The notes under the pieces: model-generated
What the model saw: the letters and a program-made list of their open reading frames with translations, nothing else
Told to the model about the DNA's origin: nothing
Database searches by the model: none
Shown: piece by piece, positions 1 through 64,000 of the stretch
Numbering within the stretch: the first letter of the stretch is position 1
Layout of the letters: each line of letters opens with the position of its first letter
Program-made: the position numbers and the translations under genes
Assembly (NCBI GenBank): GCA_963802505.1
Contig: CAWDJB010000002.1
Coordinates: 20,627-84,626 of the forward strand
Length of the DNA: 64,000 nt
Direction of reading: 5' to 3'
From: an uncultured Acidimicrobiales bacterium
Lineage (GTDB): Bacteria; Actinomycetota; Acidimicrobiia; Acidimicrobiales; DATKAS01

Positions 1-335
1 CACGCCTGGTTGAAGAACACCGCCCGGAGCCGGCCCGACTCGTCCGCGGTTTCGACCGTGACCATCACCTTTCGGGTGCGGGTCATGGTGCGATGGACCG
101 AGCGCACCGTCACGAGGACGAGCGCCTCCTCCCCCTCGCGGAGGTCGCCGACGGTCGCCTCGTTCGTGCGGTCCACCCATCGGCGCGGGTAGTACGTCAG
201 GAGGTCGAGCACGGTCGTGACACCGAGCTCCTCGAGGCCATCAGCCTTCTTGGGCCCGACGCCCTTCAGCGCCGTGACCGGAATTGCGTGCAGATCACTC
301 AGGGTGAGTGGGGCCGCTGCCGATGGGGCGGTCAT
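1..335 (-). CDS. recG: ATP-dependent DNA helicase RecG, N-terminal fragment (continues off the window edge)
   Basis: Not in the ORF track because it has no stop in the window. A minus-strand ATG at 335-333 opens MTAPSAAAPLTLSDLHAIPVTALKGVGPKKADGLEELGVTTVLDLLTYYPRRWVDRTNEATVGDL..., which is the typical RecG N-terminal lead-in (GVGxK..L..LG..T..DLL.YYPRR). Confidence 0.6.
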   Translation of the reverse strand, partial: MTAPSAAAPLTLSDLHAIPVTALKGVGPKKADGLEELGVTTVLDLLTYYPRRWVDRTNEATVGDLREGEEALVLVTVRSVHRTMTRTRKVMVTVETADESGRLRAVFFNQA

Positions 336-1131
336 GCGACGGCGATCGTATCGGTGGGCCTTCGCAATCCTCGCGAGCGCGGTGTTGCCGTCGCTCTCCG
401 CATGCGCGACGACGGCCGATCATCGGACGCTGCGGGTCGTCGTGACGAACGACGACGGCGTCGCCGCGCCAGGCATCGACATCCTGGTGCGCACCCTCGA
501 TCAGCTGCCCGACGTGGAGGTGCGTGTCTTCGCCCCGGCGTCGGACCGCAGCGGCACCGGCGAGTCGCGGTCCGGCCACGTCCTGTTCGGGACCGTCAGC
601 AAGACACGGAGCGGCCATCCCGCCGTGGCCCTCGCCGGCTTCCCCTCCGACACGGTGCTCTACGCGGACCGCGCGGGAGTGCTCGCGAACGCCGACGTCG
701 TGGTGTCAGGGGTCAACTGGGGCGAGAACCTCGGCACTGTGATCGAGCACTCCGGGACCATCGGCGCGGCGCGAACCGCCGCCCGTCTCGGCCTCCCCGC
801 GCTCGCCGTCAGCCAGGGCGCGGGAGATCCCCCTGACTTCGCCGCGGGTGCCGCGCTCGCGGCGCAGTGGCTCGAGGACCATCGCGCCGAGCTGTTGGAC
901 GGCAGCGCCCCGCCGATCGTGACGAGCATCAACGTGCCCACGTGCCCGAGCGGGACGTTTCGAGGTCTGATGACCGTCCCCGTCTCGATCCACTCACGGT
1001 CCGATTTCGTGGCGCCCGACTGTGCGTCGCCACTGAGCAACCCGGTCGTCGGCGCCGACGACGTCGATGCGTTCCACTTCGGATTCGCGACCCTCTCCAC
1101 ATTCGATGGCGACCTGCGTCCAATCGGCTGA
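334..1131 (+). CDS. surE: SurE-family 5'/3'-nucleotidase with predicted lipoprotein signal peptide
   Basis: The VVVTNDDG...SGVNWGENLG...SGTIGAA motifs are SurE signatures. The internal ATG at 334 gives MRRRSYRWAFAILASAVLPSLSAC, a basic n-region, hydrophobic core and LSAC lipobox. The track ORF 217..1131 has a spurious N-terminal extension. Confidence 0.75.
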   Translation: MRRRSYRWAFAILASAVLPSLSACATTADHRTLRVVVTNDDGVAAPGIDILVRTLDQLPDVEVRVFAPASDRSGTGESRSGHVLFGTVSKTRSGHPAVALAGFPSDTVLYADRAGVLANADVVVSGVNWGENLGTVIEHSGTIGAARTAARLGLPALAVSQGAGDPPDFAAGAALAAQWLEDHRAELLDGSAPPIVTSINVPTCPSGTFRGLMTVPVSIHSRSDFVAPDCASPLSNPVVGADDVDAFHFGFATLSTFDGDLRPIG

Positions 1132-1193
1132 CGTGCGGGACCCATGCGCCTTGGTTGGTCCGGTCGGAAACCCGCCGGTAACCTCGATTGGGC

Positions 1194-1433
1194 ATGCAGG
1201 GCGTGATCAAGTCCTACGACCCGGGTACCGGTGACGGTGTGGTCGTGCGCGACTCCGATCTGTCCGAGCTCGACCTCGCGTCCGACGCGTTGGCCGGTTC
1301 GGTCTTCCGCATGCTGCGCCAGGGCCAGCGCGTGATCTTCGACCTCGACGACCAGGGGCTCGCCACGCGGCTGCGCCTCGGGTCTGAGGTCGACATGGGT
1401 ACACCTGGGTACACCCCTTCCACCGAGAGCTAG
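1194..1433 (+). CDS. small conserved hypothetical protein (79 aa)
   Basis: ORF 1188..1433; the ATG at 1194 is preferred. Acidic, non-repetitive composition unlike the Arg/Pro-rich artefact ORFs. Function not recognised. Confidence 0.5.
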   Translation: MQGVIKSYDPGTGDGVVVRDSDLSELDLASDALAGSVFRMLRQGQRVIFDLDDQGLATRLRLGSEVDMGTPGYTPSTES

Positions 1434-1463
1434 CTCCCACACCCCCAACCAGCCGGAGCAGAC

Positions 1464-3254
1464 ATGAGCGCCACCAGCACACACAAGGGCTTGCGCGACT
1501 GGGTCGACCACTGGGCGTCGATCTTCCAGCCCGCAGCAATCGAGTGGTGCGACGGCTCGGTAGAGGAGCACGACCGGCTGTGCGCAGCGCTCGTCGACGC
1601 GGGCACGTTCACCAAGCTCGCGAAGCGTCCGAACAGCTACTGGGCGCACTCCGACCCCGGTGACGTCGCGCGGGTCGAGGATCGCACGTTCATCTGCTCG
1701 GCCACCGAGCAAGAGGCGGGCCCGACGAACAACTGGCGCGACCCCGCGCAGATGCGCGCCGACATGCTCGAGCTGTTCACGGGCGCGATGCGCGGGCGCA
1801 CGATGTACGTGGTGCCGTTCTCGATGGGACCGCTCGGGTCGAACATCGCGCACATCGGCGTGCAGCTCACCGACTCGGCATATGTCGCCGTGAGCATGCG
1901 CACGATGACTCGCATGGGGCAGGCGGCGCTCGACGTCCTCGGGTCCGACGGTGAGTTCGTGCCGTGCCTCCACTCCGTCGGTGCGCCGCTCGAGCCGGGC
2001 GAGGCCGACGTGCCGTGGCCGTGCGACGCCGAGAACAAGTACATCGTCCACTTCCCCGACACGCGCGAGATCTGGTCGTACGGGTCGGGCTACGGCGGGA
2101 ACGCGCTTCTCGGTAAGAAGTGCTTCGCGCTGCGCATCGCCTCGGTGATGGCGCGCGACGACGGCTGGCTCGCCGAGCACATGCTCATCCTCAAGCTCAC
2201 GTCACCGAAGGGCGTCACCAAGTACCTCGCCGCCGCGTTCCCGTCGGCGTGCGGGAAGACGAACCTGGCGATGCTCGTGCCGACGATCCCCGGCTGGAAG
2301 GTCGAGACGGTCGGTGACGACATCTGCTGGATGAAGTTCGGCGACGACGGTCGGCTCTACGCGATCAATCCCGAGGCCGGGTTCTTCGGCGTCGCGCCCG
2401 GCACGGGCATGGACACGAACCCCAACGCGATGATGACCCTCGAGGAGAACTGCGTCTTCACGAACACCGCGCTGACCCCGGACGGCGACGTGTGGTGGGA
2501 GGGCATGACGCCCGAGAAGCCGCCGCGGCTCACCGACTGGCTGGGCAACCCCTGGACGCCAGAGACGCCGACGCTCGCAGCGCACCCGAACGCGCGGTTC
2601 ACTGCTCCCGCCTCCCAGTGCCCGTCGATCGCGCCCGAGTGGGAAGACCCGAAGGGTGTGCCGATCTCGGCGATCCTCTTCGGCGGCCGCCGCGCCTCGG
2701 TCGTGCCGCTCGTGAACGAAGCGACCTCGTGGGAGCACGGCGTGTTCCTCGGTTCGATCATGGCCTCGGAGACGACTGCCGCGGCGGCCGGCGCGGTCGG
2801 CAACCTGCGGCGAGACCCGTTCGCGATGCTGCCGTTCTGCGGCTACAACATGGCCGACTACTTCGGCCACTGGCTCGAGATCGGGCGGGCAACCGATCCC
2901 GACAAGCTGCCGTCTCTCTTCATGGTCAACTGGTTCCGCAAGGACGCCGATGGCCGCTGGTTGTGGCCGGGGTTCGGCGAGAACAGCCGGGTGCTCAAGT
3001 GGGTGTTCGAGCGCGTGGCCGGAGAGGCCGAGGCCGTGAAGACGCCGATCGGGCTGGTGCCGACGCTCGACGCCATCTCGACCGAAGGGCTCGACGTGAC
3101 CGAGGCCGACATGGAGCAGCTGCTCGCGGTCGACCTGAGCGGTTGGCGCGCGGAGGTCCCACTCATCGAGGAGCACTACGCGCAGTTCGGCGATCACCTG
3201 CCGACAGAGCTGCGCGCCGAGCTCGTGGAACTCGAGAAGCGCCTCGCTGGCTGA
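1464..3254 (+). CDS. pckG: phosphoenolpyruvate carboxykinase (GTP)
   Basis: 596 aa with full-length resemblance to GTP-PEPCK: [13 protein letters not shown] kinase-1a P-loop, [32 protein letters not shown]. Confidence 0.95.
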
Positions 3255-3272
3255 CGCCCTACGCTCACGCAC

Positions 3273-3509
3273 ATGGCCGTGAGCGCGTACATCCTCATCC
3301 AGACAGAGGTGGGCAAAGCAGCCAAGGTGGCCTCTGAGGTCGGAGCGGTCGACGGTGTCGTCGCGGCCGACGACGTGACGGGGCCCTACGACGTGATCGC
3401 GAAGGCCGAGGCCGGAACGGTCGACGACCTCGGGCGCCTCGTCGTCAGCCGCATCCAGATGATCGACGGCATCACCCGCACCCTCACCTGCCCGGTGGTC
3501 AACCTCTAG
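3273..3509 (+). CDS. Lrp/AsnC ligand-binding (RAM) domain-only small protein
   Basis: 78 aa, AYILIQTEVGK...V.GPYDVIAKAEA...L...V.RIQMIDGITRT is a typical stand-alone AsnC-type RAM domain. Confidence 0.7.
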   Translation: MAVSAYILIQTEVGKAAKVASEVGAVDGVVAADDVTGPYDVIAKAEAGTVDDLGRLVVSRIQMIDGITRTLTCPVVNL

Positions 3510-3510
3510 C

Positions 3511-3840
3511 TCAGGTGCGGCCGACGAGCAGGGCGCGGATGCCGAGGCCCATCAGGAAGAGGCCGCCGAACCCGTAGAGCAGGTACAGACGGCTGCGCAG
3601 CTGGGCGCGGTACGAGTACAAGATCCCGACCGCGATGATCGCGACGAAGCCGTAGAACATGTGGAACTGCGGCGCGACCAACCCCTCGCCACTGACAAGG
3701 GCAACGCCGAGTGCGACCTGCACGAAGATCGCGAGCTCGACGAACGCGGTGAACCACCAAAGGGCGCGCATGCGCAGCCACTCGAGCCAGTTCGCCGCAA
3801 GCGCCCACGCGCCCGCAAGCCCGTTGCCGATGATGACCAT
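3511..3840 (-). CDS. small integral membrane protein (3-4 TM helices)
   Basis: 109 aa, strongly hydrophobic segments, ATG at 3840. No recognised family. Confidence 0.55.
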   Translation of the reverse strand: MVIIGNGLAGAWALAANWLEWLRMRALWWFTAFVELAIFVQVALGVALVSGEGLVAPQFHMFYGFVAIIAVGILYSYRAQLRSRLYLLYGFGGLFLMGLGIRALLVGRT

Positions 3841-3891
3841 CCATGCCCAACCCTCGTGGAGGTCGAGCAGGACGAGCGCGTACAGGGCGGG

Positions 3892-4728
3892 TCAGGCGCT
3901 GGCGAGAGAGGCGGCGGCCGCTTCAGCCTGCGCGAGCGCCTCGGTGTATGCCTCGGCGGCGACATCGACGAGATCGCTGATCTCATCCTCGGTGAAGCCG
4001 GCGAGGCCCCGGAACTTGCGGGCCAGGTGGACCGGGCTCTCCTCTTCCTCGCCGCGGAAGCCGCCGAATGAGAAGACCTTGTCGACCGTGCGCTGGAAGT
4101 CGAGTGCGCGCTGCTGCCGCTCGGGATCCTTCGCGGTGATGCGGCGCAACCAGTCGGAGCCCATCTTCACGTGGGTGACCTCGTCGGCCAGCATCCAGTC
4201 CTCACAGAAGTAGAGGACCGGGTCGGCGAACGCACCACCGAAGTCGCGCATCGCAGTGAAGACGTCGATCGCAAGGCCCTCGAGCGCCCGGTTCACGCCG
4301 GCGAGGCGGAGGACCGGGTCTTCGTTGCATGCGGCTTCGAACAGCAGCGTCTGCTCGGAGAACTCCCCCAGCTCGGTGCCCATGTGATCGGAGAGCTTCA
4401 CCGAGATCTCGACGTGGCGAGCCTCGTCCCAGCACTGACGGGCCATGTCGAGCTTCAGCTCGAACGGGACATGCCCCGCGCTGCTGCCCGTCTCGAAGTC
4501 CCAGCAGGTGCGGCCGGCGCCTTCAAGGGCCTGGATCTCACCGACGAAGATGCCGTGCATCAGGCCACGAGCGCTATCGGGAGCCTCGGCGACCCGGGGA
4601 TCGAAACCGTTCTCACGGCGACGGGTCGCCACAAACGCGTTTCGGGGATCGAAGATCACGTCCTCCATGGTGATGCGCACGAACCGATCGTCGCGGGCGA
4701 GCTCACCGGCCGGCATCAGCTTCCTCAT
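3892..4728 (-). CDS. ferritin-like (DUF455-type) putative di-iron protein
   Basis: Internal ATG at 4728 (MRKLMPAGE...). Two E..H pairs (DEARHVEIS, ADEVTHVKMG) in helical context, as in ferritin-like di-iron families. Divergent from the nitrile hydratase genes. Confidence 0.6.
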   Translation of the reverse strand: MRKLMPAGELARDDRFVRITMEDVIFDPRNAFVATRRRENGFDPRVAEAPDSARGLMHGIFVGEIQALEGAGRTCWDFETGSSAGHVPFELKLDMARQCWDEARHVEISVKLSDHMGTELGEFSEQTLLFEAACNEDPVLRLAGVNRALEGLAIDVFTAMRDFGGAFADPVLYFCEDWMLADEVTHVKMGSDWLRRITAKDPERQQRALDFQRTVDKVFSFGGFRGEEEESPVHLARKFRGLAGFTEDEISDLVDVAAEAYTEALAQAEAAAASLASA

Positions 4729-4830
4729 CGAACCCCTACCTCCGTCAGCGTGGTTCCGTTCAGCTCGCGCCAGCGTACCCGTAGCTCCTGGATGAGGGAC
4801 AACGGGAGGGCCTGGGGCCAACCCGGCCAG

Positions 4831-4844
4831 GAGCACCGGTGCTC
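4831..4844. promoter_or_regulatory. perfect 14-bp palindrome GAGCACCGGTGCTC in the divergent ferritin-like / nitrile hydratase promoter region
   Basis: Read directly from the sequence. Lies 46 bp upstream of the nthA GTG start, in a 161-bp divergent gap. Confidence 0.3.
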
Positions 4845-4889
4845 GCTGGGCCGGCGTGTCATGCTTTCGCTCTCACCTGAGGATGCAGC

Positions 4890-5486
4890 GTGGCCGACGG
4901 CACACACACGTCCAGCAAGGCGGCTCCCGTCGAGCAGCGCGTCGCCGCCATCGAGTCCCTGTTCGAAGAACGCGGGATGGAGCCCGCCGAGTTCGTCAAG
5001 GACTTCACCAACGTGGTCGAGGAGCAGTGGGTGCCCGAGAACGGCGCCCGCGTCGTCGCCAGGGCGTGGAGCGATCCTGCATTCAAGCGGCGGCTGCTGG
5101 CGAATGGTCGCGATGCGGTGGCCGAGCTGGGCCTCACGATGCCGGTCCACCACCGACATCTCGTCGTGCTGGAGAACACGCCGGCGGTGCACAACGTGAT
5201 CGTGTGTACCCAGTGCTCCTGCACAGCCTTCTCGATCATCGGGCTGCCCCCCGACTGGTACAAGGACTTCGAGTACCGCTCTCGCGTGGTGCGGGAGTCG
5301 CGCACGGTGTTGCGTGAGATGGGGCTCGACCTGCCTCCAGAGATCGAGATCCGCGTATGGGACACATCGGCGGACACCCGCTACATGGTGCTCCCTGTGC
5401 AACCGGCGGAGACGATCGGTTGGCCCGAGGCAGATCTTTCCAAGCTGGTCACCAAGGACTCGATGATCGGCGTCACCCGCCTGTAG
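4890..5486 (+). CDS. nthA: nitrile hydratase alpha subunit (Thr-type, cobalt-like metal claw with atypical Gln)
   Basis: 198 aa. Metal-binding claw VCTQCSCTAF aligns to the canonical C(S/T)LCSC. The flanks ARAWSDPAFKRRLL and WYK...YRSRVVRE are typical of the alpha subunit. GAGGA RBS lies ahead of the GTG start. Confidence 0.9.
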   Translation: MADGTHTSSKAAPVEQRVAAIESLFEERGMEPAEFVKDFTNVVEEQWVPENGARVVARAWSDPAFKRRLLANGRDAVAELGLTMPVHHRHLVVLENTPAVHNVIVCTQCSCTAFSIIGLPPDWYKDFEYRSRVVRESRTVLREMGLDLPPEIEIRVWDTSADTRYMVLPVQPAETIGWPEADLSKLVTKDSMIGVTRL

Positions 5487-5500
5487 AGCGGAGCACGACT

Positions 5501-6118
5501 ATGGACGGCATGCACGACCTCGGCGGCAAGCAGGGCTTCGGTCGCGTGCGCTACTCAGCCCAGGCCGACGTCTTCCACGCGCCGTGGGAGCGACGCGCCC
5601 ACGCCCTTACCGCCCTCGCGATGCAGCGAGGCATCTTCAACATGGACGAGTATCGCCACGCGATCGAGCGCATGGAGCCACGGCACTACCTGTCGGCCGG
5701 CTACTACGAGCGCTCGCTGACTGGGCTCGCCACGCTCCTCGTGGAGAAGGGCATGACGACGCCAGACGAGTTGGACCGCCGTGCGGACGGTGCGTTCCCG
5801 ATTTCGGAGCCGATCGGACCCGGGCGGCCCAATGCGCCCGATCGCGAGCGCTTCATGCCGGGCGACCGCGTGCGCGTGAAGGACGACTACGTGCCCGGCC
5901 ACGTGCGCATGCCGGCCTACATCCGCGGCAAGGTCGGTGTCGTGGTCAGCGAGACGCCGACCTATCCCTTCCCGGATGCCCACGCGCATGGCGTCCAGGC
6001 GGCCGACGAGCCGACCTACGACGTCCGCTTCGACGCCGAAGATCTGTGGCCGAACTCGGCCGATCCGGCTCTCGTGCACGTCGGAGTGTTCCAGAGCTAC
6101 TTGCAGCGGGCCGACTAG
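5501..6118 (+). CDS. nthB: nitrile hydratase beta subunit
   Basis: The ATG at 5501 gives MDGMHDLGGKQGFG...FHAPWERRAHAL...YYERSL...FMPGDRVRVK...HVRMPAYIRGKVG, which covers the classic beta-subunit N- and C-terminal motifs. The track ORF start at 5357 is a spurious extension. Confidence 0.85.
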   Translation: MDGMHDLGGKQGFGRVRYSAQADVFHAPWERRAHALTALAMQRGIFNMDEYRHAIERMEPRHYLSAGYYERSLTGLATLLVEKGMTTPDELDRRADGAFPISEPIGPGRPNAPDRERFMPGDRVRVKDDYVPGHVRMPAYIRGKVGVVVSETPTYPFPDAHAHGVQAADEPTYDVRFDAEDLWPNSADPALVHVGVFQSYLQRAD

Positions 6119-6168
6119 CGGCGCGCGGCGACGCGCGTCACCCGGGCAACGTCAGATGCCCCGCAACG

Positions 6169-7029
6169 TCAGGTGCCAGGACACCCGAGGTTGAGGAGGG
6201 CGGGTTCGATCGTCACTCGGCCATCGGCGCACCGCACGAGGGTGTTGTCGTGGGCGAAGACCCCGTCGGGAGCGTCGTAGCCGGGCACGGACCACACGTG
6301 GAGCATCCATCCCGTCGTGTTCAGGAACTCGCCACCGACCGCGTCGCACATCGCCGGTGTGGTGTCCTGGTCGACCGCCAGTGGCGAATCGACGGTGCCG
6401 TCGGCGTTGTGCATGAGGCACGCGCCGGAGTGCTGATGCCAGACATCATTGGGCCCGGCGAAGCCCTGTGGGGCGTCCTTTGCGAGCGAGTAGTACATGA
6501 CGCCGACCACTTCGCTCGTCTCGCTCGTGCCGTCGTACAGGTACGCGAGGGGATGCTCGAAGTCGATCGCGCCGTCGGAGTTCGTGCCGGTGCCGTCCAT
6601 CTTCACGTAGTGCGCCCCGGCACCGGGACTGAACGGCCCGGCTCGCCGGTAGCCCGCTGCCTCGGCATCGGCCACGGTCGGGTAGCGCATGGCGACCACG
6701 CGGGCATCGACGAGCTGCTGTGCGAGGACGTGACGCTCCTCCGCAGTCGGCGGCACCTGGGTGACCGGTCCGTGCTCATGCGTGTGGCCTGCCGCGGCGG
6801 TGCCCGACGTGGGCGACAAGATCGCGAGGCCTGATGCGAACAGCGCTCCGACACCGAGCACGCTCATGATCCCGGCGAGGCTCGCTGTCGGCACTTTGCG
6901 GTTCGGGCCGAGGGCGAAGATGGCGACGACCGCGGCGACGAGGACGGCTTCGAGGATCGCGCACGTGACGTCGACCCGAGTGCGCCGGGATTGGGCAGTT
7001 GGGCGCGACATGAGGCGCCGAGTGCCCAA
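6169..7029 (-). CDS. membrane-anchored hypothetical protein with His-rich stretch
   Basis: 286 aa with two N-terminal TM helices followed by GHTHEHGP and a Cys/His-containing extracytoplasmic domain. No family recognised. Confidence 0.55.
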   Translation of the reverse strand: MGTRRLMSRPTAQSRRTRVDVTCAILEAVLVAAVVAIFALGPNRKVPTASLAGIMSVLGVGALFASGLAILSPTSGTAAAGHTHEHGPVTQVPPTAEERHVLAQQLVDARVVAMRYPTVADAEAAGYRRAGPFSPGAGAHYVKMDGTGTNSDGAIDFEHPLAYLYDGTSETSEVVGVMYYSLAKDAPQGFAGPNDVWHQHSGACLMHNADGTVDSPLAVDQDTTPAMCDAVGGEFLNTTGWMLHVWSVPGYDAPDGVFAHDNTLVRCADGRVTIEPALLNLGCPGT

Positions 7030-7047
7030 TCCCGCGCGGGGTGCGGG

Positions 7048-8169
7048 TCAGAAAGCGTCTTCGAGGATGGCTCGCGCGTCGGTCTCGCCGACGGGGCGAA
7101 GGTTCGCTTGCACCGCGAACGATGACTGCGACATGCGCGCGACCGCATCGAGGTCGTCCTCGTCGACGTCGCAGTCGCGGAGCCGAGTCGGGAGACCGAG
7201 CCGTTCGATCAGCCGCGTGACGGCGCTGGGCGCATCGTCCGGGTCGCCGAGCGCTTCGCCGATGCGCTGCATCTCGTCGGGAGCGACGTCGGCGTTGAAG
7301 CGCATCGCGTGGGGCAGGATCACCGCGTTCGCGAGCCCGTGCGGGATGCCCGTACGCCCGCCCACGAGCTGCGCGAGACCGTGGTGCACGCCCATCGTCG
7401 CGTTCTCGAGCGATCGTCCGGCCAGCGCCGCGCCGGCGAGCGCATCGGTCCGCGCATCGACATCGTCCGGGTCGTCGACGACTGCCGGCAACGCGCGTGC
7501 GAGGCGGCGGATCCCCGCGAGCGCGATCGCTTCGGCTTCGGGCGAGCGGTGAGGGGAGTACACGACCTCGATGCAGTGAGCGAGCGCGTTCATCCCGGTC
7601 TCGGCGCTCACGCGCGCGGGCGTGCTCAGGGTGAGCAACGGGTCGTAGACGACGGCGATCGGGGCCGTCGTCGGGCCGCCACCACCTCCCTTGGTGTGCG
7701 TACGTTCATCGGTCATCCCGAAGAACGGCGTGAGCTCCGCACCGGAGTAGGTCGTCGGGATGGCGATGTGCCTCAGCGCGGGCCGATCGGCATACGACGC
7801 GCCAGGAGTTCCCGCCTCCTGCTCGGTGAAGTAGCTGACGGCCTTGCCGAGGTCAGCACACGACCCGCCTCCGAACGAGACGACGCCGTCGACTGCGTCA
7901 CGGCGCGCCTGTTGCATCGCCGCTTGCACGAGCGTCGTCGGCACGTGCGAGCGGACCTCGGTGAACCTCGAGGCGATCGAGCGTCCCAGCAGCTTCGTGA
8001 TGCGCACGCCGTCCTCGGACTCCGCCCGTCCTTCCGTCGTGACGAAGAGAGCCCGCCGGATGCCCAGCTCCTTCACGATCTCCGGCAAACGGGCGACGAC
8101 GCCGGCGCCGAAGTGGAGCCGTTGCGCGTACCCGGTATGGGTCCACGCCTCGCCGATCAGGTCGCTCAT
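7048..8169 (-). CDS. iron-containing alcohol dehydrogenase family protein (maleylacetate reductase-like)
   Basis: 373 aa, GGGSxxD motif (FGGGSCADLGKA) and His-rich metal site (HCIEVVYSP...HHGLAQ) of the Fe-ADH fold. Confidence 0.8.
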   Translation of the reverse strand: MSDLIGEAWTHTGYAQRLHFGAGVVARLPEIVKELGIRRALFVTTEGRAESEDGVRITKLLGRSIASRFTEVRSHVPTTLVQAAMQQARRDAVDGVVSFGGGSCADLGKAVSYFTEQEAGTPGASYADRPALRHIAIPTTYSGAELTPFFGMTDERTHTKGGGGGPTTAPIAVVYDPLLTLSTPARVSAETGMNALAHCIEVVYSPHRSPEAEAIALAGIRRLARALPAVVDDPDDVDARTDALAGAALAGRSLENATMGVHHGLAQLVGGRTGIPHGLANAVILPHAMRFNADVAPDEMQRIGEALGDPDDAPSAVTRLIERLGLPTRLRDCDVDEDDLDAVARMSQSSFAVQANLRPVGETDARAILEDAF

Positions 8170-8722
8170 CGCACCAGCGTGTCAGGGGCCTCGAACCCCT
8201 GCTCGACGAGGACGAGTCGGCCGTCCACCACGTCGATCACCGTCTGCGAGCAGTTGTCGAGGGCGGCGATCACGATCTGGTCGGTCCCCAGTGCCGCCCC
8301 GATCGCGGCGTTGATCGCGACGAAATGACTCACCACAACGGTGTCCTCATCGATCGCGCGTCAGACGCGCCACGACCGAGTCGCGCCAAGCCGAGTAGTC
8401 GGCGCCGACATCGGCCCACGTGCCTGCCATCGCATTCCGCAACCAGGCCGTGCGCTGCTCCATCTCGACACTGGGCGGCGAGGGGATCTCACCGACCTCG
8501 GCGTCAACGGTCGCGGTGGCCTGCCAACGCCGTTCGAGCGGCTGCGCGGTCTCTCGGCAACGCCTCATCGGGCTGACGAGGATGGGGAGCGGGCCGCGTG
8601 GCGCGACCAGATCGGCCATCGCCTCGGCCTGCGCGCACGCCGAGCTCGTCGAGACCCGGATCGAGGTCGTCGTCCCAACCGCCGGCGGCACGGCCGTGGC
8701 GGACGAGGATGAGCCGGCTCAC
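8166..8722 (-). pseudogene. histidine phosphatase family gene interrupted by two +1 frame breaks
   Basis: Three consecutive frames carry RLILVRHGRAAGGWDDDLDPGLDELGV(R), then (Q)AEAMADLVAPRGPLPILVSPMRRCRETAQPL...ARLTR, then IDEDTVVVSHFVAINAAIGAALG...*. Breaks lie near 8629-8640 and 8345-8356. Length is 557 nt, which is 3n+2. The GTG start overlaps the upstream stop (GTGA) and the stop overlaps the downstream ATG (ATGA). Confidence 0.65.
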
Positions 8723-9507
8723 AAGCCGGCGAGCTTGTCTTCGTGGACGCCTTTCGGAGCGCCCTTGCGGATGAACCACTCGGTCGAGAACGCGCGGGCG
8801 AACATCGCGGGAGGCATCCGAAGGAAGAACGTCGAGTCGGTGACCTGACTCGCGTGCATCGTGATCGACTCGCGCTTCTGCGCGACGTAGGGCGAGACGT
8901 CGACCGCCGTGGTGAGATCGGCCTCGGGCATCCCGAACTCCATGTCCTCGGGCATCTCGGGCGGATCGAAGTCCATGTCAGGAGCGAGCTCCGCGGCCAT
9001 GTCGACCATGCGCTTGACGGCATCACGGTTCATGGTCGCCTCGTACACCACGGGCGTGCCGGCGAGCTCGGCGGCGCGATGGCCGACGCGATGCACCTGC
9101 ACGTGGTCGGGATGCCCGTAGTTGCCGTGCGGGTCGTACACGGTGAGGACGTCGGCCGACTCCTCGCGCAGGATCGTTGCGAGCCGCTCGGCGGCGGCGT
9201 CGACCGGGGCCTGCCAAAAGCTGGCCGGCTCGTTGTTCTGGTCCCAACCGTCCATCCCCGAGTCGGTGTAGCCGAGGAACTCGACGCGCGAGATGCCGAG
9301 CACCGCTGCTGATCGCATCGTCTCGGCCACCCGGCGGTCGGCCAACGTCTCGTTCTCCGCCAAGTCTTCGGGCACCTCGCCGCACTCGCCGCGGGTCGCG
9401 ACGACGAGCACCGCTCGATGACCCTCGGCGACGGCGCGGGCGATCGTGCCGCCTGTGGTGATCGATTCGTCGTCGGGATGCGCGTGGAAGCAGACCAGTG
9501 TCGTCAT
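8719..9507 (-). CDS. PIG-L (LmbE-like) family deacetylase
   Basis: 262 aa, N-terminal VCFHAHPDDESITTGG and HPDH motifs typical of the PIG-L/MshB/Mca fold. Confidence 0.85.
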   Translation of the reverse strand: MTTLVCFHAHPDDESITTGGTIARAVAEGHRAVLVVATRGECGEVPEDLAENETLADRRVAETMRSAAVLGISRVEFLGYTDSGMDGWDQNNEPASFWQAPVDAAAERLATILREESADVLTVYDPHGNYGHPDHVQVHRVGHRAAELAGTPVVYEATMNRDAVKRMVDMAAELAPDMDFDPPEMPEDMEFGMPEADLTTAVDVSPYVAQKRESITMHASQVTDSTFFLRMPPAMFARAFSTEWFIRKGAPKGVHEDKLAGL

Positions 9508-9518
9508 GAGGTTCGCGG

Positions 9519-10673
9519 CTAGCGCACCGCGCCCGACTCACGCAGCTTCGTGACCTCGTCCGCGCCCATGGACAGCCAGTCGGACAACACGTCGTCGGAG
9601 TGCTGCCCGACGTTGGACGGCGGGCGCGAGATCTCGGCCTGCGTCCGCGAGAAGCGCGGTGCCGGCGCGGGCTGCGAGACGCCGCCGATGTCGACGAACG
9701 TCTTGCGGGCGACGTTGTGCGGATGCTTCACGGCTTCTCCGACGGTGAGCACGGGAGCGAAGCACACGTCGGTGTGCTCCATGAGCGCGCACCATTCGTC
9801 GCGGGTCTTCGTGAGGAAGACCTCGCGCAGGCGCTGCTTCAGCGCTGGCCACGCGGATCGATCCATCTGCTTGGCGAACTCGGGATCGTCGGCGAGACCC
9901 GTGATGCGCATGAGCTCGGCGTAGAACTGGGGCTCGATCGACCCGATCGACACGTACTGGCCGTCAGCACATTCGTACGCGTCGTAGAAGTGGGCGCCAG
10001 TGTCGAGGAGGTTGGTGCCCCGTTCGTCGTTCCACATCCCGGTGGCGAAGAAGCCATGGAACATCGACATGAGGATCGCGGCGCCGTCGACCATCGCCGC
10101 GTCGACGACCTGACCTTGGCCCGACTTCTGGGCGTCGAGCAGCGCGCACACGACGCCGAACGCGAGGAACATCCCGCCGCCGCCGAAGTCGCCGACGAGG
10201 TTGAGCGGCGGCACGGGAGGCCCGTCGACGTTGCCGATGTGCGCGAGGCAGCCGGCGAGCGCGATGTAGTTGATGTCGTGTCCTGACCACGCCGCGTACG
10301 GACCCTCTTGACCCCAACCGGTCATGCGCCCGAAGACGAGCTTCGGGTTGCGGGCATGGCACTGCTCGGGGCCCAGCCCCAGCCGTTCCATGACCCCGGG
10401 ACGGAAGCCCTCGATCAACCCGTCGGCGGTCTCGACGAGCTTGAGCACCGTCTCTACGCCGTCGGGGTTCTTCAGGTCGACCGCCAGCGAGCGCCGGCCG
10501 CGTCCCATCACGTCGTAGTACGGGGGCGGAGCGGATGCGTCGCCCGAGGCACGCTCGGCCCGGTCGATCCGCACCACGTCGGCGCCCATGTCGGACAGCA
10601 ACATCGCGCAGAACGGTCCCGGGCCGATGCCTGCGATCTCGATGATGCGGTATCCGGTAAGCGGTCCGGCCAT
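9519..10673 (-). CDS. family III CoA-transferase (CaiB/BaiF), alpha-methylacyl-CoA racemase-like
   Basis: 384 aa, [31 protein letters not shown] and the GDFGGGG region are typical of the family. Confidence 0.85.
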
Positions 10674-10794
10674 CGTGCGTCCTCCTGCACTCGTCCCCGG
10701 AACCCGCGCCGTGTCGCTGGTCCCCTCGGTTCTGTGATCGGGGCGACTTTACGCCCGGTACGGGGAGGCCCATGCTGGCGGCAGGTACTCAACC

Positions 10795-11439
10795 ATGATC
10801 AGGACCTCGCTCCCCGAAGATGCGTGGACCGCGCTGGTTGGCGCGGGAGAACGCCGCCAGTACCGGCGCGGCGCGTGGATCTTCATCGAGGGCGACATGG
10901 CCGGCCCCGCGCTCGCCGTCCTCGAAGGCGAGGTGCGCGTCGAGGCGGCGCACGACGAGATCGCGGTCGAGGTCGGGTTGTTCGGCCCGGGAGCGGTCTT
11001 CGGCGAGCTGTCCGCGATCGATGGGCGCCCCCGATCCGCGAGCGCCATCGCGACGCAACCGACGACCGTCGCCGCCGTGTCCCCCGCCATCCTCGACCAG
11101 CTGCTCAGCGAGCATCCCTCGCTCGCTGCCGCACTGTTGCGGGTGATGGCAGCCCGCCTTCGCGCGACGACCGCGTTCGCAGTGCAACACGCGCCGCACG
11201 ACATCGATCGGCGTCTCGCGGCGACGTTGGTCGAGCTGTCGCAGACTCGCGGGATCGAGGAGGGCAGCATCGTGATGCTCGACGTCACCCAAGGAGAGCT
11301 CGCGACGATGCTGCGGTCCGACACCGAGACCACCACGAGCGCGATCCAGCGTCTCCGCTCCCGGGGTCTCGTGCTGCCGGGAAGAGGCGTCATCCACGTC
11401 GTGAACGTGCGCGCACTCGAGGCTCTCGCCAGAGCATGA
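10795..11439 (+). CDS. Crp/Fnr family transcriptional regulator
   Basis: 214 aa with a cNMP-binding fold (FGELSAIDGRPRSASA) plus a C-terminal HTH (TQGELATMLRSDTETTTSAIQRLRSRG). Confidence 0.85.
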   Translation: MIRTSLPEDAWTALVGAGERRQYRRGAWIFIEGDMAGPALAVLEGEVRVEAAHDEIAVEVGLFGPGAVFGELSAIDGRPRSASAIATQPTTVAAVSPAILDQLLSEHPSLAAALLRVMAARLRATTAFAVQHAPHDIDRRLAATLVELSQTRGIEEGSIVMLDVTQGELATMLRSDTETTTSAIQRLRSRGLVLPGRGVIHVVNVRALEALARA

Positions 11440-12353
11440 CGGCTACGGTCGCGCGCGTGACCGTCTTCGGTGTCCATGCCGGCCTCCAGAACACGTCGAT
11501 GGCATCACTCCGCGCGCTGTGGCGGCGAGTCGAAGACCTCGGCTTCGGATGGATATCGGTGTGGGACCACTTCTACTCGGCGACTCTCACCGACGGCGCC
11601 GAGTGCCTCGAAGCAGTTGCGACGCACGCCGCGCTCGCGTGCGACACGAGCAAGGTGCGATGCGGGTCGCTCGTCTACTCGGTCGGCTATCGCCATCCGG
11701 CAGTGCTCGCGAACGCCATCGCGACGATCGATCACCTGAGCGGTGGCCGGGCCGACATCGGCCTCGGCGCCGGATGGAGTGAGATCGAGTATCTCGCCTA
11801 CGGCATCCCCTTTCCTCGGGTGAAGGTCCGCCTCGACCAGCTCGAGGAAGCGATCCAATGCGTCCGCGGGTTGCTCCGCGACGAGGTCACCAACTTCAAG
11901 GGCGAGTGGTTCGAGATGCACGACGCTCGGTGTGAGCCCAAGCCTGTTCAACCGGCGCTGCCGATCTGGATCGGTGGTCAAGGAGAGAAGCGCACGCTCC
12001 GCATCGCCGCGGAGTGGGCCGACGGCTGGAACGTCCCGTTCGTCGACCCCGCCGCGTTCGCGCACAAGCGCGAGGTGCTGCATCGTCACTGCGACTCGGT
12101 CGGTCGCGACCCCGCTGACATCCGCACCTCGGTCAACCTCGGCCTCGCGTGGACCGAGGAGAGCCTGCGCCAGCAGTTTGGCGGCCTCGCCGACTACGTG
12201 CGCCCGGGCGTGCTCGGAGGAAGCGATCAGGAGGCGCTCGACCGCATCGGCGAGTACGTCGGGGCCGGCGTGGATCAGGTGAACATCGCGCTGCGCGCGC
12301 CGTTCGACAGCGACGCCATCGAACGCCTGGCGCGTGCGCTGGACTTGTGCTGA
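11436..12353 (+). CDS. LLM-class (luciferase-like) flavin/F420-dependent oxidoreductase
   Basis: The ATG at 11436 overlaps the crp stop (ATGA). SVWDHF...RHPAVLANAIATIDHLSGGRADIGLGAGW is typical of LLM enzymes. The rest of track ORF 10308..12353 is artefact. Confidence 0.8.
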   Translation: MTATVARVTVFGVHAGLQNTSMASLRALWRRVEDLGFGWISVWDHFYSATLTDGAECLEAVATHAALACDTSKVRCGSLVYSVGYRHPAVLANAIATIDHLSGGRADIGLGAGWSEIEYLAYGIPFPRVKVRLDQLEEAIQCVRGLLRDEVTNFKGEWFEMHDARCEPKPVQPALPIWIGGQGEKRTLRIAAEWADGWNVPFVDPAAFAHKREVLHRHCDSVGRDPADIRTSVNLGLAWTEESLRQQFGGLADYVRPGVLGGSDQEALDRIGEYVGAGVDQVNIALRAPFDSDAIERLARALDLC

Positions 12354-13186
12354 TCGATCCACTCACGGGCGCCCACACGGTCACGGTCGGGGCGCGTCAA
12401 TCGAGGCCGAACCTCCCGGAGGGTGAGTGCCCGTTCTGCGTCGGCGGCCTCGAGGCACCCGAGCCGTACGAGGTGCGCGCGTTCGTCAACCGGTTCCCGT
12501 CGATGCCCGACGATCGTTGCGAGGTCGTGCTCTACACGCCGCAACACGACGCCAGCCTCGCCTCGCTCGGGTTGGTCGGCGCCCGGCGGGTCGTCGATCT
12601 CTGGGCCGAGAGGAGCGAGGCGCTCGGCGCGCGTGAGGACGTCGCGTACGTGCTCGTGTTCGAGAACCGGGGTGCCGAGGTCGGTGCGACGATCGCTCAT
12701 CCGCACGGCCAGATCTATGCGTTCGACGCCGTCCCGCCGGCGCCCGCCACCGAGCGCGACCTCATGGCCGATCGCCCCGCGCGCCAGGACGACCGACACG
12801 TCTCGAGTGTCGGAGCATGGAGCGCATGGACGGCGCGAGCGTCGACCTGGCCGATCGACCTGCGCATCGCGGGCGACGAGGCTGCCCCCGACCTGCCCTC
12901 ACTCGACCCGCAGTCGCGCGACGACCTCGCTGGGCTGCTGGTCGACGTCGCCGGCCGGATCGACGGCCTGTACGACAAGCCGCTGCCTTACATGCTCTGG
13001 TTCCATCAGCGACCCTTCGACGGGCGCGAGTGGCACGGCCCGCCGCTGCACGCGCACCTCGTGTCGCCGTGGCGCGACGACGGTGTCGCTCGGTTCGTCG
13101 CCGCCGGTGAGCTCGGTTCCGGCGTGTTCTTCAACCCGGTGCCTCCAGAGGTCGCGGCCGCGGCGTTGCGATCAGTGTCGGCGTGA
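12347..13186 (+). CDS. galT: galactose-1-phosphate uridylyltransferase (HIT-type)
   Basis: The GTG at 12347 overlaps the upstream stop. CPFC zinc motif, NRFP, and FENRGAEVGATIAHPHGQIYA with the HxHxQ active site. Confidence 0.8.
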   Translation: MLIDPLTGAHTVTVGARQSRPNLPEGECPFCVGGLEAPEPYEVRAFVNRFPSMPDDRCEVVLYTPQHDASLASLGLVGARRVVDLWAERSEALGAREDVAYVLVFENRGAEVGATIAHPHGQIYAFDAVPPAPATERDLMADRPARQDDRHVSSVGAWSAWTARASTWPIDLRIAGDEAAPDLPSLDPQSRDDLAGLLVDVAGRIDGLYDKPLPYMLWFHQRPFDGREWHGPPLHAHLVSPWRDDGVARFVAAGELGSGVFFNPVPPEVAAAALRSVSA

Positions 13187-14181
13187 TCGTTGCCCGCGCA
13201 CCGGGGCGCGTGAACCTCATCGGTGACCACACCGACTACACGGGTGGCCTGGTCATGCCGATGGCGATCGACCGGTGGACGGAGGTGCGCGGCGAGCGCG
13301 GTGGTGACCGTGTGGTGCTGCAGTCGAGCGACGCCGCCGAACCGGCGCTCATCCCCATCGACATCGACGAACCCCGCAATCTCCAGCCGGACTGGGCGCG
13401 GTACATCGCCGGAGTGGTGGCCGAGCTTCGCCCGGCGACGGGATTCGAGGGCAAGGTCTCGACCACGATCCCGATCGGCGCTGGGCTCTCCTCCAGCGCC
13501 GCACTCGAGGTCGCGGTCGCCCTGGCTCTCGGCGCCGACGGCACGGCGCTCGACATCGCGCGGCTGTGCCGGGCCGCCGAGCAGCGAGCGTCAGGCGTTC
13601 CGTGCGGGATCATGGACCAGCTCGCATCGACGGGCGGTGTCGAAGGCGCGGCGCTCGCGATCGACTGTCACGAGCTCACTGTGTCGCCGGTCTCGATCCC
13701 GGACGACCTCGATGTGATCGTGGTCGACACTGGCGAGCGCCGCGCGCTCGCATCGTCGGCCTACGAAGATCGAGTGCGAGCGTGCGAAGCCGCAGAACGG
13801 ATCATCGGTCCGCTGCGCGAGGCCACCATCGAGCAGGTGCACGAGATCGCCGACCCGACGGTTCGCGCGCGCGCCCGCCACGTCATCTCCGAGAACGAAC
13901 GAGTCAGCGGGTTCGCCAAGGCGATCAGGGCCGGCGCGTTCGCCGACGCCGGACTCATGATGGACGACAGCCACACGAGTCTCCGCGACGACTACGAGGT
14001 GTCGACTCCGGGCCTCGATCGGGCGGCGGCCGCGCTGCGCGCACGCCCGGGCGTCTACGGCGCCCGGCTCACCGGCGCGGGGTTCGGCGGCTGCGTCGTC
14101 GCCCTCGCCGACGCGGGCGCAGTGCGCGACGTCGGATGGATCGTGCGGCCAGTTGGCGGCGCAACGGTCACAGCCGAGTGA
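13183..14181 (+). CDS. galK: galactokinase
   Basis: 332 aa, APGRVNLIGDHTDY signature and GHMP kinase motif (PIGAGLSSSAALEVA). GTGA overlap with galT. Confidence 0.9.
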   Translation: MIVARAPGRVNLIGDHTDYTGGLVMPMAIDRWTEVRGERGGDRVVLQSSDAAEPALIPIDIDEPRNLQPDWARYIAGVVAELRPATGFEGKVSTTIPIGAGLSSSAALEVAVALALGADGTALDIARLCRAAEQRASGVPCGIMDQLASTGGVEGAALAIDCHELTVSPVSIPDDLDVIVVDTGERRALASSAYEDRVRACEAAERIIGPLREATIEQVHEIADPTVRARARHVISENERVSGFAKAIRAGAFADAGLMMDDSHTSLRDDYEVSTPGLDRAAAALRARPGVYGARLTGAGFGGCVVALADAGAVRDVGWIVRPVGGATVTAE

Positions 14182-14837
14182 GCGCCTCTCCCAGCCGCTC
14201 GAGCGCGCCCGGCGTGCGCACGCCCCACCAGAAGAGGTCCTTGCCGTCGACGAAGGTGACGGGCGCGACGGTGCGCAGCTCGGCTTCGTGCCGGGGCCCG
14301 AAGGGATAGGGCTCGGTCGGCGCGAGCACGGCGTCGACGTCGTGCACGTCGTCGAGCGCGACCTCGGGATACCGCTCGCCCGCGGTCGCGAAGACGTTCG
14401 CGACGCCGAGGTGCGCGAGCACCGACGATCCGTACGTGTCCGCGTTCATCGTCATCCACGGTCGCCGCCAGATCGGGACGAATGCTCGCATCCGTTCCGG
14501 GAGCGCGGGCGGAAGCGGCGCTGCGTCGAAGGCGATGCCGAGAACGCGGGCGAGTGTGGCCAGCGCGGGGGCAACATCTTCGACCCTCGTCACGCGCACG
14601 AACGTGCACCGCGAGGCCGGCGGCTTCGAGCGCATCGAAGTCCTCCTTGCGGTTCTCCTCGTCGTTCACCACCACGAGGTCCGGAGCGAGCGACACGATG
14701 CGGTCGACATCGGGATCCTTCGTGCCGCCGATGTGCGGGAGCTCGGGGTGCTCGCAGAAGCGTGTGACCGCGATCGGAACGACGTCCCACGCGAGCAGCG
14801 ACTCGGTGACCGAGGGGACGAGGCTGACGACTCGCAC
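14168..14837 (-). pseudogene. BtuF-like 'helical backbone' periplasmic-binding-fold protein gene with one +1 frame break
   Basis: The N-terminal frame gives MRVVSLVPSVTESLLAW...GGTKDPDVDRIVSLAPDLVVVNDEENRKEDFDALEAAGLAVHV. The C-terminal frame gives (V)TRVEDVAPALATLARVLGI...FWWGVRTPGALERLGEALTRL. Break near 14591-14606. Length is 670 nt, which is 3n+1. Confidence 0.65.
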
Positions 14838-15526
14838 TAGAGCCGGTTGAGCAGCTCGGCCTTCTTCGCGTCGTACTCGACCTGCGTGATCGCGCCCCTG
14901 GTCAGCAGGTCATGGAGCTTGGCGAGCTGCTCGGTCGCGTCGCCCGGAGCCGACGCGGCAGCTGCAGGTACGGGAGGCGGAGGCGGCAGGTTCGCGTTCA
15001 CGGCTGCGGCGGCACCCGCGCTGGCAGCAGCGGCGGCTCGACGCGCCGGCTTCTCCTCGTATTGGTTCGCCTGCTCGTGGATCTCCTTCGCGACGAGCTC
15101 GGGTTTGCGCACGTCGCTGAAGCGACTCTGCCCGTCCTTGCCGCCGGACTCGATCAGCAGGTCGCCGGCACCGATGATGCGCTCCCAGATCGACTGCTTG
15201 AAGTTCACGTTCATGATCCGTTCGAGCGGGATCTCGACGCCGGACTTCGCGACCATGCCCTGACGGAAGATGATGCGGTCGTTCGTCACTGTGAAGCTGG
15301 TGGTGACCCACTTCGACCAGCGGACCGCCGCGTTGACGCCGAGGCCGAGGAACACGGCCAGCACCACCCACCACATCCATCCCTGGTCGGTCACCTGCTC
15401 GAGCACGATCGCGGCGAGGGTCGCGCCGAGCCACACGATGACCGTCGGGACGAGGTACATCCAGTGGGGCTTGAGGTCGAGGATGATCTCCTCGCCGTCG
15501 TTCAGCAACCGCGTCGGATAACCCAC
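14837..15526 (-). CDS. membrane bPH (YdbS/YdbT-like PH) domain protein with C-terminal SHOCT domain
   Basis: GTG at 15526. LLNDGEEIILDLKPHW, two TM helices, TNDRIIFRQG...IPLERI (bacterial PH domain), an Ala/Pro linker, then LAKLHDLLTRGAITQVEYDAKKAELL (SHOCT). Confidence 0.7.
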   Translation of the reverse strand: MGYPTRLLNDGEEIILDLKPHWMYLVPTVIVWLGATLAAIVLEQVTDQGWMWWVVLAVFLGLGVNAAVRWSKWVTTSFTVTNDRIIFRQGMVAKSGVEIPLERIMNVNFKQSIWERIIGAGDLLIESGGKDGQSRFSDVRKPELVAKEIHEQANQYEEKPARRAAAAASAGAAAAVNANLPPPPPVPAAAASAPGDATEQLAKLHDLLTRGAITQVEYDAKKAELLNRL

Positions 15527-15537
15527 GAGCCCGGACT

Positions 15538-15882
15538 TTACGCCCAGCCGAGCTCGGCCAAGCGGTTGTCGTCGATGCCGAAGTGGTGCGCGACCTCGTG
15601 CACCACTGTGACCCGCACCTGACGAACGACCTCGGCTTCGGTCGCGCACATCGCGCAGATCGGCAACCGGTAGATGGTGATCCTGTCGGGCATCACCATC
15701 CCCGCGTACCCCGCATCCCGCGACGTCAACGGCACGCCGTGGTAGAGCCCGAGGAGATTCGCCTGACGGCCGCGGTCCTCGACGAACACGGCCACGTTGT
15801 CCATCTTCGACCCGAGCTCGGGAGGGATGCCGTCGAGCGCCTCGGCCACCAGCTCCTCGAACCGCTCCGCCGACACGAGCAC
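15538..15882 (-). CDS. zincin-like metallopeptidase family protein (DUF1025-type)
   Basis: 114 aa with the HEVAHHFG zinc motif near the C-terminus. Confidence 0.75.
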   Translation of the reverse strand: MLVSAERFEELVAEALDGIPPELGSKMDNVAVFVEDRGRQANLLGLYHGVPLTSRDAGYAGMVMPDRITIYRLPICAMCATEAEVVRQVRVTVVHEVAHHFGIDDNRLAELGWA

Positions 15883-15917
15883 GCCTCGGACGCTATCGAC
15901 GGTGCCCTACTGACGCG

Positions 15918-16012
15918 CTGTCCACAATGTGACGGCCGTCACCCACATATCGTCCACAAGGTCTCCACAGGAGTGTCCACAAGTTATCCAGAGATGTCGA
16001 AAGTTGTCGAAA
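15918..16012 (+). promoter_or_regulatory. phased array of DnaA-box-like GTCCACA motifs followed by a TGTCGAAA direct repeat
   Basis: Same-orientation motifs: CTGTCCACA 15918-26, TCACCCACA 15939-47, TCGTCCACA 15950-58, GTCTCCACA 15961-69, GTGTCCACA 15973-81, TTATCCAGA 15984-92. TGTCGAAA occurs at 15995-16002 and 16005-16012. The CCACA ends are spaced 21, 11, 11 and 12 bp. Confidence 0.35.
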
Positions 16013-16052
16013 CTCTCTTGACGGTTGTGTTGCGAATCGGCAAAGTGACGCC

Positions 16053-16390
16053 ACCGGATGCGCAATGCACCGCACGCCGCACGGGGTAAAACCCGGGTGG
16101 CGAGCAGCACGCCGAAAGGTGAGCGCCCGGCTCGGGGGAGCCAAAGCCCGCAAGGGGGATGGAGCTTCCGGGCGGGGTGGTGCGGCGAGTGTGCGGCACG
16201 AGTCACGTCGAAGGTGTCGTCCACCGCCGGGTGGGTCCACGCAAGTGGGCACTCTCGGAGGCCAGGGGACGCCCGAAGCGCCGGAGCGCTGCAAGGCGCG
16301 AAGGAAGCGACGAGACGTGGAACGGGGTGCGGCCCCGAGGAGTACGGACGGCTTCGGCCGGAAGGCTACTCGGGGCCGAACCGCGTTTTG
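16053..16390 (+). ncRNA. candidate structured RNA or uvrD2 5' leader (family unknown; ends approximate)
   Basis: No coherent coding frame. Tetraloop hairpins at 16110-21 (GAAA), 16147-56 (GCAA), 16235-50 (GCAA), 16286-99 (GCAA) and 16349-60 (UUCG). Long-range helix 16171-80/16221-28. Perfect 10-bp helix 16330-39/16369-78, then UUUU at 16386-89. Upstream TTGACG at 16018-23 and CAAAGT at 16041-46. Confidence 0.3.
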
Positions 16391-16471
16391 AACAGGCTCT
16401 CGCCCTACGCGCCGTTGCGTTCACGGGGGTTTTCCACAGCCCTTGGGGATAGCGAATGAGGGTCGCCGACA

Positions 16472-18547
16472 GTGCACCACCCCCTCCCTAAGGTGACCGC
16501 CGTGCCCGACGACGCTGCCGCGAGTGACGCCCACGCGCTGCTCGACGATCTCGACCCCGAGCAGCGCGCCGCAGTCACGAGCTCGGGTGCCCCGCTCTGC
16601 ATCGTCGCGGGTCCCGGCGCCGGCAAGACGCGGGTGCTCACCCGTCGCGTCGCGTACCGACTCGCGACGGGCACGGCCGACCCCGGCCACGTCCTCGTCA
16701 TCACCTTCACGCGCAAGGCCGCGACCGAGCTGAACCGTCGGCTCGGCGCGCTGGGCCTGCGCGGGCAGGCGGTTGCCGGCACCTTCCACGCGGTCGCCCT
16801 GGCCCAGCTGCGCCAGCGCTGGACCGACGCCGGCGTGACTCCCCCGTCGCTGCTCGACCGCAAAGCCGGTCTCCTCGCGCCGCTGGTCAGCCAATCGGCC
16901 AAACGCGGCGGGCAAGCGCAGTACGTGCAGCCCGCCGATGTCGCGGCCGAGATCGAATGGGCGAAGGCGCGCATGATCAACCCCGGTGCGTACGCGGCCG
17001 CGTGCGACGAAGCCGGCCGCCGCCCCCCGCTGACACCCACGATCGTGGCGTCGATCTACGAGCGCTACGAGCGGCTGAAGCGCGAACGCGGGCTGATCGA
17101 CTTCGACGACGTGCTCATCCAGTGCGCACGCGCGATGCGCGACGACCGTGACTTCGCAGCCGTGCAGCGGTGGAAGTTCCGACATCTCTTCGTCGACGAG
17201 TTCCAAGACATCAACCCACTGCAGCTCCATCTGCTCGAAGCCTGGCGCGCCGAGCGACCCGATCTCTGCGTCGTCGGCGATCCCGACCAGGCCATCTACG
17301 GCTGGAACGGAGCCGACGTCAGCGCGCTGGCCGACTTCGGCGGTCGGTACCCGGGTTCGACGATCGTGCGGCTCGAGACCAACTACCGATCGACGCCGCA
17401 GATCGTGCGCACGGCGTCTCGAGTGCTCGCACGGCGAAGCCGGCGCACGGTGCAGGGCGACGGGCCGATCCCGTCGATCTCCGTGCACCCCACCGACGTC
17501 GCCGAAGCGGCAGCGGTGGCGCGACGCATCCGCGATCGGCGCGGGCCCGCGATGGGTTGGCGCCATCTCGCCGTCCTCGCTCGCACCAACGCGCAGCTCA
17601 CGTTGATCGAAGAAGCGCTGCGCGCGGCCCAGGTGCCGTGCCGAATGCGCGGCGGAGGCAGCCTGCTCGAGCAGCCCGAGGTCAAGGCGTGGCTGCGCGA
17701 TCCGCGCCATCGCGGGCCGACACCGGTGGCTCCCCGCCTCGCCGACCTCGAGGCGTTGCTCGACGAGGCCGACGACGAGGCGCCTGGCAACGATCCTGCG
17801 AGCGGGCTCACCGACGAGCGCCGACGCAACCTCGAAGAGCTCGTGCGCGTCGGGCATGAGTATCTCGCGCTCGATCCGACCGGCACCTCGGTCGGGTTCG
17901 CCGAATGGCTGAGCGCAACGCTGCGCACTGACGACATCTCGCCCGACGCCGACGCGGTCGATCTCGTGACCTTCCACCGCGCGAAGGGGCTCGAGTGGCC
18001 GGTGGTCGTCGTCACTGGCCTCGAGCGTGGGCTCGTTCCGATCGGCCAGGCGACCACTCCCGAGGCCCTCGAAGAGGAGACGCGGCTCCTCTACGTCGCG
18101 CTGACGCGTGCCGAGCGCGAGCTCTACATCACGTGGGCGGAGCAACGCACCTTCGGCACCCGCCAGATGAACCGTTCGCCCTCCCCTCTGCTCGCATCCA
18201 TCGAGGACGAGTGCGAGGCGATGCGCCAAGGGTCCCCCGAGACCGACCACCGCGCCTCGCTCCGCGACGCGCGGCGCACGCTCGACGCGGCCCGCTCCGG
18301 CAAGCGCGACGGGCACGATCCGCTCTTCCTGGCGCTGAAGGAGTGGCGACTTGCCCGCGCCCGGGCAGCCGAGACGCCCGCATACACGATCTTCGACGAC
18401 AAGACCCTCACCGCGATCGTCGAGATCGAGCCCCGCACGAAGACCGCGCTACGGGCGGTGCCGGGCATCGGCCCGGTGAAGCTCGAACGCTACGGCGACG
18501 AGGTGCTCGAGCTCGTGTCGGCGTTCGTCTCGTCACGATCGACCTGA
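16472..18547 (+). CDS. uvrD2: UvrD/Rep-family DNA helicase with C-terminal HRDC domain (UvrD2-type)
   Basis: 691 aa. Walker A AGPGAGKTRVLT, helicase motifs (FDDVL, VDEFQDIN, YRS), and C-terminal LKEWRLARARAAETPAYTIFDDKTLTAIV...VPGIGPVKLERYG (HRDC). Exact start (GTG 16472 or a downstream GTG) is uncertain. Confidence 0.85.
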   Translation: MHHPLPKVTAVPDDAAASDAHALLDDLDPEQRAAVTSSGAPLCIVAGPGAGKTRVLTRRVAYRLATGTADPGHVLVITFTRKAATELNRRLGALGLRGQAVAGTFHAVALAQLRQRWTDAGVTPPSLLDRKAGLLAPLVSQSAKRGGQAQYVQPADVAAEIEWAKARMINPGAYAAACDEAGRRPPLTPTIVASIYERYERLKRERGLIDFDDVLIQCARAMRDDRDFAAVQRWKFRHLFVDEFQDINPLQLHLLEAWRAERPDLCVVGDPDQAIYGWNGADVSALADFGGRYPGSTIVRLETNYRSTPQIVRTASRVLARRSRRTVQGDGPIPSISVHPTDVAEAAAVARRIRDRRGPAMGWRHLAVLARTNAQLTLIEEALRAAQVPCRMRGGGSLLEQPEVKAWLRDPRHRGPTPVAPRLADLEALLDEADDEAPGNDPASGLTDERRRNLEELVRVGHEYLALDPTGTSVGFAEWLSATLRTDDISPDADAVDLVTFHRAKGLEWPVVVVTGLERGLVPIGQATTPEALEEETRLLYVALTRAERELYITWAEQRTFGTRQMNRSPSPLLASIEDECEAMRQGSPETDHRASLRDARRTLDAARSGKRDGHDPLFLALKEWRLARARAAETPAYTIFDDKTLTAIVEIEPRTKTALRAVPGIGPVKLERYGDEVLELVSAFVSSRST

Positions 18548-19212
18548 GCGCGCATCGCCTCGAACTTCGCGAAGTCGACCGAGATGAACAGCGCCTCGCC
18601 TTCGGCGCAAACCACCTCGCCGTTGAACAGCGTGCCCTCTGTGTAGATCTTGCGGCCGTCGATGCGTGCGACCCTCGCGACGAACTGCAGGTCGGTGTGC
18701 AGGGGCGTGGGACTGCGGTACTTGACCGTGAGGATGCCGGTCATGCCCGGTGCGCCCGCGATCGACTGCGTCATGCCGAGCACCTCGTCGAACGCGGCTG
18801 CGATGTGGCCGCCATGGACGCACCCGGGGGGACCCTCATAGGCGGCACCCCAGCGCGCTTGGCCGCGCACCTCGTTGTCGGTCACCTGCATCTCCACCGG
18901 AGGTGCGAGTGGGTTCGCCCGGCCGAACACCGGCGAGTAGTCGAAGAAGCCGAATGCATCCCCCGCGTTGGCAGCCTCGGCCCAGCCGTCGATGACCCGA
19001 CCCCGCGGCTGCGCGCGGAGCACGGCCGCCAGCGCCTCGGCGAGGTCGGCCGCCTCGGCGATGTCGGCGTCGGAGGCTCGCGTGTGGATGAGGCAGTCGA
19101 TCGCGACCCGCAGCGCGTCGGCGAGCCGATACAGCTCGGCTCGGCGCCCACTGACCTCGGCTCCGATGAGCTGCTGGTAGCGCTCGTGGTACGGCGGAAA
19201 GATGTCAGCCAC
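18490..19212 (-). CDS. PaaI-family (hotdog fold) thioesterase with N-terminal helical extension
   Basis: 240 aa, GCVHGGHIAAAFDEVLG and a TVKY...G hotdog core. The 3' end overlaps uvrD2 by 58 nt (convergent). Confidence 0.7.
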   Translation of the reverse strand: MADIFPPYHERYQQLIGAEVSGRRAELYRLADALRVAIDCLIHTRASDADIAEAADLAEALAAVLRAQPRGRVIDGWAEAANAGDAFGFFDYSPVFGRANPLAPPVEMQVTDNEVRGQARWGAAYEGPPGCVHGGHIAAAFDEVLGMTQSIAGAPGMTGILTVKYRSPTPLHTDLQFVARVARIDGRKIYTEGTLFNGEVVCAEGEALFISVDFAKFEAMRAQVDRDETNADTSSSTSSP

Positions 19213-19984
19213 GATCGTCGAAGTCGACTACGAGGGGCGCGTGGTCAGAGGGCAGTGAGCCCTTGCGGGCGTTGCGGTCGATGAGCGCCCACCGCACCCG
19301 CTTCGCCATCGACTGGCTCGCGAGCATCAAGTCGATGCGCATGCCCCGGCCCTCGTGGAAGTCGCCGGCGCGGTAGTCCCACCACGAGAACAGCTTGTCT
19401 TCCTGGTAGATCTCACGGAACACGTCGACGAGCCCCCAACCCTCGAGCTCGCGGAGGGCGGCTCGCTCGGCCGGGCTCGTGTGGGTGGTGTCGATGTACT
19501 TCGCGGCGTCGTACACGTCGCGGTCCTCGGGAGCGATGTTGAAGTCACCGCACACGATCACGTCGTCGTCCGGCTCTGCGGTCGCCGCGACGTGGGCGCG
19601 CAACCGCTTCAACCACGCGAGCTTGTAGGTGTACTGCTCGTGGTCGATCGAGCGCCCGTTGGGGACGTACACGCTCGTGATGCGCACGCCTCCGCATGTC
19701 GCGGTCACGAGCCGCGCCTCGGCATCGGCGGGTTCGCCGTCGTGGAAGCCGGCGACGATGTCGTCGATGCCGACGCGACTCAAGATCGCGACACCATTCC
19801 ATCGGCCTTCGCCGACGTGGATCGCTTCGTACCCATGCGCTTGGAACGCCATCGCCGGAAACGCGGAGTCGGCGAGCTTCGTCTCCTGCATGCACAGCAC
19901 GTCGGGATCACCGATCGACAGCCATTCCTCGACTCGAGGCAGGCGGGCCTTCAGCGAGTTCACGTTCCACGTCGCCACGCGCAC
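19205..19984 (-). CDS. xthA: exodeoxyribonuclease III
   Basis: 259 aa, MRVATWNVNSL...LCMQETK...GDFNIAP...SDHAP, a complete EEP nuclease motif set. Confidence 0.9.
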   Translation of the reverse strand: MRVATWNVNSLKARLPRVEEWLSIGDPDVLCMQETKLADSAFPAMAFQAHGYEAIHVGEGRWNGVAILSRVGIDDIVAGFHDGEPADAEARLVTATCGGVRITSVYVPNGRSIDHEQYTYKLAWLKRLRAHVAATAEPDDDVIVCGDFNIAPEDRDVYDAAKYIDTTHTSPAERAALRELEGWGLVDVFREIYQEDKLFSWWDYRAGDFHEGRGMRIDLMLASQSMAKRVRWALIDRNARKGSLPSDHAPLVVDFDDRG

Positions 19985-20022
19985 CAGTCGACCTTACCCG
20001 GGGCACCAGTAGCCTCCCCCGG

Positions 20023-20625
20023 GTGGAGGCGGTCGTCTGGAGCGACTACTTGTGCCCGTGGTGCTACCTCGGGCGCGACCGCACGACGCTCCTCGAACAG
20101 CTCGGCGTCGCGGTGACTCCACTCCCCTACGACCTGCATCCCGAGCTGCCGGCGGCGGGGCGGCGCGTGTCGCCCACCGGACGGCTCGCGGAGGTGGTGG
20201 CGCGGATCGGCGCCGAGTGCGCCGCCGTCGGGCTGCCGTTCACGCCGCCCGAGCACATCCCGAACACTCGGCTCGCCCAGCGCGCCGCGGAGATCGTGCG
20301 CCCCGACGACCTCGACGGATTCACACGCCTCGACGCTGCGCTGTTCGCGGCGGTGTTCGTCGACGGTGTGGACATCGGCGATCCTGAGCGGCTCGCGGAC
20401 ATCGTGACGCGCAGCGGCGCCGATGGCGACGCAGTCGTGCGCGCGGCGCAGGCCGGCGAGGGCGCCGACGCGGTGCGCGCTTCGATGGACGCCGCGCACG
20501 AGGTGGGGGTCACGGGCACCCCGGCGTGGCTGCTCGACGGCAAGCTGCTGATCCCGGGCGTGCAGGATCGGTCGACGATCGAGCAATGGGTCACCCGGAT
20601 GATCGCCCGGTCGACCTCAGGCTGA
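20023..20625 (+). CDS. DsbA-family thioredoxin-fold oxidoreductase (FrnE-like)
   Basis: GTG at 20023. WSDYLCPWCYLG CxxC motif and C-terminal GVTGTPAWLLDG. Confidence 0.8.
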   Translation: MEAVVWSDYLCPWCYLGRDRTTLLEQLGVAVTPLPYDLHPELPAAGRRVSPTGRLAEVVARIGAECAAVGLPFTPPEHIPNTRLAQRAAEIVRPDDLDGFTRLDAALFAAVFVDGVDIGDPERLADIVTRSGADGDAVVRAAQAGEGADAVRASMDAAHEVGVTGTPAWLLDGKLLIPGVQDRSTIEQWVTRMIARSTSG

Positions 20626-21825
20626 GGGAGCGGCCTTCTTCGCCGCCGACTTCTTCGCGGCGGTTTTCTTCGCCGCGGCCTTCTCGGCCGGCGCCTTCTT
20701 GATCGCGGCCTTCTTCACCGTCGCCTTCTTCGCCGCGGCTTTCTTCACCGGCAAGTCGTCCGGCTTCTCGGGCTTCGCGGACGCCTTCTCGGCTGCCTTC
20801 CTCGGGGCCGCGGCCTTCTTCGCCACCACCTTCTTCACCGCCGCCTTCTTCGCGGCGGCCTTCTTCGTCGCCGCCGTCTTGGCCGGCGCGCCGGGCGCAG
20901 CCTCGGTCGGCACGAGGCCATCCGGCTCGAAACCGGGCATCGCGAGATCGACGCCCCGGCGACCGGCCGCGATGGAGACGACGGTGAACGACATCGTCGA
21001 TCCGAGCGTGAGCACCTCCCGCGCGCTGCGCGGTGCGGGCTTGCCGAGGTAGCGAAGCGGGATGTAGCAGCGCACCGACTCGGACATCGCGTACGCGCCG
21101 TGCGACGAGAACGACTCGACGGTGGCATCGACGGGCGAGCCGACGGGATGGTGCGCGACGAACTCGACGAACGGCAGCAGCGGGTTGAGCGCCTCTGCCT
21201 TCTTCCCCTTTTGATCGACCGCGGCAGGAGCAGTGGGTTCCTCCACAGCCTTCCGCTTGCTGGGGGGCGGCGCCTTCGGAACGGGCATGGGGGCGGAGGC
21301 CGCCGGTGACGGACGACTGGCAGCCTTCTTCGCGCCCCGGCCGCTCGGGCCGGCTCCGTCCTTCTTCGCGCCGCGCAGCGCCCGTCGGCTGGTCGGCCCG
21401 CGCACCGGGCTGCGCAACACGAAGACCCACCCGATGTGGGGCACCGGCTTGCCGCCCATGAGGCGTCCCTCGTCGAACAACCAGTCGTACTCGCCGTGGA
21501 ACTCCTGGAAGCTGTCGTTCGACAGCACCATCGCGTCGGCCTTGTCGGCGATCTGGAGCACGAACGCGTCGCCGCGGCCGATCGCGCCGGCCGGGGGCGA
21601 CACCAGCTCGTTGGCGTCGATCGCGGCATCGAAGCCCGCGACCTCGGCCTTGTCGATGCGATGGCCGAAGGTCGCGTCGACGACCACCGTCACGGTGTGC
21701 TCGGGGTTCTCGGTCATGAACGCCCGGACGGCCTCGTCGAGCTGCTTGAGGCTGGGGTGCGAACGACCCTCGGTTGCGATGTTCGAGCCGTCGACGACGA
21801 CGTGGCGGGGGAGGTTCCGAGCCAT
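20617..21825 (-). CDS. NYN (Zc3h12a-like) ribonuclease domain / S1-like OB domain / Lys-Ala-rich histone-H1-like tail fusion protein
   Basis: 402 aa. N-terminus HVVVDGSNIA...VVVDATFGHR...GRGDAFVL...VLSNDSF carries the NYN acidic residues. The middle VGSPVDATVESFSSHGAYAM...VRCYIPLRYLG...G.TMSFTVVSI is S1/OB-like. The C-terminal ~110 aa is made of AKKAAxKK repeats. Confidence 0.7.
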   Translation of the reverse strand: MARNLPRHVVVDGSNIATEGRSHPSLKQLDEAVRAFMTENPEHTVTVVVDATFGHRIDKAEVAGFDAAIDANELVSPPAGAIGRGDAFVLQIADKADAMVLSNDSFQEFHGEYDWLFDEGRLMGGKPVPHIGWVFVLRSPVRGPTSRRALRGAKKDGAGPSGRGAKKAASRPSPAASAPMPVPKAPPPSKRKAVEEPTAPAAVDQKGKKAEALNPLLPFVEFVAHHPVGSPVDATVESFSSHGAYAMSESVRCYIPLRYLGKPAPRSAREVLTLGSTMSFTVVSIAAGRRGVDLAMPGFEPDGLVPTEAAPGAPAKTAATKKAAAKKAAVKKVVAKKAAAPRKAAEKASAKPEKPDDLPVKKAAAKKATVKKAAIKKAPAEKAAAKKTAAKKSAAKKAAPSA

Positions 21826-21890
21826 GGTGGTCCTCAGTCAACCATCCAGAGGGCGGAAGGCCGGGCATCGGCCCCGCCTACAGTGCCGGC

Positions 21891-23222
21891 ATGGACGACC
21901 CCACCGGGGAAGTGACCGAGCTCCTGCAGCAGCTCATCCGCAATCGATGCGTGAACGACGGCACCCAGGAGTCGGGCGGCGAGACGGCGAGCGCCGATGT
22001 CCTCGCCACTTACCTCGAAGGCACCGGGCTCGACCTCGAGCGCTTCGAGGCCGTCCCCGGCCGGGCAAACCTGGTCGCCCGAATCGAGGGCTCCGACCCG
22101 TCCTCCCCGTCGCTCCTACTCATGGGCCACACCGACGTCGTGCCCGTCACCGAGAACCGCTGGCGCCACGACCCGTTCGGGGGCGAGGTCATCGACGGCG
22201 AGGTGTGGGGTCGCGGAGCCGTCGACATGCTCAACCTCACTGCCTCCATGGCCGTCGCGTTCAAGCACCTCGCGACGTCGGGGTTCAAGCCGAAGGGAAC
22301 GCTCATCTACTTGGGCGTCGCCGACGAGGAAGCCCTCGGCACGTACGGCGCCGACTACCTCGTCGACCACGAGCGTGAGCACGTCGTCGCCGACTACGTG
22401 CTCACCGAGGCCGGCGGCTTTCCCATGGATCTCGGCGGAGGCGTGCGCCTGCCGGTGATCGTCGGCGAGAAGGGCACCTTCTGGAGCACGTTGCGAGTGA
22501 CCGGCACCCCGGGTCATGCGTCGATGCCGCTCCGCACCGACAACGCGTTGGTGAAGGCGGCCGAGGTCGTGCGTCGCCTCGCCGAGTACAAGCCCGAGAC
22601 GCAGCTGCACGACACGTGGCGTCGCTTCGTGCAGGACATCGGTCTGCCGCCCGAGGTCGTCGCCGACCTGCTCGACCCCGACCGCCTCGTCGCCCTGTGC
22701 GACGAGCTGCCGCTCGCGATGGCGCGCGAGTTCCATGCCTGCACGCACACGACCTTCGCGCCGACGATCATCCACGGCGGCACGAAGACCAACGTGATCC
22801 CCGACACCGTCGACCTCACCGTCGACATCCGCACGCTGCCCGGTCAGGGCGAGCCCGAGGTGCGAGCGATGCTCGACGAAGCGCTCGGTGACCTGTCGAG
22901 CTCGGTCCAGCTCGTCTCGTTCAACGACGATGGTCCGACGGCGTCCGACTTCGACACGCCGATGTGGGACGCCATGAACCGGGTGAGCCGCGGCTTCTAC
23001 CCCGACGGCATGCTCGTGCCCTTCCTCACAGTCGGTGGCACCGACGCCCGGTTCTTCCGCCGGGCCGGATCGGCTGCCTACGGCTTCGGGCTCTTCAGCC
23101 GCAACATGACGTTCGAGGACTACGGCGTGATGTTCCACGGTGACGACGAGCGCGTCGACCAGGAGTCGCTGCGCCTCTCGACCGAGATGTGGCACGCGCT
23201 CGCGATCGACTTCCTCGGCTGA
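21891..23222 (+). CDS. M20/M25/M40 family metallopeptidase (paralog 1)
   Basis: ATG at 21891. LLLMGHTDVVPV, WGRGAVDMLN, VADEE, plus the dimerisation-domain pattern. Confidence 0.85.
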   Translation: MDDPTGEVTELLQQLIRNRCVNDGTQESGGETASADVLATYLEGTGLDLERFEAVPGRANLVARIEGSDPSSPSLLLMGHTDVVPVTENRWRHDPFGGEVIDGEVWGRGAVDMLNLTASMAVAFKHLATSGFKPKGTLIYLGVADEEALGTYGADYLVDHEREHVVADYVLTEAGGFPMDLGGGVRLPVIVGEKGTFWSTLRVTGTPGHASMPLRTDNALVKAAEVVRRLAEYKPETQLHDTWRRFVQDIGLPPEVVADLLDPDRLVALCDELPLAMAREFHACTHTTFAPTIIHGGTKTNVIPDTVDLTVDIRTLPGQGEPEVRAMLDEALGDLSSSVQLVSFNDDGPTASDFDTPMWDAMNRVSRGFYPDGMLVPFLTVGGTDARFFRRAGSAAYGFGLFSRNMTFEDYGVMFHGDDERVDQESLRLSTEMWHALAIDFLG

Positions 23223-23226
23223 TCGC

Positions 23227-23853
23227 ATGATCGAAGCGGTGCTGTTCGACTTCGGCGGCGTGATCCTGACGAGCCCGTTCGAGGCCTTCTCGAAGTACGA
23301 AGCCGAGATCGGCGTGCCCGACGGCTTGCTGCGCGGGCTCAACGCGACGAACCCCGACGCGAACGCCTGGGCTCGACTCGAGCGCAGTGACGTCTCGATC
23401 GACGAGTTCTGCGCGCTCTACGAGGAAGAAGCTGCCGCGGCGGGCCACACCATCGACGCTCGGCGCGTTCTCGAGGCGCTCGCTGGCGAGCTACGTCCCG
23501 AGATGGTCGAGGCGCTCCGCCGATGCTCCGCCCAGCTGAAGACCGCATGCCTCACCAACAACTTCGTCACCACCCCTGGACATGTCGATCGCGAGCCGCA
23601 GATGGCCGAGGTGATGGCGCTCTTCCACGTCGTGGTCGAGTCGAGCAAGGTCGGTGTGCGCAAGCCCGATCCTCGCTTCTACGAGATGGCCTGCGAGCTG
23701 CTCGACGTGAAGCCCCAGGCCTGCGTGTTCCTCGACGACCTCGGGATCAACCTGAAGCCCGCTCGGGCGATGGGAATGACGACGATCAAGGTGCTCGGCC
23801 CGCAGCAAGCCCTCGCGGATCTCGAGGCGGTCGTCGGCTTCCCGTTGGCCTGA
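23227..23853 (+). CDS. HAD-superfamily hydrolase (subfamily IA)
   Basis: ATG at 23227. AVLFDFGGVI (DxG-type motif I variant), TNN, K.D, and FLDDLGINL motif IV. Confidence 0.85.
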   Translation: MIEAVLFDFGGVILTSPFEAFSKYEAEIGVPDGLLRGLNATNPDANAWARLERSDVSIDEFCALYEEEAAAAGHTIDARRVLEALAGELRPEMVEALRRCSAQLKTACLTNNFVTTPGHVDREPQMAEVMALFHVVVESSKVGVRKPDPRFYEMACELLDVKPQACVFLDDLGINLKPARAMGMTTIKVLGPQQALADLEAVVGFPLA

Positions 23854-23862
23854 CGCCCCGAC

Positions 23863-26800
23863 CTACAGGCCGGCGAAGGACTCGTCGAGCAGGTCGTTGA
23901 GCTCTTGGAGATGGATGACACCCGAGCCGGTCGCGGGGCTGCCTGACTCGACGCGGCACACCTGGTGGACCTTGTAGCCCGCGTTCTCGATCTCGTGGCT
24001 GCGGTCGTACATGAACCGCCACGGGCCCATGTTCTCGGGCTCCTCTTGCAGCCAGACCACCTCACGAGCGTTCTCGTAGCGGCGCAAGATGTCGATGAGC
24101 TGGTCGCGCGGGAAGGGATAGAGCTGCTCGACGCGCACGACCGCAACCGGAGCGGCAAGCTCGTCGCGCCGGGCGATCGCGTCGTAGGCGACCTTGCCGG
24201 AGCAGAAGATGATGCGACGCACCTCTGTCGGATCGGCGATCGACGCGTCGTCGAGCACCTCCTCGAACGACCCGACAGTGAGCTCCTCGATCGGCGATCG
24301 CGCGTACTTCGCGCGGAGCAACGACTTCGGCGTGAAGAGCACGAGCGGCTTGCGGATCTCACGCCGCACCTGGCGTCGCAGGACGTGGAAGTACTGCGCA
24401 GGCGTCGTCGCGTTCACGACTTGGAGGTTGTCCTCGGCGCACATCGTGAGGAAGCGCTCGATCCGAGCTGACGAGTGCTCGGGCCCCTGCCCCTCGTAGC
24501 CGTGCGGCAGCAGCATGACGAGGCCCGACGTCTGCAACCACTTGTCTTCGGCTGCGACGAGGAACTGGTCGATGATGATCTGAGCGCCGTTGACGAAGTC
24601 GCCGAACTGCGCCTCCCACGCCACGAGCGCGTCCTTGTGCACGACCGAGTAGCCGTACTCGAAGCCGACGGCGGCGTACTCGGACAGCAGCGAGTCGTAC
24701 ACCCAGAACTTGCCCTGGTTCTCGTCGAGCGACGCGAGCGGAGAGAACGCCCAACCGGTGTGGTAGTCGACGAGTAGGGCGTGCCGTTGGCTGAACGTCC
24801 CCCGGCGCGTGTCCTCGCCGGTGAGCCGCACATCAGTGCCCTCGAGCACCAGCGAGCCGAGCGCGAGCGCCTCGGCGGTGGCCCACTCGACCACACCGTC
24901 CTGCTCGTAGAGATGCGCGCGGGCCTCGAACTGCTTCGCGAGCTTGGGATGGATGGTGAAGCCGTCGGGCACCGAGGTGAGGGACGTGAAGATGCGATCG
25001 AGGGTGTCGCGCGGCACCCCTGTCGGGATGTGGGGCAGCACGCCGAGCGGCGCAGGCGGACGAGCGGCCTTCGCCGGCGTCGGCGGCGCGGTCTGACGGG
25101 TCTCGTCGAGAGCGACCTGCAAGCGGCGCTGGAAGTCGTCGAGTGACTGCTCGGCTTCTTCGAGGCTGAGCTCGCCACGCTTCACGAGCGATTCGGTGTA
25201 CAGCTTGCGCACCGAGCGCCGCTCGTCGATGAGCTTGTACATCAGCGGCTGCGTGTAGCTCGGGTCGTCTCCCTCGTTGTGGCCGTGACGCCGGTAGCAC
25301 ACCATGTCGATCACGACGTCTTTGTGGAACGTCTGACGGAACGCGTACGCGAGCCGAGCGACGCGGATGCATGCCTCGGGATCGTCGCCGTTCACGTGGA
25401 AGATCGGCGCCTGGATCATCTTGGCGACGTCGGTGGCGTACTGCGAGCTGCGCGCATGCTCGGGCGCGGTCGTGAAGCCGAGCTGGTTGTTGACGACCAG
25501 GTGGATCGTGCCACCGACTCGGTAGCCGGTGATGTCGCTCATGTTGAGGCACTCGGCGACGACACCCTGGCCGGCGAACGCGGCGTCACCGTGCATGAGG
25601 ATCGGCAGCACCGAGTACGAGCCCGGGCGATCGATCATGTCTTGGCGCGCCCGAGCCATGCCCCCGACGACGGGGTCGACTGCTTCGAGGTGCGACGGGT
25701 TTGCGGCGAGCTCGACCTTGATGTCGGCGCCCGAGGGGCTCACGAACTTGCCCGACGCCCCGAGGTGGTACTTGACGTCGCCCGAGCCCTGCGTCGAGGT
25801 CGGGTCGACGTAGCCCTCGAACTCACGGAAGATCTGGTCGTAGGACTTGCCGACGATGTTCGCCAGCACGCTCAGCCGGCCGCGGTGGGGCATGCCGAGC
25901 ACCACTCCGTCGAGACCCTCGTCCGCTGCCGACGAAAGGATCGAGTCGAGAATGGCGATCGCCGACTCGGCTCCTTCGAGGCCGAAGCGCTTCTGTCCGA
26001 CGTACTTCGTGGCGAGGAACCTCTCGAACGCCTCAGCGGCGTTCAGGCGGGACATCAAGTGCAGCTGCTCTTCGTGGCTGAGCACGAACCGCACGCCTTC
26101 GACCTGCTCCTGGATCCACTTCTGCTCGGCAGTGTCTTGGATGTGCATGTACTCGATGCCGATCGTGCGGCAGTAGGCGTCGCGCAGGATCCGCAGGATC
26201 TCGCCGAGCTCGAGCTGTTCGACTCCGCCGAGTCCGCCCGTGAGGAACTCGCGCTCGAGGTCCCAGATCGTGAGGCCGTAGGTGGCGGGATCGAGCTCGG
26301 GCTCCATCCGCGGCGCCTTCCACTTCAGCGGATCGAGGTCGGCGATGAGGTGACCGCGCACGCGGTAGACGCGGATGAGCGTCGAGATCATCATCTGCTT
26401 CTGAAGCCGCGCGTCGTCGTGGTCGGCCGGGTTGACGTCGCGGCGCCAACGCACCGGCTCGTAGGGAACGCCGAGCGAAGTGAACGCGGAGTCGTAGAAG
26501 CCGCCTTCGCCGACCAGCAGCTCGTGCACCCGCTTGAGGAACAGACCCGACTCGGCACCCTGGATCACCCGGTGGTCGTAGGTGGAGGTGATCGTCACGA
26601 CCTTCGATACGCCCAGGTCGGCGAGCGTCCGTTCGTCGGCGGCTTGATACTCGGCCGGGAAGTCGATCGCGCCGACCCCGACGATGACGCCCTGGCCTGG
26701 CATGAGCCGCGGCACTGACTGCACCGTGCCGATCGTCCCGGGGTTCGTCAGCGAGAGCGTCGCCCCCTGGAAGTCGTCGAGGGTCAGCTTGTTCGTGCGC

Positions 26801-27474
26801 ACCTTGCGGATGAGGTCTTCGTACGCGGCGACGAACTCGGCGAACGACATCTGCTCAGCGGCCTTCACGACGGGCACCACGAGGGTGCGGCTCCCGTCGG
26901 ACTTCTCGACGTCGACGGCGATCCCCAGGTTCAGGTGCTCGTGGCGCACGACCCTCGGCTTGCCGTCGCCGCCTTCGAGGTAGGTCGAGTTCATGACCCG
27001 GACCTCGTCCGCGATCGCGCGCACCACGGCATACCCGATGAGGTGGGTGAAGCTCACCTTCCCGCCCCGCGTGCGGGCCAGGTAGCCGTTGACGATGCTG
27101 CGGTTGACCTCGAGCAGCTTCGCCGGCACGACCCGGAAGCTCGTCGCTGTGGGGACACCGAGGCTGGCTTCCATGTTCGAGACGATCACGGCGCCCGCAC
27201 CGCGGATCGGGTCGCCGGCCTCGTCGGGGGCCGGGGCCGCCGGCGCGGCCGGAGCAGGTGCGGGAGACGGCGCTGGCGCGGGAGTTGGGGCCGGCGCAGG
27301 AGCGATCGTGACCGCGCCGGGCTTGTAGTCCGCGAGGAACTCGCGCCAGCTCTCGCTGACCGAGCTCGGGTCGGCGCGGAACTGCTCGTACATCTCGTCG
27401 ACGAGCCACGCGTTCGGACCGAACTGCTCGGTCGAGTCGTGTTGCGCGGAGCTTTGCGATTGCGCGTCTGCCAC
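23863..27474 (-). CDS. kgd: multifunctional 2-oxoglutarate dehydrogenase E1 / decarboxylase with fused E2-like acyltransferase domain (Kgd type)
   Basis: 1203 aa. N-terminal FGPNAWLVDEMYEQF, an Ala/Pro linker, an E2-like catalytic segment (DHRVIQGAESG), then the full ThDP-dependent E1 body. Confidence 0.95.
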   Translation of the reverse strand: MADAQSQSSAQHDSTEQFGPNAWLVDEMYEQFRADPSSVSESWREFLADYKPGAVTIAPAPAPTPAPAPSPAPAPAAPAAPAPDEAGDPIRGAGAVIVSNMEASLGVPTATSFRVVPAKLLEVNRSIVNGYLARTRGGKVSFTHLIGYAVVRAIADEVRVMNSTYLEGGDGKPRVVRHEHLNLGIAVDVEKSDGSRTLVVPVVKAAEQMSFAEFVAAYEDLIRKVRTNKLTLDDFQGATLSLTNPGTIGTVQSVPRLMPGQGVIVGVGAIDFPAEYQAADERTLADLGVSKVVTITSTYDHRVIQGAESGLFLKRVHELLVGEGGFYDSAFTSLGVPYEPVRWRRDVNPADHDDARLQKQMMISTLIRVYRVRGHLIADLDPLKWKAPRMEPELDPATYGLTIWDLEREFLTGGLGGVEQLELGEILRILRDAYCRTIGIEYMHIQDTAEQKWIQEQVEGVRFVLSHEEQLHLMSRLNAAEAFERFLATKYVGQKRFGLEGAESAIAILDSILSSAADEGLDGVVLGMPHRGRLSVLANIVGKSYDQIFREFEGYVDPTSTQGSGDVKYHLGASGKFVSPSGADIKVELAANPSHLEAVDPVVGGMARARQDMIDRPGSYSVLPILMHGDAAFAGQGVVAECLNMSDITGYRVGGTIHLVVNNQLGFTTAPEHARSSQYATDVAKMIQAPIFHVNGDDPEACIRVARLAYAFRQTFHKDVVIDMVCYRRHGHNEGDDPSYTQPLMYKLIDERRSVRKLYTESLVKRGELSLEEAEQSLDDFQRRLQVALDETRQTAPPTPAKAARPPAPLGVLPHIPTGVPRDTLDRIFTSLTSVPDGFTIHPKLAKQFEARAHLYEQDGVVEWATAEALALGSLVLEGTDVRLTGEDTRRGTFSQRHALLVDYHTGWAFSPLASLDENQGKFWVYDSLLSEYAAVGFEYGYSVVHKDALVAWEAQFGDFVNGAQIIIDQFLVAAEDKWLQTSGLVMLLPHGYEGQGPEHSSARIERFLTMCAEDNLQVVNATTPAQYFHVLRRQVRREIRKPLVLFTPKSLLRAKYARSPIEELTVGSFEEVLDDASIADPTEVRRIIFCSGKVAYDAIARRDELAAPVAVVRVEQLYPFPRDQLIDILRRYENAREVVWLQEEPENMGPWRFMYDRSHEIENAGYKVHQVCRVESGSPATGSGVIHLQELNDLLDESFAGL

Positions 27475-27497
27475 GTTTCGATGCTACCGGCGGGCCC

Positions 27498-27537
27498 TTC
27501 ACGGCCGGGATGGGACAGTAGGTTGACCGGCCGTGAA
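27498..27537. promoter_or_regulatory. perfect 11-bp inverted repeat TTCACGGCCGG-N18-CCGGCCGTGAA spanning the cytochrome c start codon
   Basis: Read directly. Arms at 27498-27508 and 27527-27537; the right arm contains the GTG start at 27533. Lies in the 58-bp kgd / cytochrome c divergent gap. Confidence 0.3.
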
Positions 27538-27940
27538 ACGCGCGCTGCTCGCTCTCGTCCCGGTCCTCGTGCTCACCGGCGTGCTCGCCGCCTGCGGAGG
27601 AGACGACTCGGGAGGCTCGGGAGGGTCGGCAGCGCCCGGCTCGAGCGCTGCGTCCTCAGACGCCGACGCCGGCAAGCAAGTGGCGCGCGACCGCGGATGC
27701 ACGAGCTGCCACAGCAGCAACGGCGACAAGGGCACGGGCCCGACGTGGAAAGGGCTCTACGGCAGCGAGGTCGAGCTCGCGGACGGCACCACCGTGACTG
27801 CCGACGAGACCTACGTCAAAGAGTCGATCACCGATCCCGGCGCCAAGATCGTCAAGGGCTACGGCAACGTGATGCCGCACTTCACGTTGAGCCAGGAAGA
27901 GGTCAACCAGCTGTTCGCCTACATCCAGTCGCTGGCGTAG
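27533..27940 (+). CDS. c-type cytochrome lipoprotein
   Basis: 135 aa. Signal peptide with LAAC lipobox, a Gly/Ser linker, CTSCH heme-binding motif and a distal Met (NVMP). Confidence 0.8.
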   Translation: MKRALLALVPVLVLTGVLAACGGDDSGGSGGSAAPGSSAASSDADAGKQVARDRGCTSCHSSNGDKGTGPTWKGLYGSEVELADGTTVTADETYVKESITDPGAKIVKGYGNVMPHFTLSQEEVNQLFAYIQSLA

Positions 27941-27953
27941 GCGGCACGTTGGC

Positions 27954-28703
27954 TCACGGGGCGAACAGGATCTCCCACATCAGCCAGAAGACCGCCCAGA
28001 GCACGAAGCTCGAGATCAGCACGTTCCTGACTGTCTCGTAGGGCCAGTTCGTAGGTGCCTCGGCCGCCGGCTTGAACCCACCACCGATGACACCCAGTGC
28101 GTTGGCCTCGAGCGCGGCGAGGATGATCACCGTGATCGCCCAGTAGACGCCGCGAGCGCCGCCGCTGCTCGTGTCGTAGCTGAACGAGTAGTGGCTCGTG
28201 AACGTCATGAACCAGATCATGGTGACCGAGAAGAAGACGTTCTGGCGGGAGGCCATTCCTGCTCGCCTGCCGGCAGCGGCGGCCTCAGGAAGAGGCTCGC
28301 CCCCGCCGCGCACCTGCACCGCGGACGCGATGACGATCTTCTGGTTGCGCCAGATGATCCCCCACACGTTCACGAACATGATCAGCGCGATGAGGACACC
28401 AGTCGAGATCGAGAGCCCGTTCGGCGACTTGCCGAAGTTGTCGAAGTAGTCCTTCGTGAAGCCCATGATCATGAGCCCCGTCAGCACAGTCGCGACCGCC
28501 GCCCACCGGAACCACCAGAGCGCGCGTTTGGCGAGGATCTCGATCGCCTCGGTACGCGAGCCGGCGCTCATCGCTGCGAACGCCGGCACCTGCACGAGGT
28601 TGAAGTAGTAGAGCAACCCGATCCAGGTGATGCCCACGAGGATGTGGAGCCACCGTGAGGTGAATGCGAGGCCCGCTCGGTCGAGCAGCTCGAGTGCGTA
28701 CAT
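27954..28703 (-). CDS. polytopic membrane protein, tentatively urate-oxidase-N / PuuD-like membrane domain
   Basis: ATG at 28703. RWLHILVGITWIGLLYYFNLVQVP resembles the PuuD N-terminal membrane domain as I recall it. The family assignment is tentative. Confidence 0.5.
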   Translation of the reverse strand: MYALELLDRAGLAFTSRWLHILVGITWIGLLYYFNLVQVPAFAAMSAGSRTEAIEILAKRALWWFRWAAVATVLTGLMIMGFTKDYFDNFGKSPNGLSISTGVLIALIMFVNVWGIIWRNQKIVIASAVQVRGGGEPLPEAAAAGRRAGMASRQNVFFSVTMIWFMTFTSHYSFSYDTSSGGARGVYWAITVIILAALEANALGVIGGGFKPAAEAPTNWPYETVRNVLISSFVLWAVFWLMWEILFAP

Positions 28704-28792
28704 GTGCGTCCCCCCAGGGGTTGCATTACCGAACGTGGCGGAACGTATCACCGGTGTCGGTCCTGGCCAGGCATCGGTAGGGTCGAGCGGTC

Positions 28793-30469
<1,677 letters not shown>

Positions 30470-30482
30470 CTCGCGACGTGCG

Positions 30483-30806
30483 ATGACCCTTCGGGTCCTG
30501 CGGTGGGCGGTCATCGCGATCTGCGTGGTCGGGATCGCGGGGATGATCATCGGCTCGATCGCCGACAACAACAACGGCGTGGTGGTGACCTTCGGCCTGA
30601 TCACCGCAGTGTCGATCATCGTGCTCATGGCGGTCGCGACGACCGCACGCTCGCTCGAGGCGAAGCAGACAGCAGCGGCCGAGGTCGACGAAGCGCTGGC
30701 CGAAGAGATCGAAGCCCGCGTGCAGGCCCTCGTCGCTGCGGGAGCCGACGAGGCATCCCTGCGGGACCTCATAGGTAAGGCGACCCGTTTGCATCGAGGC
30801 CGCTGA
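30483..30806 (+). CDS. small membrane protein (2 TM) with helical acidic tail
   Basis: ATG at 30483, 107 aa, two hydrophobic helices. No family recognised. Confidence 0.5.
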   Translation: MTLRVLRWAVIAICVVGIAGMIIGSIADNNNGVVVTFGLITAVSIIVLMAVATTARSLEAKQTAAAEVDEALAEEIEARVQALVAAGADEASLRDLIGKATRLHRGR

Positions 30807-30847
30807 CCTGCGCCTAAGCATCGGCGACGCGCCGCCGATAGGAAATC

Positions 30848-31072
30848 ATGGCGACCAAGACCGCCCTGAGGACCCGTGCCGTGGTTCGCACGATCGAGCC
30901 CGGCAGCGAGGTCGTCTGCGCGAGCTGTGGCGATCGCGTGAAGTTCAGTGCGAAGGTGCGGGCACAGCAGGTGATCTGCAACGTGTACGTCCGCGACCGC
31001 TGGGACCGAGTCGAGCACTACCACTACGAGTGCTACGAGGAAGCCGGCAGCCCCCACGGCACTGCCGCCTGA
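30848..31072 (+). CDS. small Cys/His-containing hypothetical protein (74 aa)
   Basis: CASCGD...HYHYEC suggests a small zinc-binding fold. Composition is protein-like. Confidence 0.5.
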   Translation: MATKTALRTRAVVRTIEPGSEVVCASCGDRVKFSAKVRAQQVICNVYVRDRWDRVEHYHYECYEEAGSPHGTAA

Positions 31073-31113
31073 CCGCCATGAGGACAGGGGCAGGCCCCGG
31101 CTAGACACATGGG

Positions 31114-32013
31114 ATGCAACAGCCCCTGCTTCGTCGCGCCACGCTTGCAAGCGCCGCGCTCGTCGTCGCCCTCGTCTTGTTCCTCTGCGGAGTGGTCACA
31201 GGCCGAAGCTCTGCGCAGGAGCGCGGTGACACCCCCTCTCCGAGCACGACAGTCGCAGCTGCGACGCCAGCCGCCGCGACACAAACCCCGGCAGCGATGC
31301 CTCACGTGATCATCTACGGAGACTCGCTCGTCACCCAGGCCGAGCCCTATCTCCAGATCGTCTCGCGCGCACTCGGCCTCGAGGTCGAGGCGCGCGCGAT
31401 CGGTGGCACCGCTCCGTGCGACTTCGTGCCTCGTATCCAAGAAGACGTCGCGGCGAAACGAGTCGACCTCGCCGTATGGGCGTTCAGCGGAAACAGCGTC
31501 GGCAGCTGCATGCTCGGCGCCGATGGCAAGCCCGTCGGCGGGCAAGCGCTGTTCGACAGGTACCACGACGACACCGAGCAGGCGATCGAAGCCGCTGAGG
31601 CCGGGAACGTGCCCTTCGTCCTCGCCTCGCCACCGGCACCGCACCTTCCCGGTGATGTCTGGGAGCAGCTCGACTCGGTCTATCGCTTTCTCGCCGCTTC
31701 GCATCCCCGAATCCAGTACGCGGACGCGGGCGTGGCGATCTCGCCCGTCGGCAAGTTCGTCGACACGCAGCGGTGCCTGCCCTTCGAGCAGCGAATCCCG
31801 CAGGCTCGCGAGGCGTGCGACGCGGCCGACGGCGTGATCACCGTCCGAGGCAGTGACGGCCACTTCTGCCCGGTGTCGACGACGACCGGCAGCCTCGAGT
31901 GCACCACCTACTCCTCGGGGGCGATGCGCTACGCGATCAACCTGCTGCAAGCCGCACGACTCGAGCTCGACTACCAGGCCCAGGTCGCGGCCGGAGCGAT
32001 CCCACCACCATGA
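31114..32013 (+). CDS. secreted SGNH/GDSL-like hydrolase family protein
   Basis: 299 aa with an N-terminal TM/signal segment, a Thr/Ala/Pro linker, and VIIYGDSL (GDS block I). Multiple Cys residues. Confidence 0.6.
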   Translation: MQQPLLRRATLASAALVVALVLFLCGVVTGRSSAQERGDTPSPSTTVAAATPAAATQTPAAMPHVIIYGDSLVTQAEPYLQIVSRALGLEVEARAIGGTAPCDFVPRIQEDVAAKRVDLAVWAFSGNSVGSCMLGADGKPVGGQALFDRYHDDTEQAIEAAEAGNVPFVLASPPAPHLPGDVWEQLDSVYRFLAASHPRIQYADAGVAISPVGKFVDTQRCLPFEQRIPQAREACDAADGVITVRGSDGHFCPVSTTTGSLECTTYSSGAMRYAINLLQAARLELDYQAQVAAGAIPPP

Positions 32014-32023
32014 GGGCTCGGTC

Positions 32024-32515
32024 GTGAAGACACAGTCCAGCTCGGCGTCGGCCATCTTGGGCAGCGCGATCGGCCTCTACGCGGTCTTCGACACGCTGAT
32101 CGTGGGGCTGCCGATCCTCGTCCTCGCCGTGCGGTTCAACTCGCTCGCCGTGTTCTGCATCGCCGTGCTCTCGGTGTTCCTTCTCAACGTCGCGTGCTGC
32201 ACGTGGGTCGACGCGAATTGGGGTCTGTTCGCCGCAGGTCCGGGCGGCCGCGTGGAAGCGAGGATCCAGAAGCTGCGCGCCCGCAAGTCCCTGGAGAAGC
32301 CGATCGGCTGGATCACGAACGGGTCGGCGCGGAGCTACGCGCTCGCAGCGGCGGTGATCAACGCGATCCTCGTCGTGGCGACGGCGCGGGTCGTGACCGG
32401 CTCACCGGTCGGGGCGCAGCGCATCCGCACTGCGTCGCTCACCTACGCGCTGCTCTTCTCGGCGGTCTACTCCTTCTGCGGATACGCACTGGGAAGGGTC
32501 ATCGACCTGCTCTGA
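32024..32515 (+). CDS. integral membrane protein (4 TM)
   Basis: GTG at 32024, in frame within track ORF 31853..32515. Hydrophobic helices; no family recognised. Confidence 0.5.
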   Translation: MKTQSSSASAILGSAIGLYAVFDTLIVGLPILVLAVRFNSLAVFCIAVLSVFLLNVACCTWVDANWGLFAAGPGGRVEARIQKLRARKSLEKPIGWITNGSARSYALAAAVINAILVVATARVVTGSPVGAQRIRTASLTYALLFSAVYSFCGYALGRVIDLL

Positions 32516-32533
32516 GTGTTTGTGAGCGCAGCG

Positions 32534-32929
32534 CTACCCGACCGCGGTGCCTTCAAGCTCGACCATGAGCTCGGGAAACGCGAGGCGGCTGACACCGAGC
32601 AACGTGCCCGCGGGCATCACACCGACGGCACCGAGACGAGTACCCAGCACGCGCTCGTTCGCGAGGAAGGCGTCGACATCGGTCGTGTAGAAGTTCAGGC
32701 GCACGAGGTTGCCGAGCCCCAGGCCAGCGTCGTGCAGCACCGCCTCGACGTTGTCGAGGGCGAGCGACATCTGCGCGGCCATGTCGCCGGCATGCTGAGG
32801 CGCCCCGTTTGCATCGACCGACGTTTGGCCGGCGCAGAACAGGACCTTGGTCGCACCCTCGACCAGCTCGGCTTGGTTGAAGCCGAAGGCCAGCGACCAC
32901 TGCCATGGGTTGACTGCTGTGCGTTCCAT
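32534..32929 (-). CDS. RidA/YjgF family protein
   Basis: 131 aa with a typical RidA pattern (GQTSVD...N.EAVL...G....V.LN.Y..D...F). Confidence 0.85.
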   Translation of the reverse strand: MERTAVNPWQWSLAFGFNQAELVEGATKVLFCAGQTSVDANGAPQHAGDMAAQMSLALDNVEAVLHDAGLGLGNLVRLNFYTTDVDAFLANERVLGTRLGAVGVMPAGTLLGVSRLAFPELMVELEGTAVG

Positions 32930-32970
32930 CGCACGATCCTTCCAGCTGGTTGCGGACCTAGCCTGCAGGA

Positions 32971-33408
32971 GTGCCCGGCGATCTGCGGCTGTCGTTCGCC
33001 GATGCCATCGAGCTGCGTCACTGCACGTCCTGCGGCGGTGAGATCAGATCCGGCCAAGGCTTTGTCGAGTCGGGCATCGACGCGCTCGCCGTGTACTGGT
33101 TCGACCTGCACGCCGAAGGCGACGACCGCCGAGCTCGGATCCTCGTGGCGCTCGACAGCGCGGCCAACCCCGACGCGTGGGAGTGGGGCGAGGCGTTCGG
33201 TGTCGAGGTGCGGTCCGAGCCGGACCAGCTCGTCTGCGCGCTGGTCGACGCAGATCACGCACCCGTGCGCCCCGACCCGACCGATCCCGTCCATGACCGG
33301 GACGACGGTCTGCGCTCGTCACAGGTCTCGTTGCTCTGGGAGATCGTCGACGCCGTCGTGGCTGATGACGCTGCGTTGGCGGAATTCCTCGCGAACGACG
33401 CCGTCTAG
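32971..33408 (+). CDS. acidic hypothetical protein
   Basis: 145 aa with an N-terminal CTSCGG. No family recognised. Called on composition and gene context only. Confidence 0.45.
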   Translation: MPGDLRLSFADAIELRHCTSCGGEIRSGQGFVESGIDALAVYWFDLHAEGDDRRARILVALDSAANPDAWEWGEAFGVEVRSEPDQLVCALVDADHAPVRPDPTDPVHDRDDGLRSSQVSLLWEIVDAVVADDAALAEFLANDAV

Positions 33409-33417
33409 CCTGCCCGC

Positions 33418-34176
33418 GTGAGCGACCCGGACGCCGACGACCATCGCATCGCGGCCGAGATCGCTGAGGCGACGGGTGTCCTCTTGGTCGCGCTCCGCGC
33501 CGAGCTCGTCACCGCGGGTGCACCGTCATGGCGTGTCATGGACGAGGGCGACATGCGCGCCCATCACTTCATCGTCGAACGTCTCGCGGAGCTGCGCCCG
33601 AACGATGCGATCCTGTCGGAGGAAGGACGCGACGGCCCCGCTCGACTCTCCGCCGATCGCGTGTGGGTCGTCGACCCGCTGGACGGCACGAACGAGTTCG
33701 GCCAACCGGGTCGCAGCGACTGGGCCGTGCACATCGCACTTGCGGTGCGCGGTGAGCCCCTCGTCGGCGCGGTCGCGCTCCCCGCAGTCGGCGTCGTGTA
33801 CGACACGGGCGATCCGCCTCCGTATCCCCCACCGATCGACGGTCGCAACCTCCGCGTGATCACGAGTCGCAGCCGCTCGTCGCACGCAGCCGCGGTAGTG
33901 GCGCACAGCCTCGGCGCGGACATCATCCCGTTGGGCTCCGCAGGTGCCAAGGCGATGGCGATCGTGAGCGGCGACGCCGACATCTACGCGCACTCCGGTG
34001 GCCAGTACGAGTGGGACAGCGCCGCGCCCGCCGCAGTCGCGATCTCCGCCGGACTTCACGTCACTCGCCTCGACGGATCGCCGCTCGTCTACAACCGCGC
34101 CGACCCCTGGCTCCCCGACCTCCTCATCTGCCGCAAGGAGCTTGCCGAAGCCGTGCTCACCGCCCTCTGGGGCTGA
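33418..34176 (+). CDS. cysQ: inositol monophosphatase family protein, CysQ-like 3'(2'),5'-bisphosphate nucleotidase
   Basis: 252 aa, ILSEEG, WVVDPLDGTNEF, and WDSAAP motifs. Confidence 0.85.
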   Translation: MSDPDADDHRIAAEIAEATGVLLVALRAELVTAGAPSWRVMDEGDMRAHHFIVERLAELRPNDAILSEEGRDGPARLSADRVWVVDPLDGTNEFGQPGRSDWAVHIALAVRGEPLVGAVALPAVGVVYDTGDPPPYPPPIDGRNLRVITSRSRSSHAAAVVAHSLGADIIPLGSAGAKAMAIVSGDADIYAHSGGQYEWDSAAPAAVAISAGLHVTRLDGSPLVYNRADPWLPDLLICRKELAEAVLTALWG

Positions 34177-34177
34177 G

Positions 34178-34222
34178 CGTTCGCGCGATCGGTTGCGGCA
34201 CGGTGCGGCTACCGCGCGAACG
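34178..34222 (+). terminator. GC-rich hairpin immediately after cysQ (10-bp perfect stem CGTTCGCGCG / CGCGCGAACG)
   Basis: Arms at 34178-34187 and 34213-34222, starting 2 nt after the cysQ stop. There is no U-tract, which is common for actinobacterial terminators. Confidence 0.4.
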
Positions 34223-34267
34223 GTCGGGGGCCCCGGGAATGTCACACCCCTGAGCGATGCTCGCGGG

Positions 34268-35204
34268 ATGGCGGACATGGCGAGGATCATCTGGTTCTTC
34301 CAACGGCAGCTCGGGCTCATCACGCGCGAGCAGTGCGTTGCGTGCGGCTTGACCGAAGGGCAGATCACGCATCGACTCCGATCGGGGCTCTGGGTCGAGA
34401 TGCGCCCGGGTGTTTACGCACTCGGAGGTGTGGCTCCGTCGTGGGAACAGGCCCTTCTCGCGGTCACGCTGACGGGGAGGCCTGCCTACGCATCGCACGC
34501 GTCGGCCGCCCACCTCTGGGGGATACGGGGTTTCCTCGACGTTCCCGACTCGATCGAAGTGGTCACTGCTCTTGGGCGCTTGTCGCGCTTGGAGGGCGTG
34601 CGCGGGCACCGCTCGGGCGCGCTCTTCGACAGCGACCTCACGGTGCGCGGGTCAGTCCTGACTGTGACCGCGGCGAGAGCGATCGTCGATGTGTCGGGAC
34701 GGCTCGTCCCGAAGGAGCTCGGCTACCTGGTCGACGACGCGCTCCGCCGGCGACTCATGTCGCTAGAGGGTCTACGGCGTTGCGCGGAGCGGTTGGGACC
34801 GGCGCCGGGGCGGTCCATGAAGGGGATGCAACGAGTTCTCAGGGACCGACTCCCCGGTTACTCGCCGGGAGACAGCGACCTCGAGACGCGCGCGCTACGC
34901 GCGCTGGTCGGCGCCGGGCTGCCGCCGCCCCGACAGCAGTTCCGGATGGAGCTCGCAGGTCGACGCGTCCGGATCGACTTGGCCTATCCCGAGCAGCGCA
35001 TCGCCATCGAGCTGGACGGTTGGGACACACACCGGTTCCGCTCATCCTTCGACGCGGACCATGCCCGGCGCGACGACCTTCTTGTCGCCGAGTGGTCGCC
35101 GGTCACGTTCACCTCGGCTATGACAGACGAGTACCTGGTGTCGGTCGTCGAGCGGCTGTACCGCCGCGCCATGGCGACGTTCGCCGCGATCGCCCGCGGC
35201 ATAG
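34268..35204 (+). CDS. AbiEi_4-like N-terminal / DUF559 endonuclease-like domain protein; 3' end unresolved
   Basis: MADMARIIWFFQRQLGLITREQCVACGLTEGQITHRLRSGLW... and C-terminal RIDLAYPEQRIAIELDGWDTHR...DDLLVAEWSPVTFT (DUF559). The homologous part ends near 35170, but the frame has no stop until 36736. A +1 shift in the CGCGCC tract near 35165 would terminate at TAG 35202-35204. Confidence 0.5.
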
Positions 35205-35245
35205 TGCGGCAAACGCGCGAACGGGCGGGTGGTTTGGGCGATCGG

Positions 35246-36403
35246 TCAGGAGAGGCCGAGTTCGGCGAGCACTTCGGCGGTGTGCTCGCCCAGCGTGGGA
35301 ACACGGCCGGGTGCCGCGACATGGTCAGACGCCGGCTCGAATCGCACCGGCGTCGACACCGACTTGTACTGCTCCCCGTCGATGCCGGCCATCTCGACGA
35401 ACATGCCAGCGGCGTTCGCCTGCGGGTCGGCCAGCACGTCGCGCAACGTGTTGACCGGCGCCCACCACACGTCGTGCGCGTCGAAGCGCTCGACCCACTC
35501 GTCGAAGGTGCGCGTCGCGAACAGCTCGTCGAGCTCGGCGATGAGCGCCGCGCAGTTCTCGCGTCGCCCCACCGACGTGCTGAACCGCTCGTCCTCGGCG
35601 AGGTCGGTGCGATCGATGGACCGCAACAACCCGGGCCAGTGGCGATCTCCCTCGAGGCCGAGCAGCCAGAACCATCGATCGTCGGCCGTCTTGTAGCAGT
35701 TGACGAGGGGCGCAGGAGCGAGCGTCCGCGACTTCGTCGAGGAGATCTTGCCGAAGCCCGACAGGATCGAGAGGTCCCAGCCCATGCAGTAGATGCCGGT
35801 GCCCAGCAGCGATACCTCGACCAGGCGCCCCTCACCGGTGCGCTCACGTTCGAGGAGTGCGCCGAGCAATCCAGCGAGGACGGTCAGCCCGGTGGTGTGA
35901 TCGCCGTACCCGCTGCGGATGGTGGGCGGCACCTCGGTCGGCGGCACGAGCGTCGCGGCCGCGCCGCTCCGGGCCCAGAACGCCCCGATGTCGTAGCCCG
36001 CTCGATCGCGCTCGGGTCCTTCGAGGCCGTAACCGGTCACGCTCGCGTAGACGATGCGCGGCAGACGCGCGCGCACGGTCTTCGGGTCGAGCCCGAGGCG
36101 CTCGAGCGCGTCGACGCGAAGGTTCGTGAGGAACACGTCCGCGGTCTCGAGCAGCTTCCACATCGCGGCGATGCCGGCCTCGGATCGCAGGTCGAGCACG
36201 ACCGAGCGCTTGCCGCGGTTGTCGAGCTCGAACGGCGGAACCTTCGTCTGCCGCACGCCGATCGCTCCGAACAGCTTGCGCATCGGGTCGCCCTCGGGCG
36301 GCTCGACCTTGATCACGTCGGCGCCCCAGTCGGCGAGCACGCCGCCGGCCGCGGGGCCAGCCACCCACACGGACAGCTCGACGACGCGCAGGTGGTCGAG
36401 CAT
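35246..36403 (-). CDS. family III CoA-transferase (CaiB/BaiF)
   Basis: ATG at 36403 (MLDHLRVVELSVWVAGPAAGGVLADWGADVIKVEPP...), 385 aa. TGATG overlap with the upstream gene. Confidence 0.85.
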   Translation of the reverse strand: MLDHLRVVELSVWVAGPAAGGVLADWGADVIKVEPPEGDPMRKLFGAIGVRQTKVPPFELDNRGKRSVVLDLRSEAGIAAMWKLLETADVFLTNLRVDALERLGLDPKTVRARLPRIVYASVTGYGLEGPERDRAGYDIGAFWARSGAAATLVPPTEVPPTIRSGYGDHTTGLTVLAGLLGALLERERTGEGRLVEVSLLGTGIYCMGWDLSILSGFGKISSTKSRTLAPAPLVNCYKTADDRWFWLLGLEGDRHWPGLLRSIDRTDLAEDERFSTSVGRRENCAALIAELDELFATRTFDEWVERFDAHDVWWAPVNTLRDVLADPQANAAGMFVEMAGIDGEQYKSVSTPVRFEPASDHVAAPGRVPTLGEHTAEVLAELGLS

Positions 36404-38160
36404 CAGAGCACCGTCACCGTTCCTGCCCGGCCATCGACCTCGATCATTGCGCCATCGGGGATGCGACGCGTCGCGTCGATGACGGACACGACGCACGGCA
36501 AGCCCAGCTCGCGGCTCACGATCACCGCGTGTGTGATCTGGGCACCGACGTCGACGACGACCGCAGCGGCGGGGACGAACAATGGCGTCCACGACGGATC
36601 GGTCAGCGGCGCGACGAGCACGTCGCCTGGCTCCAGCCCTCGAGGGTCGGACGGATCGAGCACGACACGCGCTCGGCCTCGAGCCACACCCGGACAGCCC
36701 GGGATGCCGGTGAGCACCTCTCCCGCGACCGCGTGATCAGCGCCGCTGGCCGCGGCGCGGTGCCGCCACTCCGAGATCGGGGGCGGCGCGCCGCGGGAGA
36801 CGAACGGCGGCTCGAGATCCCAGAGCTTCAGGTAGAACGCCTCGCGCTCCTTCGCGAGCGCGGTGAAGTCGGCCGGGCGCTCGACGAAGTCGTCGAGCTC
36901 GAGATCGACGAGCATGAAGATCTGCTCGATGTTCTGGAGATCGCCGCGTGCGACGGCCCGACGACCGAGCTCGCGCAGTGCGAGCCGCTGCTCGTGCACG
37001 AGCTTGATGTTGTTCGTCTTGGTTCGCTCGCGGCCCGCGTTGTAGAGATGCGCGCACCGCAAGCCGACCTCGAACGTGCCGGCCGCTTCCGCATCGCCAG
37101 CGACGACCTCGCGCACGAAGTCGGTGGCAGCTTCGCGTTCGGCGATGCGGAGCTCGGTGCGAACCTGCGGCGAGTCGTCGTCGGGAGCGAAGCGCATGCG
37201 ATCGATCGCCGCCAGCGGCACGTCCGGATCGATGCCCCACGTGCGGCTACGGAGCTCCCATTCGTTCGGGCCGCGCGCTCCGAATCGGTCGATGAAGCTG
37301 CCGAAGAGCTTCCAGAAGTCCTCGGCAGATGGGTTGCCTGACTCGGCGAGGTCGCGGAGACGGTGGTGGAGGCCGATCGACCCCGTGTCGAACGCCGCCG
37401 TGAGATCGGGCGAGCCCTTCACGATGCGAGACATATCCCACATCGACCAGCTCGGCGCGGCGGAGTCGACGTCGCCGAGCCCGGCCACGAGGGTCATGAT
37501 CAGCTCGGGCTGCTCGATCGCCGCGAGCACCCCGACGACGGTGCCGATGCCGATGCCCGACGCTCCCGAGACGAGGATGTGCCGGCAGAACAACCGGCGA
37601 TACAGCGGCAGGAAGCTGCGGGCGTAGTCGACGAGCTCTTGATCGGTGAGCTCGTCGAAGTCGGGCCGGCGGGCGATCAGACGGTCGACCTGATCGCGAT
37701 CGGCCCGCAGCTCGGGAAGGTCGTCTCGAGTGAACAGCTCGTCGAGGTACTCCTGGAGAAGCTGCGTGGCGAGCTCGTTCTCGTCGTCGGGACGCGCCTC
37801 GTCGGCGTACGGGGTGATGCCCGGCATGTCGCCGAAGTACTGGAAGTCGACGATCTCGGGCGAGAGACCAGGCGTGCGCAACCCGTAGATGCGCGTCATC
37901 GACATGTTGAGGTACAGGTAGCCACCGAAGACGCCGACTGTGTCGGGCCGATCCGGATCGAACTCGTCGTAGAAGAACGACCCTGCCTTCACGTATGCGT
38001 CGCGCCAGCCGAGGTCGCCTGCCGACGCGAGCCCCATCGTCGACGAGAGCGGGGAGACCGGGTCGGGCATGACCTCGCCCGCGTTCGCCCTTGTGTAGAT
38101 CGAGTACTTCTCGCTCGGAAGGGTGTCCGCGCTCCAGCGCTCTGTCACTCGCTCTGACAT
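36403..38160 (-). CDS. PEP-utilizing-enzyme swivel-domain protein, RPH / phenylphosphate synthase alpha-like, no ATP-grasp domain (paralog B)
   Basis: ATG at 38160 (MSERVTERWSAD...), 585 aa. YTRANAGEVMPDPVSPL, RGPNEWELRSRTW, GRERTKTN, and C-terminal LTDPSWTPLFV...VGAQITHAVIVSRELGLPCVV...GTVTVL. The track ORF start at 38745 is an artefact overlapping paralog A. Confidence 0.8.
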   Translation of the reverse strand: MSERVTERWSADTLPSEKYSIYTRANAGEVMPDPVSPLSSTMGLASAGDLGWRDAYVKAGSFFYDEFDPDRPDTVGVFGGYLYLNMSMTRIYGLRTPGLSPEIVDFQYFGDMPGITPYADEARPDDENELATQLLQEYLDELFTRDDLPELRADRDQVDRLIARRPDFDELTDQELVDYARSFLPLYRRLFCRHILVSGASGIGIGTVVGVLAAIEQPELIMTLVAGLGDVDSAAPSWSMWDMSRIVKGSPDLTAAFDTGSIGLHHRLRDLAESGNPSAEDFWKLFGSFIDRFGARGPNEWELRSRTWGIDPDVPLAAIDRMRFAPDDDSPQVRTELRIAEREAATDFVREVVAGDAEAAGTFEVGLRCAHLYNAGRERTKTNNIKLVHEQRLALRELGRRAVARGDLQNIEQIFMLVDLELDDFVERPADFTALAKEREAFYLKLWDLEPPFVSRGAPPPISEWRHRAAASGADHAVAGEVLTGIPGCPGVARGRARVVLDPSDPRGLEPGDVLVAPLTDPSWTPLFVPAAAVVVDVGAQITHAVIVSRELGLPCVVSVIDATRRIPDGAMIEVDGRAGTVTVL

Positions 38161-39887
38161 CAGAGGACCGTGACCGTTCCGGTCGAGCCGTCGACGCGCA
38201 CCCGCGCACCGTCGGGGATCGCCTTCGTCGCCCCAGTGACGGAGACGACGCACGGGATGCCGAGCTCGCGGCTCACGATGATGGCGTGGCTCTGCAGGGC
38301 ACCCACATCGACCACGACCGCAGACGCAGTCACGAAGAGCGGCGTCCACGACGGATCGGTGATCGGCGCAACGAGGACATCGCCCGGCTCGAGCGCCGTG
38401 GGATCGTGCGAGTCGAGGATCACGCGGGCGCGGCCCTCGGCGACACCGGGGCACCCGGACAAGCCGGTGAGCGAGTCGCCCGGCTCGAGCCGCCTCACCT
38501 GCACGGCGTCGCGGCGCGTCCACGCCGCGGGGAAGTCGGGTTCGCCGACGAACACGAACGGCGGGTCGAGCGCTTGCAGCTCGCGGTACTGCTCGCGACG
38601 AGCACGGATCGTGTTCGTGAACGCCGTCGGGTCGGCGAGGAAGTCGTCGAACTCGACCTTGCCCAGCATCCCGAAATCTTCGATCTCGTCGAATGCTCCG
38701 CGCTCGACCATTCGGCGGCCCAGCTCTCGCAGCGTCATCCGGCACTCGTGGAGCATCCGTATCGCGTTGGTCTTCGAGCGCTCACGTCCGGGCAAGAAGA
38801 CGCGCGCGGCGCGCACGGCCGCGACGAACTGCCCCTGTGTCGCGGGATCTCCGGCGAGCGCCTCGCTGAGCTGGGCCGTGAGCTCCTCTCGGTCGGTCGC
38901 CATGCGTGAGTTCTGCGTGAGGGGCGCGGCGCCGAGCGGCGAGAGGCGCATGCGGTCGACCGCCGCGAGCGCGAGGTCGGGTCGGGTCTCCCAGGTCGGA
39001 GAGCGCATCTCCCACTCGTTCGGGCCTCGCGACCCGTAGAGGTAGAGGAACTCGTCGATCATCTGGCAGAGCTTCACCGCGCTCTCGTCGGTCGACGCGC
39101 GCAGTCGATCGTGCAGCCCCTCGATGCCCTTGTCGAACTCGCCCATCAACGACGGCGATGCAGCGACCTCCCGGCCCATGTCCCACATCGCGACTGACGG
39201 CGCTGCCGAATCGACCTCGCCCAGCCCTCCGATCAAGCGCATCATCAGCGATGGGTCGCCGACTGCCGCGGCCATCGCCGTGAGGATCCCGACCGGCAGC
39301 GTCGCCATGTACGACATGAAGATGTGATGTGCGAAGAGGTCGCGGAAATGCGCGTCCATGAGTGTGAAGTAGCGGTCGGCGAGCTCTCGGTCGCTCATCG
39401 CGCCCAGGTCGGGCCGCTCGTCGCGCAGCCGCTTCGTCATGATCTGGTCGTCGATGAGCTCGGGAAGATCCTCGGTCGTGAGGGCCCACCCGAACGTCTG
39501 GCCGATCCTCTCGGTCTTGCCCAAGTCGACGTCGCCGGGCTGCTCCTCGTAGGGCGGGATGCCGGGCTGAGCGCCGAAGAACTGCTCGTCCATCGCCGCC
39601 GCAGACAGACCGGGCGCCCGTTCGCCGAACAGCCGGATCAGCGATGCGTTCAAGTAGCAGTAGCCACCCGTGATGCCGAGCTGCTCGATGTTGTCCGGAT
39701 CGAACTCTTCGTGATCGAAGGCGCCGACCCGCGCCCACGCGTCGCGCCAACCGAGCTCGGCGAGCCAGATGCCGGTGTCGCGTGTCAACGGCGTCACCGG
39801 GTCTGGAAACACCTCGCCGACATTTGCTCGCGTGTAGATGGGCCACTTCGTGCTGAGCTCGCTGTCGGCGATCCAGCGCTCGACCAT
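38160..39887 (-). CDS. PEP-utilizing-enzyme swivel-domain protein, RPH / phenylphosphate synthase alpha-like, no ATP-grasp domain (paralog A)
   Basis: 575 aa. YTRANVGEVFPDPVTPL, RGPNEWEMRSPTW, GRERSKTN, and C-terminal ITDPSWTPLFV...VGALQSHAIIVSRELGIPCVV...GTVTVL. Confidence 0.8.
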   Translation of the reverse strand: MVERWIADSELSTKWPIYTRANVGEVFPDPVTPLTRDTGIWLAELGWRDAWARVGAFDHEEFDPDNIEQLGITGGYCYLNASLIRLFGERAPGLSAAAMDEQFFGAQPGIPPYEEQPGDVDLGKTERIGQTFGWALTTEDLPELIDDQIMTKRLRDERPDLGAMSDRELADRYFTLMDAHFRDLFAHHIFMSYMATLPVGILTAMAAAVGDPSLMMRLIGGLGEVDSAAPSVAMWDMGREVAASPSLMGEFDKGIEGLHDRLRASTDESAVKLCQMIDEFLYLYGSRGPNEWEMRSPTWETRPDLALAAVDRMRLSPLGAAPLTQNSRMATDREELTAQLSEALAGDPATQGQFVAAVRAARVFLPGRERSKTNAIRMLHECRMTLRELGRRMVERGAFDEIEDFGMLGKVEFDDFLADPTAFTNTIRARREQYRELQALDPPFVFVGEPDFPAAWTRRDAVQVRRLEPGDSLTGLSGCPGVAEGRARVILDSHDPTALEPGDVLVAPITDPSWTPLFVTASAVVVDVGALQSHAIIVSRELGIPCVVSVTGATKAIPDGARVRVDGSTGTVTVL

Positions 39888-39899
39888 CGGTCGCTCCCC

Positions 39900-39909
39900 C
39901 TGACGTCAG
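39900..39909. promoter_or_regulatory. 10-bp perfect palindrome CTGACGTCAG, 13 bp upstream of paralog A start
   Basis: Read directly. Lies in the 78-bp divergent gap between paralog A and the ABC1/UbiB kinase gene. Confidence 0.25.
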
Positions 39910-39965
39910 CGTTTCACCGCCCCCGCGGCGCTTGCGCAGAGTAGTCGTCCCGGTTCGCGCCAACG

Positions 39966-41606
39966 ATGGGGGCTGCGAGACTGGACGACGTGAACGAGCC
40001 AGCAACACGGGCGGCCGCCGGCGAGAGCGGCCCGGCGGACCTCGCGTTCGGCGCGTTCAGCGACGACCCGCCGTGGGTGCTCGATCCCGACGACATCACG
40101 TGGCTCGCGGGGCTCGAGGCCGTGCGCGCGGCATGTCGAGGCGAGGTCCCCGAGCTCACCCGGCCGCGCCGGGTGCCGCCGGGATGGCGCGTCGCGCGGG
40201 TGACGGCACGCCTCGGACGGGCGGTCGGCGGGTGGGCGCTCTTCGAACGACGAAAAGGCGAGCACGTCTCGCGTGCCGGGATCTCGCGGCGCCTTCGCGT
40301 GGCCGCCACTGACCTCGGCTCGACCTACATCAAGCTCGGGCAGATCATCTCCGCCGGCGAGGGATTGTTTCCCGAAGAGCTCGTGAGCGAGTTCAAGCTC
40401 TGTCGAGACCGAGTGCCGGCGGAGAGCTTCGACAGGGTGCGTGCCGTGGTCGAACAAGATCTGCGCTGCCCGCTCGAAGAGGTGTTCGCGGAGTTCGAGC
40501 GCGTGCCGCTCGCGGCGGCCTCGATCGCGCAGGTGCACGCGGCCACGTTGCACACCGGCGAGCGCGTCGTCGTGAAGGTCCAGCGGCCACAGGTCGCGAA
40601 GCTCGTCCGCCAGGACCTGGCGGCGATGTCGTGGCTCGCCCCGCACCTGGTGGGCCGCATCCCGATCGCCGCGCTCGCCAACCCGCCCGCGCTCGTCGAG
40701 CTGTTCGCAGAGACCATCACCGAGGAGCTCGACTTCCGGCTCGAAGCCCAGAACATGCTCGACATCGCCCGCGTGCTGACCGAGCTCGGCCAGCGCGGCT
40801 ACGTCGTGCCGCGGCCGCATCCGAAGCTCGTCACGCGACGGGTGCTCGTGATGGAACGCCTGTCGGGCTTCGGGTTCGATGACGTCGAGAGCATGCAACG
40901 TGCCGGCATCGACACGACCGCCGTCATCCGCACCGGGATGGTCGCCTTCATGGAAGGGGCGCTGATCTACGGCATCTTCCACGGCGACCTGCATGCCGGG
41001 AACCTGTTCGTGCTCCCCGACGGCCGCACCGCGCTGCTCGACTTCGGCATCGTCGGTCGACTGAGCGAACCGCGTCGGCTCGCCTTCCTGCGGTTGATGA
41101 TGGGTGCGACGACGAACGACATCAAGGGTCAGCTCGCGGCGCTGCGCGATCTCGGCGCGCTCCCTGCCGACACCGACCTCGACGCGGTGATCCACGACCT
41201 GCGCCTCGACCAACCGCCGGTCGACCCGACGACCCTCTCCGGCGAAGAGCTGGTCCACGAGATCCAGCGCACGGTGAAGGCGCTCCTCGGCTACGGCGCG
41301 CGCATGCCGAAAGAGCTGATGCTCTACGTGAAGAACATGGTGTTCCTCGACGGCGCGATCGCCCGCCTCGCCCCCGACCTCGACCTCCTCGCCGAGATCA
41401 CGGCCATCTCTGCCTACTTCGCCACGCGTCACGGCGATCGCCTCGCGGCCGACATCGGCATCCACCCGATGGACGTGCCGATCGACCTCGAAGGAGTGAA
41501 GGCGTCGTTCGGTGTCGACGCCTCGACCGAGTCCCTGACCTACCGCGATCTGCAGCGGCGCCGCGAGCTGATCGGCAAGCGGCTCAGGAACCGGTCGTCT
41601 GAGTAG
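39966..41606 (+). CDS. ABC1/UbiB (AarF) atypical kinase family protein
   Basis: 546 aa. LGSTYIKLGQIISAGEGLFPEELVSEF, PLAAASIAQVHAA, VVVKVQRP, HGDLHAGNL. Confidence 0.85.
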   Translation: MGAARLDDVNEPATRAAAGESGPADLAFGAFSDDPPWVLDPDDITWLAGLEAVRAACRGEVPELTRPRRVPPGWRVARVTARLGRAVGGWALFERRKGEHVSRAGISRRLRVAATDLGSTYIKLGQIISAGEGLFPEELVSEFKLCRDRVPAESFDRVRAVVEQDLRCPLEEVFAEFERVPLAAASIAQVHAATLHTGERVVVKVQRPQVAKLVRQDLAAMSWLAPHLVGRIPIAALANPPALVELFAETITEELDFRLEAQNMLDIARVLTELGQRGYVVPRPHPKLVTRRVLVMERLSGFGFDDVESMQRAGIDTTAVIRTGMVAFMEGALIYGIFHGDLHAGNLFVLPDGRTALLDFGIVGRLSEPRRLAFLRLMMGATTNDIKGQLAALRDLGALPADTDLDAVIHDLRLDQPPVDPTTLSGEELVHEIQRTVKALLGYGARMPKELMLYVKNMVFLDGAIARLAPDLDLLAEITAISAYFATRHGDRLAADIGIHPMDVPIDLEGVKASFGVDASTESLTYRDLQRRRELIGKRLRNRSSE

Positions 41607-42261
41607 CGCCGGTCGTCGCCGGCGACTGAGCCGTCGTCACAGGCGCCGGGCTCGCCGCGGTGCCCGAGCCGCTCTCGGTCTGAGAACCACGCTTGCATCC
41701 CTTGGCTGCCGCGTCGGGGCCCGGCTCGATGTCGGCCGTGCGAGCGTACGCGAGCGAGGTCGCGGTCCATCCGCCCCCGACCTCCACCGCGTCGGTGACC
41801 TCGAGGCTGAAGTCGACAGTCGCGGTGTAGTCGACCGGCGTGTCCTCACCGTCGATGATGCACGAGACCGTGACCGGCGCCTCGACGTGCAACCTGAGCA
41901 GCGGACCCGTGCGCGACCACACCTCGGACGAAGTCCCGACACCCGACTCGCGGTTGACCTTGCAGTCGGGTGTGTCGACGTCGCAGCCCGTCGCGAGCAC
42001 ATAGCGACGAGTGACCGTGTCGCCCTGCTCGAGCCGCTCGTCGAGGGCAGGCGGGGCCTGCGTGTCGATCGTCAACGTGATCGCCCAATCACCGCTCACG
42101 CGAGCCTTCGCGAGGTCCTCAGCCGTCGGCGCGGGTGTCGTCGAGGCCGACGAGCTGTCGTCGCTGCACGCAGCGAGGCTCAGAGCCGCGCTGGCGGCAA
42201 CAACGACGAGGAGGGTGCCGGCGCGACGGCGCGCGACACGGCAGAAGGGACGAACGGGCAC
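41584..42261 (-). CDS. lipoprotein of unknown function
   Basis: 225 aa. Signal peptide with LAAC lipobox, Ser/Thr-rich linkers, several Cys pairs. Confidence 0.6.
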   Translation of the reverse strand: MPVRPFCRVARRRAGTLLVVVAASAALSLAACSDDSSSASTTPAPTAEDLAKARVSGDWAITLTIDTQAPPALDERLEQGDTVTRRYVLATGCDVDTPDCKVNRESGVGTSSEVWSRTGPLLRLHVEAPVTVSCIIDGEDTPVDYTATVDFSLEVTDAVEVGGGWTATSLAYARTADIEPGPDAAAKGCKRGSQTESGSGTAASPAPVTTAQSPATTGATQTTGS

Positions 42262-42324
42262 TGCGAGAGCATGCTGGAGCGACGGTGCCGAGTCCAGCCG
42301 CCTCGGGCGGCTAGGTGTACTCGG

Positions 42325-43044
42325 CTAGGGCTGGGTGCCGTCGCGCTCGATGGTGAGCGCTACGCCGATGTCGACCGGCGCCTCGTCGGCGGGGGTCGTC
42401 TGCGCAGGTTGTGGCGCATCGTGATGCGCGGCGCGCACGTTCACCACGGGCACGGCCGCCAGCACGCCGAGCGCGAGCGCGGCAACGCGAGTCGGAGTGC
42501 GCCGGCGCACGAGGCGACGACGGATGTCGGCGGCGCTCCGCTCCGAGATGCCGGCCAACGACACGAGCAGGCTCTCGAGCTGTCGGTCGGTGACGTCGAG
42601 CGCGATCGCCAAGACCTCGAGGTCGTCCAGGCGGAGCGTCACCGGCGCCTCGGGGCCGAGCCCGCGCTCGAATCGCACCATCGAGAGGTAACAGCGGAGG
42701 ACGCCTTCGTTACCGAGGACCTCGGGGTCGATGCGGACCTCTTGGTCGCCCACGACGAGACGACCGTGCATCGGATCGAACCACAGCGGCTTCCGCGGAG
42801 GGACGAGGACCTCGGGCGTCAAACCCAACGCCTTCGCGATCGCCTCGACCGGCACGTCGGTGGGCACCCTGTCCGTGCGCTCCCAAGCCCGCACACGCGA
42901 CGTGTCGACGCCCACTGCGCGTGCGAGGTCACGCCGGCTCAGGCCGGCGTCGAGGCGAGCCTCCATGAGCAACCGACCGACCTTCGGCCGCACCCGCTGC
43001 GGAGCCGAGTTCCAGGGCCGAGGTTCGGACATCACCTGACCCAA
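42325..43044 (-). CDS. XRE-family HTH protein with C-terminal membrane anchor
   Basis: LLMEARLDAGLSRRDLARAVGVDTSRVRAWE (HTH_XRE), a middle domain, then one TM helix (VAALALGVLAAVPVV). The start could be the ATG at 43032. Confidence 0.7.
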   Translation of the reverse strand: MGQVMSEPRPWNSAPQRVRPKVGRLLMEARLDAGLSRRDLARAVGVDTSRVRAWERTDRVPTDVPVEAIAKALGLTPEVLVPPRKPLWFDPMHGRLVVGDQEVRIDPEVLGNEGVLRCYLSMVRFERGLGPEAPVTLRLDDLEVLAIALDVTDRQLESLLVSLAGISERSAADIRRRLVRRRTPTRVAALALGVLAAVPVVNVRAAHHDAPQPAQTTPADEAPVDIGVALTIERDGTQP

Positions 43045-43059
43045 TCGGCCCCGCCTGCA

Positions 43060-43075
43060 GCGAACTGAGGTTCGC
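43060..43075. promoter_or_regulatory. inverted repeat GCGAAC-TGAG-GTTCGC in the XRE / nucS divergent gap
   Basis: Read directly. The gap is only 44 bp, so the repeat must overlap both promoters or leaders. Confidence 0.25.
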
Positions 43076-43088
43076 GTAACGTCGTTTC

Positions 43089-43763
43089 GTGCGATTGGTG
43101 ATCGCCCGATGCTCGGTCGACTACGAGGGACGCCTCAGCGCCCGGCTGCCGATCGCCACCCGCCTGGTGATGGTGAAGGCCGACGGCTGCGTCGCGATCC
43201 ACGCTGACGGCGGCGCGTACAAGCCCCTGAACTGGATGATCGCGCCCAACGTGCTGGTCGAGGCAACCTCGGACGATGGGGTGACCACGTGGTCGGTGAC
43301 CAATGCAAAGGGCGAGCGGTTGGTGATCCGGTTCGAGGAGGTGCTGTCCGACACCGCCCATGAGCTCGGCTCGGACCCGGGCCTCGAGAAGGACGGCGTC
43401 GAGGCCGAGCTGCAGGCACTGCTCGCCGCTCGGCCCGACGCGATCGCAGAGGATCTCGTGCTGGTGCGGCGCGAGTACCCGACCGACATCGGCCCGATCG
43501 ACCTCGTGTGTCGCGATCGTGAGGGCGCGACTGTGGCCGTGGAGGTCAAGCGCCGAGGCGAGATCGACGGCGTCGAGCAGCTGACGCGCTACATCGCCCG
43601 GCTCGAGCGTGATCCGGCGTTGCGCCCGGTCAAAGGCGTGTTCGTGGCACAGTCGATCACGCCGCAAGCGCGCGTGCTCGCCAGCGACCGCGGGTTTCGA
43701 TGCGTCGAGATCGACTACGACGTGCTGCGCGGGATGCGGCCGGAGGACCTCAAGCTCTTCTGA
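43089..43763 (+). CDS. nucS: endonuclease NucS (EndoMS mismatch endonuclease)
   Basis: 224 aa, [16 protein letters not shown]...YKPLNWM...[30 protein letters not shown]. Matches NucS over its full length. Confidence 0.95.
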
Positions 43764-43769
43764 CGCGCG

Positions 43770-44627
43770 TCAGCTGAAGGTGCACGCGCCCTGGTCGATG
43801 ACGACGAGATCCTGCGCACCGCCGTAGCCACTGCGCTTCGTCACGTACACCGCGTGTCCGTCGCCGTCGACCCAGATGTCGACCGTGAGGCTGTCACCGG
43901 GGAACACCGGCGAAGAGAACCGACCCTCCATCGCCGTGAACCGCGTGGGATCACCGCCACACAACGAGTGCAGCAGCGCCCGACCCGTGAAGCCGTACGT
44001 GCAGAGACCGTGGAGGATCGGCGTGTCGAAGCCGCCCATCGCCGCGAACGAGGGATCGGAGTGCAGAGGGTTGCGATCACCCGACAGCCGGTAGACCAAC
44101 GCCTGATCGGGCGACGTCTGGTAGGTGACGCTGTGATCGGGCGCGCGCTCGGGCGGAACGTTGACCGCGCCCCCAGGGCCACGATCGCCGCCCCAACCGC
44201 CTTCGCCGCGGATGAACGCCGACATGCGCGTCGTCATCATGGGCTCGCCCGTCTTCGCGTCGACGGACTTCGCCTCGCTCACGACGAGCGCGGCCTTGCC
44301 CTTGTCGTAGATGCCGGTGATCTTGCTCGTGGTGCGGATCGTGCCCTCGGGCGGGATCGGCTGGTGCAGCTCGATCGCCTCTTGGCCGTGGACGAGCATC
44401 GCGGGGTTGAACGTGCCGATGCTTCCGAACGCCCCACCGCCCATCCCCACGATCACCGCGAACGTCGGGAGCACCTGCTGAGGAACGCCGGAGGTGTTCT
44501 CAGTGGTGAACGCGAGCTCATCGACGCCCGCTCCCACGCCCACGGCGTAGAGCAACGCGTCCTTCGACGTCCATGACGTCTCGTTCGGCTCGGACTCGGT
44601 TCCGACAGCGTCGGGGTTGATCGGCAT
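43770..44627 (-). CDS. MaoC-family double-hotdog (R)-specific enoyl-CoA hydratase
   Basis: 285 aa. YRLSGDRNPLHSDP hydratase-2 motif in the C-terminal hotdog. Confidence 0.85.
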   Translation of the reverse strand: MPINPDAVGTESEPNETSWTSKDALLYAVGVGAGVDELAFTTENTSGVPQQVLPTFAVIVGMGGGAFGSIGTFNPAMLVHGQEAIELHQPIPPEGTIRTTSKITGIYDKGKAALVVSEAKSVDAKTGEPMMTTRMSAFIRGEGGWGGDRGPGGAVNVPPERAPDHSVTYQTSPDQALVYRLSGDRNPLHSDPSFAAMGGFDTPILHGLCTYGFTGRALLHSLCGGDPTRFTAMEGRFSSPVFPGDSLTVDIWVDGDGHAVYVTKRSGYGGAQDLVVIDQGACTFS

Positions 44628-44660
44628 CGCGCAATCGCTCCTGTCTCGGTTTTCGCGTTC

Positions 44661-45566
44661 TCAGCTGTTGGCGTCTTCGCCGTCCATGCCCGCGTTGGGC
44701 CGGGCCTTGGCGAGCAGGTCCGCCACGACCGGTCCCATGCGGACCGGATCGTCGACCGGCTCGACGCGCGGACCGCGGTGCCAGCCCTCGGCGATCGCGA
44801 GCACTCGACCCGACGCTTCGAACACGCGCCCGGTGACGCCGGCGGACTGATCGCTCGCGAGCCATGTGACGATCGGAGCGATCCATCGCGGCGACATCTG
44901 CTCACGGTCTTCGTCGCTCCCCTGGCCCATGCCGAGGCCCTGCGTCATGCGAGTCAGCGCGCCGGGCGCGACCGCATTGACGGTGACGCCGTAGCGGCCG
45001 AGCTCGCGCGACGCGATGATCGTGAATGCGGCGATGCCCATCTTTGCGGCGCCGTAGTTGGTCTGCCCGGGGTTGCCGTAGATGCCCGACACCGATGTCG
45101 TGTTGATGATCCGAGCGTCGTTCGCCTCACCCGACTTCGCACGATCACGCCAGTAGGCAGCCGCCCACCGCGACGGAGCGAACGTGCCGCGAAGGTGGAC
45201 GTTGATGACCGAGTCCCACTCCTCGGCCGTCATGTTCACGAGCATGCGGTCGCGAAAGATGCCGGCGTTGTTGATCAACACGTCGAGGCGCCCGAACGAC
45301 TCGACCGCGGTGTTGATGAGGCGCTGGGCCCCTTCCCAGTCGGCGACGCTGTCGCCGTTGGCCACGGCCTCGCCGCCCATCGCCTTGATCTCGTCGACGA
45401 CGTCCTGCGCCGGGCCGGTCGACTGACCCGTGCCGTCCATCTCGCCGCCGAGGTCGTTCACCACGAGCTTGGCCCCGTGCGACGCCAGCATCAGGGCGTG
45501 CTCGCGGCCGATGCCTCGGCCCGCACCGGTCACGATCGCGACTCGTCCCTCACACAGCCCGGGCAT
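44661..45566 (-). CDS. SDR-family dehydrogenase, MFE-2 / 3-hydroxyacyl-CoA dehydrogenase type
   Basis: 301 aa. VTGAGRGIGRE, NNAG, S...YGAAK catalytic set. Confidence 0.85.
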   Translation of the reverse strand: MPGLCEGRVAIVTGAGRGIGREHALMLASHGAKLVVNDLGGEMDGTGQSTGPAQDVVDEIKAMGGEAVANGDSVADWEGAQRLINTAVESFGRLDVLINNAGIFRDRMLVNMTAEEWDSVINVHLRGTFAPSRWAAAYWRDRAKSGEANDARIINTTSVSGIYGNPGQTNYGAAKMGIAAFTIIASRELGRYGVTVNAVAPGALTRMTQGLGMGQGSDEDREQMSPRWIAPIVTWLASDQSAGVTGRVFEASGRVLAIAEGWHRGPRVEPVDDPVRMGPVVADLLAKARPNAGMDGEDANS

Positions 45567-45654
45567 TGGTGTCCCCCTTGTCGATTCGGTGCTCGCTACC
45601 GCTGTCGGCCATGTCTAGCGGGCGACGGCGATCGCGTTCCAAGCCATCCAGTTT

Positions 45655-46392
45655 GTGCACCACCCCCCCTTCACACTGGCGGAGAAGGCAGAGGAGGAGT
45701 TGGTGGACGCACGGAAACGACAGACATTGAAGCGGCTGATGGCCGCCATGGCGGCAGGCGACCGGAAGGCCATCTTCCAGCTGCGCTTCGTCTTCGACGC
45801 GGAGCTGCGAGGAGCGGTACGGCAGGCCGCGGCCGAGGTCGGGCGCCGGCTGCCGAGTGACGAGGTCGAGGCGGTCGCCACCGACTTCTGCACCTGGCTG
45901 GCCGAGCATGCCGGGGCGTGGCGGCCCGACGGCGCTCTGCCGTGGCGGTGGGCGTGGGCGCACCTCACCACCGAGGTGCGGCGCAACAGCGGGTTCTGGC
46001 CGCTCGCGCTGGCTGACCCCCACGAGGAGGAATCGGCCGAGGAGGTCGTCGGCGCCGTCGACGATCCGTGCCTGCTCGAGACCGTGGCCCGGCTCGCCGC
46101 CGGCGAGCCACGCGTCGCCGCGCTCTTGTCGGTGCTCGATGCCGTGAGCACGGCCCCGCACGATGTGGCGCTGCTGCTCGACCTCGCGGAGCAGCGCTCG
46201 GCCGGCGATCCGTCGCCGTCGCACACAGTCGCGCCGCGATACGGCCTGTCTCCCGACGCGGCGCGCAAGCGCGCCCAGCGGGTGCGTGACCGCGCCCACG
46301 ACTTCATCGCCGCGCACCCGGAGTACAGCGATCTCGCCGAGCTGCCGGTGCTCGCCAAGGCGAACCGCCTGCGCAAGTCACGGGCCGCCTGA
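45655..46392 (+). CDS. hypothetical protein with C-terminal sigma-70 region-4-like HTH (tentative)
   Basis: 245 aa. C-terminal VAPRYGLSPDAARKRAQRVRDRAHDFI resembles a region 4.2 HTH. Weak assignment. Confidence 0.45.
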   Translation: MHHPPFTLAEKAEEELVDARKRQTLKRLMAAMAAGDRKAIFQLRFVFDAELRGAVRQAAAEVGRRLPSDEVEAVATDFCTWLAEHAGAWRPDGALPWRWAWAHLTTEVRRNSGFWPLALADPHEEESAEEVVGAVDDPCLLETVARLAAGEPRVAALLSVLDAVSTAPHDVALLLDLAEQRSAGDPSPSHTVAPRYGLSPDAARKRAQRVRDRAHDFIAAHPEYSDLAELPVLAKANRLRKSRAA

Positions 46393-46411
46393 GCGCCTCT
46401 ACCCTGGCCGC

Positions 46412-47698
46412 GTGCCGCGTCCCGCTGTCGAGGTCGATGTCGCCGTTGTCGGCGCGGGGCCCGCGGGCAGCGCGGCGGCGATCACGCTCGCACAGGCAGG
46501 CGCGAACGTCGCACTCGTCGACAAGGCGACGTTCCCGCGTGACAAGTGCTGTGGTGACGGTCTGACGACCGGCGCGTTGCGCCTGCTCGAGCAGCTCGGC
46601 GTGTCCCCGTTGTCGTTGCCCTCGTGGCAGTCGGTCGACGCCGCCTGGGTGCGATCGCCTTCGGGACGAGTCGTCGAGCTGCCCCTGCCGAGCGGCCGCG
46701 GCGTCTACGCCGCAGTCGCTCGCCGCACCGACCTCGATGCGCTCCTTGTCGATCGCGCCCGCGACGCAGGAGCAGACGTGCACGAGGGCTCGACGCTCAC
46801 GGGCGTGCGTGCGACGGCCGACGCGATCGAGCTCGACGTCGACGAGGTGGGAACGATCAGCGCGCGGATGGCGATCGGCGCTGACGGCATGTGGTCACCC
46901 CTGCGCAAGATGCTCGGCGCCGCCGAGGCCGGCTACCTCGGCGAGTGGCATGCGTTCCGCCAGTACTTCGCCGAGGTCGGGCCCGCGGCGGCCAGTCAGC
47001 TGTGGGTGTGGTTCGAGCCCGACCTGCTGCCGGGCTACGCATGGTCGTTCCCACTCGCCGGAGGACGGGCAAACGTGGGGTTCGGCATCCCGCGAGGTGG
47101 CGCGATCTCCACCCAGGCGATGAAGCAGCTGTGGCCCGATCTTCTGGCACGGCCTCACATCCACGCCGTGCTCGGCGGGTCAGCGGTCGCCGAGGCGCCC
47201 CACAAGGCCTGGCCGATCCCCGCCCGGATCGGCTCGCTGCCCCTCACCGCGCCGCGGGCGCTCTTCGTCGGCGACGCGGCCGGCGCGACCGACCGCCTGA
47301 CGGGCGAGGGCATCGGCCAGGCGCTGCTCACCGGCGCGCTCGCAGCCGACGCGATCCTCGACCACGGACTCGCCGACCCGGGGCAGATCGCCGCGGGCTA
47401 CCGAGACGCGGTGTTGCGCAACCTCGCCGCGGATCACCACATGTCGGTCGCGCTCGGCAAGGTCCTCCAGTGGCCGACTGGCGCGCGGGCTGCGATCCGG
47501 GTCGCGGGGATGAGCGGGTGGACCAGGAAGAACTTCGGGCGATGGCTCTTCGAAGACGAGCCGAGAGGCATCGTGCTCACTCCCCGTCGCTGGCACCGCC
47601 ACTTCCTCGACCGCGACGGCGCCTTCGCCGGGGCAGACGGTCGACCCGCGCCATTCACTGCGACGACACAAGCCGGAAACTTCCCCTCCGTACTCTGA
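46412..47698 (+). CDS. geranylgeranyl reductase family FAD-dependent oxidoreductase
   Basis: GTG at 46412. VAVVGAGPAGSAAAITLAQAG Rossmann motif, KCCGDGL, and the GDAAG...GEGI motif. Confidence 0.8.
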   Translation: MPRPAVEVDVAVVGAGPAGSAAAITLAQAGANVALVDKATFPRDKCCGDGLTTGALRLLEQLGVSPLSLPSWQSVDAAWVRSPSGRVVELPLPSGRGVYAAVARRTDLDALLVDRARDAGADVHEGSTLTGVRATADAIELDVDEVGTISARMAIGADGMWSPLRKMLGAAEAGYLGEWHAFRQYFAEVGPAAASQLWVWFEPDLLPGYAWSFPLAGGRANVGFGIPRGGAISTQAMKQLWPDLLARPHIHAVLGGSAVAEAPHKAWPIPARIGSLPLTAPRALFVGDAAGATDRLTGEGIGQALLTGALAADAILDHGLADPGQIAAGYRDAVLRNLAADHHMSVALGKVLQWPTGARAAIRVAGMSGWTRKNFGRWLFEDEPRGIVLTPRRWHRHFLDRDGAFAGADGRPAPFTATTQAGNFPSVL

Positions 47699-47744
47699 GC
47701 CCAATCGAGCCACGCCGGTCGCGCGGTGTGCGTTCGCAAGTCGA

Positions 47745-47785
47745 GGCCCGTCACCTCTCTCGTCCCCCCGGGGAGGTGACGGGCC
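47745..47785 (+). terminator. 13-bp perfect-stem hairpin (GGCCCGTCACCTC / GAGGTGACGGGCC) downstream of the reductase gene
   Basis: Arms at 47745-47757 and 47773-47785, 47 nt after the stop at 47698. No U-tract. Confidence 0.5.
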
Positions 47786-47819
47786 TCGCCGCGTGACCGG
47801 CCTCCTACGATGCGGGCCC

Positions 47820-48791
47820 ATGCGCACCCGCCTCACCGACGTGCTGGAAGTCGAACACCCCGTGATGCTCGCTGGAATGGGCGGTGTCTCCTACCACCGC
47901 CTCGCGGCCGCCGTCTCGGAAGCTGGAGGGTTCGGCTGCCTCGGCGCGTCGACGATGGGTCACGAGATGATGATCGACGAGATCGCGAAGACCCGGGCGC
48001 TCACGGCGAAGCCGTTCGGGGTCGACCTCCTCACCGCGGTCGCGGGGCAGGTGGAGACGCAGGTGCAGTCGGTGATCGACGGCGGCGCTCGCGTCTTCGT
48101 CGCCGGCCTCGGCGTGCCGCGCGACGTGATCGATCTGTGCCATGCCAACAACGTCCTCGTCGCGAGCATGTGCGGCAAGGTGCGCCACGCCACGGCAGCG
48201 GTCGAGGCGGGATGCGACATCGTCGTCGCGCAGGGCACGGAAGCGGGCGGTCACACCGGGCAGGTCGCGACGATGGCGCTCGTTCCCCAAGTCGTCGATG
48301 CCGTAGGCGATCGCGTGCCCGTCGTCGCGGCGGGTGGTCTGTTCGACGGTCGCGGGCTCGCCGCGTCACTCGCGCTCGGCGCGGACGGCGTCTGGGTCGG
48401 CACGCGATTCATCGCGACACCCGAAGCCCGCGCGGTGCCCGGCTACAAGGACGTGCTCATCGGGCTTGCCGAGGACGGCACGGTCGTCTCACGCTCGTAC
48501 ACCGGCAAGACGTGCCGCGTCGTTCGCAACGAGTGGACACAGCACTTCGAGGAGCACCCGGAGGAGCTCAAGCCGTTCCCGCAGCAGATGCTCGCGTCGA
48601 CCCAAGCCGGCGTGAGCCACCTCGGCGGCGACGAGCAGACGACGGTCGACCGCGACCGCGAGTTCTTCCCGTGCGGCCAGGGTGTCGGTGCGATCCACGA
48701 GCTCCGTCCCGCCGCCGAGCTCGTGCAGGAGTTCGTCGCCGAGGCCGAGAAGGTGATCGACCGGTTGAGCGCCGTCCGCGCCGCCCGCTGA
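47820..48791 (+). CDS. nitronate monooxygenase (NMO / 2-nitropropane dioxygenase) family protein
   Basis: ATG at 47820. HPVMLAGMGGVS, VAQGTEAGGHTG, AAGG..DGRG. Confidence 0.85.
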   Translation: MRTRLTDVLEVEHPVMLAGMGGVSYHRLAAAVSEAGGFGCLGASTMGHEMMIDEIAKTRALTAKPFGVDLLTAVAGQVETQVQSVIDGGARVFVAGLGVPRDVIDLCHANNVLVASMCGKVRHATAAVEAGCDIVVAQGTEAGGHTGQVATMALVPQVVDAVGDRVPVVAAGGLFDGRGLAASLALGADGVWVGTRFIATPEARAVPGYKDVLIGLAEDGTVVSRSYTGKTCRVVRNEWTQHFEEHPEELKPFPQQMLASTQAGVSHLGGDEQTTVDRDREFFPCGQGVGAIHELRPAAELVQEFVAEAEKVIDRLSAVRAAR

Positions 48792-48794
48792 GAG

Positions 48795-49964
48795 CTACAG
48801 GCTCGCCTTCACCGCGTCGATGAGACCGGCAGGGCGCGGATCGCCCGCGAGGTTCATCTGCATCTGGTTCATCACGTAGCCGAACGAGACACCGCTGTCG
48901 GCGTCGCCGAAGCCGACTGAGCCGCCGGCACCCGCGTGGCCGAACGACGACGAGCCGAGCATCGGCGTCATGATCCCGGGCGTCATGAAGCCGAGGCCGA
49001 ACGTCGACTCGAGCATGAGCACCTGGTCGGCCCCGCTCGTCTGCGTCTCGCTCACCTTGGCGACGGTCTCGGGGGTCAGCAGGCGGATGCCGTCGACCTC
49101 GGACACGCACGCGGCGTACATGCGAGAGAGCGACGCCGCGTTCGTGATGCCGTTCGCAGCGGGGATCTCGGCCGCGTGCATCGCAGGCGTGTTGAAGATC
49201 ATCTCGCCAGCGGACGCACCCAGAGCACCGCCGAGCGAGAGCGCGCGGCCCGCCAGGCTGTCGGGGCCCATGAACTGCGCCATGATCGCCTCCATCTCGG
49301 GCGGCGGCGGTGGTGACGGCACGAGCGGCGCGACGCGCGACTCTTGCGACGCCGGCAGCCCGATCCAGAAGTCGAGGCCCAGCGGCTTCGCGACCTCGTC
49401 GGCGAAGAACGTGCCGAGGCTCTTGCCGCTGATGCGGCGCACGAGCTCGCCCGCGAGGTGGCCATACGTGACCGCGTGGTACCCGTGCTTCGTGCCGGGC
49501 TCCCACACGGGCGCCTGCGCGGCGAGCGCCTCGATGACCGGCGTCCACGCGAAGACCTCGTCGACCGTGAGCGTGCGGTCGATCACCGGGAGACCGGCGC
49601 GGTGCGACATGAGCACGCGCACGGGGATCTCACCCTTTCCCTCGGCGGCGAACTCGGGCCAGTAGTCGGCGACCTTCGCGTCGTAGTCGATCTCGCCCCG
49701 CTGCGCGAGCAGCGCGACGCACACCGCCGTGGCGCCTTTCGTGGTCGAGAAGACGAGCTGGAGCGTGCGGTCGTCGTAGGCCCGACCGGTCGCCGGATCG
49801 GCGACGCCGCCCCAGAGGTCGACCACCTTCTTGCCGTTGACGTGCACGGCGACGCCGGCGCCGAGCTCGCCGTGCTCGGTGAAGTTGCGGACGAACGCGT
49901 CGCGCACGGCTTCGAAGCCGGGCTCGACCGTGCCGCCGATGGTGGGAGCAGCGACGTCGGTCAT
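48795..49964 (-). CDS. serine hydrolase, class C beta-lactamase / esterase family
   Basis: 389 aa. SxxK motif FSTTKGATAV, a YHA motif region, and an HAGAGGS box. Confidence 0.85.
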   Translation of the reverse strand: MTDVAAPTIGGTVEPGFEAVRDAFVRNFTEHGELGAGVAVHVNGKKVVDLWGGVADPATGRAYDDRTLQLVFSTTKGATAVCVALLAQRGEIDYDAKVADYWPEFAAEGKGEIPVRVLMSHRAGLPVIDRTLTVDEVFAWTPVIEALAAQAPVWEPGTKHGYHAVTYGHLAGELVRRISGKSLGTFFADEVAKPLGLDFWIGLPASQESRVAPLVPSPPPPPEMEAIMAQFMGPDSLAGRALSLGGALGASAGEMIFNTPAMHAAEIPAANGITNAASLSRMYAACVSEVDGIRLLTPETVAKVSETQTSGADQVLMLESTFGLGFMTPGIMTPMLGSSSFGHAGAGGSVGFGDADSGVSFGYVMNQMQMNLAGDPRPAGLIDAVKASL

Positions 49965-51004
49965 GCCGCGTCGACGATCTCGCGCAGCTGATCGATCGTC
50001 TTGACCGGATCAGACCCGACGGGGTTCACGTTGAGCACGGTGACTCCTGCCTCCTTGTAGGCCGCGACCCGCTCGGCGATGTACGACGCGGGACCGACGA
50101 GCGACGTCTTCTCCAACCACTCCTCCGGCACCTTGGCCGCGGCTTCGTCCTTCTTGCCGTCGAGGTACAGGTCCTGGATCTCCTTCGCGGCTTGCTCGAA
50201 GCCGTACCGCACCGCGAGGTCGTTGTAGAAGTTCTTGCCGCGAGCGCCCATGCCTCCGACGTACAGCGCCGTGCCCGGGCGACCCATGTCGCGGATCTTC
50301 TCGACGGGGAGGTCGTCGCCGATCGCGAGCATGCCGCCGGCCGAGATGTCGAGAGGCGGGAGGTCAGCCGAACGCTTCGCGAGGCCACGCTTGAGATCGT
50401 CGCCCCAGACCTTCTGCGCCCGCTCGGGGATGAACATGATCGGCAGCCAACCGTCGGCCACCTCGGCGGTCGCGGCAACCGCGTTGCCCATGAGCGACGC
50501 CCACCAGATCGGGATGGCGTCGCGCACCGGACGGTTGATGAGCTTCAGCGGCTTGCCGAGGCCGGTTCCTTCGCCTTCGGGCAAGGGGATGTCGATCGTC
50601 TGCCCGTGGAAGTCGATCACCTCGCGGCGGACGACCCGCCTCACGACCTCGATCGTCTCCTTGATGCGCATCAGCGGCTTTTCGTAGGGCACGCCGTGGA
50701 AGCCCTCGACCACCTGCGGGCCCGACGCCCCGAGACCGAGGATGCACCGCCCGTCGCTCACGAAGTCGATGCCGGCCGCGGTCATGCCGAGGAGCGTCGG
50801 TGTGCGGGAGAACACGTTGACGATGCCCGAGCCGATCTGCACTCGCTCCGTGATCGCGGCGAGGTAGCCCATCTGGCTGATCGCGTCGAACGTGTACGCC
50901 TCGGCCACCCACACCACGTCGAGGCCGGCCTTCTCGAGGTCGACGACTTGCTTGGCCGCCTCTTTGAATCCGCCCGCGTAGCTGAGCTGCATGCTGAGCT
51001 TCAT
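49961..51004 (-). CDS. LLM-class F420-dependent oxidoreductase
   Basis: 347 aa. VWVAEAY, RTPTLLGMTAAGIDFVSDGRCILGLGASG. ATGA-type overlap with the downstream hydrolase. Confidence 0.85.
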   Translation of the reverse strand: MKLSMQLSYAGGFKEAAKQVVDLEKAGLDVVWVAEAYTFDAISQMGYLAAITERVQIGSGIVNVFSRTPTLLGMTAAGIDFVSDGRCILGLGASGPQVVEGFHGVPYEKPLMRIKETIEVVRRVVRREVIDFHGQTIDIPLPEGEGTGLGKPLKLINRPVRDAIPIWWASLMGNAVAATAEVADGWLPIMFIPERAQKVWGDDLKRGLAKRSADLPPLDISAGGMLAIGDDLPVEKIRDMGRPGTALYVGGMGARGKNFYNDLAVRYGFEQAAKEIQDLYLDGKKDEAAAKVPEEWLEKTSLVGPASYIAERVAAYKEAGVTVLNVNPVGSDPVKTIDQLREIVDAA

Positions 51005-51073
51005 GGCTCCCCCTGGCTGGTCGATTTGCGGCGAGGCTATCCGCGACCGCGATCCCGAAGGAAAGGACCCACG

Positions 51074-52145
51074 ATGGCGCTGCGTGTCGCGTTGGTTGGC
51101 GGCCCGATGTACGACGGCTTGTACTCATTGCTGCCCGAGGGCACCGAGGTCGTCGTACACGCGGACCATCCGACCTTGAACCGCGCGGTCGCCGACCTCC
51201 TCGCCGAAGGCACTCGCATCGACCTCTTGTCGACCCACTCCAAGTACGCGCCGTCGCAGGCACCGTGGTTGCAGCCGCTCGATCCCACGCTCGCCGATGG
51301 AATGGCGAATCGGGCGGTCGACCTGTGCACGTTCGAAGGCGCCCTGCTGTGCGTCCCTCGCAACATCGACGTACGAGTGATGTGGGTGCGCCGCGACCTC
51401 GTCGATCGGGCGCCCGCGACGTGGGCGGAGCTGCTCGCGAGCGACGCGGTGTTCGGCTTCACCGGGCGGGAGTCCGGCCTGTTCGGCACGTTCTTCGAGT
51501 ACGTGGCGGCCCACGGGGGTGACGTCTTCGACGCTGCGCTGAAGCCGACGCTCGCGACTCCGCTCGGCGAGGAAGCCGTCGACGCGCTGTGTCGTCTCGC
51601 CGGCCGTGCGCCTGGCCGACCTCCCGTCGTGGCACTACGACCAGGTCGATGCCGCCCTCGCGCGCGGCGACGTCGCGATGGCAGCGACATGGCCCGGCGG
51701 GTACGGCCCGCTGCGGTCGGCGGAGGTGTACGACCGCCTCGACCCGCACCCTTACCTCGCAGGTCCGGTGGGACTGCGCTCGTACTCGGGGTGCCACGGG
51801 TGGGCGATCCCGCGGACGTGCGGTGACGTCGCCGGTGCGACGGCGCTGATCGAGGAGCTGTCGACCTTCGACGCTCATGCGCTCGATGCCGAGAGCGGCA
51901 CCGTGTGCGCCCGGGTCGACGCGTTCGCCGCGGTGCAACCAGTCGACGACACCGACGCGCGACGGCTCGAGATCACCCGGGCCACCGTCGAGGACGGGAT
52001 GACCACCTATCCGCCCCTGCCCCGCTTCCCGGAGATCGAGGACGCCGCCTGGACATCGATCAACGCCGCGCTTCGCGGCAAGATCACACCGAAGGACGCG
52101 GTCGATCGCATGCAAGCCACCGCCGAGGCAGCGCTGCACGACTGA
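51074..52145 (+). pseudogene. extracellular-solute-binding-protein-fold gene (no signal peptide) with one +1 frame break
   Basis: Frame 1 gives MALRVALVGGPMYDGLYSLL...GEEAVDALCRLAGR(A). Frame 2 gives (R)LADLPSWHYDQVDAALARGDVAMAATWPGGYG...AVDRMQATAEAALHD*. Break near 51600-51612. Length is 1072 nt, which is 3n+1. Confidence 0.65.
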
Positions 52146-52186
52146 CGGGGCGGCGCAGTGCTCGCCCACGACTAACGTCGGCGCTC

Positions 52187-52438
52187 GTGCCCAGCTGGAC
52201 GCCTCACAAGCTCGCTAACCCGTTGACCGGTCAGATCACGCTGAAGGTCGGGGCCAAGGTCGAGGCGATCGCCGATCTCCCCGATGTCCCGATCGGGACG
52301 AAGGGCAAGGTCATGTTGGTCAACGGCTTCCAGCGGTTCCGCTACTGGGTGCACTTCGAGAACGGCGTCGACATCGGCCAGCTCGACGGTTCACAGATCG
52401 CCCCGCTCACGAAGAAGGCGCAGCCGAAGGAGAGCTGA
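52187..52438 (+). CDS. small hypothetical protein (83 aa)
   Basis: GTG at 52187 within track ORF 51905..52438. The C-terminal 80 aa have normal composition (KVGAKVEAIADLPDVPIGTKGKVMLVNGF..YWVHFENG). Start uncertain. Confidence 0.4.
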   Translation: MPSWTPHKLANPLTGQITLKVGAKVEAIADLPDVPIGTKGKVMLVNGFQRFRYWVHFENGVDIGQLDGSQIAPLTKKAQPKES

Positions 52439-53633
52439 CGTCCGCGTCCGCGGGCGGCTCTGGTTCACCCGGCTCTGAGTCCGTCTTCTCGAGCTGCTCA
52501 GCACGCGCCACCGCGGCGAAGCCGACCGCCACGAACGCGGCGACCAAGAGGAACGACCACCAATGGAGGCCGACGATCCAGAGCGCCCCCAACGCGAGCG
52601 CGCCGATCACGATCCGCGCGGCGGTGGCGTGGCCGCGCAGGTCCATGCCGCCGGGCCGAGCCATGTACCCGATGAGCGCGGCCAGGATCCCGATGACGAA
52701 CAGCGCGATGTTCACGTTGCCGAGGCTGTGCGTGAACGACGAGATGACGCTCTCCGCGGCGGCTCTCGACTCGGCGTCGGTGAGCAGCTTGGGTATGCGC
52801 TCCACAAGCCGACGTTCGGCGATCTGAGCGAGCACCACCGCTGTCGCAACGCCGATGCCGAGCATGATCGCCGTGCGCCGTCGGTCGTAGGCCACGACCA
52901 TCGTCACGACCACCAGCAACAGCGCAACCAAGACCAGCAGCACGACCAGACGCTTGATCTGCTTCGCGATCTTCTGGGCGAGCGACACGTACGTCTCGGC
53001 ATCGGCGACTTTGTCGTTCTGGTAGACGGTGATCTGACCGAACGTCGGTTTCAAGTCAACGCCGAGCGCGTCACTCAGCGCGCTGATCTGCTCCTGAGGC
53101 GTCTGTGAGTCGTCGAGCGCAGGAAGCTTCTTGTCGGTCAGCACCCCTCGCTCCTGCACGCGCGCGAGCACCGCGTTTACCGCGGGGACGAGATTCAGCA
53201 CCACGGCCCCGTTTTCGATGTTGACCGAGTTTCCGGGGTTCTCGCCATCGAGCACCCGCATCGCGGCGCGGTGGGATCGGCTCACGGCGCGCACCATGAT
53301 CTGCTGGCCGGTGTCGGATGCGAGGAAGCTGTCGACCTGCTCCTCGACGAAGCTTCGGAGCGCGCCTCGGATCACAGGTATCAGCGGTTGGAGCTGTGAC
53401 GGGACGTTGTCGGCGACGACGCCCGTGCTCTGTGCCGCGTCAAACGCCGAGTCGGTGAGCCTGGTAGCGAGCGCGCCCGTCACGGCGGGGTCGTCGAGGG
53501 CGGACGCGACGACCTTTGTGAAGCGGTCCGTGTCGAAGATCGTCCGCTTCCCCCATACGGCGATCGAGGCCACGAGCACGAGAAGGCTCGTGATGACCAC
53601 CAGCACGATGGTGCCGATCTTTCTCCAGGGCAT
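52407..53633 (-). CDS. integral membrane protein of unknown function
   Basis: 408 aa with an N-terminal TM helix, a ~200-aa extracytoplasmic region, then 4-5 TM helices and an acidic tail. Confidence 0.6.
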   Translation of the reverse strand: MPWRKIGTIVLVVITSLLVLVASIAVWGKRTIFDTDRFTKVVASALDDPAVTGALATRLTDSAFDAAQSTGVVADNVPSQLQPLIPVIRGALRSFVEEQVDSFLASDTGQQIMVRAVSRSHRAAMRVLDGENPGNSVNIENGAVVLNLVPAVNAVLARVQERGVLTDKKLPALDDSQTPQEQISALSDALGVDLKPTFGQITVYQNDKVADAETYVSLAQKIAKQIKRLVVLLVLVALLLVVVTMVVAYDRRRTAIMLGIGVATAVVLAQIAERRLVERIPKLLTDAESRAAAESVISSFTHSLGNVNIALFVIGILAALIGYMARPGGMDLRGHATAARIVIGALALGALWIVGLHWWSFLLVAAFVAVGFAAVARAEQLEKTDSEPGEPEPPADADVSSPSAAPSS

Positions 53634-53689
53634 CGGTGCGACCTCTCAGATCAGTGCCGTCACCGGCCGGCGGTGACCCGCCCTTGTTC

Positions 53690-54052
53690 TCAGCCGCCGA
53701 GGAGCTTTGCCTTGGCAGCGGCGAACTCCTCGTCGCTGAGCACGCCCTGCTCCTTGAGGGTGGCGAGCTGCTGAAGCTGCGCGGTGAGGTCGTTCGCGGG
53801 CGCAGCGGCGGGAGGAGGCGGGGGTGCGGCGGCAGCCTGCGCTGCGGCTTGCTCGGCGGCGGCCTGCTGGGCCATCGCCTGCATCTGCGCTTGTTGCTGC
53901 TCCTGCTGATACGCGGCGGCATCCGCGGCCTGCTGCTGCTTGCCCGCCGAGTGGCGTGACATGCCACCGACGACTGCGGTCGCAGTGCCCGCCACCACAG
54001 CAGTGCGGGCCACGGTCCCCACGACCCCTCGGCGACCCATTCGTCTCATCAT
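53690..54052 (-). CDS. SHOCT domain-containing protein
   Basis: ATGATG at 54052. An N-terminal Gly/Ala membrane-like segment, a Gln/Ala-rich region, a poly-Pro stretch, then LQQLATLKEQGVLSDEEFAAAKAKLLG (SHOCT). Confidence 0.7.
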   Translation of the reverse strand: MMRRMGRRGVVGTVARTAVVAGTATAVVGGMSRHSAGKQQQAADAAAYQQEQQQAQMQAMAQQAAAEQAAAQAAAAPPPPPAAAPANDLTAQLQQLATLKEQGVLSDEEFAAAKAKLLGG

Positions 54053-54081
54053 CTCTGTCGTCCTCTCGCTTGAATGAAGGC

Positions 54082-54516
54082 TCAGTCGCCCGACTCGAGG
54101 GCGGCGACAACCAGGTCGTAAGGGATTCGCTCGTACAGGATGAGCTCCCCGTCGGCATTGCGGACCGCCTGGGCGAAGGGGCCCGCCCACACGTCCTCCC
54201 AGATGAGCATCGCGGCCGCGTCACCGGGCTCGAGCGCATCGGCGATGGCGTCGACGTCCTCATGGGTGAGCAAGCCCGACGGTTCGTCTGTGATGCCGGC
54301 CCATGGGCTCCGCTGCTCGTCATCGAGATCTTGGAGCTCGACGACCGCGACGTCACCTTGCTCGTCCTTGATCGCGAAGACGAGATCGATGACTCGGATG
54401 ATGCCCTTGTCGACCAGGTCCGCCAGGGCGGGTGCGATCGCGCCCTTGAAGTTGCTTCCGGGGAATCCGAAGACCGCGCACTGCACAGGTCCGATCGGCT
54501 TCGAGGTGCTTCCCAT
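54082..54516 (-). CDS. DUF6325-like small acidic protein
   Basis: 144 aa. The family name is from memory of proteins that commonly precede SHOCT genes, so it is tentative. Confidence 0.55.
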   Translation of the reverse strand: MGSTSKPIGPVQCAVFGFPGSNFKGAIAPALADLVDKGIIRVIDLVFAIKDEQGDVAVVELQDLDDEQRSPWAGITDEPSGLLTHEDVDAIADALEPGDAAAMLIWEDVWAGPFAQAVRNADGELILYERIPYDLVVAALESGD

Positions 54517-54583
54517 GCGGCACTCCTGGGTCGGGGGGTGAGAAGCGGAACTTACCGCGCGGAGGTCAGGTCCGCTTCCCCCT

Positions 54584-55525
54584 CTACGGATGAATCACGC
54601 AGCGAAACCCGATGTGAGCGGTGCTGGTGTCGATGGTCTCGCCCTGGCGAGCCGCGGGGCGATAACGGAGGCAGTAGCTCGGCGCGCACAGGTGCGAGCC
54701 ACCCTTGATCACCCGCCGGGCCTGGTGCGCGCCGCTCTCGCCGGCCGCGAAGCTCGCCTCGGGCGACGTCACGCGCGGGTTGCGCGGGACACAACACGCC
54801 TTTTCAGCGTCACTCGTGTGTTGCGGCGTGAACCAGTCCACCGTCCACTCCCATACGTTGCCGACCACGTCGTAGAGGCCGAAGCCATTCGGCGGGTAGT
54901 GCTTCACCGGCGACGTTCCGGCGTAACCGTCGAGCAGCGAGTTCCGCCACGGAAACTCGCCTTGCCACGTGTTCGCCATCTGCCTGCCGTTCGGAGTCGG
55001 GTCGTCGCCCCACGGATAGGTGGCGCCGTCGAGCCCTCCCCGAGCCGCGCGCTCCCACTCGGCCTCGGTGGGCAGCTCCTTGCCCGCCCATGCGGCGAAT
55101 GCCTCGGCATCGGCATGAGTCACATGCACGACCGGATGTCGGTCGCGTCCGTTCAAGTTGCTGCCGGGTCCTTCCGGGTGACGCCAATCCGCGCCCGGCA
55201 CCCACTCCCACCATCGCGTCCAGTCGTCGAGCGGGACCGGCCCGCCCGGATTCACGAACACGAGTGACCCGGGCACCAGCAGGTCGGGGTCGGCGTCGGG
55301 ATAGTCGGCAGCGTTCGGCGTCTTCTCGGCGTCGGTCACGTGGTCCGTCGCCTTCACGAAGCGACGGAACTCGGCAACCGTCACGGGGTGATCGTCCATC
55401 CAGAACTCGTCGACCTCGACCCGATGCACCGGTGACTCTTCGGGATAGAAGCGGTCGGAGCCCATTCGGAACTCGCCGCTCGGGATGTGCACCATTCCTT
55501 TGAGCCGCGTGTCGATCGGGCTCAC
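54584..55525 (-). CDS. formylglycine-generating enzyme (SUMF1/FGE) family protein
   Basis: The GTG at 55525 overlaps the upstream stop (GTGA). MVHIPSGEFRMGSD...HPV.HV...DA.AFA.WAGK.LPTEAEWE.AARGG...YPWG...GNVWEW...RVIKGGSHLCAPSYCLRYRPAAR. Confidence 0.85.
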   Translation of the reverse strand: MSPIDTRLKGMVHIPSGEFRMGSDRFYPEESPVHRVEVDEFWMDDHPVTVAEFRRFVKATDHVTDAEKTPNAADYPDADPDLLVPGSLVFVNPGGPVPLDDWTRWWEWVPGADWRHPEGPGSNLNGRDRHPVVHVTHADAEAFAAWAGKELPTEAEWERAARGGLDGATYPWGDDPTPNGRQMANTWQGEFPWRNSLLDGYAGTSPVKHYPPNGFGLYDVVGNVWEWTVDWFTPQHTSDAEKACCVPRNPRVTSPEASFAAGESGAHQARRVIKGGSHLCAPSYCLRYRPAARQGETIDTSTAHIGFRCVIHP

Positions 55526-57936
55526 AGATAGCCCTTTCGGGTCAGGTAGCGGAGCGAGAACCAGCCCCAGATCGGCGGCAGGTAGAAGGTCGCCAGCCGG
55601 TGCGTGAGCGCGGCAGCGTAGGCCTCGCTCGACGGAACCCCGAACGCCATCATCCCTGCTGCCAGGCTCGCCTCGGCGACACCGATGCCACCCGGTACGG
55701 GCATCACCGACGCAAAGATGCTCGCGCACATGTTGACGACCAGAGCCTGAGCGAGCCCGAGGTCGGCGCCGTAAGCGTGTGCCGAGGCGGCCAAGGTCAG
55801 TGCCCAGCCGAGCTCGGTGAGAATGTTGCCGCCGAAGAGGCGCACCAGCTTGGCCGGCGCGACGAGCACGACCTTCAGGCTTTCGAACCCGTCCTTCAGC
55901 GTGTGCACGAGCTTGCGTCGCCACTCTCGCTTCACGATGAGGACGACCACGGCCGCGACTGCAGCGATGAGGAACGCGATCACGATCCATCCGAGAGCAG
56001 AGACGTCCGAGCCGGCGTCGACGTCCAGGTCGAGATCCGTGAACGGCAGGATGAGCAGCAACAGGATCACCTCGACGATGGTCCCCGCCACGCCGTCGAG
56101 TGCGCCGGCGGCGACCGCGGAGGTCGAGCTGAGTCCTTGCTTTTGCAAGTACCGGATGTTGACCGCGATGCGCCCTGCCGAGCTCGGAACCGTCAGGTTT
56201 ACGAACTTGATGCCCGACTCGAGCGCTACGGTCGGCGCATACGGGATCGGGCTCGGGACCGCGCCGCTAAGCGAGAGCGCCTGGCTCAGCAACGGCAGCT
56301 GTCCGAGGATGAGCACGACCAGCAGCCACTCCCACGACGCCTGCTGCAGCTCGTCGATGATCGTCGAGAGGCCGACGTCGGCCAGCTGCGAAAGGATCAG
56401 CCATGCGGCGAACGCGGTCAGGGCGACGAAGAAGATCCCCTTGACCGTGACTCGGCGGAGCTCCGCGATCGGTGTGAGCGGCACTCCCAAGGCCTTCGCC
56501 GCTTGTGCACGGAGGTCGTTGACCTTGAGACCGCTGTCGTGTGCCTCCTCGCGGAGGCTCGGAACCAACGCCGCGGGCTGGACGTAGGGCAGCGCTGCCG
56601 CAAGCTCGTCGTCGCCGATGACCAGTCGGGCCACGGTGAGCGCTCGCTCAGGTCCCACAAGCACCGCGCTCGCGACGAGCATCTCGGCGACGTCGACCTG
56701 TCGATCGCTCTCGGGGGCGGCGAGCCGGGCGGTCGCGAGATCGCTCATCACGACCCGGCCATCGCTGACGACGAGGTCGTCGAGGTCGATGCCTCCGTGC
56801 GCGATGCGGGCGTCGTGCAGTCGCACGAGCGACGTCCACGCGTCCCGCAGGATGTCGTCGTCGACGTCGTCGCGCGTGAGGTCTCCCAGCGTCGGGCCGA
56901 CGGCACGTTCGAGCACGATGAGCGCGTCGCCACTGCGCACGCGCCCTACGGCGAGCAGTTCCTGCGTCAGTGCTCCCGCTCGCGTCGCGGCCAGCGTGCA
57001 GAGGGCTTCGTGCTCGACTTGTCGCAGGCGGCTGGTCGCCATCTGCGGCCCTGCATCGCGGTACCACATGGTGCGCCAGAGTCGAGCGACGAGCTGTGAG
57101 TCACGCGCGTCGCGGCCGTACACCTTCACGAGCACTGGCCGTCCCGCCGTGTCGGTGGCCTCGTAGGTCGCCACCCCTGCGAGCTGGCGGTCGGTCGGCG
57201 TGAGCTCGCTCACTGCGAGCCCGAGCTCGGCGAGGCCGGCGCGCACGCGGCTGTCAGGCGGGAAGCCCGCGTGCGAGCCGATCACCAGGTAGATGAGCGC
57301 GGCGACGAGGACGCCGACCGATGCGCCCGCGACCGCTCCGGACAAGGTGCTCTCGCCCAAGATCACAGCACTGAACGCAGCGACGGTGACCAGGCCTCCG
57401 CCGAAGCGTCGCACGGGCCGGGACAGGTCGGGACTCGCTGCCGCGATCACTGCCGTGCAAACCGCGATCCGGAGCGGGGGGAACGTCAGCTCCCCGTAGA
57501 ACACGATCGGCTTGAGCCCGGCCCATTCATCGAAGACGAGACGAGCGACGATCTCGCTGATGCCGATCACGAGCCCGACGGCGATCAGGAGTGTGAAGCC
57601 GAGAGGGCGACGCTTCGTTGCGAACGCCACGACCACGAGCGCGAGAGCGAAGAGCGGGGCGAGCGCGTAGGCGACGCGCCAGACCGGATCGAGCCAGTCG
57701 AAGAGGTCTTGGATCGCGGCGATCGCATTCGCCTCGCCCTGCAGCTGGCTGTTCGCGATCAGGCTCGCGATCAGCAGACCGCCAGCAGCCAAGACGAACA
57801 GCACTGCATCCGCGGCGCGGCGCCGGCGGGGCTCGTCTCCTCGCGACGCGTAGATCGATCGCCATGCCTTGACGTCGGGGATCGGGAGAAGGCCGTGTGC
57901 TCTCGCCTCAGAAGGCGCTTCGGAGTCGATCGCCAT
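55522..57936 (-). CDS. polytopic membrane fusion protein: N-terminal TM bundle / cytoplasmic kinase-like domain / C-terminal LPG_synthase_TM (MprF flippase-like, UPF0104) domain
   Basis: The ATG at 57936 is preferred (MAIDSEAPS...), 5 nt after the Fur-family stop. The middle PVLVKVYGRDARD...EHEALCTLA...ALIVLERAVGPTLGDL...LHDARIAHGGIDLDDLVV resembles RIO/Kdo-type kinase lobes. The C-terminal ~320 aa resembles the UPF0104 membrane domain. Confidence 0.7.
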   Translation of the reverse strand: MAIDSEAPSEARAHGLLPIPDVKAWRSIYASRGDEPRRRRAADAVLFVLAAGGLLIASLIANSQLQGEANAIAAIQDLFDWLDPVWRVAYALAPLFALALVVVAFATKRRPLGFTLLIAVGLVIGISEIVARLVFDEWAGLKPIVFYGELTFPPLRIAVCTAVIAAASPDLSRPVRRFGGGLVTVAAFSAVILGESTLSGAVAGASVGVLVAALIYLVIGSHAGFPPDSRVRAGLAELGLAVSELTPTDRQLAGVATYEATDTAGRPVLVKVYGRDARDSQLVARLWRTMWYRDAGPQMATSRLRQVEHEALCTLAATRAGALTQELLAVGRVRSGDALIVLERAVGPTLGDLTRDDVDDDILRDAWTSLVRLHDARIAHGGIDLDDLVVSDGRVVMSDLATARLAAPESDRQVDVAEMLVASAVLVGPERALTVARLVIGDDELAAALPYVQPAALVPSLREEAHDSGLKVNDLRAQAAKALGVPLTPIAELRRVTVKGIFFVALTAFAAWLILSQLADVGLSTIIDELQQASWEWLLVVLILGQLPLLSQALSLSGAVPSPIPYAPTVALESGIKFVNLTVPSSAGRIAVNIRYLQKQGLSSTSAVAAGALDGVAGTIVEVILLLLILPFTDLDLDVDAGSDVSALGWIVIAFLIAAVAAVVVLIVKREWRRKLVHTLKDGFESLKVVLVAPAKLVRLFGGNILTELGWALTLAASAHAYGADLGLAQALVVNMCASIFASVMPVPGGIGVAEASLAAGMMAFGVPSSEAYAAALTHRLATFYLPPIWGWFSLRYLTRKGYL

Positions 57937-57941
57937 GCGGG

Positions 57942-58395
57942 TCAGATGCCCGCCTGAGCCCGGCATCGCGCGCACAGCCCGAGCAAGGCCGCGTGGTGCG
58001 TGTCGAGGGCGAAGCCATGCGTCTCATCGACCTTCTTCGCGAGCCCGGCGAGGGCCCCGTCGGCGATGTCGATCACGGCGTTGCACCGATGACAGACGAG
58101 GTGGGCATGGCCCGTTGCGCGCAGGTGGTAGAAGGCGGGCCCGTCCCCCGGATGGACGTGCTCGACGACACCGACTTCGCCGAGACGTTGCAGCACCCGA
58201 TACACCGTCGAGGGCGCTACCCCCTTCTTCCGCCGGCTCACTGCATCGATCAGGTCGTCAGCAGTGAGATGGGCATCGGTGTCGAGGAGCACGCTCACCA
58301 CGAGCCGGGTCGGCGCGGTGCACGCGCCCGCCCCGCTGCCGGATGACCTCGAAGATCTCCTCGTCTCGCGAGGCGAGAGCGCGAGCAGGCGCCAC
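57942..58395 (-). pseudogene. Fur-family metalloregulator gene with one +1 frame break near the N-terminus
   Basis: The GTG at 58395 opens VAPARALASRDEEIFEVIRQRGGRV. The next frame carries TAPTRLVVSVLLDTDAHLTADDLIDAV...STVYRVLQRLGEVGVVEHV...HAHLVCHRCNAVIDI...LGLCARCRA (winged helix, HxH, CxxC x2). Break near 58315-58327. Length is 454 nt, which is 3n+1. The 5' part of track ORF 57942..58802 overlaps the DUF427 gene and is an artefact. Confidence 0.6.
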
Positions 58396-58419
58396 GCATG
58401 GGACGCTAACGCAGGAGGT

Positions 58420-59184
58420 TCAGCTGAACGGGGTCTTCGGACGCTCCTCCAACACTCCGTCGACTTCGATCTCGACCTTCTCGTTGTAGAAGGACACGAG
58501 GCCGGCCACCTTGATGCTCTCGGGAAGCGGAGTCGGGTAGGACCACGCGATGTTCTCGTGCACGGTGTCGCCGACCTTGACCGACCAATAGCGGGCAGTG
58601 CCCTTGTACGGGCATTGGCTCGAGCGATCGGTCGGTGTGAACAGCTCTGTGCGCAAGTCGGTCTGGGGCACGTAGTACCGAGTCGGCAGCCCGGTCTCGA
58701 ACAGCAGCACGGGTCGGGTCGAGTCGGCAACGACCTCGCCGTCGATCGACACACGGACATGTCGACTGCTCGCAAGGGTGTCGACCCGCGAGTACGGGTC
58801 ACGAGGATGGACGATCACCTCTTCGTCCTCTTCGAACCACGCATCCATGGCCTTCCAGTCGAAGCGCACGAGATCGCGGATCGACGAGAGCGGCGACTCG
58901 GAGTAGCGCCACGCGCCGTCGACCGCTTCCGCCGACCCGCTCTTGACGGTGAAGTGGTGTGCGTCGCCGCGGCTCGGAGAGTGGGTCACCGTGTCGGTGG
59001 GGATGAGGCCTGCCGTGACGTCCCCGATGGGGATGTAGTAGGCGGGATAGTGGGGGATCTCCCACACGAGCGACGGGTGGATCGTGTCGAAGACGACCTC
59101 GCCGCCGAGGTACGCGCGCACGCGCTTGTGGCCCGGTTCGACGCGGACTTGCCCGCGATGCTCGGGAGTGGGCTGCTCAGACAT
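58420..59184 (-). CDS. tandem DUF427 domain protein
   Basis: ATG at 59184 (TGATG overlap with the methyltransferase stop), 254 aa. Two repeats of the DUF427 pattern (VRVEPGHKRVRAYLGGEVVFDT...YYIP and VRVSIDGEVVADSTRPVLLFETGLPTRYYVP...CPYKG.A.YW). Confidence 0.7.
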   Translation of the reverse strand: MSEQPTPEHRGQVRVEPGHKRVRAYLGGEVVFDTIHPSLVWEIPHYPAYYIPIGDVTAGLIPTDTVTHSPSRGDAHHFTVKSGSAEAVDGAWRYSESPLSSIRDLVRFDWKAMDAWFEEDEEVIVHPRDPYSRVDTLASSRHVRVSIDGEVVADSTRPVLLFETGLPTRYYVPQTDLRTELFTPTDRSSQCPYKGTARYWSVKVGDTVHENIAWSYPTPLPESIKVAGLVSFYNEKVEIEVDGVLEERPKTPFS

Positions 59185-60050
59185 CAGGCGTCCTTCCTTC
59201 CGACAAAGGCGGTGCGGGCACCGAGCACGAACACATCGGACCGATGGAGGACACCGCGGGGGTCGTTCTCGTCGAGCAACACCGCGAGCGCCTCGTTGTC
59301 TTCCCCGTCGAGCAAGTGACCGAAACGATGGCGCCATTCGGCGAAATGGGAGCGCACCACCTCACGCGCTCGCACCGGCAGCGGTGCGGGGAGATCGAGC
59401 AGGAACGACCTGCTGGTGACGTCGACGAGACCGGCTGCCGCGAGCTTCTCGTTCCAGCCTGACGGCTCGCCCGCTCGTACCTGCCGCTCCGCTGGACGGA
59501 CATGGCTCCAGAACCACTCCTGCTGCAGCTCGAGCATCCGCCCCTCCAGCCCGGGCCGGCCGAGCCCACAGTCGGCGGGCAGATGCCGGTTGCTCAGCCC
59601 GCCCTCCACCACGACGACGCGGCCGTCGGGCTTCACGCCGGTCGCGAGGCCCCGAACGCATGCGACCTCGTCGGTGACGTGATGCACGACGGCGCTTGCA
59701 TGCACGAGGTCGACCTCGCGGCCGAGGATGGACCGCACGTCGTCGTGCTCGATGTCGCCGTCCGTCACCTTCACCCACCCGGCGACACCGCACGAGGCGA
59801 CGAGGGCCTGAGTTGCCGTTCTCATGGCCTCCGAACCGTCGACCGCGTAGACCATGCCGGTCGCGCCGACCTGCTCGGCGAAGAGCTCGACCATCCCGCC
59901 GGCGCCACACCCGACATCGGCGACCGTCGCGCCGGGCTTCAACGCCAGCCACGCGAGGAGCTGGCGCAGCTGTGGGGCCTCGAGCGCCTGGCGTCCGGCC
60001 ATGTGCTCGGCGATCGCGGCCCAGTCGACGGCGTGCTTCGGATCGGACAT
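59184..60050 (-). CDS. class I SAM-dependent methyltransferase
   Basis: 288 aa. VADVGCGAGG motif I, then VYAVDGS and the DLVHASAVVHH blocks. Confidence 0.8.
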   Translation of the reverse strand: MSDPKHAVDWAAIAEHMAGRQALEAPQLRQLLAWLALKPGATVADVGCGAGGMVELFAEQVGATGMVYAVDGSEAMRTATQALVASCGVAGWVKVTDGDIEHDDVRSILGREVDLVHASAVVHHVTDEVACVRGLATGVKPDGRVVVVEGGLSNRHLPADCGLGRPGLEGRMLELQQEWFWSHVRPAERQVRAGEPSGWNEKLAAAGLVDVTSRSFLLDLPAPLPVRAREVVRSHFAEWRHRFGHLLDGEDNEALAVLLDENDPRGVLHRSDVFVLGARTAFVGRKDA

Positions 60051-60090
60051 CCGACGCCGAGGCTACCGAGGGGCGGCGCGGTACGGAATA

Positions 60091-60104
60091 GTTGAAACGT
60101 CAAC
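60091..60104. promoter_or_regulatory. AT-enriched palindrome GTTGAAACGTCAAC (candidate Fur-family operator) in the methyltransferase / pirin divergent gap
   Basis: Read directly (AATAGTTGAAACGTCAACGATG). TGAAA/TCAA half-sites are reminiscent of Fur/Zur boxes. Located 41 bp upstream of the operon's first gene. Confidence 0.3.
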
Positions 60105-60119
60105 GATGTTCGGTGCGGC

Positions 60120-61091
60120 ATGCCCGCTGTGACTGTCGAAAACCCGTTGGTCCTCCCCCACTTGCGCACGCCGGAAGCAACGGCGGTGCGTCGACCCGTC
60201 GAGCGCGTCGTCGCCGCCCATCACACCGTCGAGGGCGCCGGCTTCTCGGTGTGGCGTCCCTTCCCCGGCGGCATCGACGCGCACCTCGCGGACCCGTTCT
60301 TCCTCCTCGACCAGCTCGGCCCGGTCGAGTACGCGCCGAACGAGGCCGTCGGCGCGCCGTGGCATCCGCATCGTGGTTTCGAGACGGTGACCTACGTGAT
60401 CGACGGCGTGGTGCAACACCACGACTCGAACGGCGGTGGCGGCACCATCGGCGAAGGCGACACGCAGTGGATGACCGCGGGTTCGGGGATCCTCCACGAT
60501 GAAGTGCCGACCGAGGCGTTCCTGCGCTCGGGCGGACGCACGCACGGCGTGCAGCTCTGGGTGAACCTCCCCGCCGCGTTGAAGATGTCCGCGCCTCGGT
60601 ACCAGGCGATCGAGGGCGACCACCTCACGTTGCTGTCGTCTCCGGACGGCGGCGCGTTGGTGCGGCTGATCGCAGGCGACCTGGACGGCACCGAAGGCCC
60701 GGGCGTCACCTACACACCGATCACCTACGCGCACACGACTCTTACGCCGGGCGCACAGCTCGAGGTTCGCTGGAACGAGAGCTACAACGCGATGGTCTAT
60801 GTGCTGGGCGGACGCGGCTACGCAGGTGCTGAGCGCCGCCCCGTCAACGAGCACGAGCTCGTTGTCTTCGGGCCCGGAGAGGTGATCACGATCGAGGCCG
60901 CCGCGGCGCAGCCGGAAGACTCGCCGAACCTCGAGGTGCTGCTTCTCGGTGGTCTGCCCATCCGTGAGCCGATCGCGCACTACGGCCCGTTCCTGATGAA
61001 CACGCGCGCCGAGATCGTGCAGGCGCTCGAGGACTACCAGGCCGGGCGCATGGGCGTCGTGCCCGCCCTCGACCTCGTCACAGGCCAGTGA
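60120..61091 (+). CDS. pirin family protein
   Basis: 323 aa. PHRGFETVTYVIDG, QWMTAGSGILHDE, and a bicupin layout. Confidence 0.9.
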   Translation: MPAVTVENPLVLPHLRTPEATAVRRPVERVVAAHHTVEGAGFSVWRPFPGGIDAHLADPFFLLDQLGPVEYAPNEAVGAPWHPHRGFETVTYVIDGVVQHHDSNGGGGTIGEGDTQWMTAGSGILHDEVPTEAFLRSGGRTHGVQLWVNLPAALKMSAPRYQAIEGDHLTLLSSPDGGALVRLIAGDLDGTEGPGVTYTPITYAHTTLTPGAQLEVRWNESYNAMVYVLGGRGYAGAERRPVNEHELVVFGPGEVITIEAAAAQPEDSPNLEVLLLGGLPIREPIAHYGPFLMNTRAEIVQALEDYQAGRMGVVPALDLVTGQ

Positions 61092-61914
61092 GACCGCTGT
61101 CCACGGCGAGGGTCTGCCCGGTCACGTAGACGCTCTCGTCGGAGAGGAAGAACAGCACCGCGTACGCGATCTCCCACCCGGTCGCCTGACGCCCGAAGGG
61201 GACGTTCGTCGCCGCGCGCGACGGACGGCCTGCGGTCGCCAACCTGCCGAGCGGAGTGTCGACGAGGCCCGGCGCGACGACGTTGGCTCTGATGCCGCGC
61301 GCCGCGCCTTCGCGCGCGACGTGACGCATGAGCCCGCCGAGCGCCGCCTTCGAGGCGTCGTACGCAGGAAGCCGAGAGCCCGAGGTCATGCCGGCGATCG
61401 ACGAGATGAACACGATCGACGAGCCCTCGGCGAGGACGGGAAGTGCATCGCGGCAGCAGAGCATGGGGCCGCGCAGGTTGGTGGCGAGCGTGAGGTCCCA
61501 GTCGTCGACCTTCACGCCCGCGAGGCCGAGCGCACCCGCGCCGATCCCGACGTTCAGCACCAATCCGTCGAGGCCACCGAGCCCGACGCGGGCCTGATCG
61601 ATGGTCCGGCGGACGTGCTCTTCGTCAGTGATGTCGCCTTCGATCGTGAAGGCGCGGCCACCTTCCTCGACGATCTTCTCGACGGTCTCGTCCGCGCTGT
61701 CCTCGTTCCGGTCCGCGACAGCGACGTGCGCCCCCTCTCGCGCGAACAGCAATGACATCGCACGCCCATTGCCGATCGGATCGGTGGCGGCATCGACGAC
61801 TCGCTGTCCGCCACCCACGACGAGCACTCGTCGCCCGTCGAGCCGACCGCGTCCGGGTGCCTCCCCCATCGACTCCACGCTCGGCGGACGGACGAATCGC
61901 TCGCGGTCGCTCAT
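61078..61914 (-). CDS. SDR-family oxidoreductase
   Basis: 278 aa. Atypical glycine motif VVGGGQ, NVG, and the S...YDASK catalytic set. Confidence 0.85.
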   Translation of the reverse strand: MSDRERFVRPPSVESMGEAPGRGRLDGRRVLVVGGGQRVVDAATDPIGNGRAMSLLFAREGAHVAVADRNEDSADETVEKIVEEGGRAFTIEGDITDEEHVRRTIDQARVGLGGLDGLVLNVGIGAGALGLAGVKVDDWDLTLATNLRGPMLCCRDALPVLAEGSSIVFISSIAGMTSGSRLPAYDASKAALGGLMRHVAREGAARGIRANVVAPGLVDTPLGRLATAGRPSRAATNVPFGRQATGWEIAYAVLFFLSDESVYVTGQTLAVDSGLTGL

Positions 61915-61932
61915 CCGCTCAACCTAGGACGC

Positions 61933-63270
61933 TCAACCGAGGAGGTCTCGTGCGACGTCGAGCCAGAGGTTGGCGGTGAGGGCCAGCGATTCGACGTCGA
62001 CCCTCTCGTCGTTGCCGTGGAACCGCCGACCGAACTCCGCCGGGTCGACCGTCGGGCTCATCAGCGCGGCACCGTACGCGACGGCACCCATCTGCCGGTA
62101 GATGCGTGAATCGGTGAAGCCGACGATGAACTGCGGTGTGAGGCGAGCCGTCGGGAACGGCCGAGCGACCGCCCGTTGCAGGCTGTCCCACAAGGGGGTG
62201 TCGATGGCGCTGATGCTCGCGGGGTCATTCATGAGGATCTCGACCTCGACCTGTTCGGCGAGGTCGCCCAGTGCCGTCTCGAGGTGGGCCTGTACCTCGT
62301 CGGCGCCCTCACCGGGAAGCGTGCGGATGTCGACTTCGATGTCGATGCAGTCGGGGATCACGTTCGTCTTGCCGGGTCCGCTGGTCACGTTCGGCGAGAA
62401 CGTGGTGTGCGTACATGCATGGAGGTGAGCGGCCGCGGCCGGGTTCGGCATCGCGGCGAGCACCGCGTCGACCTGCGCGGGATCGAGCAGCATCGCGGCG
62501 AGATCGTCGTCCACTCCCAGCGTCTCGACGCGTTCGCGCCAGAGCTCGTGGAACCTCGGAGCAGGGCGATAGTCGGCGAGCCGCTGCACGACCGCCGCGG
62601 CCTTCACCAGCGCGTTGTCGCTGCGGAAAGGCGCGGACCCGTGGCCCGGCGTTCCCCGCACGCGCAACCGTCGCCACGCCACGCCCTTCTCGCCCACGTT
62701 GACCCCGACGTAGGGAGCCTCACTCGGCCCCGAGTGAAGTCCCCCGTTCTCGGTGAGCACGTAGTCGGCCCGGATGGCGTCGGGCTCGTGGTCGGCCATC
62801 CACCGGGCGCCGTGCGCGCTGCCCGACTCCTCGTCAGCAACGGCGAAGTAGATGAGGTCGCCTCGCGGCCGGAAACCCTCGCGTGCGAGCTGGCGGAAGG
62901 CGACCGCCATCGACGACGTGATGTTGAGCATGTCGATCGCGCCGCGACCCCACACCTCGGCGCCGGCCGGGCCTGAGACGAGCTCGCCGCCGAACGGATC
63001 GCGGCTCCAGCCCTCGGGGTTCACCGGCACCACGTCGGTGTGGCCCATCAAGCACAGGCTCGGCGCGCTCGGGTCGCGGCCCGCCATCCGAGCGACGAGC
63101 GACACCCGGCCTTCGGTCGGCTCGAAGCGTTCCACATCGAACCCGGCGTCGCCGAGGAACGCGTGAAGGGTGTCGGCGTTGCGGTGCTCGAAGCCTGAGC
63201 TCGGCGTGCCGTCGTTGATGCAGCCGTTGCGGATCAACGTCTGCAAGAGCTCGATCGTCTCAGCCGTCAT
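61933..63270 (-). CDS. M20/M25/M40 family metallopeptidase (paralog 2)
   Basis: The ATG at 63270 (MTAETIELLQTLIRNGCINDG...) is collinear with the gene at 21891-23222 (LCLMGHTDVVPV, WGRGAIDMLN, VADEE). Confidence 0.85.
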   Translation of the reverse strand: MTAETIELLQTLIRNGCINDGTPSSGFEHRNADTLHAFLGDAGFDVERFEPTEGRVSLVARMAGRDPSAPSLCLMGHTDVVPVNPEGWSRDPFGGELVSGPAGAEVWGRGAIDMLNITSSMAVAFRQLAREGFRPRGDLIYFAVADEESGSAHGARWMADHEPDAIRADYVLTENGGLHSGPSEAPYVGVNVGEKGVAWRRLRVRGTPGHGSAPFRSDNALVKAAAVVQRLADYRPAPRFHELWRERVETLGVDDDLAAMLLDPAQVDAVLAAMPNPAAAAHLHACTHTTFSPNVTSGPGKTNVIPDCIDIEVDIRTLPGEGADEVQAHLETALGDLAEQVEVEILMNDPASISAIDTPLWDSLQRAVARPFPTARLTPQFIVGFTDSRIYRQMGAVAYGAALMSPTVDPAEFGRRFHGNDERVDVESLALTANLWLDVARDLLG

Positions 63271-64000
63271 CGCGGGCGATGTCATACCGGTAGCTCCTCT
63301 CGAACAGCGGCTCGTCGCGTGCGAACGCCGAGACGTCGACCGTGACATGGAAGCACTCGGAGTCGGCCGTCATCGTGCTCGTTGCCTTCCACTGCACGTG
63401 CCACTCGCCGCGGCCTCGCTCCATCACCGCGGCAGTGGTCGTCGTGGAGTCGAGCGGGTCATCGCCCGTCGACCACGTGGTGCGACCTCCCACTCGCCAC
63501 CACGAGCCGTCGTCGAGTGGCACCACCCCAGAGTCGGTGACTCGCTCCATGAGCACCTCGTCGCTGCCGAACACCTGCTGCGACCAGCGCGACCGCGGAC
63601 GTCGGTCGCCCCGAGGCTCGACTTCCGGAGGTACGACCGAAAGCGTCGTCGCGGTGGATGGAACGAGGGGGAGGTCGAGCCTGCACTGCCCGCGAAGGAT
63701 CGTGACGGTCGCGGCGTTCGGCGGCGGCCAAAGCATCGGCCAGTAGCCAGGAGTGATGGCGAGCCGCAGCGAGTGGCCCGCGGGCACCACGTATCCGTTT
63801 GCCCGCATCGACACCTCCACTTCCTGCTCCGCGGCGCCATCGAGGCGAGCCGCACCCATCGCGACGAGGGTCGACGCGCCGTCGGGAGTGACGTCGCACA
63901 GGCGCGCCGCGAGCTGCGCGATACGAACGTCGACGCCGACGCGCAGGCGAGCGATGACCCGGCCCAGCAACGCGAAGTCCTCGTCGACATTCCATTCGAC
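63260..64000 (-). CDS. CocE/NonD-family hydrolase, C-terminal beta-sandwich domain (5' part outside the window)
   Basis: The frame is open to the window edge. ...RLCDVTPDGASTLVAMGAARL...GHSLRLAITPGYWP is typical of the X-Pro dipeptidyl-peptidase C-terminal domain. Confidence 0.7.
   Translation of the reverse strand, partial: VEWNVDEDFALLGRVIARLRVGVDVRIAQLAARLCDVTPDGASTLVAMGAARLDGAAEQEVEVSMRANGYVVPAGHSLRLAITPGYWPMLWPPPNAATVTILRGQCRLDLPLVPSTATTLSVVPPEVEPRGDRRPRSRWSQQVFGSDEVLMERVTDSGVVPLDDGSWWRVGGRTTWSTGDDPLDSTTTTAAVMERGRGEWHVQWKATSTMTADSECFHVTVDVSAFARDEPLFERSYRYDIARDDG

What the first reader, a model, noticed from the sequence alone, without database searches (positions are those of the whole stretch)
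16053..16390. Unassigned ~340-nt hairpin-rich element upstream of uvrD2: candidate novel structured RNA or regulatory leader
The 589-bp gap between the zincin peptidase gene (start 15882, minus) and uvrD2 (16472, plus) is by far the largest non-coding stretch in a window where genes are usually under 60 bp apart or overlapping. Four track ORFs overlap here in several frames, all with Arg/Gly/Pro artefact composition, so protein coding is unlikely. On the plus strand there is a dense run of short GC helices capped by stable tetraloops: CGCC-GAAA-GGUG 16110-16121, CCC-GCAA-GGG 16147-16156, GUCCAC-GCAA-GUGGGC 16235-16250, GCGCU-GCAA-GGCGC 16286-16299 and CGGC-UUCG-GCCG 16349-16360. There are also a long-range helix GGCGGGGUGG 16171-80 / CCACCGCC 16221-28 and a perfect 10-bp helix CGGCCCCGAG 16330-39 / CUCGGGGCCG 16369-78. 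The last helix encloses the UUCG hairpin and is followed by UUUU at 16386-89. GNRA loops read correctly only on the plus strand. A -35-like TTGACG (16018-23) and a CAAAGT hexamer 17 bp downstream (A2 and T6 conserved) could drive it. I found no RNase P (GGAAAGUCCGG), tmRNA (tag ORF, CCA-acceptor arm), SRP or B12-box signatures.
Basis: partly seen in the sequence, partly recalled or inferred. Interest (0 to 1): 0.7.

Follow-up and report, generated by a model that had tools for sequence, protein, structure and literature searches.

The report
New structured RNA gene beside uvrD2
The gap between a peptidase gene and the uvrD2 helicase gene in an uncultured soil Acidimicrobiales bacterium holds a roughly 340-base, heavily folded non-coding RNA gene that matches no catalogued RNA family. 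Its promoter sits behind a regularly spaced row of sites resembling binding sites for the replication initiator DnaA, and what the RNA does is still unknown.

Summary
All five tetraloop hairpins, the 10-bp helix and the UUUU run are at the stated coordinates. The plus strand folds far better than shuffled sequence (z = -5.1; minus strand -2.2).

I collected 16 distinct orthologues, all from one narrow clade of uncultured soil Acidimicrobiales and all lying between the same two genes. They keep a three-domain fold: 98.9% of pair cells are standard pairs on the plus strand against 85% on the minus strand. Seven pairs show compensatory changes. Peripheral hairpins change length but mostly stay capped by GNRA loops. 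Indels break every ORF.

Rfam 15 gives no match, and plasmid and phage collections give none. Close relatives outside the clade have only a 25-100 bp spacer, so the whole ~600-bp module is lineage-specific.

It is probably not a uvrD2 leader. uvrD2 keeps the ancestral leaderless promoter (TAAGGT, 7 nt, GTG at 16502), and a candidate antiterminator pairing is not conserved.

The 100 bp upstream of the RNA is the most conserved part (91-97% identity). It carries a same-orientation array of TTGTCCACA-like DnaA-box 9-mers spaced about 11 bp apart, running into the -35 element.

Verdict: a real, new, narrowly distributed structured RNA gene. Its function is unknown, and DnaA control is plausible but untested.

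The parts
15918..16012 (+). Array of same-orientation DnaA-box-like 9-mers. Starts and sequences: CTGTCCACA 15918, TCACCCACA 15939, TCGTCCACA 15950, GTCTCCACA 15961, GTGTCCACA 15973, TTATCCAGA 15984, ATGTCGAAA 15994, TTGTCGAAA 16004. Start-to-start spacing is 21, 11, 11, 12, 11, 10, 10 bp. The array ends 6 bp before the -35 element.
   Evidence: 5 of the 7 window-wide matches of at least 8/9 to TTGTCCACA or TTATCCACA lie in 15918-16438, all on the plus strand; the block is nearly invariant (91-97% identity). The actinobacterial consensus TTGTCCACA is taken from PMC4285127 Table 1. DnaA binding itself is inferred, not shown.
15930..15943 (.). Palindrome GTGACG-NN-CGTCAC inside the divergent promoter region. 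It looks like an operator and overlaps one box of the array.
   Evidence: both arms are invariant in 11 sequences while the central 2 nt vary (GG, AG, CC, GC, AC).
16018..16046 (+). Putative promoter of the RNA: -35 TTGACG (16018-23), a 17-nt spacer, and -10 CAAAGT (16041-46). The predicted transcription start lies about 16050-16053.
   Evidence: invariant except in L095, which has CACAGT; not called by the generic sigma-70 scan. The promoter assignment and the 5' end are inferred.
16050..16197 (+). RNA domain I. A long interrupted closing helix (16050-71 with 16179-97) encloses three hairpins: 16075-16102 (variable length, replaced by a GCAA tetraloop in short versions), 16107-16124 (GAAA loop) and 16125-16178 (GCAA loop, variable length).
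   Evidence: Compensatory pairs at A3 columns 110:152 and 113:149. Hairpin-length polymorphism, mostly capped by GNRA loops.
16204..16319 (+). RNA domain II. It is closed by CACGUC/GACGUG (16204-09 with 16314-19) and holds hairpin 16213-16273 (GUCCAC-GCAA-GUGGGC at its tip) and hairpin 16274-16312 (GCGCU-GCAA-GGCGC above a 3x3 GGA/GAG internal loop).
   Evidence: Pair 195:303 varies as U-A, U-G and C-G. Pair 215:245 changes from C-G to U-A in L090.
16320..16389 (+). RNA domain III. A long bipartite hairpin (including the 10-bp helix 16330-39/16369-78 and the UUCG-capped tip 16349-60) is followed by UUUU 16386-89. It is the presumed intrinsic terminator and 3' end.
   Evidence: (I1). It is nearly invariant across orthologues. 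The tip-closing pair varies as C-G, A-C and A-U (column 337:348); the U-run is too short for the generic terminator scan.
16429..16452 (+). Conserved block GTTTTCCACAG-CCCYTGGGGA-YA between the terminator and the uvrD2 promoter. It contains a further DnaA-like box (TTTTCCACA, 16430) and a CCCC-N-GGGG palindrome.
   Evidence: Its function is unknown. It could be a regulatory site for uvrD2 or an alternative-sigma promoter.
16489..16504 (+). Leaderless promoter and start of uvrD2: -10 TAAGGT (16489-94), 7 nt, then GTG at 16502.
   Evidence: the orthologues have ATG at this position; relatives without the RNA carry the same TA(A/G)GGT-N7-9-ATG/GTG directly next to the peptidase gene.
15880..15895 (-). 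Leaderless promoter and start of the zincin peptidase gene: -10 TAGCGT (plus-strand coordinates 15890-95), 7 nt, then GTG (15882-15880).
   Evidence: Read directly. L083 has TAGGGT plus 7 nt at the same place. Pfam Zincin_1, E = 2e-29.

Best explanation
The gap holds an independent gene for a roughly 340-nt, highly structured non-coding RNA, about 16050-16389 on the plus strand.

Shown:
- The sequence is under purifying selection.
- Its variation preserves a three-domain fold, read on the plus strand.
- It is not coding.
- It matches no Rfam family.
- It exists only in one narrow clade of uncultured soil Acidimicrobiales.
- In that clade the whole module was inserted between two divergent leaderless genes. 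The module comprises the box array, promoter, RNA, terminator hairpin and a downstream conserved block.

Inferred:
- Transcription starts about 7 nt after CAAAGT, from a TTGACG-N17-CAAAGT promoter.
- Transcription ends at the long hairpin plus UUUU.
- Promoter output is set by a protein that polymerises on the helically phased head-to-tail array of TTGTCCACA-like boxes. DnaA is the most likely candidate. That would tie RNA level to replication-initiator status.
- The RNA acts in trans as a folded molecule, as a protein-binding or RNP scaffold. Five GNRA loops and interchangeable peripheral hairpins suggest a compact tertiary fold. It is unlikely to act as an anti-Shine-Dalgarno base-pairing sRNA or as a uvrD2 leader.

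The partner and the cellular function are not known.
For: Fold and strand:
- z = -5.06 on the plus strand against -2.24 on the minus strand.
- Sixteen distinct orthologues share a 101-pair consensus. 98.9% of cells are paired, against 36-45% when partners are slid by 1-3 columns.
- Seven pairs have changes on both sides, against 2.9 +/- 1.1 in shuffles; 1 of 500 shuffles reaches this.
- The same pairs read on the minus strand are only 85.0% standard, because 228 cells are G.U.
- The covariance model scores 216 bits on the plus strand and 33 bits on the minus strand.

Peripheral hairpins:
- They differ in length between lineages but mostly remain capped by GNRA loops (GCAA, GAAA, GCGA) or by a recurring GGGUG(A/U)UGAGCCC module.

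Conservation:
- Box array and promoter 91-97% identity.
- RNA 84-88%.
- Spacer after the terminator 67-77%.
- Third codon positions of the flanking genes 57-75%.

Not coding, not known:
- No conserved ORF.
- No Rfam match.

Independence from uvrD2:
- uvrD2 keeps its leaderless TAAGGT-N7-GTG promoter, as in RNA-less relatives.
- The candidate antiterminator pairing is not conserved.

Clade-specific module:
- Present wherever zincin identity is 84% or more.
- Absent, with a 25-100 bp spacer, where identity is 83% or less.

DnaA-like array:
-, with the consensus from PMC4285127.
Against: - There is no expression data, so the transcript, its ends and its abundance are all inferred.
- The -10 (CAAAGT) lacks the T1 of the TANNNT hexamers that the neighbouring leaderless genes use. 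The generic scan calls neither a promoter nor a terminator.
- The orthologues are close (mean column identity 88%) and fall into about five lineages. Covariation is therefore modest and confounded by phylogeny.
- 60 of the 101 predicted pairs never vary.
- Two competing pairings for 16171-80 remain unresolved.
- DnaA binding is inferred only from similarity to a consensus. Several boxes match only 6-7 of 9 positions. The GTCCACA core could belong to another regulator.
The one metagenome scan needed an exact 20-mer, and the genome scan was anchored on the peptidase gene.
- Read-through of a 4-U terminator into uvrD2 cannot be excluded.
Confidence: 0.6

Rival explanations
1. The RNA is a cis-regulatory 5' leader of uvrD2, such as a riboswitch or a protein-dependent attenuator. 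The folded domains would sense a signal, and the 16320-16389 hairpin would act as a conditional terminator governing read-through into uvrD2.
For: - It is co-directional with uvrD2 and lies 112 nt upstream of it.
- It ends in a terminator-like hairpin with a weak 4-U tract that could leak.
- A 10-nt stretch, 16070-79, is 90% complementary to the 5' arm of the terminator (I11).
- It is always found next to uvrD2.
Against: - uvrD2 retains the ancestral leaderless promoter TAAGGT-N7-GTG found in relatives that lack the RNA.
- The candidate antiterminator pairing is broken (UG to AA) without compensation in L001, L002, L087 and L090.
- The terminator hairpin is nearly invariant rather than a variable expression platform.
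- The spacer between it and uvrD2 is the least conserved segment and varies in length from 95 to 123 nt.
- There is no similarity to any riboswitch or leader family in Rfam.
Confidence: 0.15
2. It is an RNA-polymerase-binding regulatory RNA, a functional analogue of 6S RNA or of actinobacterial Ms1. It would be abundant and stable and would sequester RNAP. This is a specific version of the trans-acting reading.
For: - Its size (~340 nt) is close to Ms1 (~300 nt).
- Ms1 homologues in different actinobacterial genera share no detectable sequence similarity, so a lack of similarity is not decisive (PMC9130861).
- A promoter conserved as strongly as this one fits a highly expressed stable RNA.
- The neighbouring gene encodes a UvrD-family helicase. 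From my own knowledge, that family interacts with RNAP in other bacteria.
Against: - The predicted fold is three branched domains, not a rod with a central bubble.
- The Ms1 synteny of HAD-IB hydrolase and oxidoreductase is absent; the neighbours are zincin, uvrD2, a bPH_2 protein, galT and galK.
- The Rfam scan of the region at E<=10 lists no 6S hit.
- The distribution is far narrower than expected for a housekeeping RNAP regulator.
Confidence: 0.1
3. The selected object is DNA, not RNA. It would be a DnaA-box cluster acting as a titration site, a DARS/datA-like site or a vestigial or secondary origin, and the downstream GC-rich sequence would fold well only incidentally.
For: - The most conserved part is the untranscribed box array.
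- The boxes are phased like a DnaA oligomerisation region.
- Further TCCAC motifs occur inside the RNA region at 16217 and 16236, all on the plus strand.
- B. subtilis has DnaA-box clusters in intergenic regions (PMC2533591 abstract).
Against: - Substitutions downstream of the promoter follow RNA pairing rules on one strand only: 98.9% against 85.0% standard pairs, with 7 compensated pairs.
- Hairpins are exchanged for other hairpins that mostly keep GNRA caps.
- There is no GC-skew switch, and no dnaA signature in the window.
- The DNA reading does not explain 340 bp of conserved sequence that lacks strong boxes.
Confidence: 0.07
4. It is chance folding of GC-rich spacer, a decayed gene or a mobile-element remnant with no function.
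For: - High-GC sequence folds stably.
- The element is lineage-specific and arose by insertion.
Against: - z = -5 against dinucleotide shuffles.
- Conservation is well above that of codon third positions across lineages whose UvrD2 proteins are only 75-83% identical.
- There are no matches in plasmid, phage or viral collections.
- There is no second copy in 728 kb of held sequence.
Confidence: 0.03

Closest known systems
Orphan large structured bacterial ncRNAs found by comparative genomics (raiA motif, OLE, GOLLD, ROOL and HEARO-type candidates)
   Same: - It is several hundred nucleotides long, with multi-domain branched folds.
- It has GNRA tetraloops and variable peripheral hairpins.
- It has its own promoter and terminator.
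- The evidence comes from conservation and covariation, with function unknown at discovery.
   Different: - There is no sequence or structure match to any of them in Rfam 15.
- The distribution is far narrower: one clade of Acidimicrobiales, one copy per genome, one fixed locus.
- It carries a DnaA-box-like array on its promoter.
Ms1 RNA (Mycobacterium, Streptomyces) and 6S RNA
   Same: - It is an actinobacterial, ~300-nt, stand-alone structured RNA in a long intergenic region.
- Sequence is poorly conserved between groups, so homology cannot be ruled out by sequence alone (PMC9130861).
   Different: - The Ms1 synteny (HAD-IB hydrolase and oxidoreductase) is absent.
- The fold is branched into three domains rather than a rod with a central bubble.
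- RNAP binding is untested.
DnaA-controlled promoters and DnaA-box clusters (B. subtilis DnaA-box clusters; from my own knowledge, B. subtilis sda and E. coli dnaA, nrdAB and uvrB P3)
   Same: - Several boxes close to the consensus sit in one orientation at about one helical turn apart, upstream of and abutting a promoter.
- The locus is next to a DNA-repair helicase gene, as with the DnaA-regulated uvrB promoter in E. coli.
   Different: - The product is a large structured RNA, not a protein.
- Binding has not been shown.
- Several boxes are degenerate (6-7 of 9 matches).
- The locus is not near dnaA or oriC.
Riboswitch or attenuator leaders
   Same: - A folded RNA followed by a terminator-like hairpin upstream of a co-directional gene.
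   Different: - The downstream gene keeps its own leaderless promoter.
- There is no conserved alternative pairing.
- There is no Rfam match.

Membership tests
Any Rfam 15 family (including RNase P, tmRNA, SRP, 6S, ydaO, raiA, cobalamin) | A covariance-model match at or near the family's gathering score | tested here: not met
   There were 0 gathering-score hits in the whole window. At E<=10 on 15800-16560 only three chance hits appeared, at 15-18 bits against cut-offs of 31-168. Six orthologous loci at E<=5 gave nothing in the element.
Ms1 RNA | Conserved synteny with a HAD-IB hydrolase / 'inhibition of morphological differentiation' gene and an oxidoreductase gene | tested here: not met
   The criterion comes from PMC9130861. 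The neighbours here are zincin peptidase, uvrD2, a bPH_2/SHOCT protein, galT, galK, a thioesterase, an Exo_endo_phos nuclease and DsbA.
Ms1 RNA / 6S RNA | A rod-like fold with a large central bubble (Ms1: plus two short terminal hairpins) | tested here: not met
   The MFE and the RNAalifold consensus give three branched domains. Suboptimal folds were not explored, so this is not an absolute exclusion.
Ms1 RNA / 6S RNA | Binds the RNA polymerase core (Ms1) or the sigma-A holoenzyme (6S) | not testable with these tools
   This needs RIP-seq or co-sedimentation experiments.
Riboswitch / transcription-attenuation leader | The regulated gene is transcribed through the element and has no promoter of its own | tested here: not met
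   uvrD2 retains TAAGGT-N7-GTG, the same leaderless arrangement as in relatives that lack the RNA.
Riboswitch / transcription-attenuation leader | Conserved, mutually exclusive terminator and antiterminator pairings | tested here: not met
   The only candidate (16070-79 with 16323-32) loses two pairs without compensation in four orthologues.
Structured ncRNA gene (generic) | Substitutions preserve base pairing on one strand, with compensatory changes | tested here: met
   98.9% of cells are paired on the plus strand and 85.0% on the minus strand. Seven pairs have changes on both sides, against 2.9 +/- 1.1 in shuffles (1 of 500). Slid controls give 36-45% paired. The support is modest because the sequences are closely related.
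Structured ncRNA gene (generic) | A discrete transcript with defined ends | not testable with these tools
   No expression data are available. The promoter and terminator are inferred from sequence.
DnaA-box cluster / DnaA-regulated promoter | Several matches to the DnaA-box consensus (TTGTCCACA in actinobacteria), clustered beyond chance | tested here: met
   Four of the 5 window-wide matches with at most one mismatch, and 5 of the 7 matches of at least 8/9 to either consensus, lie in 15918-16438. All are on the plus strand, in an array phased at 10-12 bp. The consensus is from PMC4285127.
DnaA-box cluster / DnaA-regulated promoter | DnaA protein binds the site and changes transcription | not testable with these tools
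   This needs EMSA, footprinting, ChIP or reporter assays.
Chromosomal origin (oriC) | Next to dnaA/dnaN, a GC-skew sign change, and an AT-rich unwinding element | tested here: not met
   There is no GC-skew switch at 16 kb and no DnaA signature motif in any frame of the window. The lowest local GC is 53%, which is not a clear unwinding element.
Intrinsic (Rho-independent) terminator | A GC-rich hairpin directly followed by a U-rich tract | tested here: inconclusive
   A long GC-rich hairpin is followed by UUUU at 16386-89. The tract is too short for the consensus scan, which needs at least 5 T in 8 bases.

The most novel reading that the evidence does not exclude
This is a new class of large structured RNA whose synthesis is set directly by the replication initiator. 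DnaA would polymerise on the phased box array and switch the RNA promoter. The folded RNA would then act as an RNP or decoy in replication-linked genome maintenance, possibly with the adjacent UvrD2 helicase or with RNA polymerase. It would be a replication-status signal carried by RNA, for which I know of no precedent in bacteria.
Probability: 0.12. Interest if true: 0.8.

Novelty: new variant of a known kind. Interest (0 to 1): 0.55.

Why it matters
- Large, highly structured bacterial RNAs outside the classic set (rRNA, RNase P, tmRNA, SRP, 6S, riboswitches) are rare, and each has pointed to new biochemistry.
- This one adds a candidate from Acidimicrobiia, a poorly studied and mostly uncultured class.
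- It is unusually well delimited. The locus has a before-and-after comparison, with sister lineages holding 25-100 bp where this clade has about 600 bp.
- The RNA gene is paired with what looks like a DnaA oligomerisation array. If that array is real, it would link an RNA regulator to the replication initiator.
- The narrow distribution and the lack of expression data limit its immediate impact.
- The work also corrects the local annotation. Both flanking genes are leaderless, and uvrD2 starts at 16502.

Tried and rejected
- **Rfam.** I ran a gathering-score scan of the window and permissive scans of the region and of six orthologous loci. Nothing matched.
- **Protein coding.** Six overlapping ORFs had no Pfam hit. 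Their frames are broken by indels, and L004 and L005 have early stops. Their codon-position GC pattern is not gene-like. Rejected.
- **Distant homologues by sequence.**
  - blastn and nhmmer against 80 peptidase-anchored genomic loci found only the five closest.
  - The exact 20-mer scan of metagenomes gave 5 true and 4 chance hits.
  - A covariance model of the 3' 189 nt found no further copy in 728 kb.
- **Mobile or plasmid origin.** There were no blastn matches in the plasmid or phage collections and no exact promoter match in viral contigs. The flanking genes are ordinary housekeeping genes.
- **Chromosomal origin.** No GC-skew switch and no dnaA in the window. Rejected.
- **Antiterminator switch.** The pairing 16070-79 with 16323-32 is not conserved.
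- **Trans or cis pairing with uvrD2 upstream sequence.** The G-rich stretch 16165-83 is 79% complementary to the C-rich 16474-92 (I3). Changes in the L001 group are not compensated, and that stretch now looks like the spacer of the uvrD2 promoter.
- **Ms1 identity.** Synteny and fold do not fit.
- **CsrA-type GGA sponge.** By my own hand count and estimate (no tool call), the nine GGA triplets are about what the base composition predicts. Dropped.
- **'Largest gap in the window'.** My GC3-based coding filter was too crude to decide.
- **tRNA promoters as a local reference.** The window contains no tRNA genes.
Full report
**1. What is in the sequence**

The window is GC-rich (about 69%). It comes from an uncultured Acidimicrobiales bacterium: the closest relatives of the peptidase gene, at 86-93% amino-acid identity, are all soil metagenome-assembled genomes labelled Acidimicrobiales.

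The zincin-like peptidase gene (15538-15882, minus strand; Pfam Zincin_1, E = 2e-29) and the UvrD/HRDC helicase gene (plus strand) are confirmed.

These are five short GC helices capped by GAAA, GCAA (three times) and UUCG, the 10-bp helix 16330-39/16369-78, UUUU at 16386-89, and TTGACG-N17-CAAAGT at 16018-46.

The plus strand of 16040-16395 folds at -190.8 kcal/mol, against -164.2 +/- 5.3 for dinucleotide shuffles (z = -5.06). The minus strand gives z = -2.24. The segment is purine-rich on the plus strand (GC skew about +0.22).

**2. Not a known RNA and not a protein**

Rfam 15 gives no match at gathering score anywhere in the window. Permissive scans of the region and of six orthologous loci give only noise.

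The six overlapping ORFs have no Pfam hit and lack the GC3>GC1>GC2 pattern of the real genes here.

They are not conserved either. Indels of 15-16 nt, single bases and larger variable-length blocks separate the orthologues. The ORF from AUG 16058 ends after 10 codons in L004 and 20 in L005, and runs in different frames elsewhere.

**3. Orthologues and distribution**

- A genome scan anchored on the peptidase returned 80 loci. Only the five closest (L001-L005) contain sequence similar to the gap.
- An exact 20-mer from the RNA's 5' end found five more copies in metagenomes, plus four chance matches.
- Look-ups of peptidase homologues at 84-90% identity gave further copies.
- In total there are 16 distinct full-length orthologues plus several truncated ones, always arranged as peptidase, element, uvrD2.
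- Relatives whose peptidase is 83% identical or less have uvrD2 only 25-100 bp from the peptidase gene and nothing resembling the element.
- A covariance model of the 3' 189 nt scores 190-216 bits on the full-length copies held among the sources searched. A truncated copy, L099, scores 99 bits. Nothing else in 728 kb scores above 20 bits, apart from minus-strand echoes of the palindromic terminator.
- There are no matches in plasmids, phages or viral contigs.
- The surrounding genes are housekeeping genes: galT, galK, a thioesterase, an Exo_endo_phos nuclease and DsbA.

The roughly 600-bp module is therefore a chromosomal insertion specific to one narrow clade. I could not scan whole genomes with a structure-aware model, so more diverged copies at other loci cannot be excluded.

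**4. Evidence that the RNA fold is selected**

Against L001-L005, identities are as follows:

| Segment | Identity to window |
|---|---|
| Box array and promoter | 91-97% |
| RNA | 84-88% |
| Spacer after the terminator | 67-77% |
| Zincin codon third positions | 67-75% |
| uvrD2 codon third positions | 57-66% |

RNAalifold on the 16 sequences gives 101 pairs. On that structure 98.9% of cells are standard pairs, against 36-45% when the 3' partners are slid by 1-3 columns. Seven pairs show changes on both sides, against 2.9 +/- 1.1 in shuffles; 1 of 500 shuffles reaches that number.

Clear cases of covariation:
- Column 195:303 varies as U-A, U-G and C-G.
- Column 337:348 varies as C-G, A-C and A-U.
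- Column 215:245 changes from C-G to U-A in L090.
- Columns 110:152 and 113:149 also covary.

Read on the other strand, the same pairs are only 85.0% standard, because 228 cells are G.U. This fixes the strand.

Three peripheral hairpins change length between lineages, yet they mostly end in GNRA loops or in a recurring GGGUG(A/U)UGAGCCC module. That pattern is typical of large folded RNAs.

There are caveats. The sequences are close (88% mean column identity, about five lineages), 60 of the 101 pairs never vary, and the shuffle control does not remove phylogenetic signal.

**5. Anatomy**

- **Domain I, 16050-16197.** An interrupted closing helix encloses three hairpins.
- **Domain II, 16204-16319.** It is closed by CACGUC/GACGUG and holds two GCAA-capped hairpins, one above a GGA/GAG internal loop.
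- **Domain III, 16320-16388.** A long bipartite hairpin with a UUCG tip is followed by UUUU.

It overlaps the hairpin helix of domain I, so it may be an alternative or tertiary contact.

A helix between 16045-49 and 16231-35 is probably not real. It lies upstream of the likely start and is broken in L095.

**6. Leader or separate gene?**

In relatives without the element, uvrD2 begins 7-9 nt after a TA(A/G)GGT hexamer. Examples are L007 (GCGTAGGGT-N8-ATG), L011 (CCTAAGGT-N8-ATG) and L091 (GGTAGGGT-N7-GTG). This is the standard actinobacterial leaderless arrangement.

The window clade keeps exactly this: TAAGGT 16489-94, 7 nt, GTG 16502, with ATG in the orthologues.

The 'AAGGTGA' is therefore a -10 hexamer, not a ribosome-binding site. 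uvrD2 starts at 16502, not 16472, and does not need the upstream promoter. The peptidase gene is leaderless too (TAGCGT, 7 nt, GTG).

Three further observations make a uvrD2 leader unlikely (about 0.15):
- The spacer after the terminator is poorly conserved and variable in length.
- The terminator hairpin is nearly invariant.
- The only candidate antiterminator pairing is uncompensated.

Leaky read-through cannot be excluded.

**7.

The 100 bp upstream of the RNA is the best-conserved part of the locus.

It carries 9-mers resembling the actinobacterial DnaA box TTGTCCACA (PMC4285127 Table 1). They start at 15918, 15939, 15950, 15961, 15973, 15984, 15994 and 16004. All are on the plus strand and are spaced 21, 11, 11, 12, 11, 10 and 10 bp apart. 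The array ends 6 bp before the -35 element.

Four of the five matches with at most one mismatch in the whole 64-kb window fall in this gap, counting one more box (TTTTCCACA, 16430) in a conserved block upstream of the uvrD2 promoter.

Head-to-tail boxes at one helical turn are how DnaA oligomerises on DNA; that statement rests on my own knowledge of oriC and DnaA-regulated promoters.

The locus is not an origin. There is no GC-skew switch and no dnaA in the window.

The boxes are absent from relatives that lack the RNA, so they belong to the RNA module.

DnaA binding is an inference. The GTCCACA core could instead serve another regulator. A GTGACG-NN-CGTCAC palindrome at 15930-43 suggests a second factor.

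**8. Most likely mechanism**

*Shown:* a selected, strand-specific, three-domain RNA fold, with a conserved promoter-like region and a terminator-like end.

*Inferred:*
- It is an independent gene transcribed from TTGACG-N17-CAAAGT.
- That -10 is weak and lacks T1, which fits a promoter dependent on an upstream factor.
- Its output is set by a protein, most likely DnaA, assembling on the phased array.
- The RNA works in trans as a folded scaffold or decoy for a protein.
- It is purine-rich and lacks the C-rich loops of actinobacterial anti-SD sRNAs (that comparison rests on my own knowledge). Its five GNRA loops suggest tertiary packing.

An RNAP-binding role like that of Ms1 or 6S is possible, but the fold and synteny do not fit.

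I put about 0.85 on 'real structured RNA on the plus strand'. I put about 0.6 on the full statement, meaning a stand-alone gene with a box-array-controlled promoter. I put about 0.4 on DnaA specifically.

**9. Novelty and interest**

The RNA belongs to no catalogued family. In kind it joins the orphan large structured bacterial RNAs.

Two things are new: the association with a DnaA-box-like array, and a very clean insertion history.

Its narrow distribution, the absence of expression data and the unknown function keep the score moderate, at 0.55.

Noticed in passing
window 15918-16012 and 16430-16438: A helically phased, same-orientation array of TTGTCCACA-like (DnaA-box-like) 9-mers lies directly upstream of the RNA promoter. 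One more box sits upstream of the uvrD2 promoter. The array is the most conserved part of the locus and is absent from relatives that lack the RNA.
   Followed up: yes
window 16489-16504, 15880-15895; L007, L011, L018, L091, L094: Both flanking genes look leaderless, with a TANNNT hexamer 7-9 nt before the start codon. uvrD2 therefore starts at GTG 16502, not 16472, and the apparent Shine-Dalgarno 'AAGGTGA' is really the -10 hexamer TAAGGT.
   Followed up: yes
window 15930-15943: A perfect palindrome GTGACG-NN-CGTCAC has invariant arms and a variable centre across orthologues. It looks like the operator of an unidentified dimeric regulator in the divergent promoter region.
   Followed up: partly
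window 16429-16452: The block GTTTTCCACAG-CCCYTGGGGA-YA is strongly conserved. It loosely resembles a GTTT-N12-GGGWAT stress-sigma (SigB/SigF-type) promoter as well as a DnaA box. Its role is undecided.
   Followed up: partly
L005 about 3250-3330 (minus strand) and L083, at the uvrD2 start (alignment): Three tandem 18-19-nt copies of GATGGACGCGGTGA(C/A)CT precede the uvrD2 start in these two genomes. Each contains ATG GAC GCG GTG A(C/A)C TGA, a five-codon mini-ORF ending in a stop. It appears to be a tandem duplication of the start region.
   Followed up: no
A3 columns 39-51 (L004), 73-87 (L003, L004, L096-L101, L005, L083, L095), 124-136 (L095): The same hairpin module GGGUG(A/U)UGAGCCC, with a 7-nt UG(A/U)UGAG loop, appears at different peripheral positions of the RNA in different lineages, in place of GNRA-capped hairpins. 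It may be an interchangeable docking or protein-binding module.
   Followed up: no
window 16165-16183 versus 16474-16492: A G-rich RNA segment (CUUCCGGGCGGGGUGGUGC) is 79% complementary to the C-rich stretch just upstream of the uvrD2 -10 hexamer. Changes in the L001 group are not compensated, so I treated it as chance or as promoter-spacer composition.
   Followed up: partly
window 16217-16225 and 16232-16240: Two further TCCAC-containing near-boxes (TCGTCCACC, GGGTCCACG) lie inside the RNA gene on the plus strand, within helices of domain II. Whether this is coincidence or a trace of how the module evolved is unknown.
   Followed up: no

What the first reader, a model, noticed from the sequence alone, without database searches (positions are those of the whole stretch)
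35246..39887. Tandem ATP-grasp-less RPH / phenylphosphate-synthase-alpha-like paralogs translationally chained to a CoA-transferase
Two adjacent genes (575 aa and 585 aa) align with each other end to end. From my knowledge of the family, they also align with the C-terminal two-thirds of rifampicin phosphotransferase and with the alpha subunit of phenylphosphate synthase. That region is a substrate-binding domain (YTRANxGEVxPDPVxPL, RGPNEWExRSxTW, GRERxKTN) followed by the PEP-utilizing-enzyme swivel domain. The phospho-carrier histidine is intact in both copies (GALQSHAIIVSRELGIPCVV and GAQITHAVIVSRELGLPCVV). Neither copy has the N-terminal ATP-grasp (PPDK_N) domain that normally loads this histidine from ATP, and I saw no ATP-grasp gene anywhere in the 64 kb. 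The three genes are linked by identical TGATG stop/start overlaps (38162-38158 and 36405-36401), which implies stoichiometric co-expression with a family III CoA-transferase. The only nucleotide-using candidate nearby is the divergently transcribed ABC1/UbiB atypical kinase (39966-41606), with a CTGACGTCAG palindrome in the shared 78-bp gap. The likely picture is a heteromeric phosphotransfer module acting on a carboxylate or CoA-ester substrate, with its phosphoryl donor encoded elsewhere or of a new type.
Basis: partly seen in the sequence, partly recalled or inferred. Interest (0 to 1): 0.65.

Follow-up and report, generated by a model that had tools for sequence, protein, structure and literature searches.

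The report
Tandem partnerless halves of split dikinase
Two neighbouring genes encode the substrate-binding, phosphate-carrying half of a known two-part kinase family (rifampicin and phenol dikinases), but the ATP-binding half is absent here and near the same gene in about 80 related genomes, so their substrate and phosphate source remain open.

Summary
On the minus strand, genes A (38160-39887, 575 aa), B (36403-38160, 585 aa) and a family III CoA-transferase (35246-36403) are joined by TGATG overlaps. A and B are 49% identical end to end.

Both consist of a helical RPH-type substrate-binding domain plus a C-terminal phosphohistidine swivel domain. Both keep the catalytic His and the Arg-Glu-x-x-Lys motif that RPH needs to pass phosphate to its substrate. 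Neither has an ATP-grasp domain, and none was found in the window.

This architecture is already characterised. It is the "H" component of two-component small-molecule dikinases (PpsAB, CreHI, HpeHI), which need a separate ATP-grasp "I" component.

What differs here:
- No I gene lies within 10 kb in 81 Acidimicrobiia loci.
- Copy number varies from 1 to 3.
- The CoA-transferase accompanies the extra copies.
- Efflux-type MFS genes are common neighbours.

An obligate A+B heteromer is not supported, because A occurs alone in most relatives. The UbiB adjacency (49 of 70 loci) sits in a broadly syntenic region, and the palindrome is not conserved.

Distant relatives co-occur with, or are fused to, a short PPDK_N+His protein. 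The likeliest phosphate donor is therefore an unlinked ATP-grasp protein. This is a new operon variant of a known kind, of moderate interest.

The parts
38160..39887 (-). Gene A, 575 aa. H-type dikinase component: helical RPH-like substrate-binding domain (about residues 1-440) plus phosphohistidine swivel domain (about 470-575). Member of the conserved 'A-clade' of Acidimicrobiia.
36403..38160 (-). Gene B, 585 aa. Paralogue of A (49% identity) with the same two domains. Belongs to a separate, accessory 'B/C' clade that is about as close to H proteins of actinobacterial cre-like clusters (48%) as it is to A.
35246..36403 (-). Family III CoA-transferase, 385 aa (PF02515 over its full length, 350.7 bits). 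Specificity unknown. Closest solved relatives are 4ed9 and M. tuberculosis Rv3272.
38158..38162 (-). TGATG stop/start overlap between A and B
36401..36405 (-). TGATG stop/start overlap between B and the CoA-transferase
38286..38288 (-). Codon of His534 of A, the predicted phospho-carrier. It aligns with His825 of RPH-Lm and is invariant in all 80 A-clade sequences.
38772..38786 (-). Codons of Arg368-Glu369-Arg-Ser-Lys372 of A. They align with Arg666-Glu667...Lys670 of RPH-Lm, the residues needed for transfer of phosphate from His to substrate.
36529..36531 (-). Codon of His544 of B, the predicted phospho-carrier
37018..37032 (-). Codons of Arg377-Glu-Arg-Thr-Lys381 of B, the same phosphotransfer motif as in A
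39888..39965 (.). Gap between A and the divergent ABC1 gene. It holds the G-rich ribosome-binding site of A (GGGGGAG) and the palindrome CTGACGTCAG at 39900-39909. The palindrome as such is not conserved. A related leader, GACGTCTGGGGGGACG, is conserved upstream of A in Ilumatobacteraceae loci.
39966..41606 (+). ABC1/UbiB-family atypical kinase-like gene, a neighbour whose functional link is unproven. PF03109 scores 212 bits. It falls below the UbiB equivalog cut-off (306 against 487.55 bits). The true start may lie downstream, because homologues align only from about residue 18-25.

Best explanation
A and B are substrate-specific 'H' components of split, RPH-like small-molecule dikinases. Each binds a hydroxylated small molecule in its helical domain. 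Each passes a phosphoryl group to that molecule from a phosphohistidine on its C-terminal swivel domain, using the conserved Arg-Glu-x-x-Lys site.

The histidine is most likely charged in trans, through a transient encounter, by an ATP-grasp 'I' protein encoded elsewhere in the genome. Candidates are a short PPDK_N+His protein of the PRK05878/Rv1127c type, or an HpeI/PpsB-like protein. One such I protein could serve several H paralogues, which would explain the lack of linkage.

A is the conserved core gene of the lineage. B (and C in other genomes) are old accessory paralogues, probably with different substrate preferences. In this lineage B is co-translated with a CoA-transferase, which suggests a substrate that also carries a carboxylate handled as a CoA thioester.

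Shown: domain architecture, conservation of catalytic residues, operon structure, phylogenetic distribution and co-occurrence patterns.

Inferred: catalytic activity, the identity and location of the donor, the substrate class, and any A-B interaction.
For: **Architecture and fold:**

**Catalytic residues**
- The residues equivalent to RPH His825, Arg666, Glu667 and Lys670 (functions from PMC4844700) are invariant. This holds in 80 A-clade sequences and in all B/C-clade sequences that cover those positions, 30-32 of 32.

**Characterised homologues**
- PpsAB, CreHI and HpeHI have exactly this split.
- All need both parts for ATP-dependent activity (PMC12167813).

**Related H proteins with an I gene nearby**
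- A-like H proteins (45-48% identical to A and B) sit in actinobacterial clusters with cre-like gene content. The content is SurE, P450, aldehyde dehydrogenase, SDR, ferredoxin/reductase and TetR, together with a 500-aa PPDK_N+His protein. That protein passes the NF004531 cut-off (637 against 456 bits).
- The I gene is adjacent or within about 3.5 kb in Diaphorobacter, M. branderi, Rhodococcus sp. LW-XY12 and a second Rhodococcus ZPP locus. A metagenome contig carries a compact I-H-MFS operon.
- All 7 plasmids with a full-length A-like H also carry this I subfamily, at distances from 1 kb to 750 kb.

**Fusion proteins**
- P0269 is an H unit (41% identical to A) fused to PPDK_N+His. P0296 and P0384 are similar.

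**Copy number**
- Tree and copy-number table.
Against: - No PPDK_N gene lies within 10 kb of the A-clade gene in 81 Acidimicrobiia loci (about 1.4 Mb in all) or anywhere in the 64-kb window.
- In every characterised system the I gene is in the same cluster.
- I could not show that any Acidimicrobiia genome encodes a stand-alone I protein. The named hits among the best 120 I-type proteins are all Actinomycetes or unclassified Actinomycetota.
- The 'cre-like' label of the comparator clusters rests on gene content, not on comparison with C. glutamicum sequences.
- The swivel motif differs from the PEPS/RPH consensus: V-D-V-G-A-x-x-S-H instead of T-x-x-G-G-x-x-x-H.
Confidence: 0.55

Rival explanations
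1. ATP-independent transphosphorylase. A and B work without any ATP-grasp partner. They take a phosphoryl group from an already phosphorylated metabolite onto the swivel histidine and pass it to another hydroxyl acceptor. This would recycle phosphate within a pathway, for example from a phosphorylated product or a phosphoacyl-CoA to an incoming substrate.
For: - HpeH alone transfers phosphate from 4-phosphoacetophenone to acetovanillone (PMC12167813).
- No I gene lies near A in 81 loci.
- The Rhodococcus sp. ZPP homologue sits inside a cluster that makes phosphorylated CoA-ester intermediates by analogy with lva. The cluster holds AMP-binding, APH kinase, small protein, H, acyl-CoA dehydrogenase and SDR genes. 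The lva analogy comes from my knowledge of Rand et al. 2017.
- An acyl-CoA dehydrogenase lies next to A in the marine loci L038, L042 and L062. An APH kinase lies about 8 kb from A in L038 and L062.
Against: - No natural H-only system has been described.
- The exchange reaction of HpeH and PpsA is a partial reaction of the full dikinase cycle.
- Fusions link A-like H units to PPDK_N.
- In the window, no kinase other than the ABC1 protein is nearby to make a phosphorylated donor.
Confidence: 0.15
2. The divergently transcribed ABC1/UbiB-family protein is the nucleotide-using partner. It charges the swivel histidine of A, or phosphorylates the substrate that A then handles. This would be a new kind of donor for a PEP-utiliser swivel domain.
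For: - UbiB and A are divergent neighbours in 49 of 70 loci with enough upstream sequence.
- A kinase-like-fold gene lies near an H-type gene in five other contexts:
  - APH in L083, L084 and L085;
  - EcKL in L086;
  - a gene annotated 'tyrosine protein kinase' in L091.

- A mycobacterial ABC1 protein (Rv3197/MABP-1) is an ATPase that binds a small-molecule antibiotic (PMC8696161).
Against: - The whole region is syntenic (NucS, MaoC, SDR on one side; IMPase, ABC-F on the other), so adjacency may be inherited rather than selected.
- 21 of 70 A-clade loci lack UbiB. Only the L038/L062 group among them has another kinase-like gene within 10 kb.
- A DUF6687 gene separates the two in L058, and a similar gap of about 1.1 kb occurs in L021, L048 and L059.
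- None of the seven long fusion proteins checked among the best 150 representatives joins an H unit to a kinase-like fold.
- The shared-gap palindrome is not conserved.
- To my knowledge, no ABC1 protein is known to phosphorylate a protein histidine in trans.
Confidence: 0.1
3. Rival on physiological role, compatible with the main mechanism. The module inactivates a toxic natural product or xenobiotic by phosphorylation, as RPH does, and works together with export. It is not a catabolic entry step.
For: - A DHA2 efflux-type MFS gene passes TIGR00711 (326 against 230 bits). It follows the last paralogue directly in 25 loci.
- Two other efflux-type MFS families (a weaker EmrB-like one and a Tet(A)-like one) sit upstream of A in L019/L035 and L006. 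This points to independent recruitment.
- Distant H genes are also followed by MFS genes in L122 and L123.
- The closest solved structure is an antibiotic kinase.
Against: - The window itself has no such MFS gene.
- The CoA-transferase and the acyl-CoA-type neighbours in relatives (AMP-binding, enoyl-CoA hydratase, acyl-CoA dehydrogenase, P450) fit catabolism better.
- All characterised two-component members are catabolic.
- A-clade conservation across a whole class suggests a common environmental or endogenous substrate rather than one particular antibiotic.
Confidence: 0.3
4. B, or both genes, are decaying or non-catalytic remnants of a once complete dikinase operon.
For: - B is interrupted in the two closest long-read assemblies, at different positions (L001, L081).
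- Copy number is unstable.
Against: - In the window both reading frames are intact.
- Third-position GC is 0.88 for the A open frame.
- His and the Arg-Glu-x-x-Lys motif are invariant across all clades.
- The A, B and C clades predate the divergence of the sampled Acidimicrobiia lineages.
- The interruptions occur in long-read assemblies (the MFD bin of L001 and the ENA contig of L081), which are prone to indel errors.
Confidence: 0.05

Closest known systems
Two-component small-molecule (phenol) dikinases: PpsAB (Thauera), CreHI (Corynebacterium glutamicum), HpeHI (Rhodococcus rhodochrous GD02), AcvAB (Sphingobium SYK-6). A and B correspond to the H/alpha component.
   Same: - About 575-640 aa, with an RPH-type helical substrate-binding domain followed by a C-terminal phosphohistidine swivel domain.
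- No ATP-grasp in the same chain.
- Ser precedes the catalytic His, as in CreH and PpsA.
- A and B are 45-48% identical to H proteins of actinobacterial clusters with cre-like gene content.
   Different: - No I (ATP-grasp) gene lies in the cluster or within 10 kb in 81 loci.
- There are 1-3 tandem H paralogues.
- The partner genes are a CoA-transferase and efflux-type MFS genes, not carboxylases, P450s or phosphatases.
- The substrate is unknown and need not be a phenol.
Rifampicin phosphotransferase RPH (for example RPH-Lm, PDB 5fbt/5hv1) and the related PigC/RedH/HapC condensing enzymes
   Same: - Best structural and sequence match over the RIF-binding and swivel domains.
- His825, Arg666, Glu667 and Lys670 equivalents are conserved.
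   Different: - RPH is a single chain with an N-terminal ATP-grasp domain of about 310 aa, which A and B lack.
- Identity is only about 21% over the structural alignment.
- A scores far below the NCBIfam equivalog cut-off (161 against 999 bits).
Short PPDK_N+His proteins (NCBIfam NF004531/PRK05878) and SDR/epimerase-H fusions (NF004520/PRK05865). From my memory, the M. tuberculosis examples are Rv1127c and Rv2047c.
   Same: - The first is the candidate trans-acting partner. It co-occurs with A-like H genes on all 7 plasmids examined and is fused to an H unit in P0269.
- The second shows H-type modules attached to other enzymes. P0255 is an SDR joined to an H unit 47% identical to A.
   Different: - Neither type is present in the window.
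- To my knowledge their functions are uncharacterised.
lva-type hydroxyacyl-CoA kinase pathway (LvaA-E of Pseudomonas putida; ACAD10/11 in mammals)
   Same: - The Rhodococcus sp. ZPP homologue of A lies inside a cluster with the same gene kinds: acyl-CoA synthetase, APH kinase, small protein, acyl-CoA dehydrogenase and SDR.
- The window operon also couples the H proteins to CoA chemistry.
   Different: - lva uses an APH-fold kinase, not a swivel-histidine enzyme.
- No H-type protein is part of the described lva pathway.
- The resemblance is by gene content only and comes from my knowledge of the literature.

Membership tests
Two-component small-molecule dikinase, H component (PpsA/CreH/HpeH type) | RPH-type helical substrate-binding domain followed by a C-terminal PEP-utiliser swivel domain in one chain of about 550-650 aa | tested here: met
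   - PF00391 at 500-570 (A) and 510-580 (B).
- PF27448 Rph_4th on homologues.
- AF2 model all-helical over residues 1-440, then the swivel domain.
- Foldseek best hit RPH-Lm, TM 0.62.
Two-component small-molecule dikinase, H component (PpsA/CreH/HpeH type) | Catalytic histidine in the swivel domain, preceded by Ser or Cys | tested here: met
   - Ser533-His534 in A and Thr543-His544 in B.
- His is invariant in 80 A-clade sequences and in all 30 B/C-clade sequences that cover the position.
- A's His aligns with RPH His825.

Two-component small-molecule dikinase, H component (PpsA/CreH/HpeH type) | Residues for transfer of phosphate from His to substrate (RPH Arg666, Glu667, Lys670) | tested here: met
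   - Arg368-Glu369...Lys372 in A and Arg377-Glu...Lys381 in B.
- Invariant across clades.

Two-component small-molecule dikinase, H component (PpsA/CreH/HpeH type) | Cognate ATP-grasp (I/beta) component encoded next to it or in the same gene cluster | tested here: not met
   - No PPDK_N in the 64-kb window or within 10 kb in 81 Acidimicrobiia loci. Tested with phmmer using E. coli PpsA N-terminus and the Rhodococcus and Diaphorobacter I proteins.
- Pfam on the four genes of the finding plus 30 other window ORFs found none.
Two-component small-molecule dikinase, H component (PpsA/CreH/HpeH type) | ATP-dependent phosphorylation of a phenolic substrate that requires both components and yields AMP and Pi | not testable with these tools
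   This needs biochemistry.
Rifampicin phosphotransferase (single-chain RPH) | N-terminal ATP-grasp (PPDK_N) domain in the same polypeptide | tested here: not met
   - No PF01326.
- The protein starts at the position equivalent to about residue 320 of RedH.
- The N-terminal domain is all-helical.
Rifampicin phosphotransferase (single-chain RPH) | Score above the NCBIfam equivalog cut-off NF041857 | tested here: not met
   160.8 bits (A) and 128.3 bits (B) against a cut-off of 999.
PEP synthase / pyruvate phosphate dikinase | ATP-grasp domain and C-terminal PEP/pyruvate-binding barrel flanking the swivel domain | tested here: not met
   - Only the swivel domain matches: about 100 residues, 96 bits against a cut-off of 598 for PRK06464.
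- Foldseek hits to PPDK are limited to about 118 residues.
Family III CoA-transferase | Full-length CoA_transf_3 domain | tested here: met
   - PF02515 over residues 2-375 of 385, 350.7 bits.
- No NCBIfam equivalog is reached; the best is succinate--glutarate CoA-transferase at 182 bits against 750.
- PDB relatives 4ed9 and Rv3272.
UbiB (ubiquinone biosynthesis ABC1 kinase) | ABC1 domain and a score above the UbiB equivalog cut-off | tested here: inconclusive
   - PF03109 at 212 bits is met.
- TIGR01982 at 306 bits is below the cut-off of 487.55, and NF003404 at 209 bits is below 667.
- It is therefore an ABC1-family member, not a demonstrated UbiB.

The most novel reading that the evidence does not exclude
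The A-clade proteins of Acidimicrobiia have no ATP-grasp partner at all. Their swivel histidine would then be charged in one of two ways:
- by the neighbouring ABC1/UbiB-family atypical kinase, which would give that enigmatic family a first defined phosphotransfer partner; or
- from a phosphorylated metabolite, which would make them free-standing transphosphorylases that recycle phosphate between pathway intermediates such as phospho-CoA esters.
Probability: 0.12. Interest if true: 0.8.

Novelty: new variant of a known kind. Interest (0 to 1): 0.4.

Why it matters
Two-component dikinases were recognised as a subfamily only in 2025, and every characterised member acts on phenols with an adjacent ATP-grasp gene.

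This locus shows a widespread branch organised differently:
- At least 541 relatives were found in a collection holding one genome per species, and the best 80 are almost all labelled Acidimicrobiia or unclassified Actinomycetota.
- The best-matching representatives that align over the whole of A are nearly all about 575 aa.
- H units are alone or in tandem, unlinked from any ATP-grasp gene.
- They are tied instead to efflux-type transporters and a CoA-transferase.

If the donor is a shared, distally encoded ATP-grasp protein, this would be a 'one charger, many substrate modules' design. If there is none, the phosphate source is new.

Either way, the substrates of an abundant enzyme family in freshwater, marine and soil Acidimicrobiia are unknown. 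They could concern turnover of lignin-derived or other hydroxylated acids, or natural-product tolerance.

Tried and rejected

**Exact-sequence look-up of A: nothing on record**.

**ATP-grasp elsewhere: none found.** I looked in the window and in the A-anchored Acidimicrobiia loci. The tools were phmmer with three queries and Pfam on the four genes of the finding plus 30 other window ORFs.

**Other recurrent partners of distant H genes: none in the Acidimicrobiia loci, except APH in L038 and L062**. The partners searched were DUF7065/DUF7064, the 206-aa and 128-aa small proteins, and APH/EcKL kinases.

**P0032 as a possible fusion: rejected.** This 815-aa protein is 62% identical to A. Its N-terminal extension reads like a translation of the strand opposite the neighbouring ABC1 gene, so it looks like a mis-called start.

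**Palindrome as a shared operator: rejected.** It is not conserved.

**MarK aromatic kinase as a relative: rejected.** It belongs to a different fold family, UPF0261.

**Trying to show an I-type protein in Acidimicrobiia: inconclusive**.
- A search with the Rhodococcus I protein returned only Actinomycetes or unclassified hits among the best 120.
- No hit shared a contig length with the long contigs that carry A homologues.

**Literature searches: nothing found** for PF27448, DUF7064/DUF7065, or for the combination of a PEP-utilising enzyme with acyl-CoA dehydrogenase and phosphotransferase in Rhodococcus.

**Method notes**
- My first GC3-based gene caller missed many genes in lower-GC loci. 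Neighbourhood counts were therefore redone with tblastn.
- The simple promoter/terminator scan gave nothing usable.

Full report
**1. What is there**

The window is high-GC DNA (about 68%). Its closest relatives are metagenome-assembled Acidimicrobiales.

Three genes run head to tail on the minus strand:
- A, 38160-39887, 575 aa
- B, 36403-38160, 585 aa
- a family III CoA-transferase, 35246-36403, 385 aa

Both junctions read TGATG, so each stop shares one base with the next start. A and B align end to end at 49% identity.

An ABC1/UbiB-family gene starts 78 bp upstream of A on the other strand. CTGACGTCAG lies in that gap.

**2. Domain anatomy**

- Local Pfam finds only the PEP-utiliser swivel domain at the C-terminus of A and B. 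It finds no PPDK_N and no PEP-binding barrel.
- Precomputed annotation of homologues adds PF27448 (Rph_4th).
- NCBIfam profiles of RedH, PigC and RPH align A from residue 17 to the end, against positions from about 320 onwards of those 860-880-aa enzymes. That is everything after their ATP-grasp domain.
- PDB sequence search gives RPH-Lm residues 561-866.
- An AlphaFold2 model (31-sequence alignment, pLDDT 81.5, pTM 0.83) is purely helical to about residue 440, then forms the beta-rich swivel domain. Its best structural match is RPH-Lm with rifampicin (5fbt, E 1e-17, TM 0.62 over 485 columns).
- A cryptic ATP-grasp is therefore excluded.

**3. Catalytic competence**

In RPH-Lm, His825 carries the phosphate. 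Arg666, Glu667 and Lys670 are needed for the second transfer, to the drug (PMC4844700).

In the HMMER alignment these residues fall on A His534, Arg368, Glu369 and Lys372. B has the same residues.

The His and the Arg-Glu-x-x-Lys residues are invariant. This holds in 80 A-clade sequences and in all B/C-clade sequences that cover those positions, 30-32 of 32.

The most conserved motifs (YTRANxGEVxPDP and RGPNEWE, plus the GGYCYL loop) coincide with the lowest-confidence loops of the model. That would fit mobile active-site elements, though this is my inference.

**4. This architecture is known**

Dexter et al. 2025 (PMC12167813) define a subfamily of two-component small-molecule dikinases.
- HpeH, CreH and PpsA carry the RIF-binding-like and swivel domains.
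- HpeI, CreI and PpsB carry the ATP-grasp domain.
- Both parts are required for ATP-dependent phosphorylation.
- HpeH alone can move phosphate between aryl phosphates.

What needs explaining is the missing I component and the operon partners.

**5. Distribution in relatives**

A scan of a collection holding one genome per species found at least 541 relatives. The best 80 loci are almost all labelled Acidimicrobiia or unclassified Actinomycetota, apart from a few odd bin labels.

- *Clades.* A neighbour-joining tree puts the first copy of every locus in one A-clade, including copies in other genomic contexts. Second and third copies form separate B and C clades that also attract a Rhodococcus protein. 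The duplications are therefore old, and B and C have often been lost.
- *Copy number.* It ranges from 1 to 3. Among loci with enough downstream sequence, 42 have one copy, 8 have two and 6 have three.
- *CoA-transferase.* One lies within 3.5 kb downstream in 2 of 42 single-copy loci. One of those two is L001, where B is present but interrupted. The figures are 4 of 8 for two-copy loci and 4 of 6 for three-copy loci. The same B-CoA-transferase junction recurs in metagenome contigs of the window's own lineage (L092, L093).
- *MFS.* A DHA2 efflux-type MFS gene passes TIGR00711 (326 against 230 bits). It follows the last paralogue in 25 loci. Other efflux-type MFS genes precede A in L019/L035 and L006. 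The window has none.
- *UbiB.* It is the divergent neighbour in 49 of 70 loci. However, NucS, MaoC and SDR genes on one side and IMPase and ABC-F genes on the other are conserved as well. A DUF6687 gene is inserted between UbiB and A in L058, and a similar gap of about 1.1 kb occurs in L021, L048 and L059.
- *Palindrome.* It is absent even from the 90%-identical L001. What is conserved upstream of A is a G-rich leader, GACGTCTGGGGGGACG, and a -10-like TACGAT.

**6. The missing partner**

No PPDK_N-like sequence exists in the window or in the 81 Acidimicrobiia loci. Pfam on the four genes of the finding plus 30 other window ORFs shows ordinary chromosomal genes and no ATP-grasp. Examples are PEPCK, a 2-oxoglutarate dehydrogenase fusion, UvrD, ABC-F, a galactokinase and a second CoA-transferase.

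Outside this lineage the partner is visible.

- *Cre-like clusters.* A-like H proteins (45-48% identical to A and B) lie in actinobacterial clusters with cre-like gene content. The clusters hold SurE-type phosphohydrolase, AMP-binding, P450, aldehyde dehydrogenase, SDR, TetR and ferredoxin/reductase genes. They also hold a 500-aa PPDK_N+His protein that passes NF004531/PRK05878.
- *Adjacent cases.* In Diaphorobacter, M. branderi, Rhodococcus sp. LW-XY12 and a second Rhodococcus ZPP locus, the I gene is adjacent or within about 3.5 kb.
- *Plasmid co-occurrence.* All seven plasmids with a full-length A-like H carry this I subfamily, at 1 kb to 750 kb distance.
- *Compact operon.* A metagenome contig has an I (315 aa, PPDK_N only)-H-MFS operon (L123).
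- *Representatives.* Among 1.84 billion representatives, those best hits that align over the whole of A are nearly all about 570-590 aa. The seven unusually long hits that I checked are fusions:
  - H to PPDK_N+His (P0269, whose H unit is 41% identical to A; P0296 and P0384 also combine PPDK_N and swivel domains with an H unit);
  - H to H (P0356, P0381);
  - SDR to H (P0255).
  
  None is fused to a kinase-like fold.

**7. Interpretation**

Most likely (about 0.55), A and B are active H components charged in trans by an unlinked ATP-grasp protein. A single charger serving several H paralogues, through the transient encounter documented for HpeHI, would remove the pressure for linkage. The Rhodococcus sp. 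ZPP plasmid, with four H-like places and I genes 560 kb away, behaves this way.

This is the main gap.

Rival mechanisms:
- H-only transphosphorylation, about 0.15.
- Charging by the ABC1 protein, about 0.10.

One recurring pattern keeps both rivals alive. Kinase-like-fold genes lie near H genes in several unrelated contexts. Acyl-CoA dehydrogenases lie near them in L083, L084, L086 and L038/L062.

An obligate A+B heteromer is not supported, since A is usually alone. A facultative A-B pairing remains possible for three reasons:
- HpeH appears to exist partly as a dimer in solution.
- H-H fusions exist, although these could be assembly artefacts of overlapping genes.
- The two genes are translationally coupled.

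**8. Physiological role**

The role is open. CoA-transferase coupling and acyl-CoA-type neighbours in relatives point to a hydroxylated or phenolic carboxylic acid processed as a CoA ester. The repeated, independent association with efflux-type MFS transporters points to detoxification and export. I rate catabolism or scavenging somewhat higher for this window, which has the CoA-transferase and no MFS gene.

**9. Verdict**

The proteins are new members of a known enzyme kind, in an operon arrangement not described before: partnerless, tandem, and linked to a CoA-transferase or an MFS gene.

Interest is moderate (0.4). It would rise sharply if whole-genome analysis showed that no ATP-grasp partner exists.

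Noticed in passing
window 34268-35185 (+), frame open to 36736: An ORF with an AbiEi_4 N-terminal domain (33.9 bits) and a weak REase_MTES_1575-like C-terminus lies between the IMPase gene and the CoA-transferase, convergent with the latter. Its frame has no stop until 36736, far into the antisense of the CoA-transferase and B, so it may be a remnant. At this position L081 has a RidA-family gene instead.
   Followed up: partly
window 39888-39930; about 100 nt upstream of A in L010, L015, L020, L029, L033, L058 and others: A leader is conserved upstream of the A-clade gene across Ilumatobacteraceae loci. It consists of a -10-like TACGAT/TAACAT about 35-40 nt before the start and GACGTCTGGGGGGACG just before the ATG. 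The latter is a G-rich ribosome-binding site flanked by the short inverted repeat CGTC...GACG. The window's palindrome overlaps a diverged copy.
   Followed up: partly
window 9519-10673 (-): A second family III CoA-transferase lies in the window. It is only 30% identical to the one in the operon. It is 55% identical to the CoA-transferase that sits with HpaB, SDR and enoyl-CoA hydratase in the actinobacterial cluster with cre-like gene content, L087 13209-14324.
   Followed up: partly
L058 8236-9230 (-); a similar gap of about 1.1 kb in L021, L048, L059: In L058 a DUF6687 gene (273 bits) is inserted between the ABC1 gene and A, on the ABC1 strand. It breaks the direct divergent arrangement. 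The same-sized gap in L021, L048 and L059 was not examined.
   Followed up: partly
P0269, P0296, P0355, P0384, P0356, P0381, P0255 (representative proteins): Natural or assembly-derived fusions of A-like H units were found. Partners are PPDK_N+His (P0269, and with lower identity P0296 and P0384), a second H unit (P0356, P0381) and an SDR (P0255, whose H unit is 47% identical to A). P0355 and P0384 each carry four or five swivel domains.
   Followed up: partly
L085 5824-6738; L086 6830-7792; L084 9324-10460: A DUF7065/DUF7064 protein lies just upstream of distant H-type genes in Diaphorobacter and M. avium. It lies two genes upstream, with a weaker match, in Rhodococcus sp. ZPP. It has no homologue in the Acidimicrobiia loci.
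   Followed up: partly
L083 14621-15706; L084 10457-11482; L085 13083-14588; L086 4570-5673; L091 13028-14083; L038 19304-20254; window 39966-41606: A gene with, or annotated as having, a kinase-like fold lies within a few kb of an H-type gene in seven unrelated contexts. The types are APH, EcKL, an annotated 'tyrosine protein kinase' and ABC1. In L083, L084, L086 and L038 an acyl-CoA dehydrogenase is also nearby. No explanation was tested.
   Followed up: partly
L001 11737-13471; L081 11728-13474: In the two closest long-read assemblies, gene B is interrupted at different positions (about residue 457 and about residue 308). In L001 the CoA-transferase also matches only in part. The cause could be indel errors or decay of the accessory genes.
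   Followed up: no
window 39966-40040: Homologues of the ABC1 protein align only from about residue 18-25 of the 546-aa ORF, and L081's gene is 531 aa. The true start may therefore be downstream and the intergenic gap larger than 78 bp.
   Followed up: no
L104 9165-9905, L105 237-977, L110 5394-6125, L102 8284-9012: In more distant metagenome loci (H about 40-44% identical to A and B), an SDR gene lies next to or near the H gene. This echoes the SDR-H fusion P0255 and the PRK05865-type fusion proteins.
   Followed up: no
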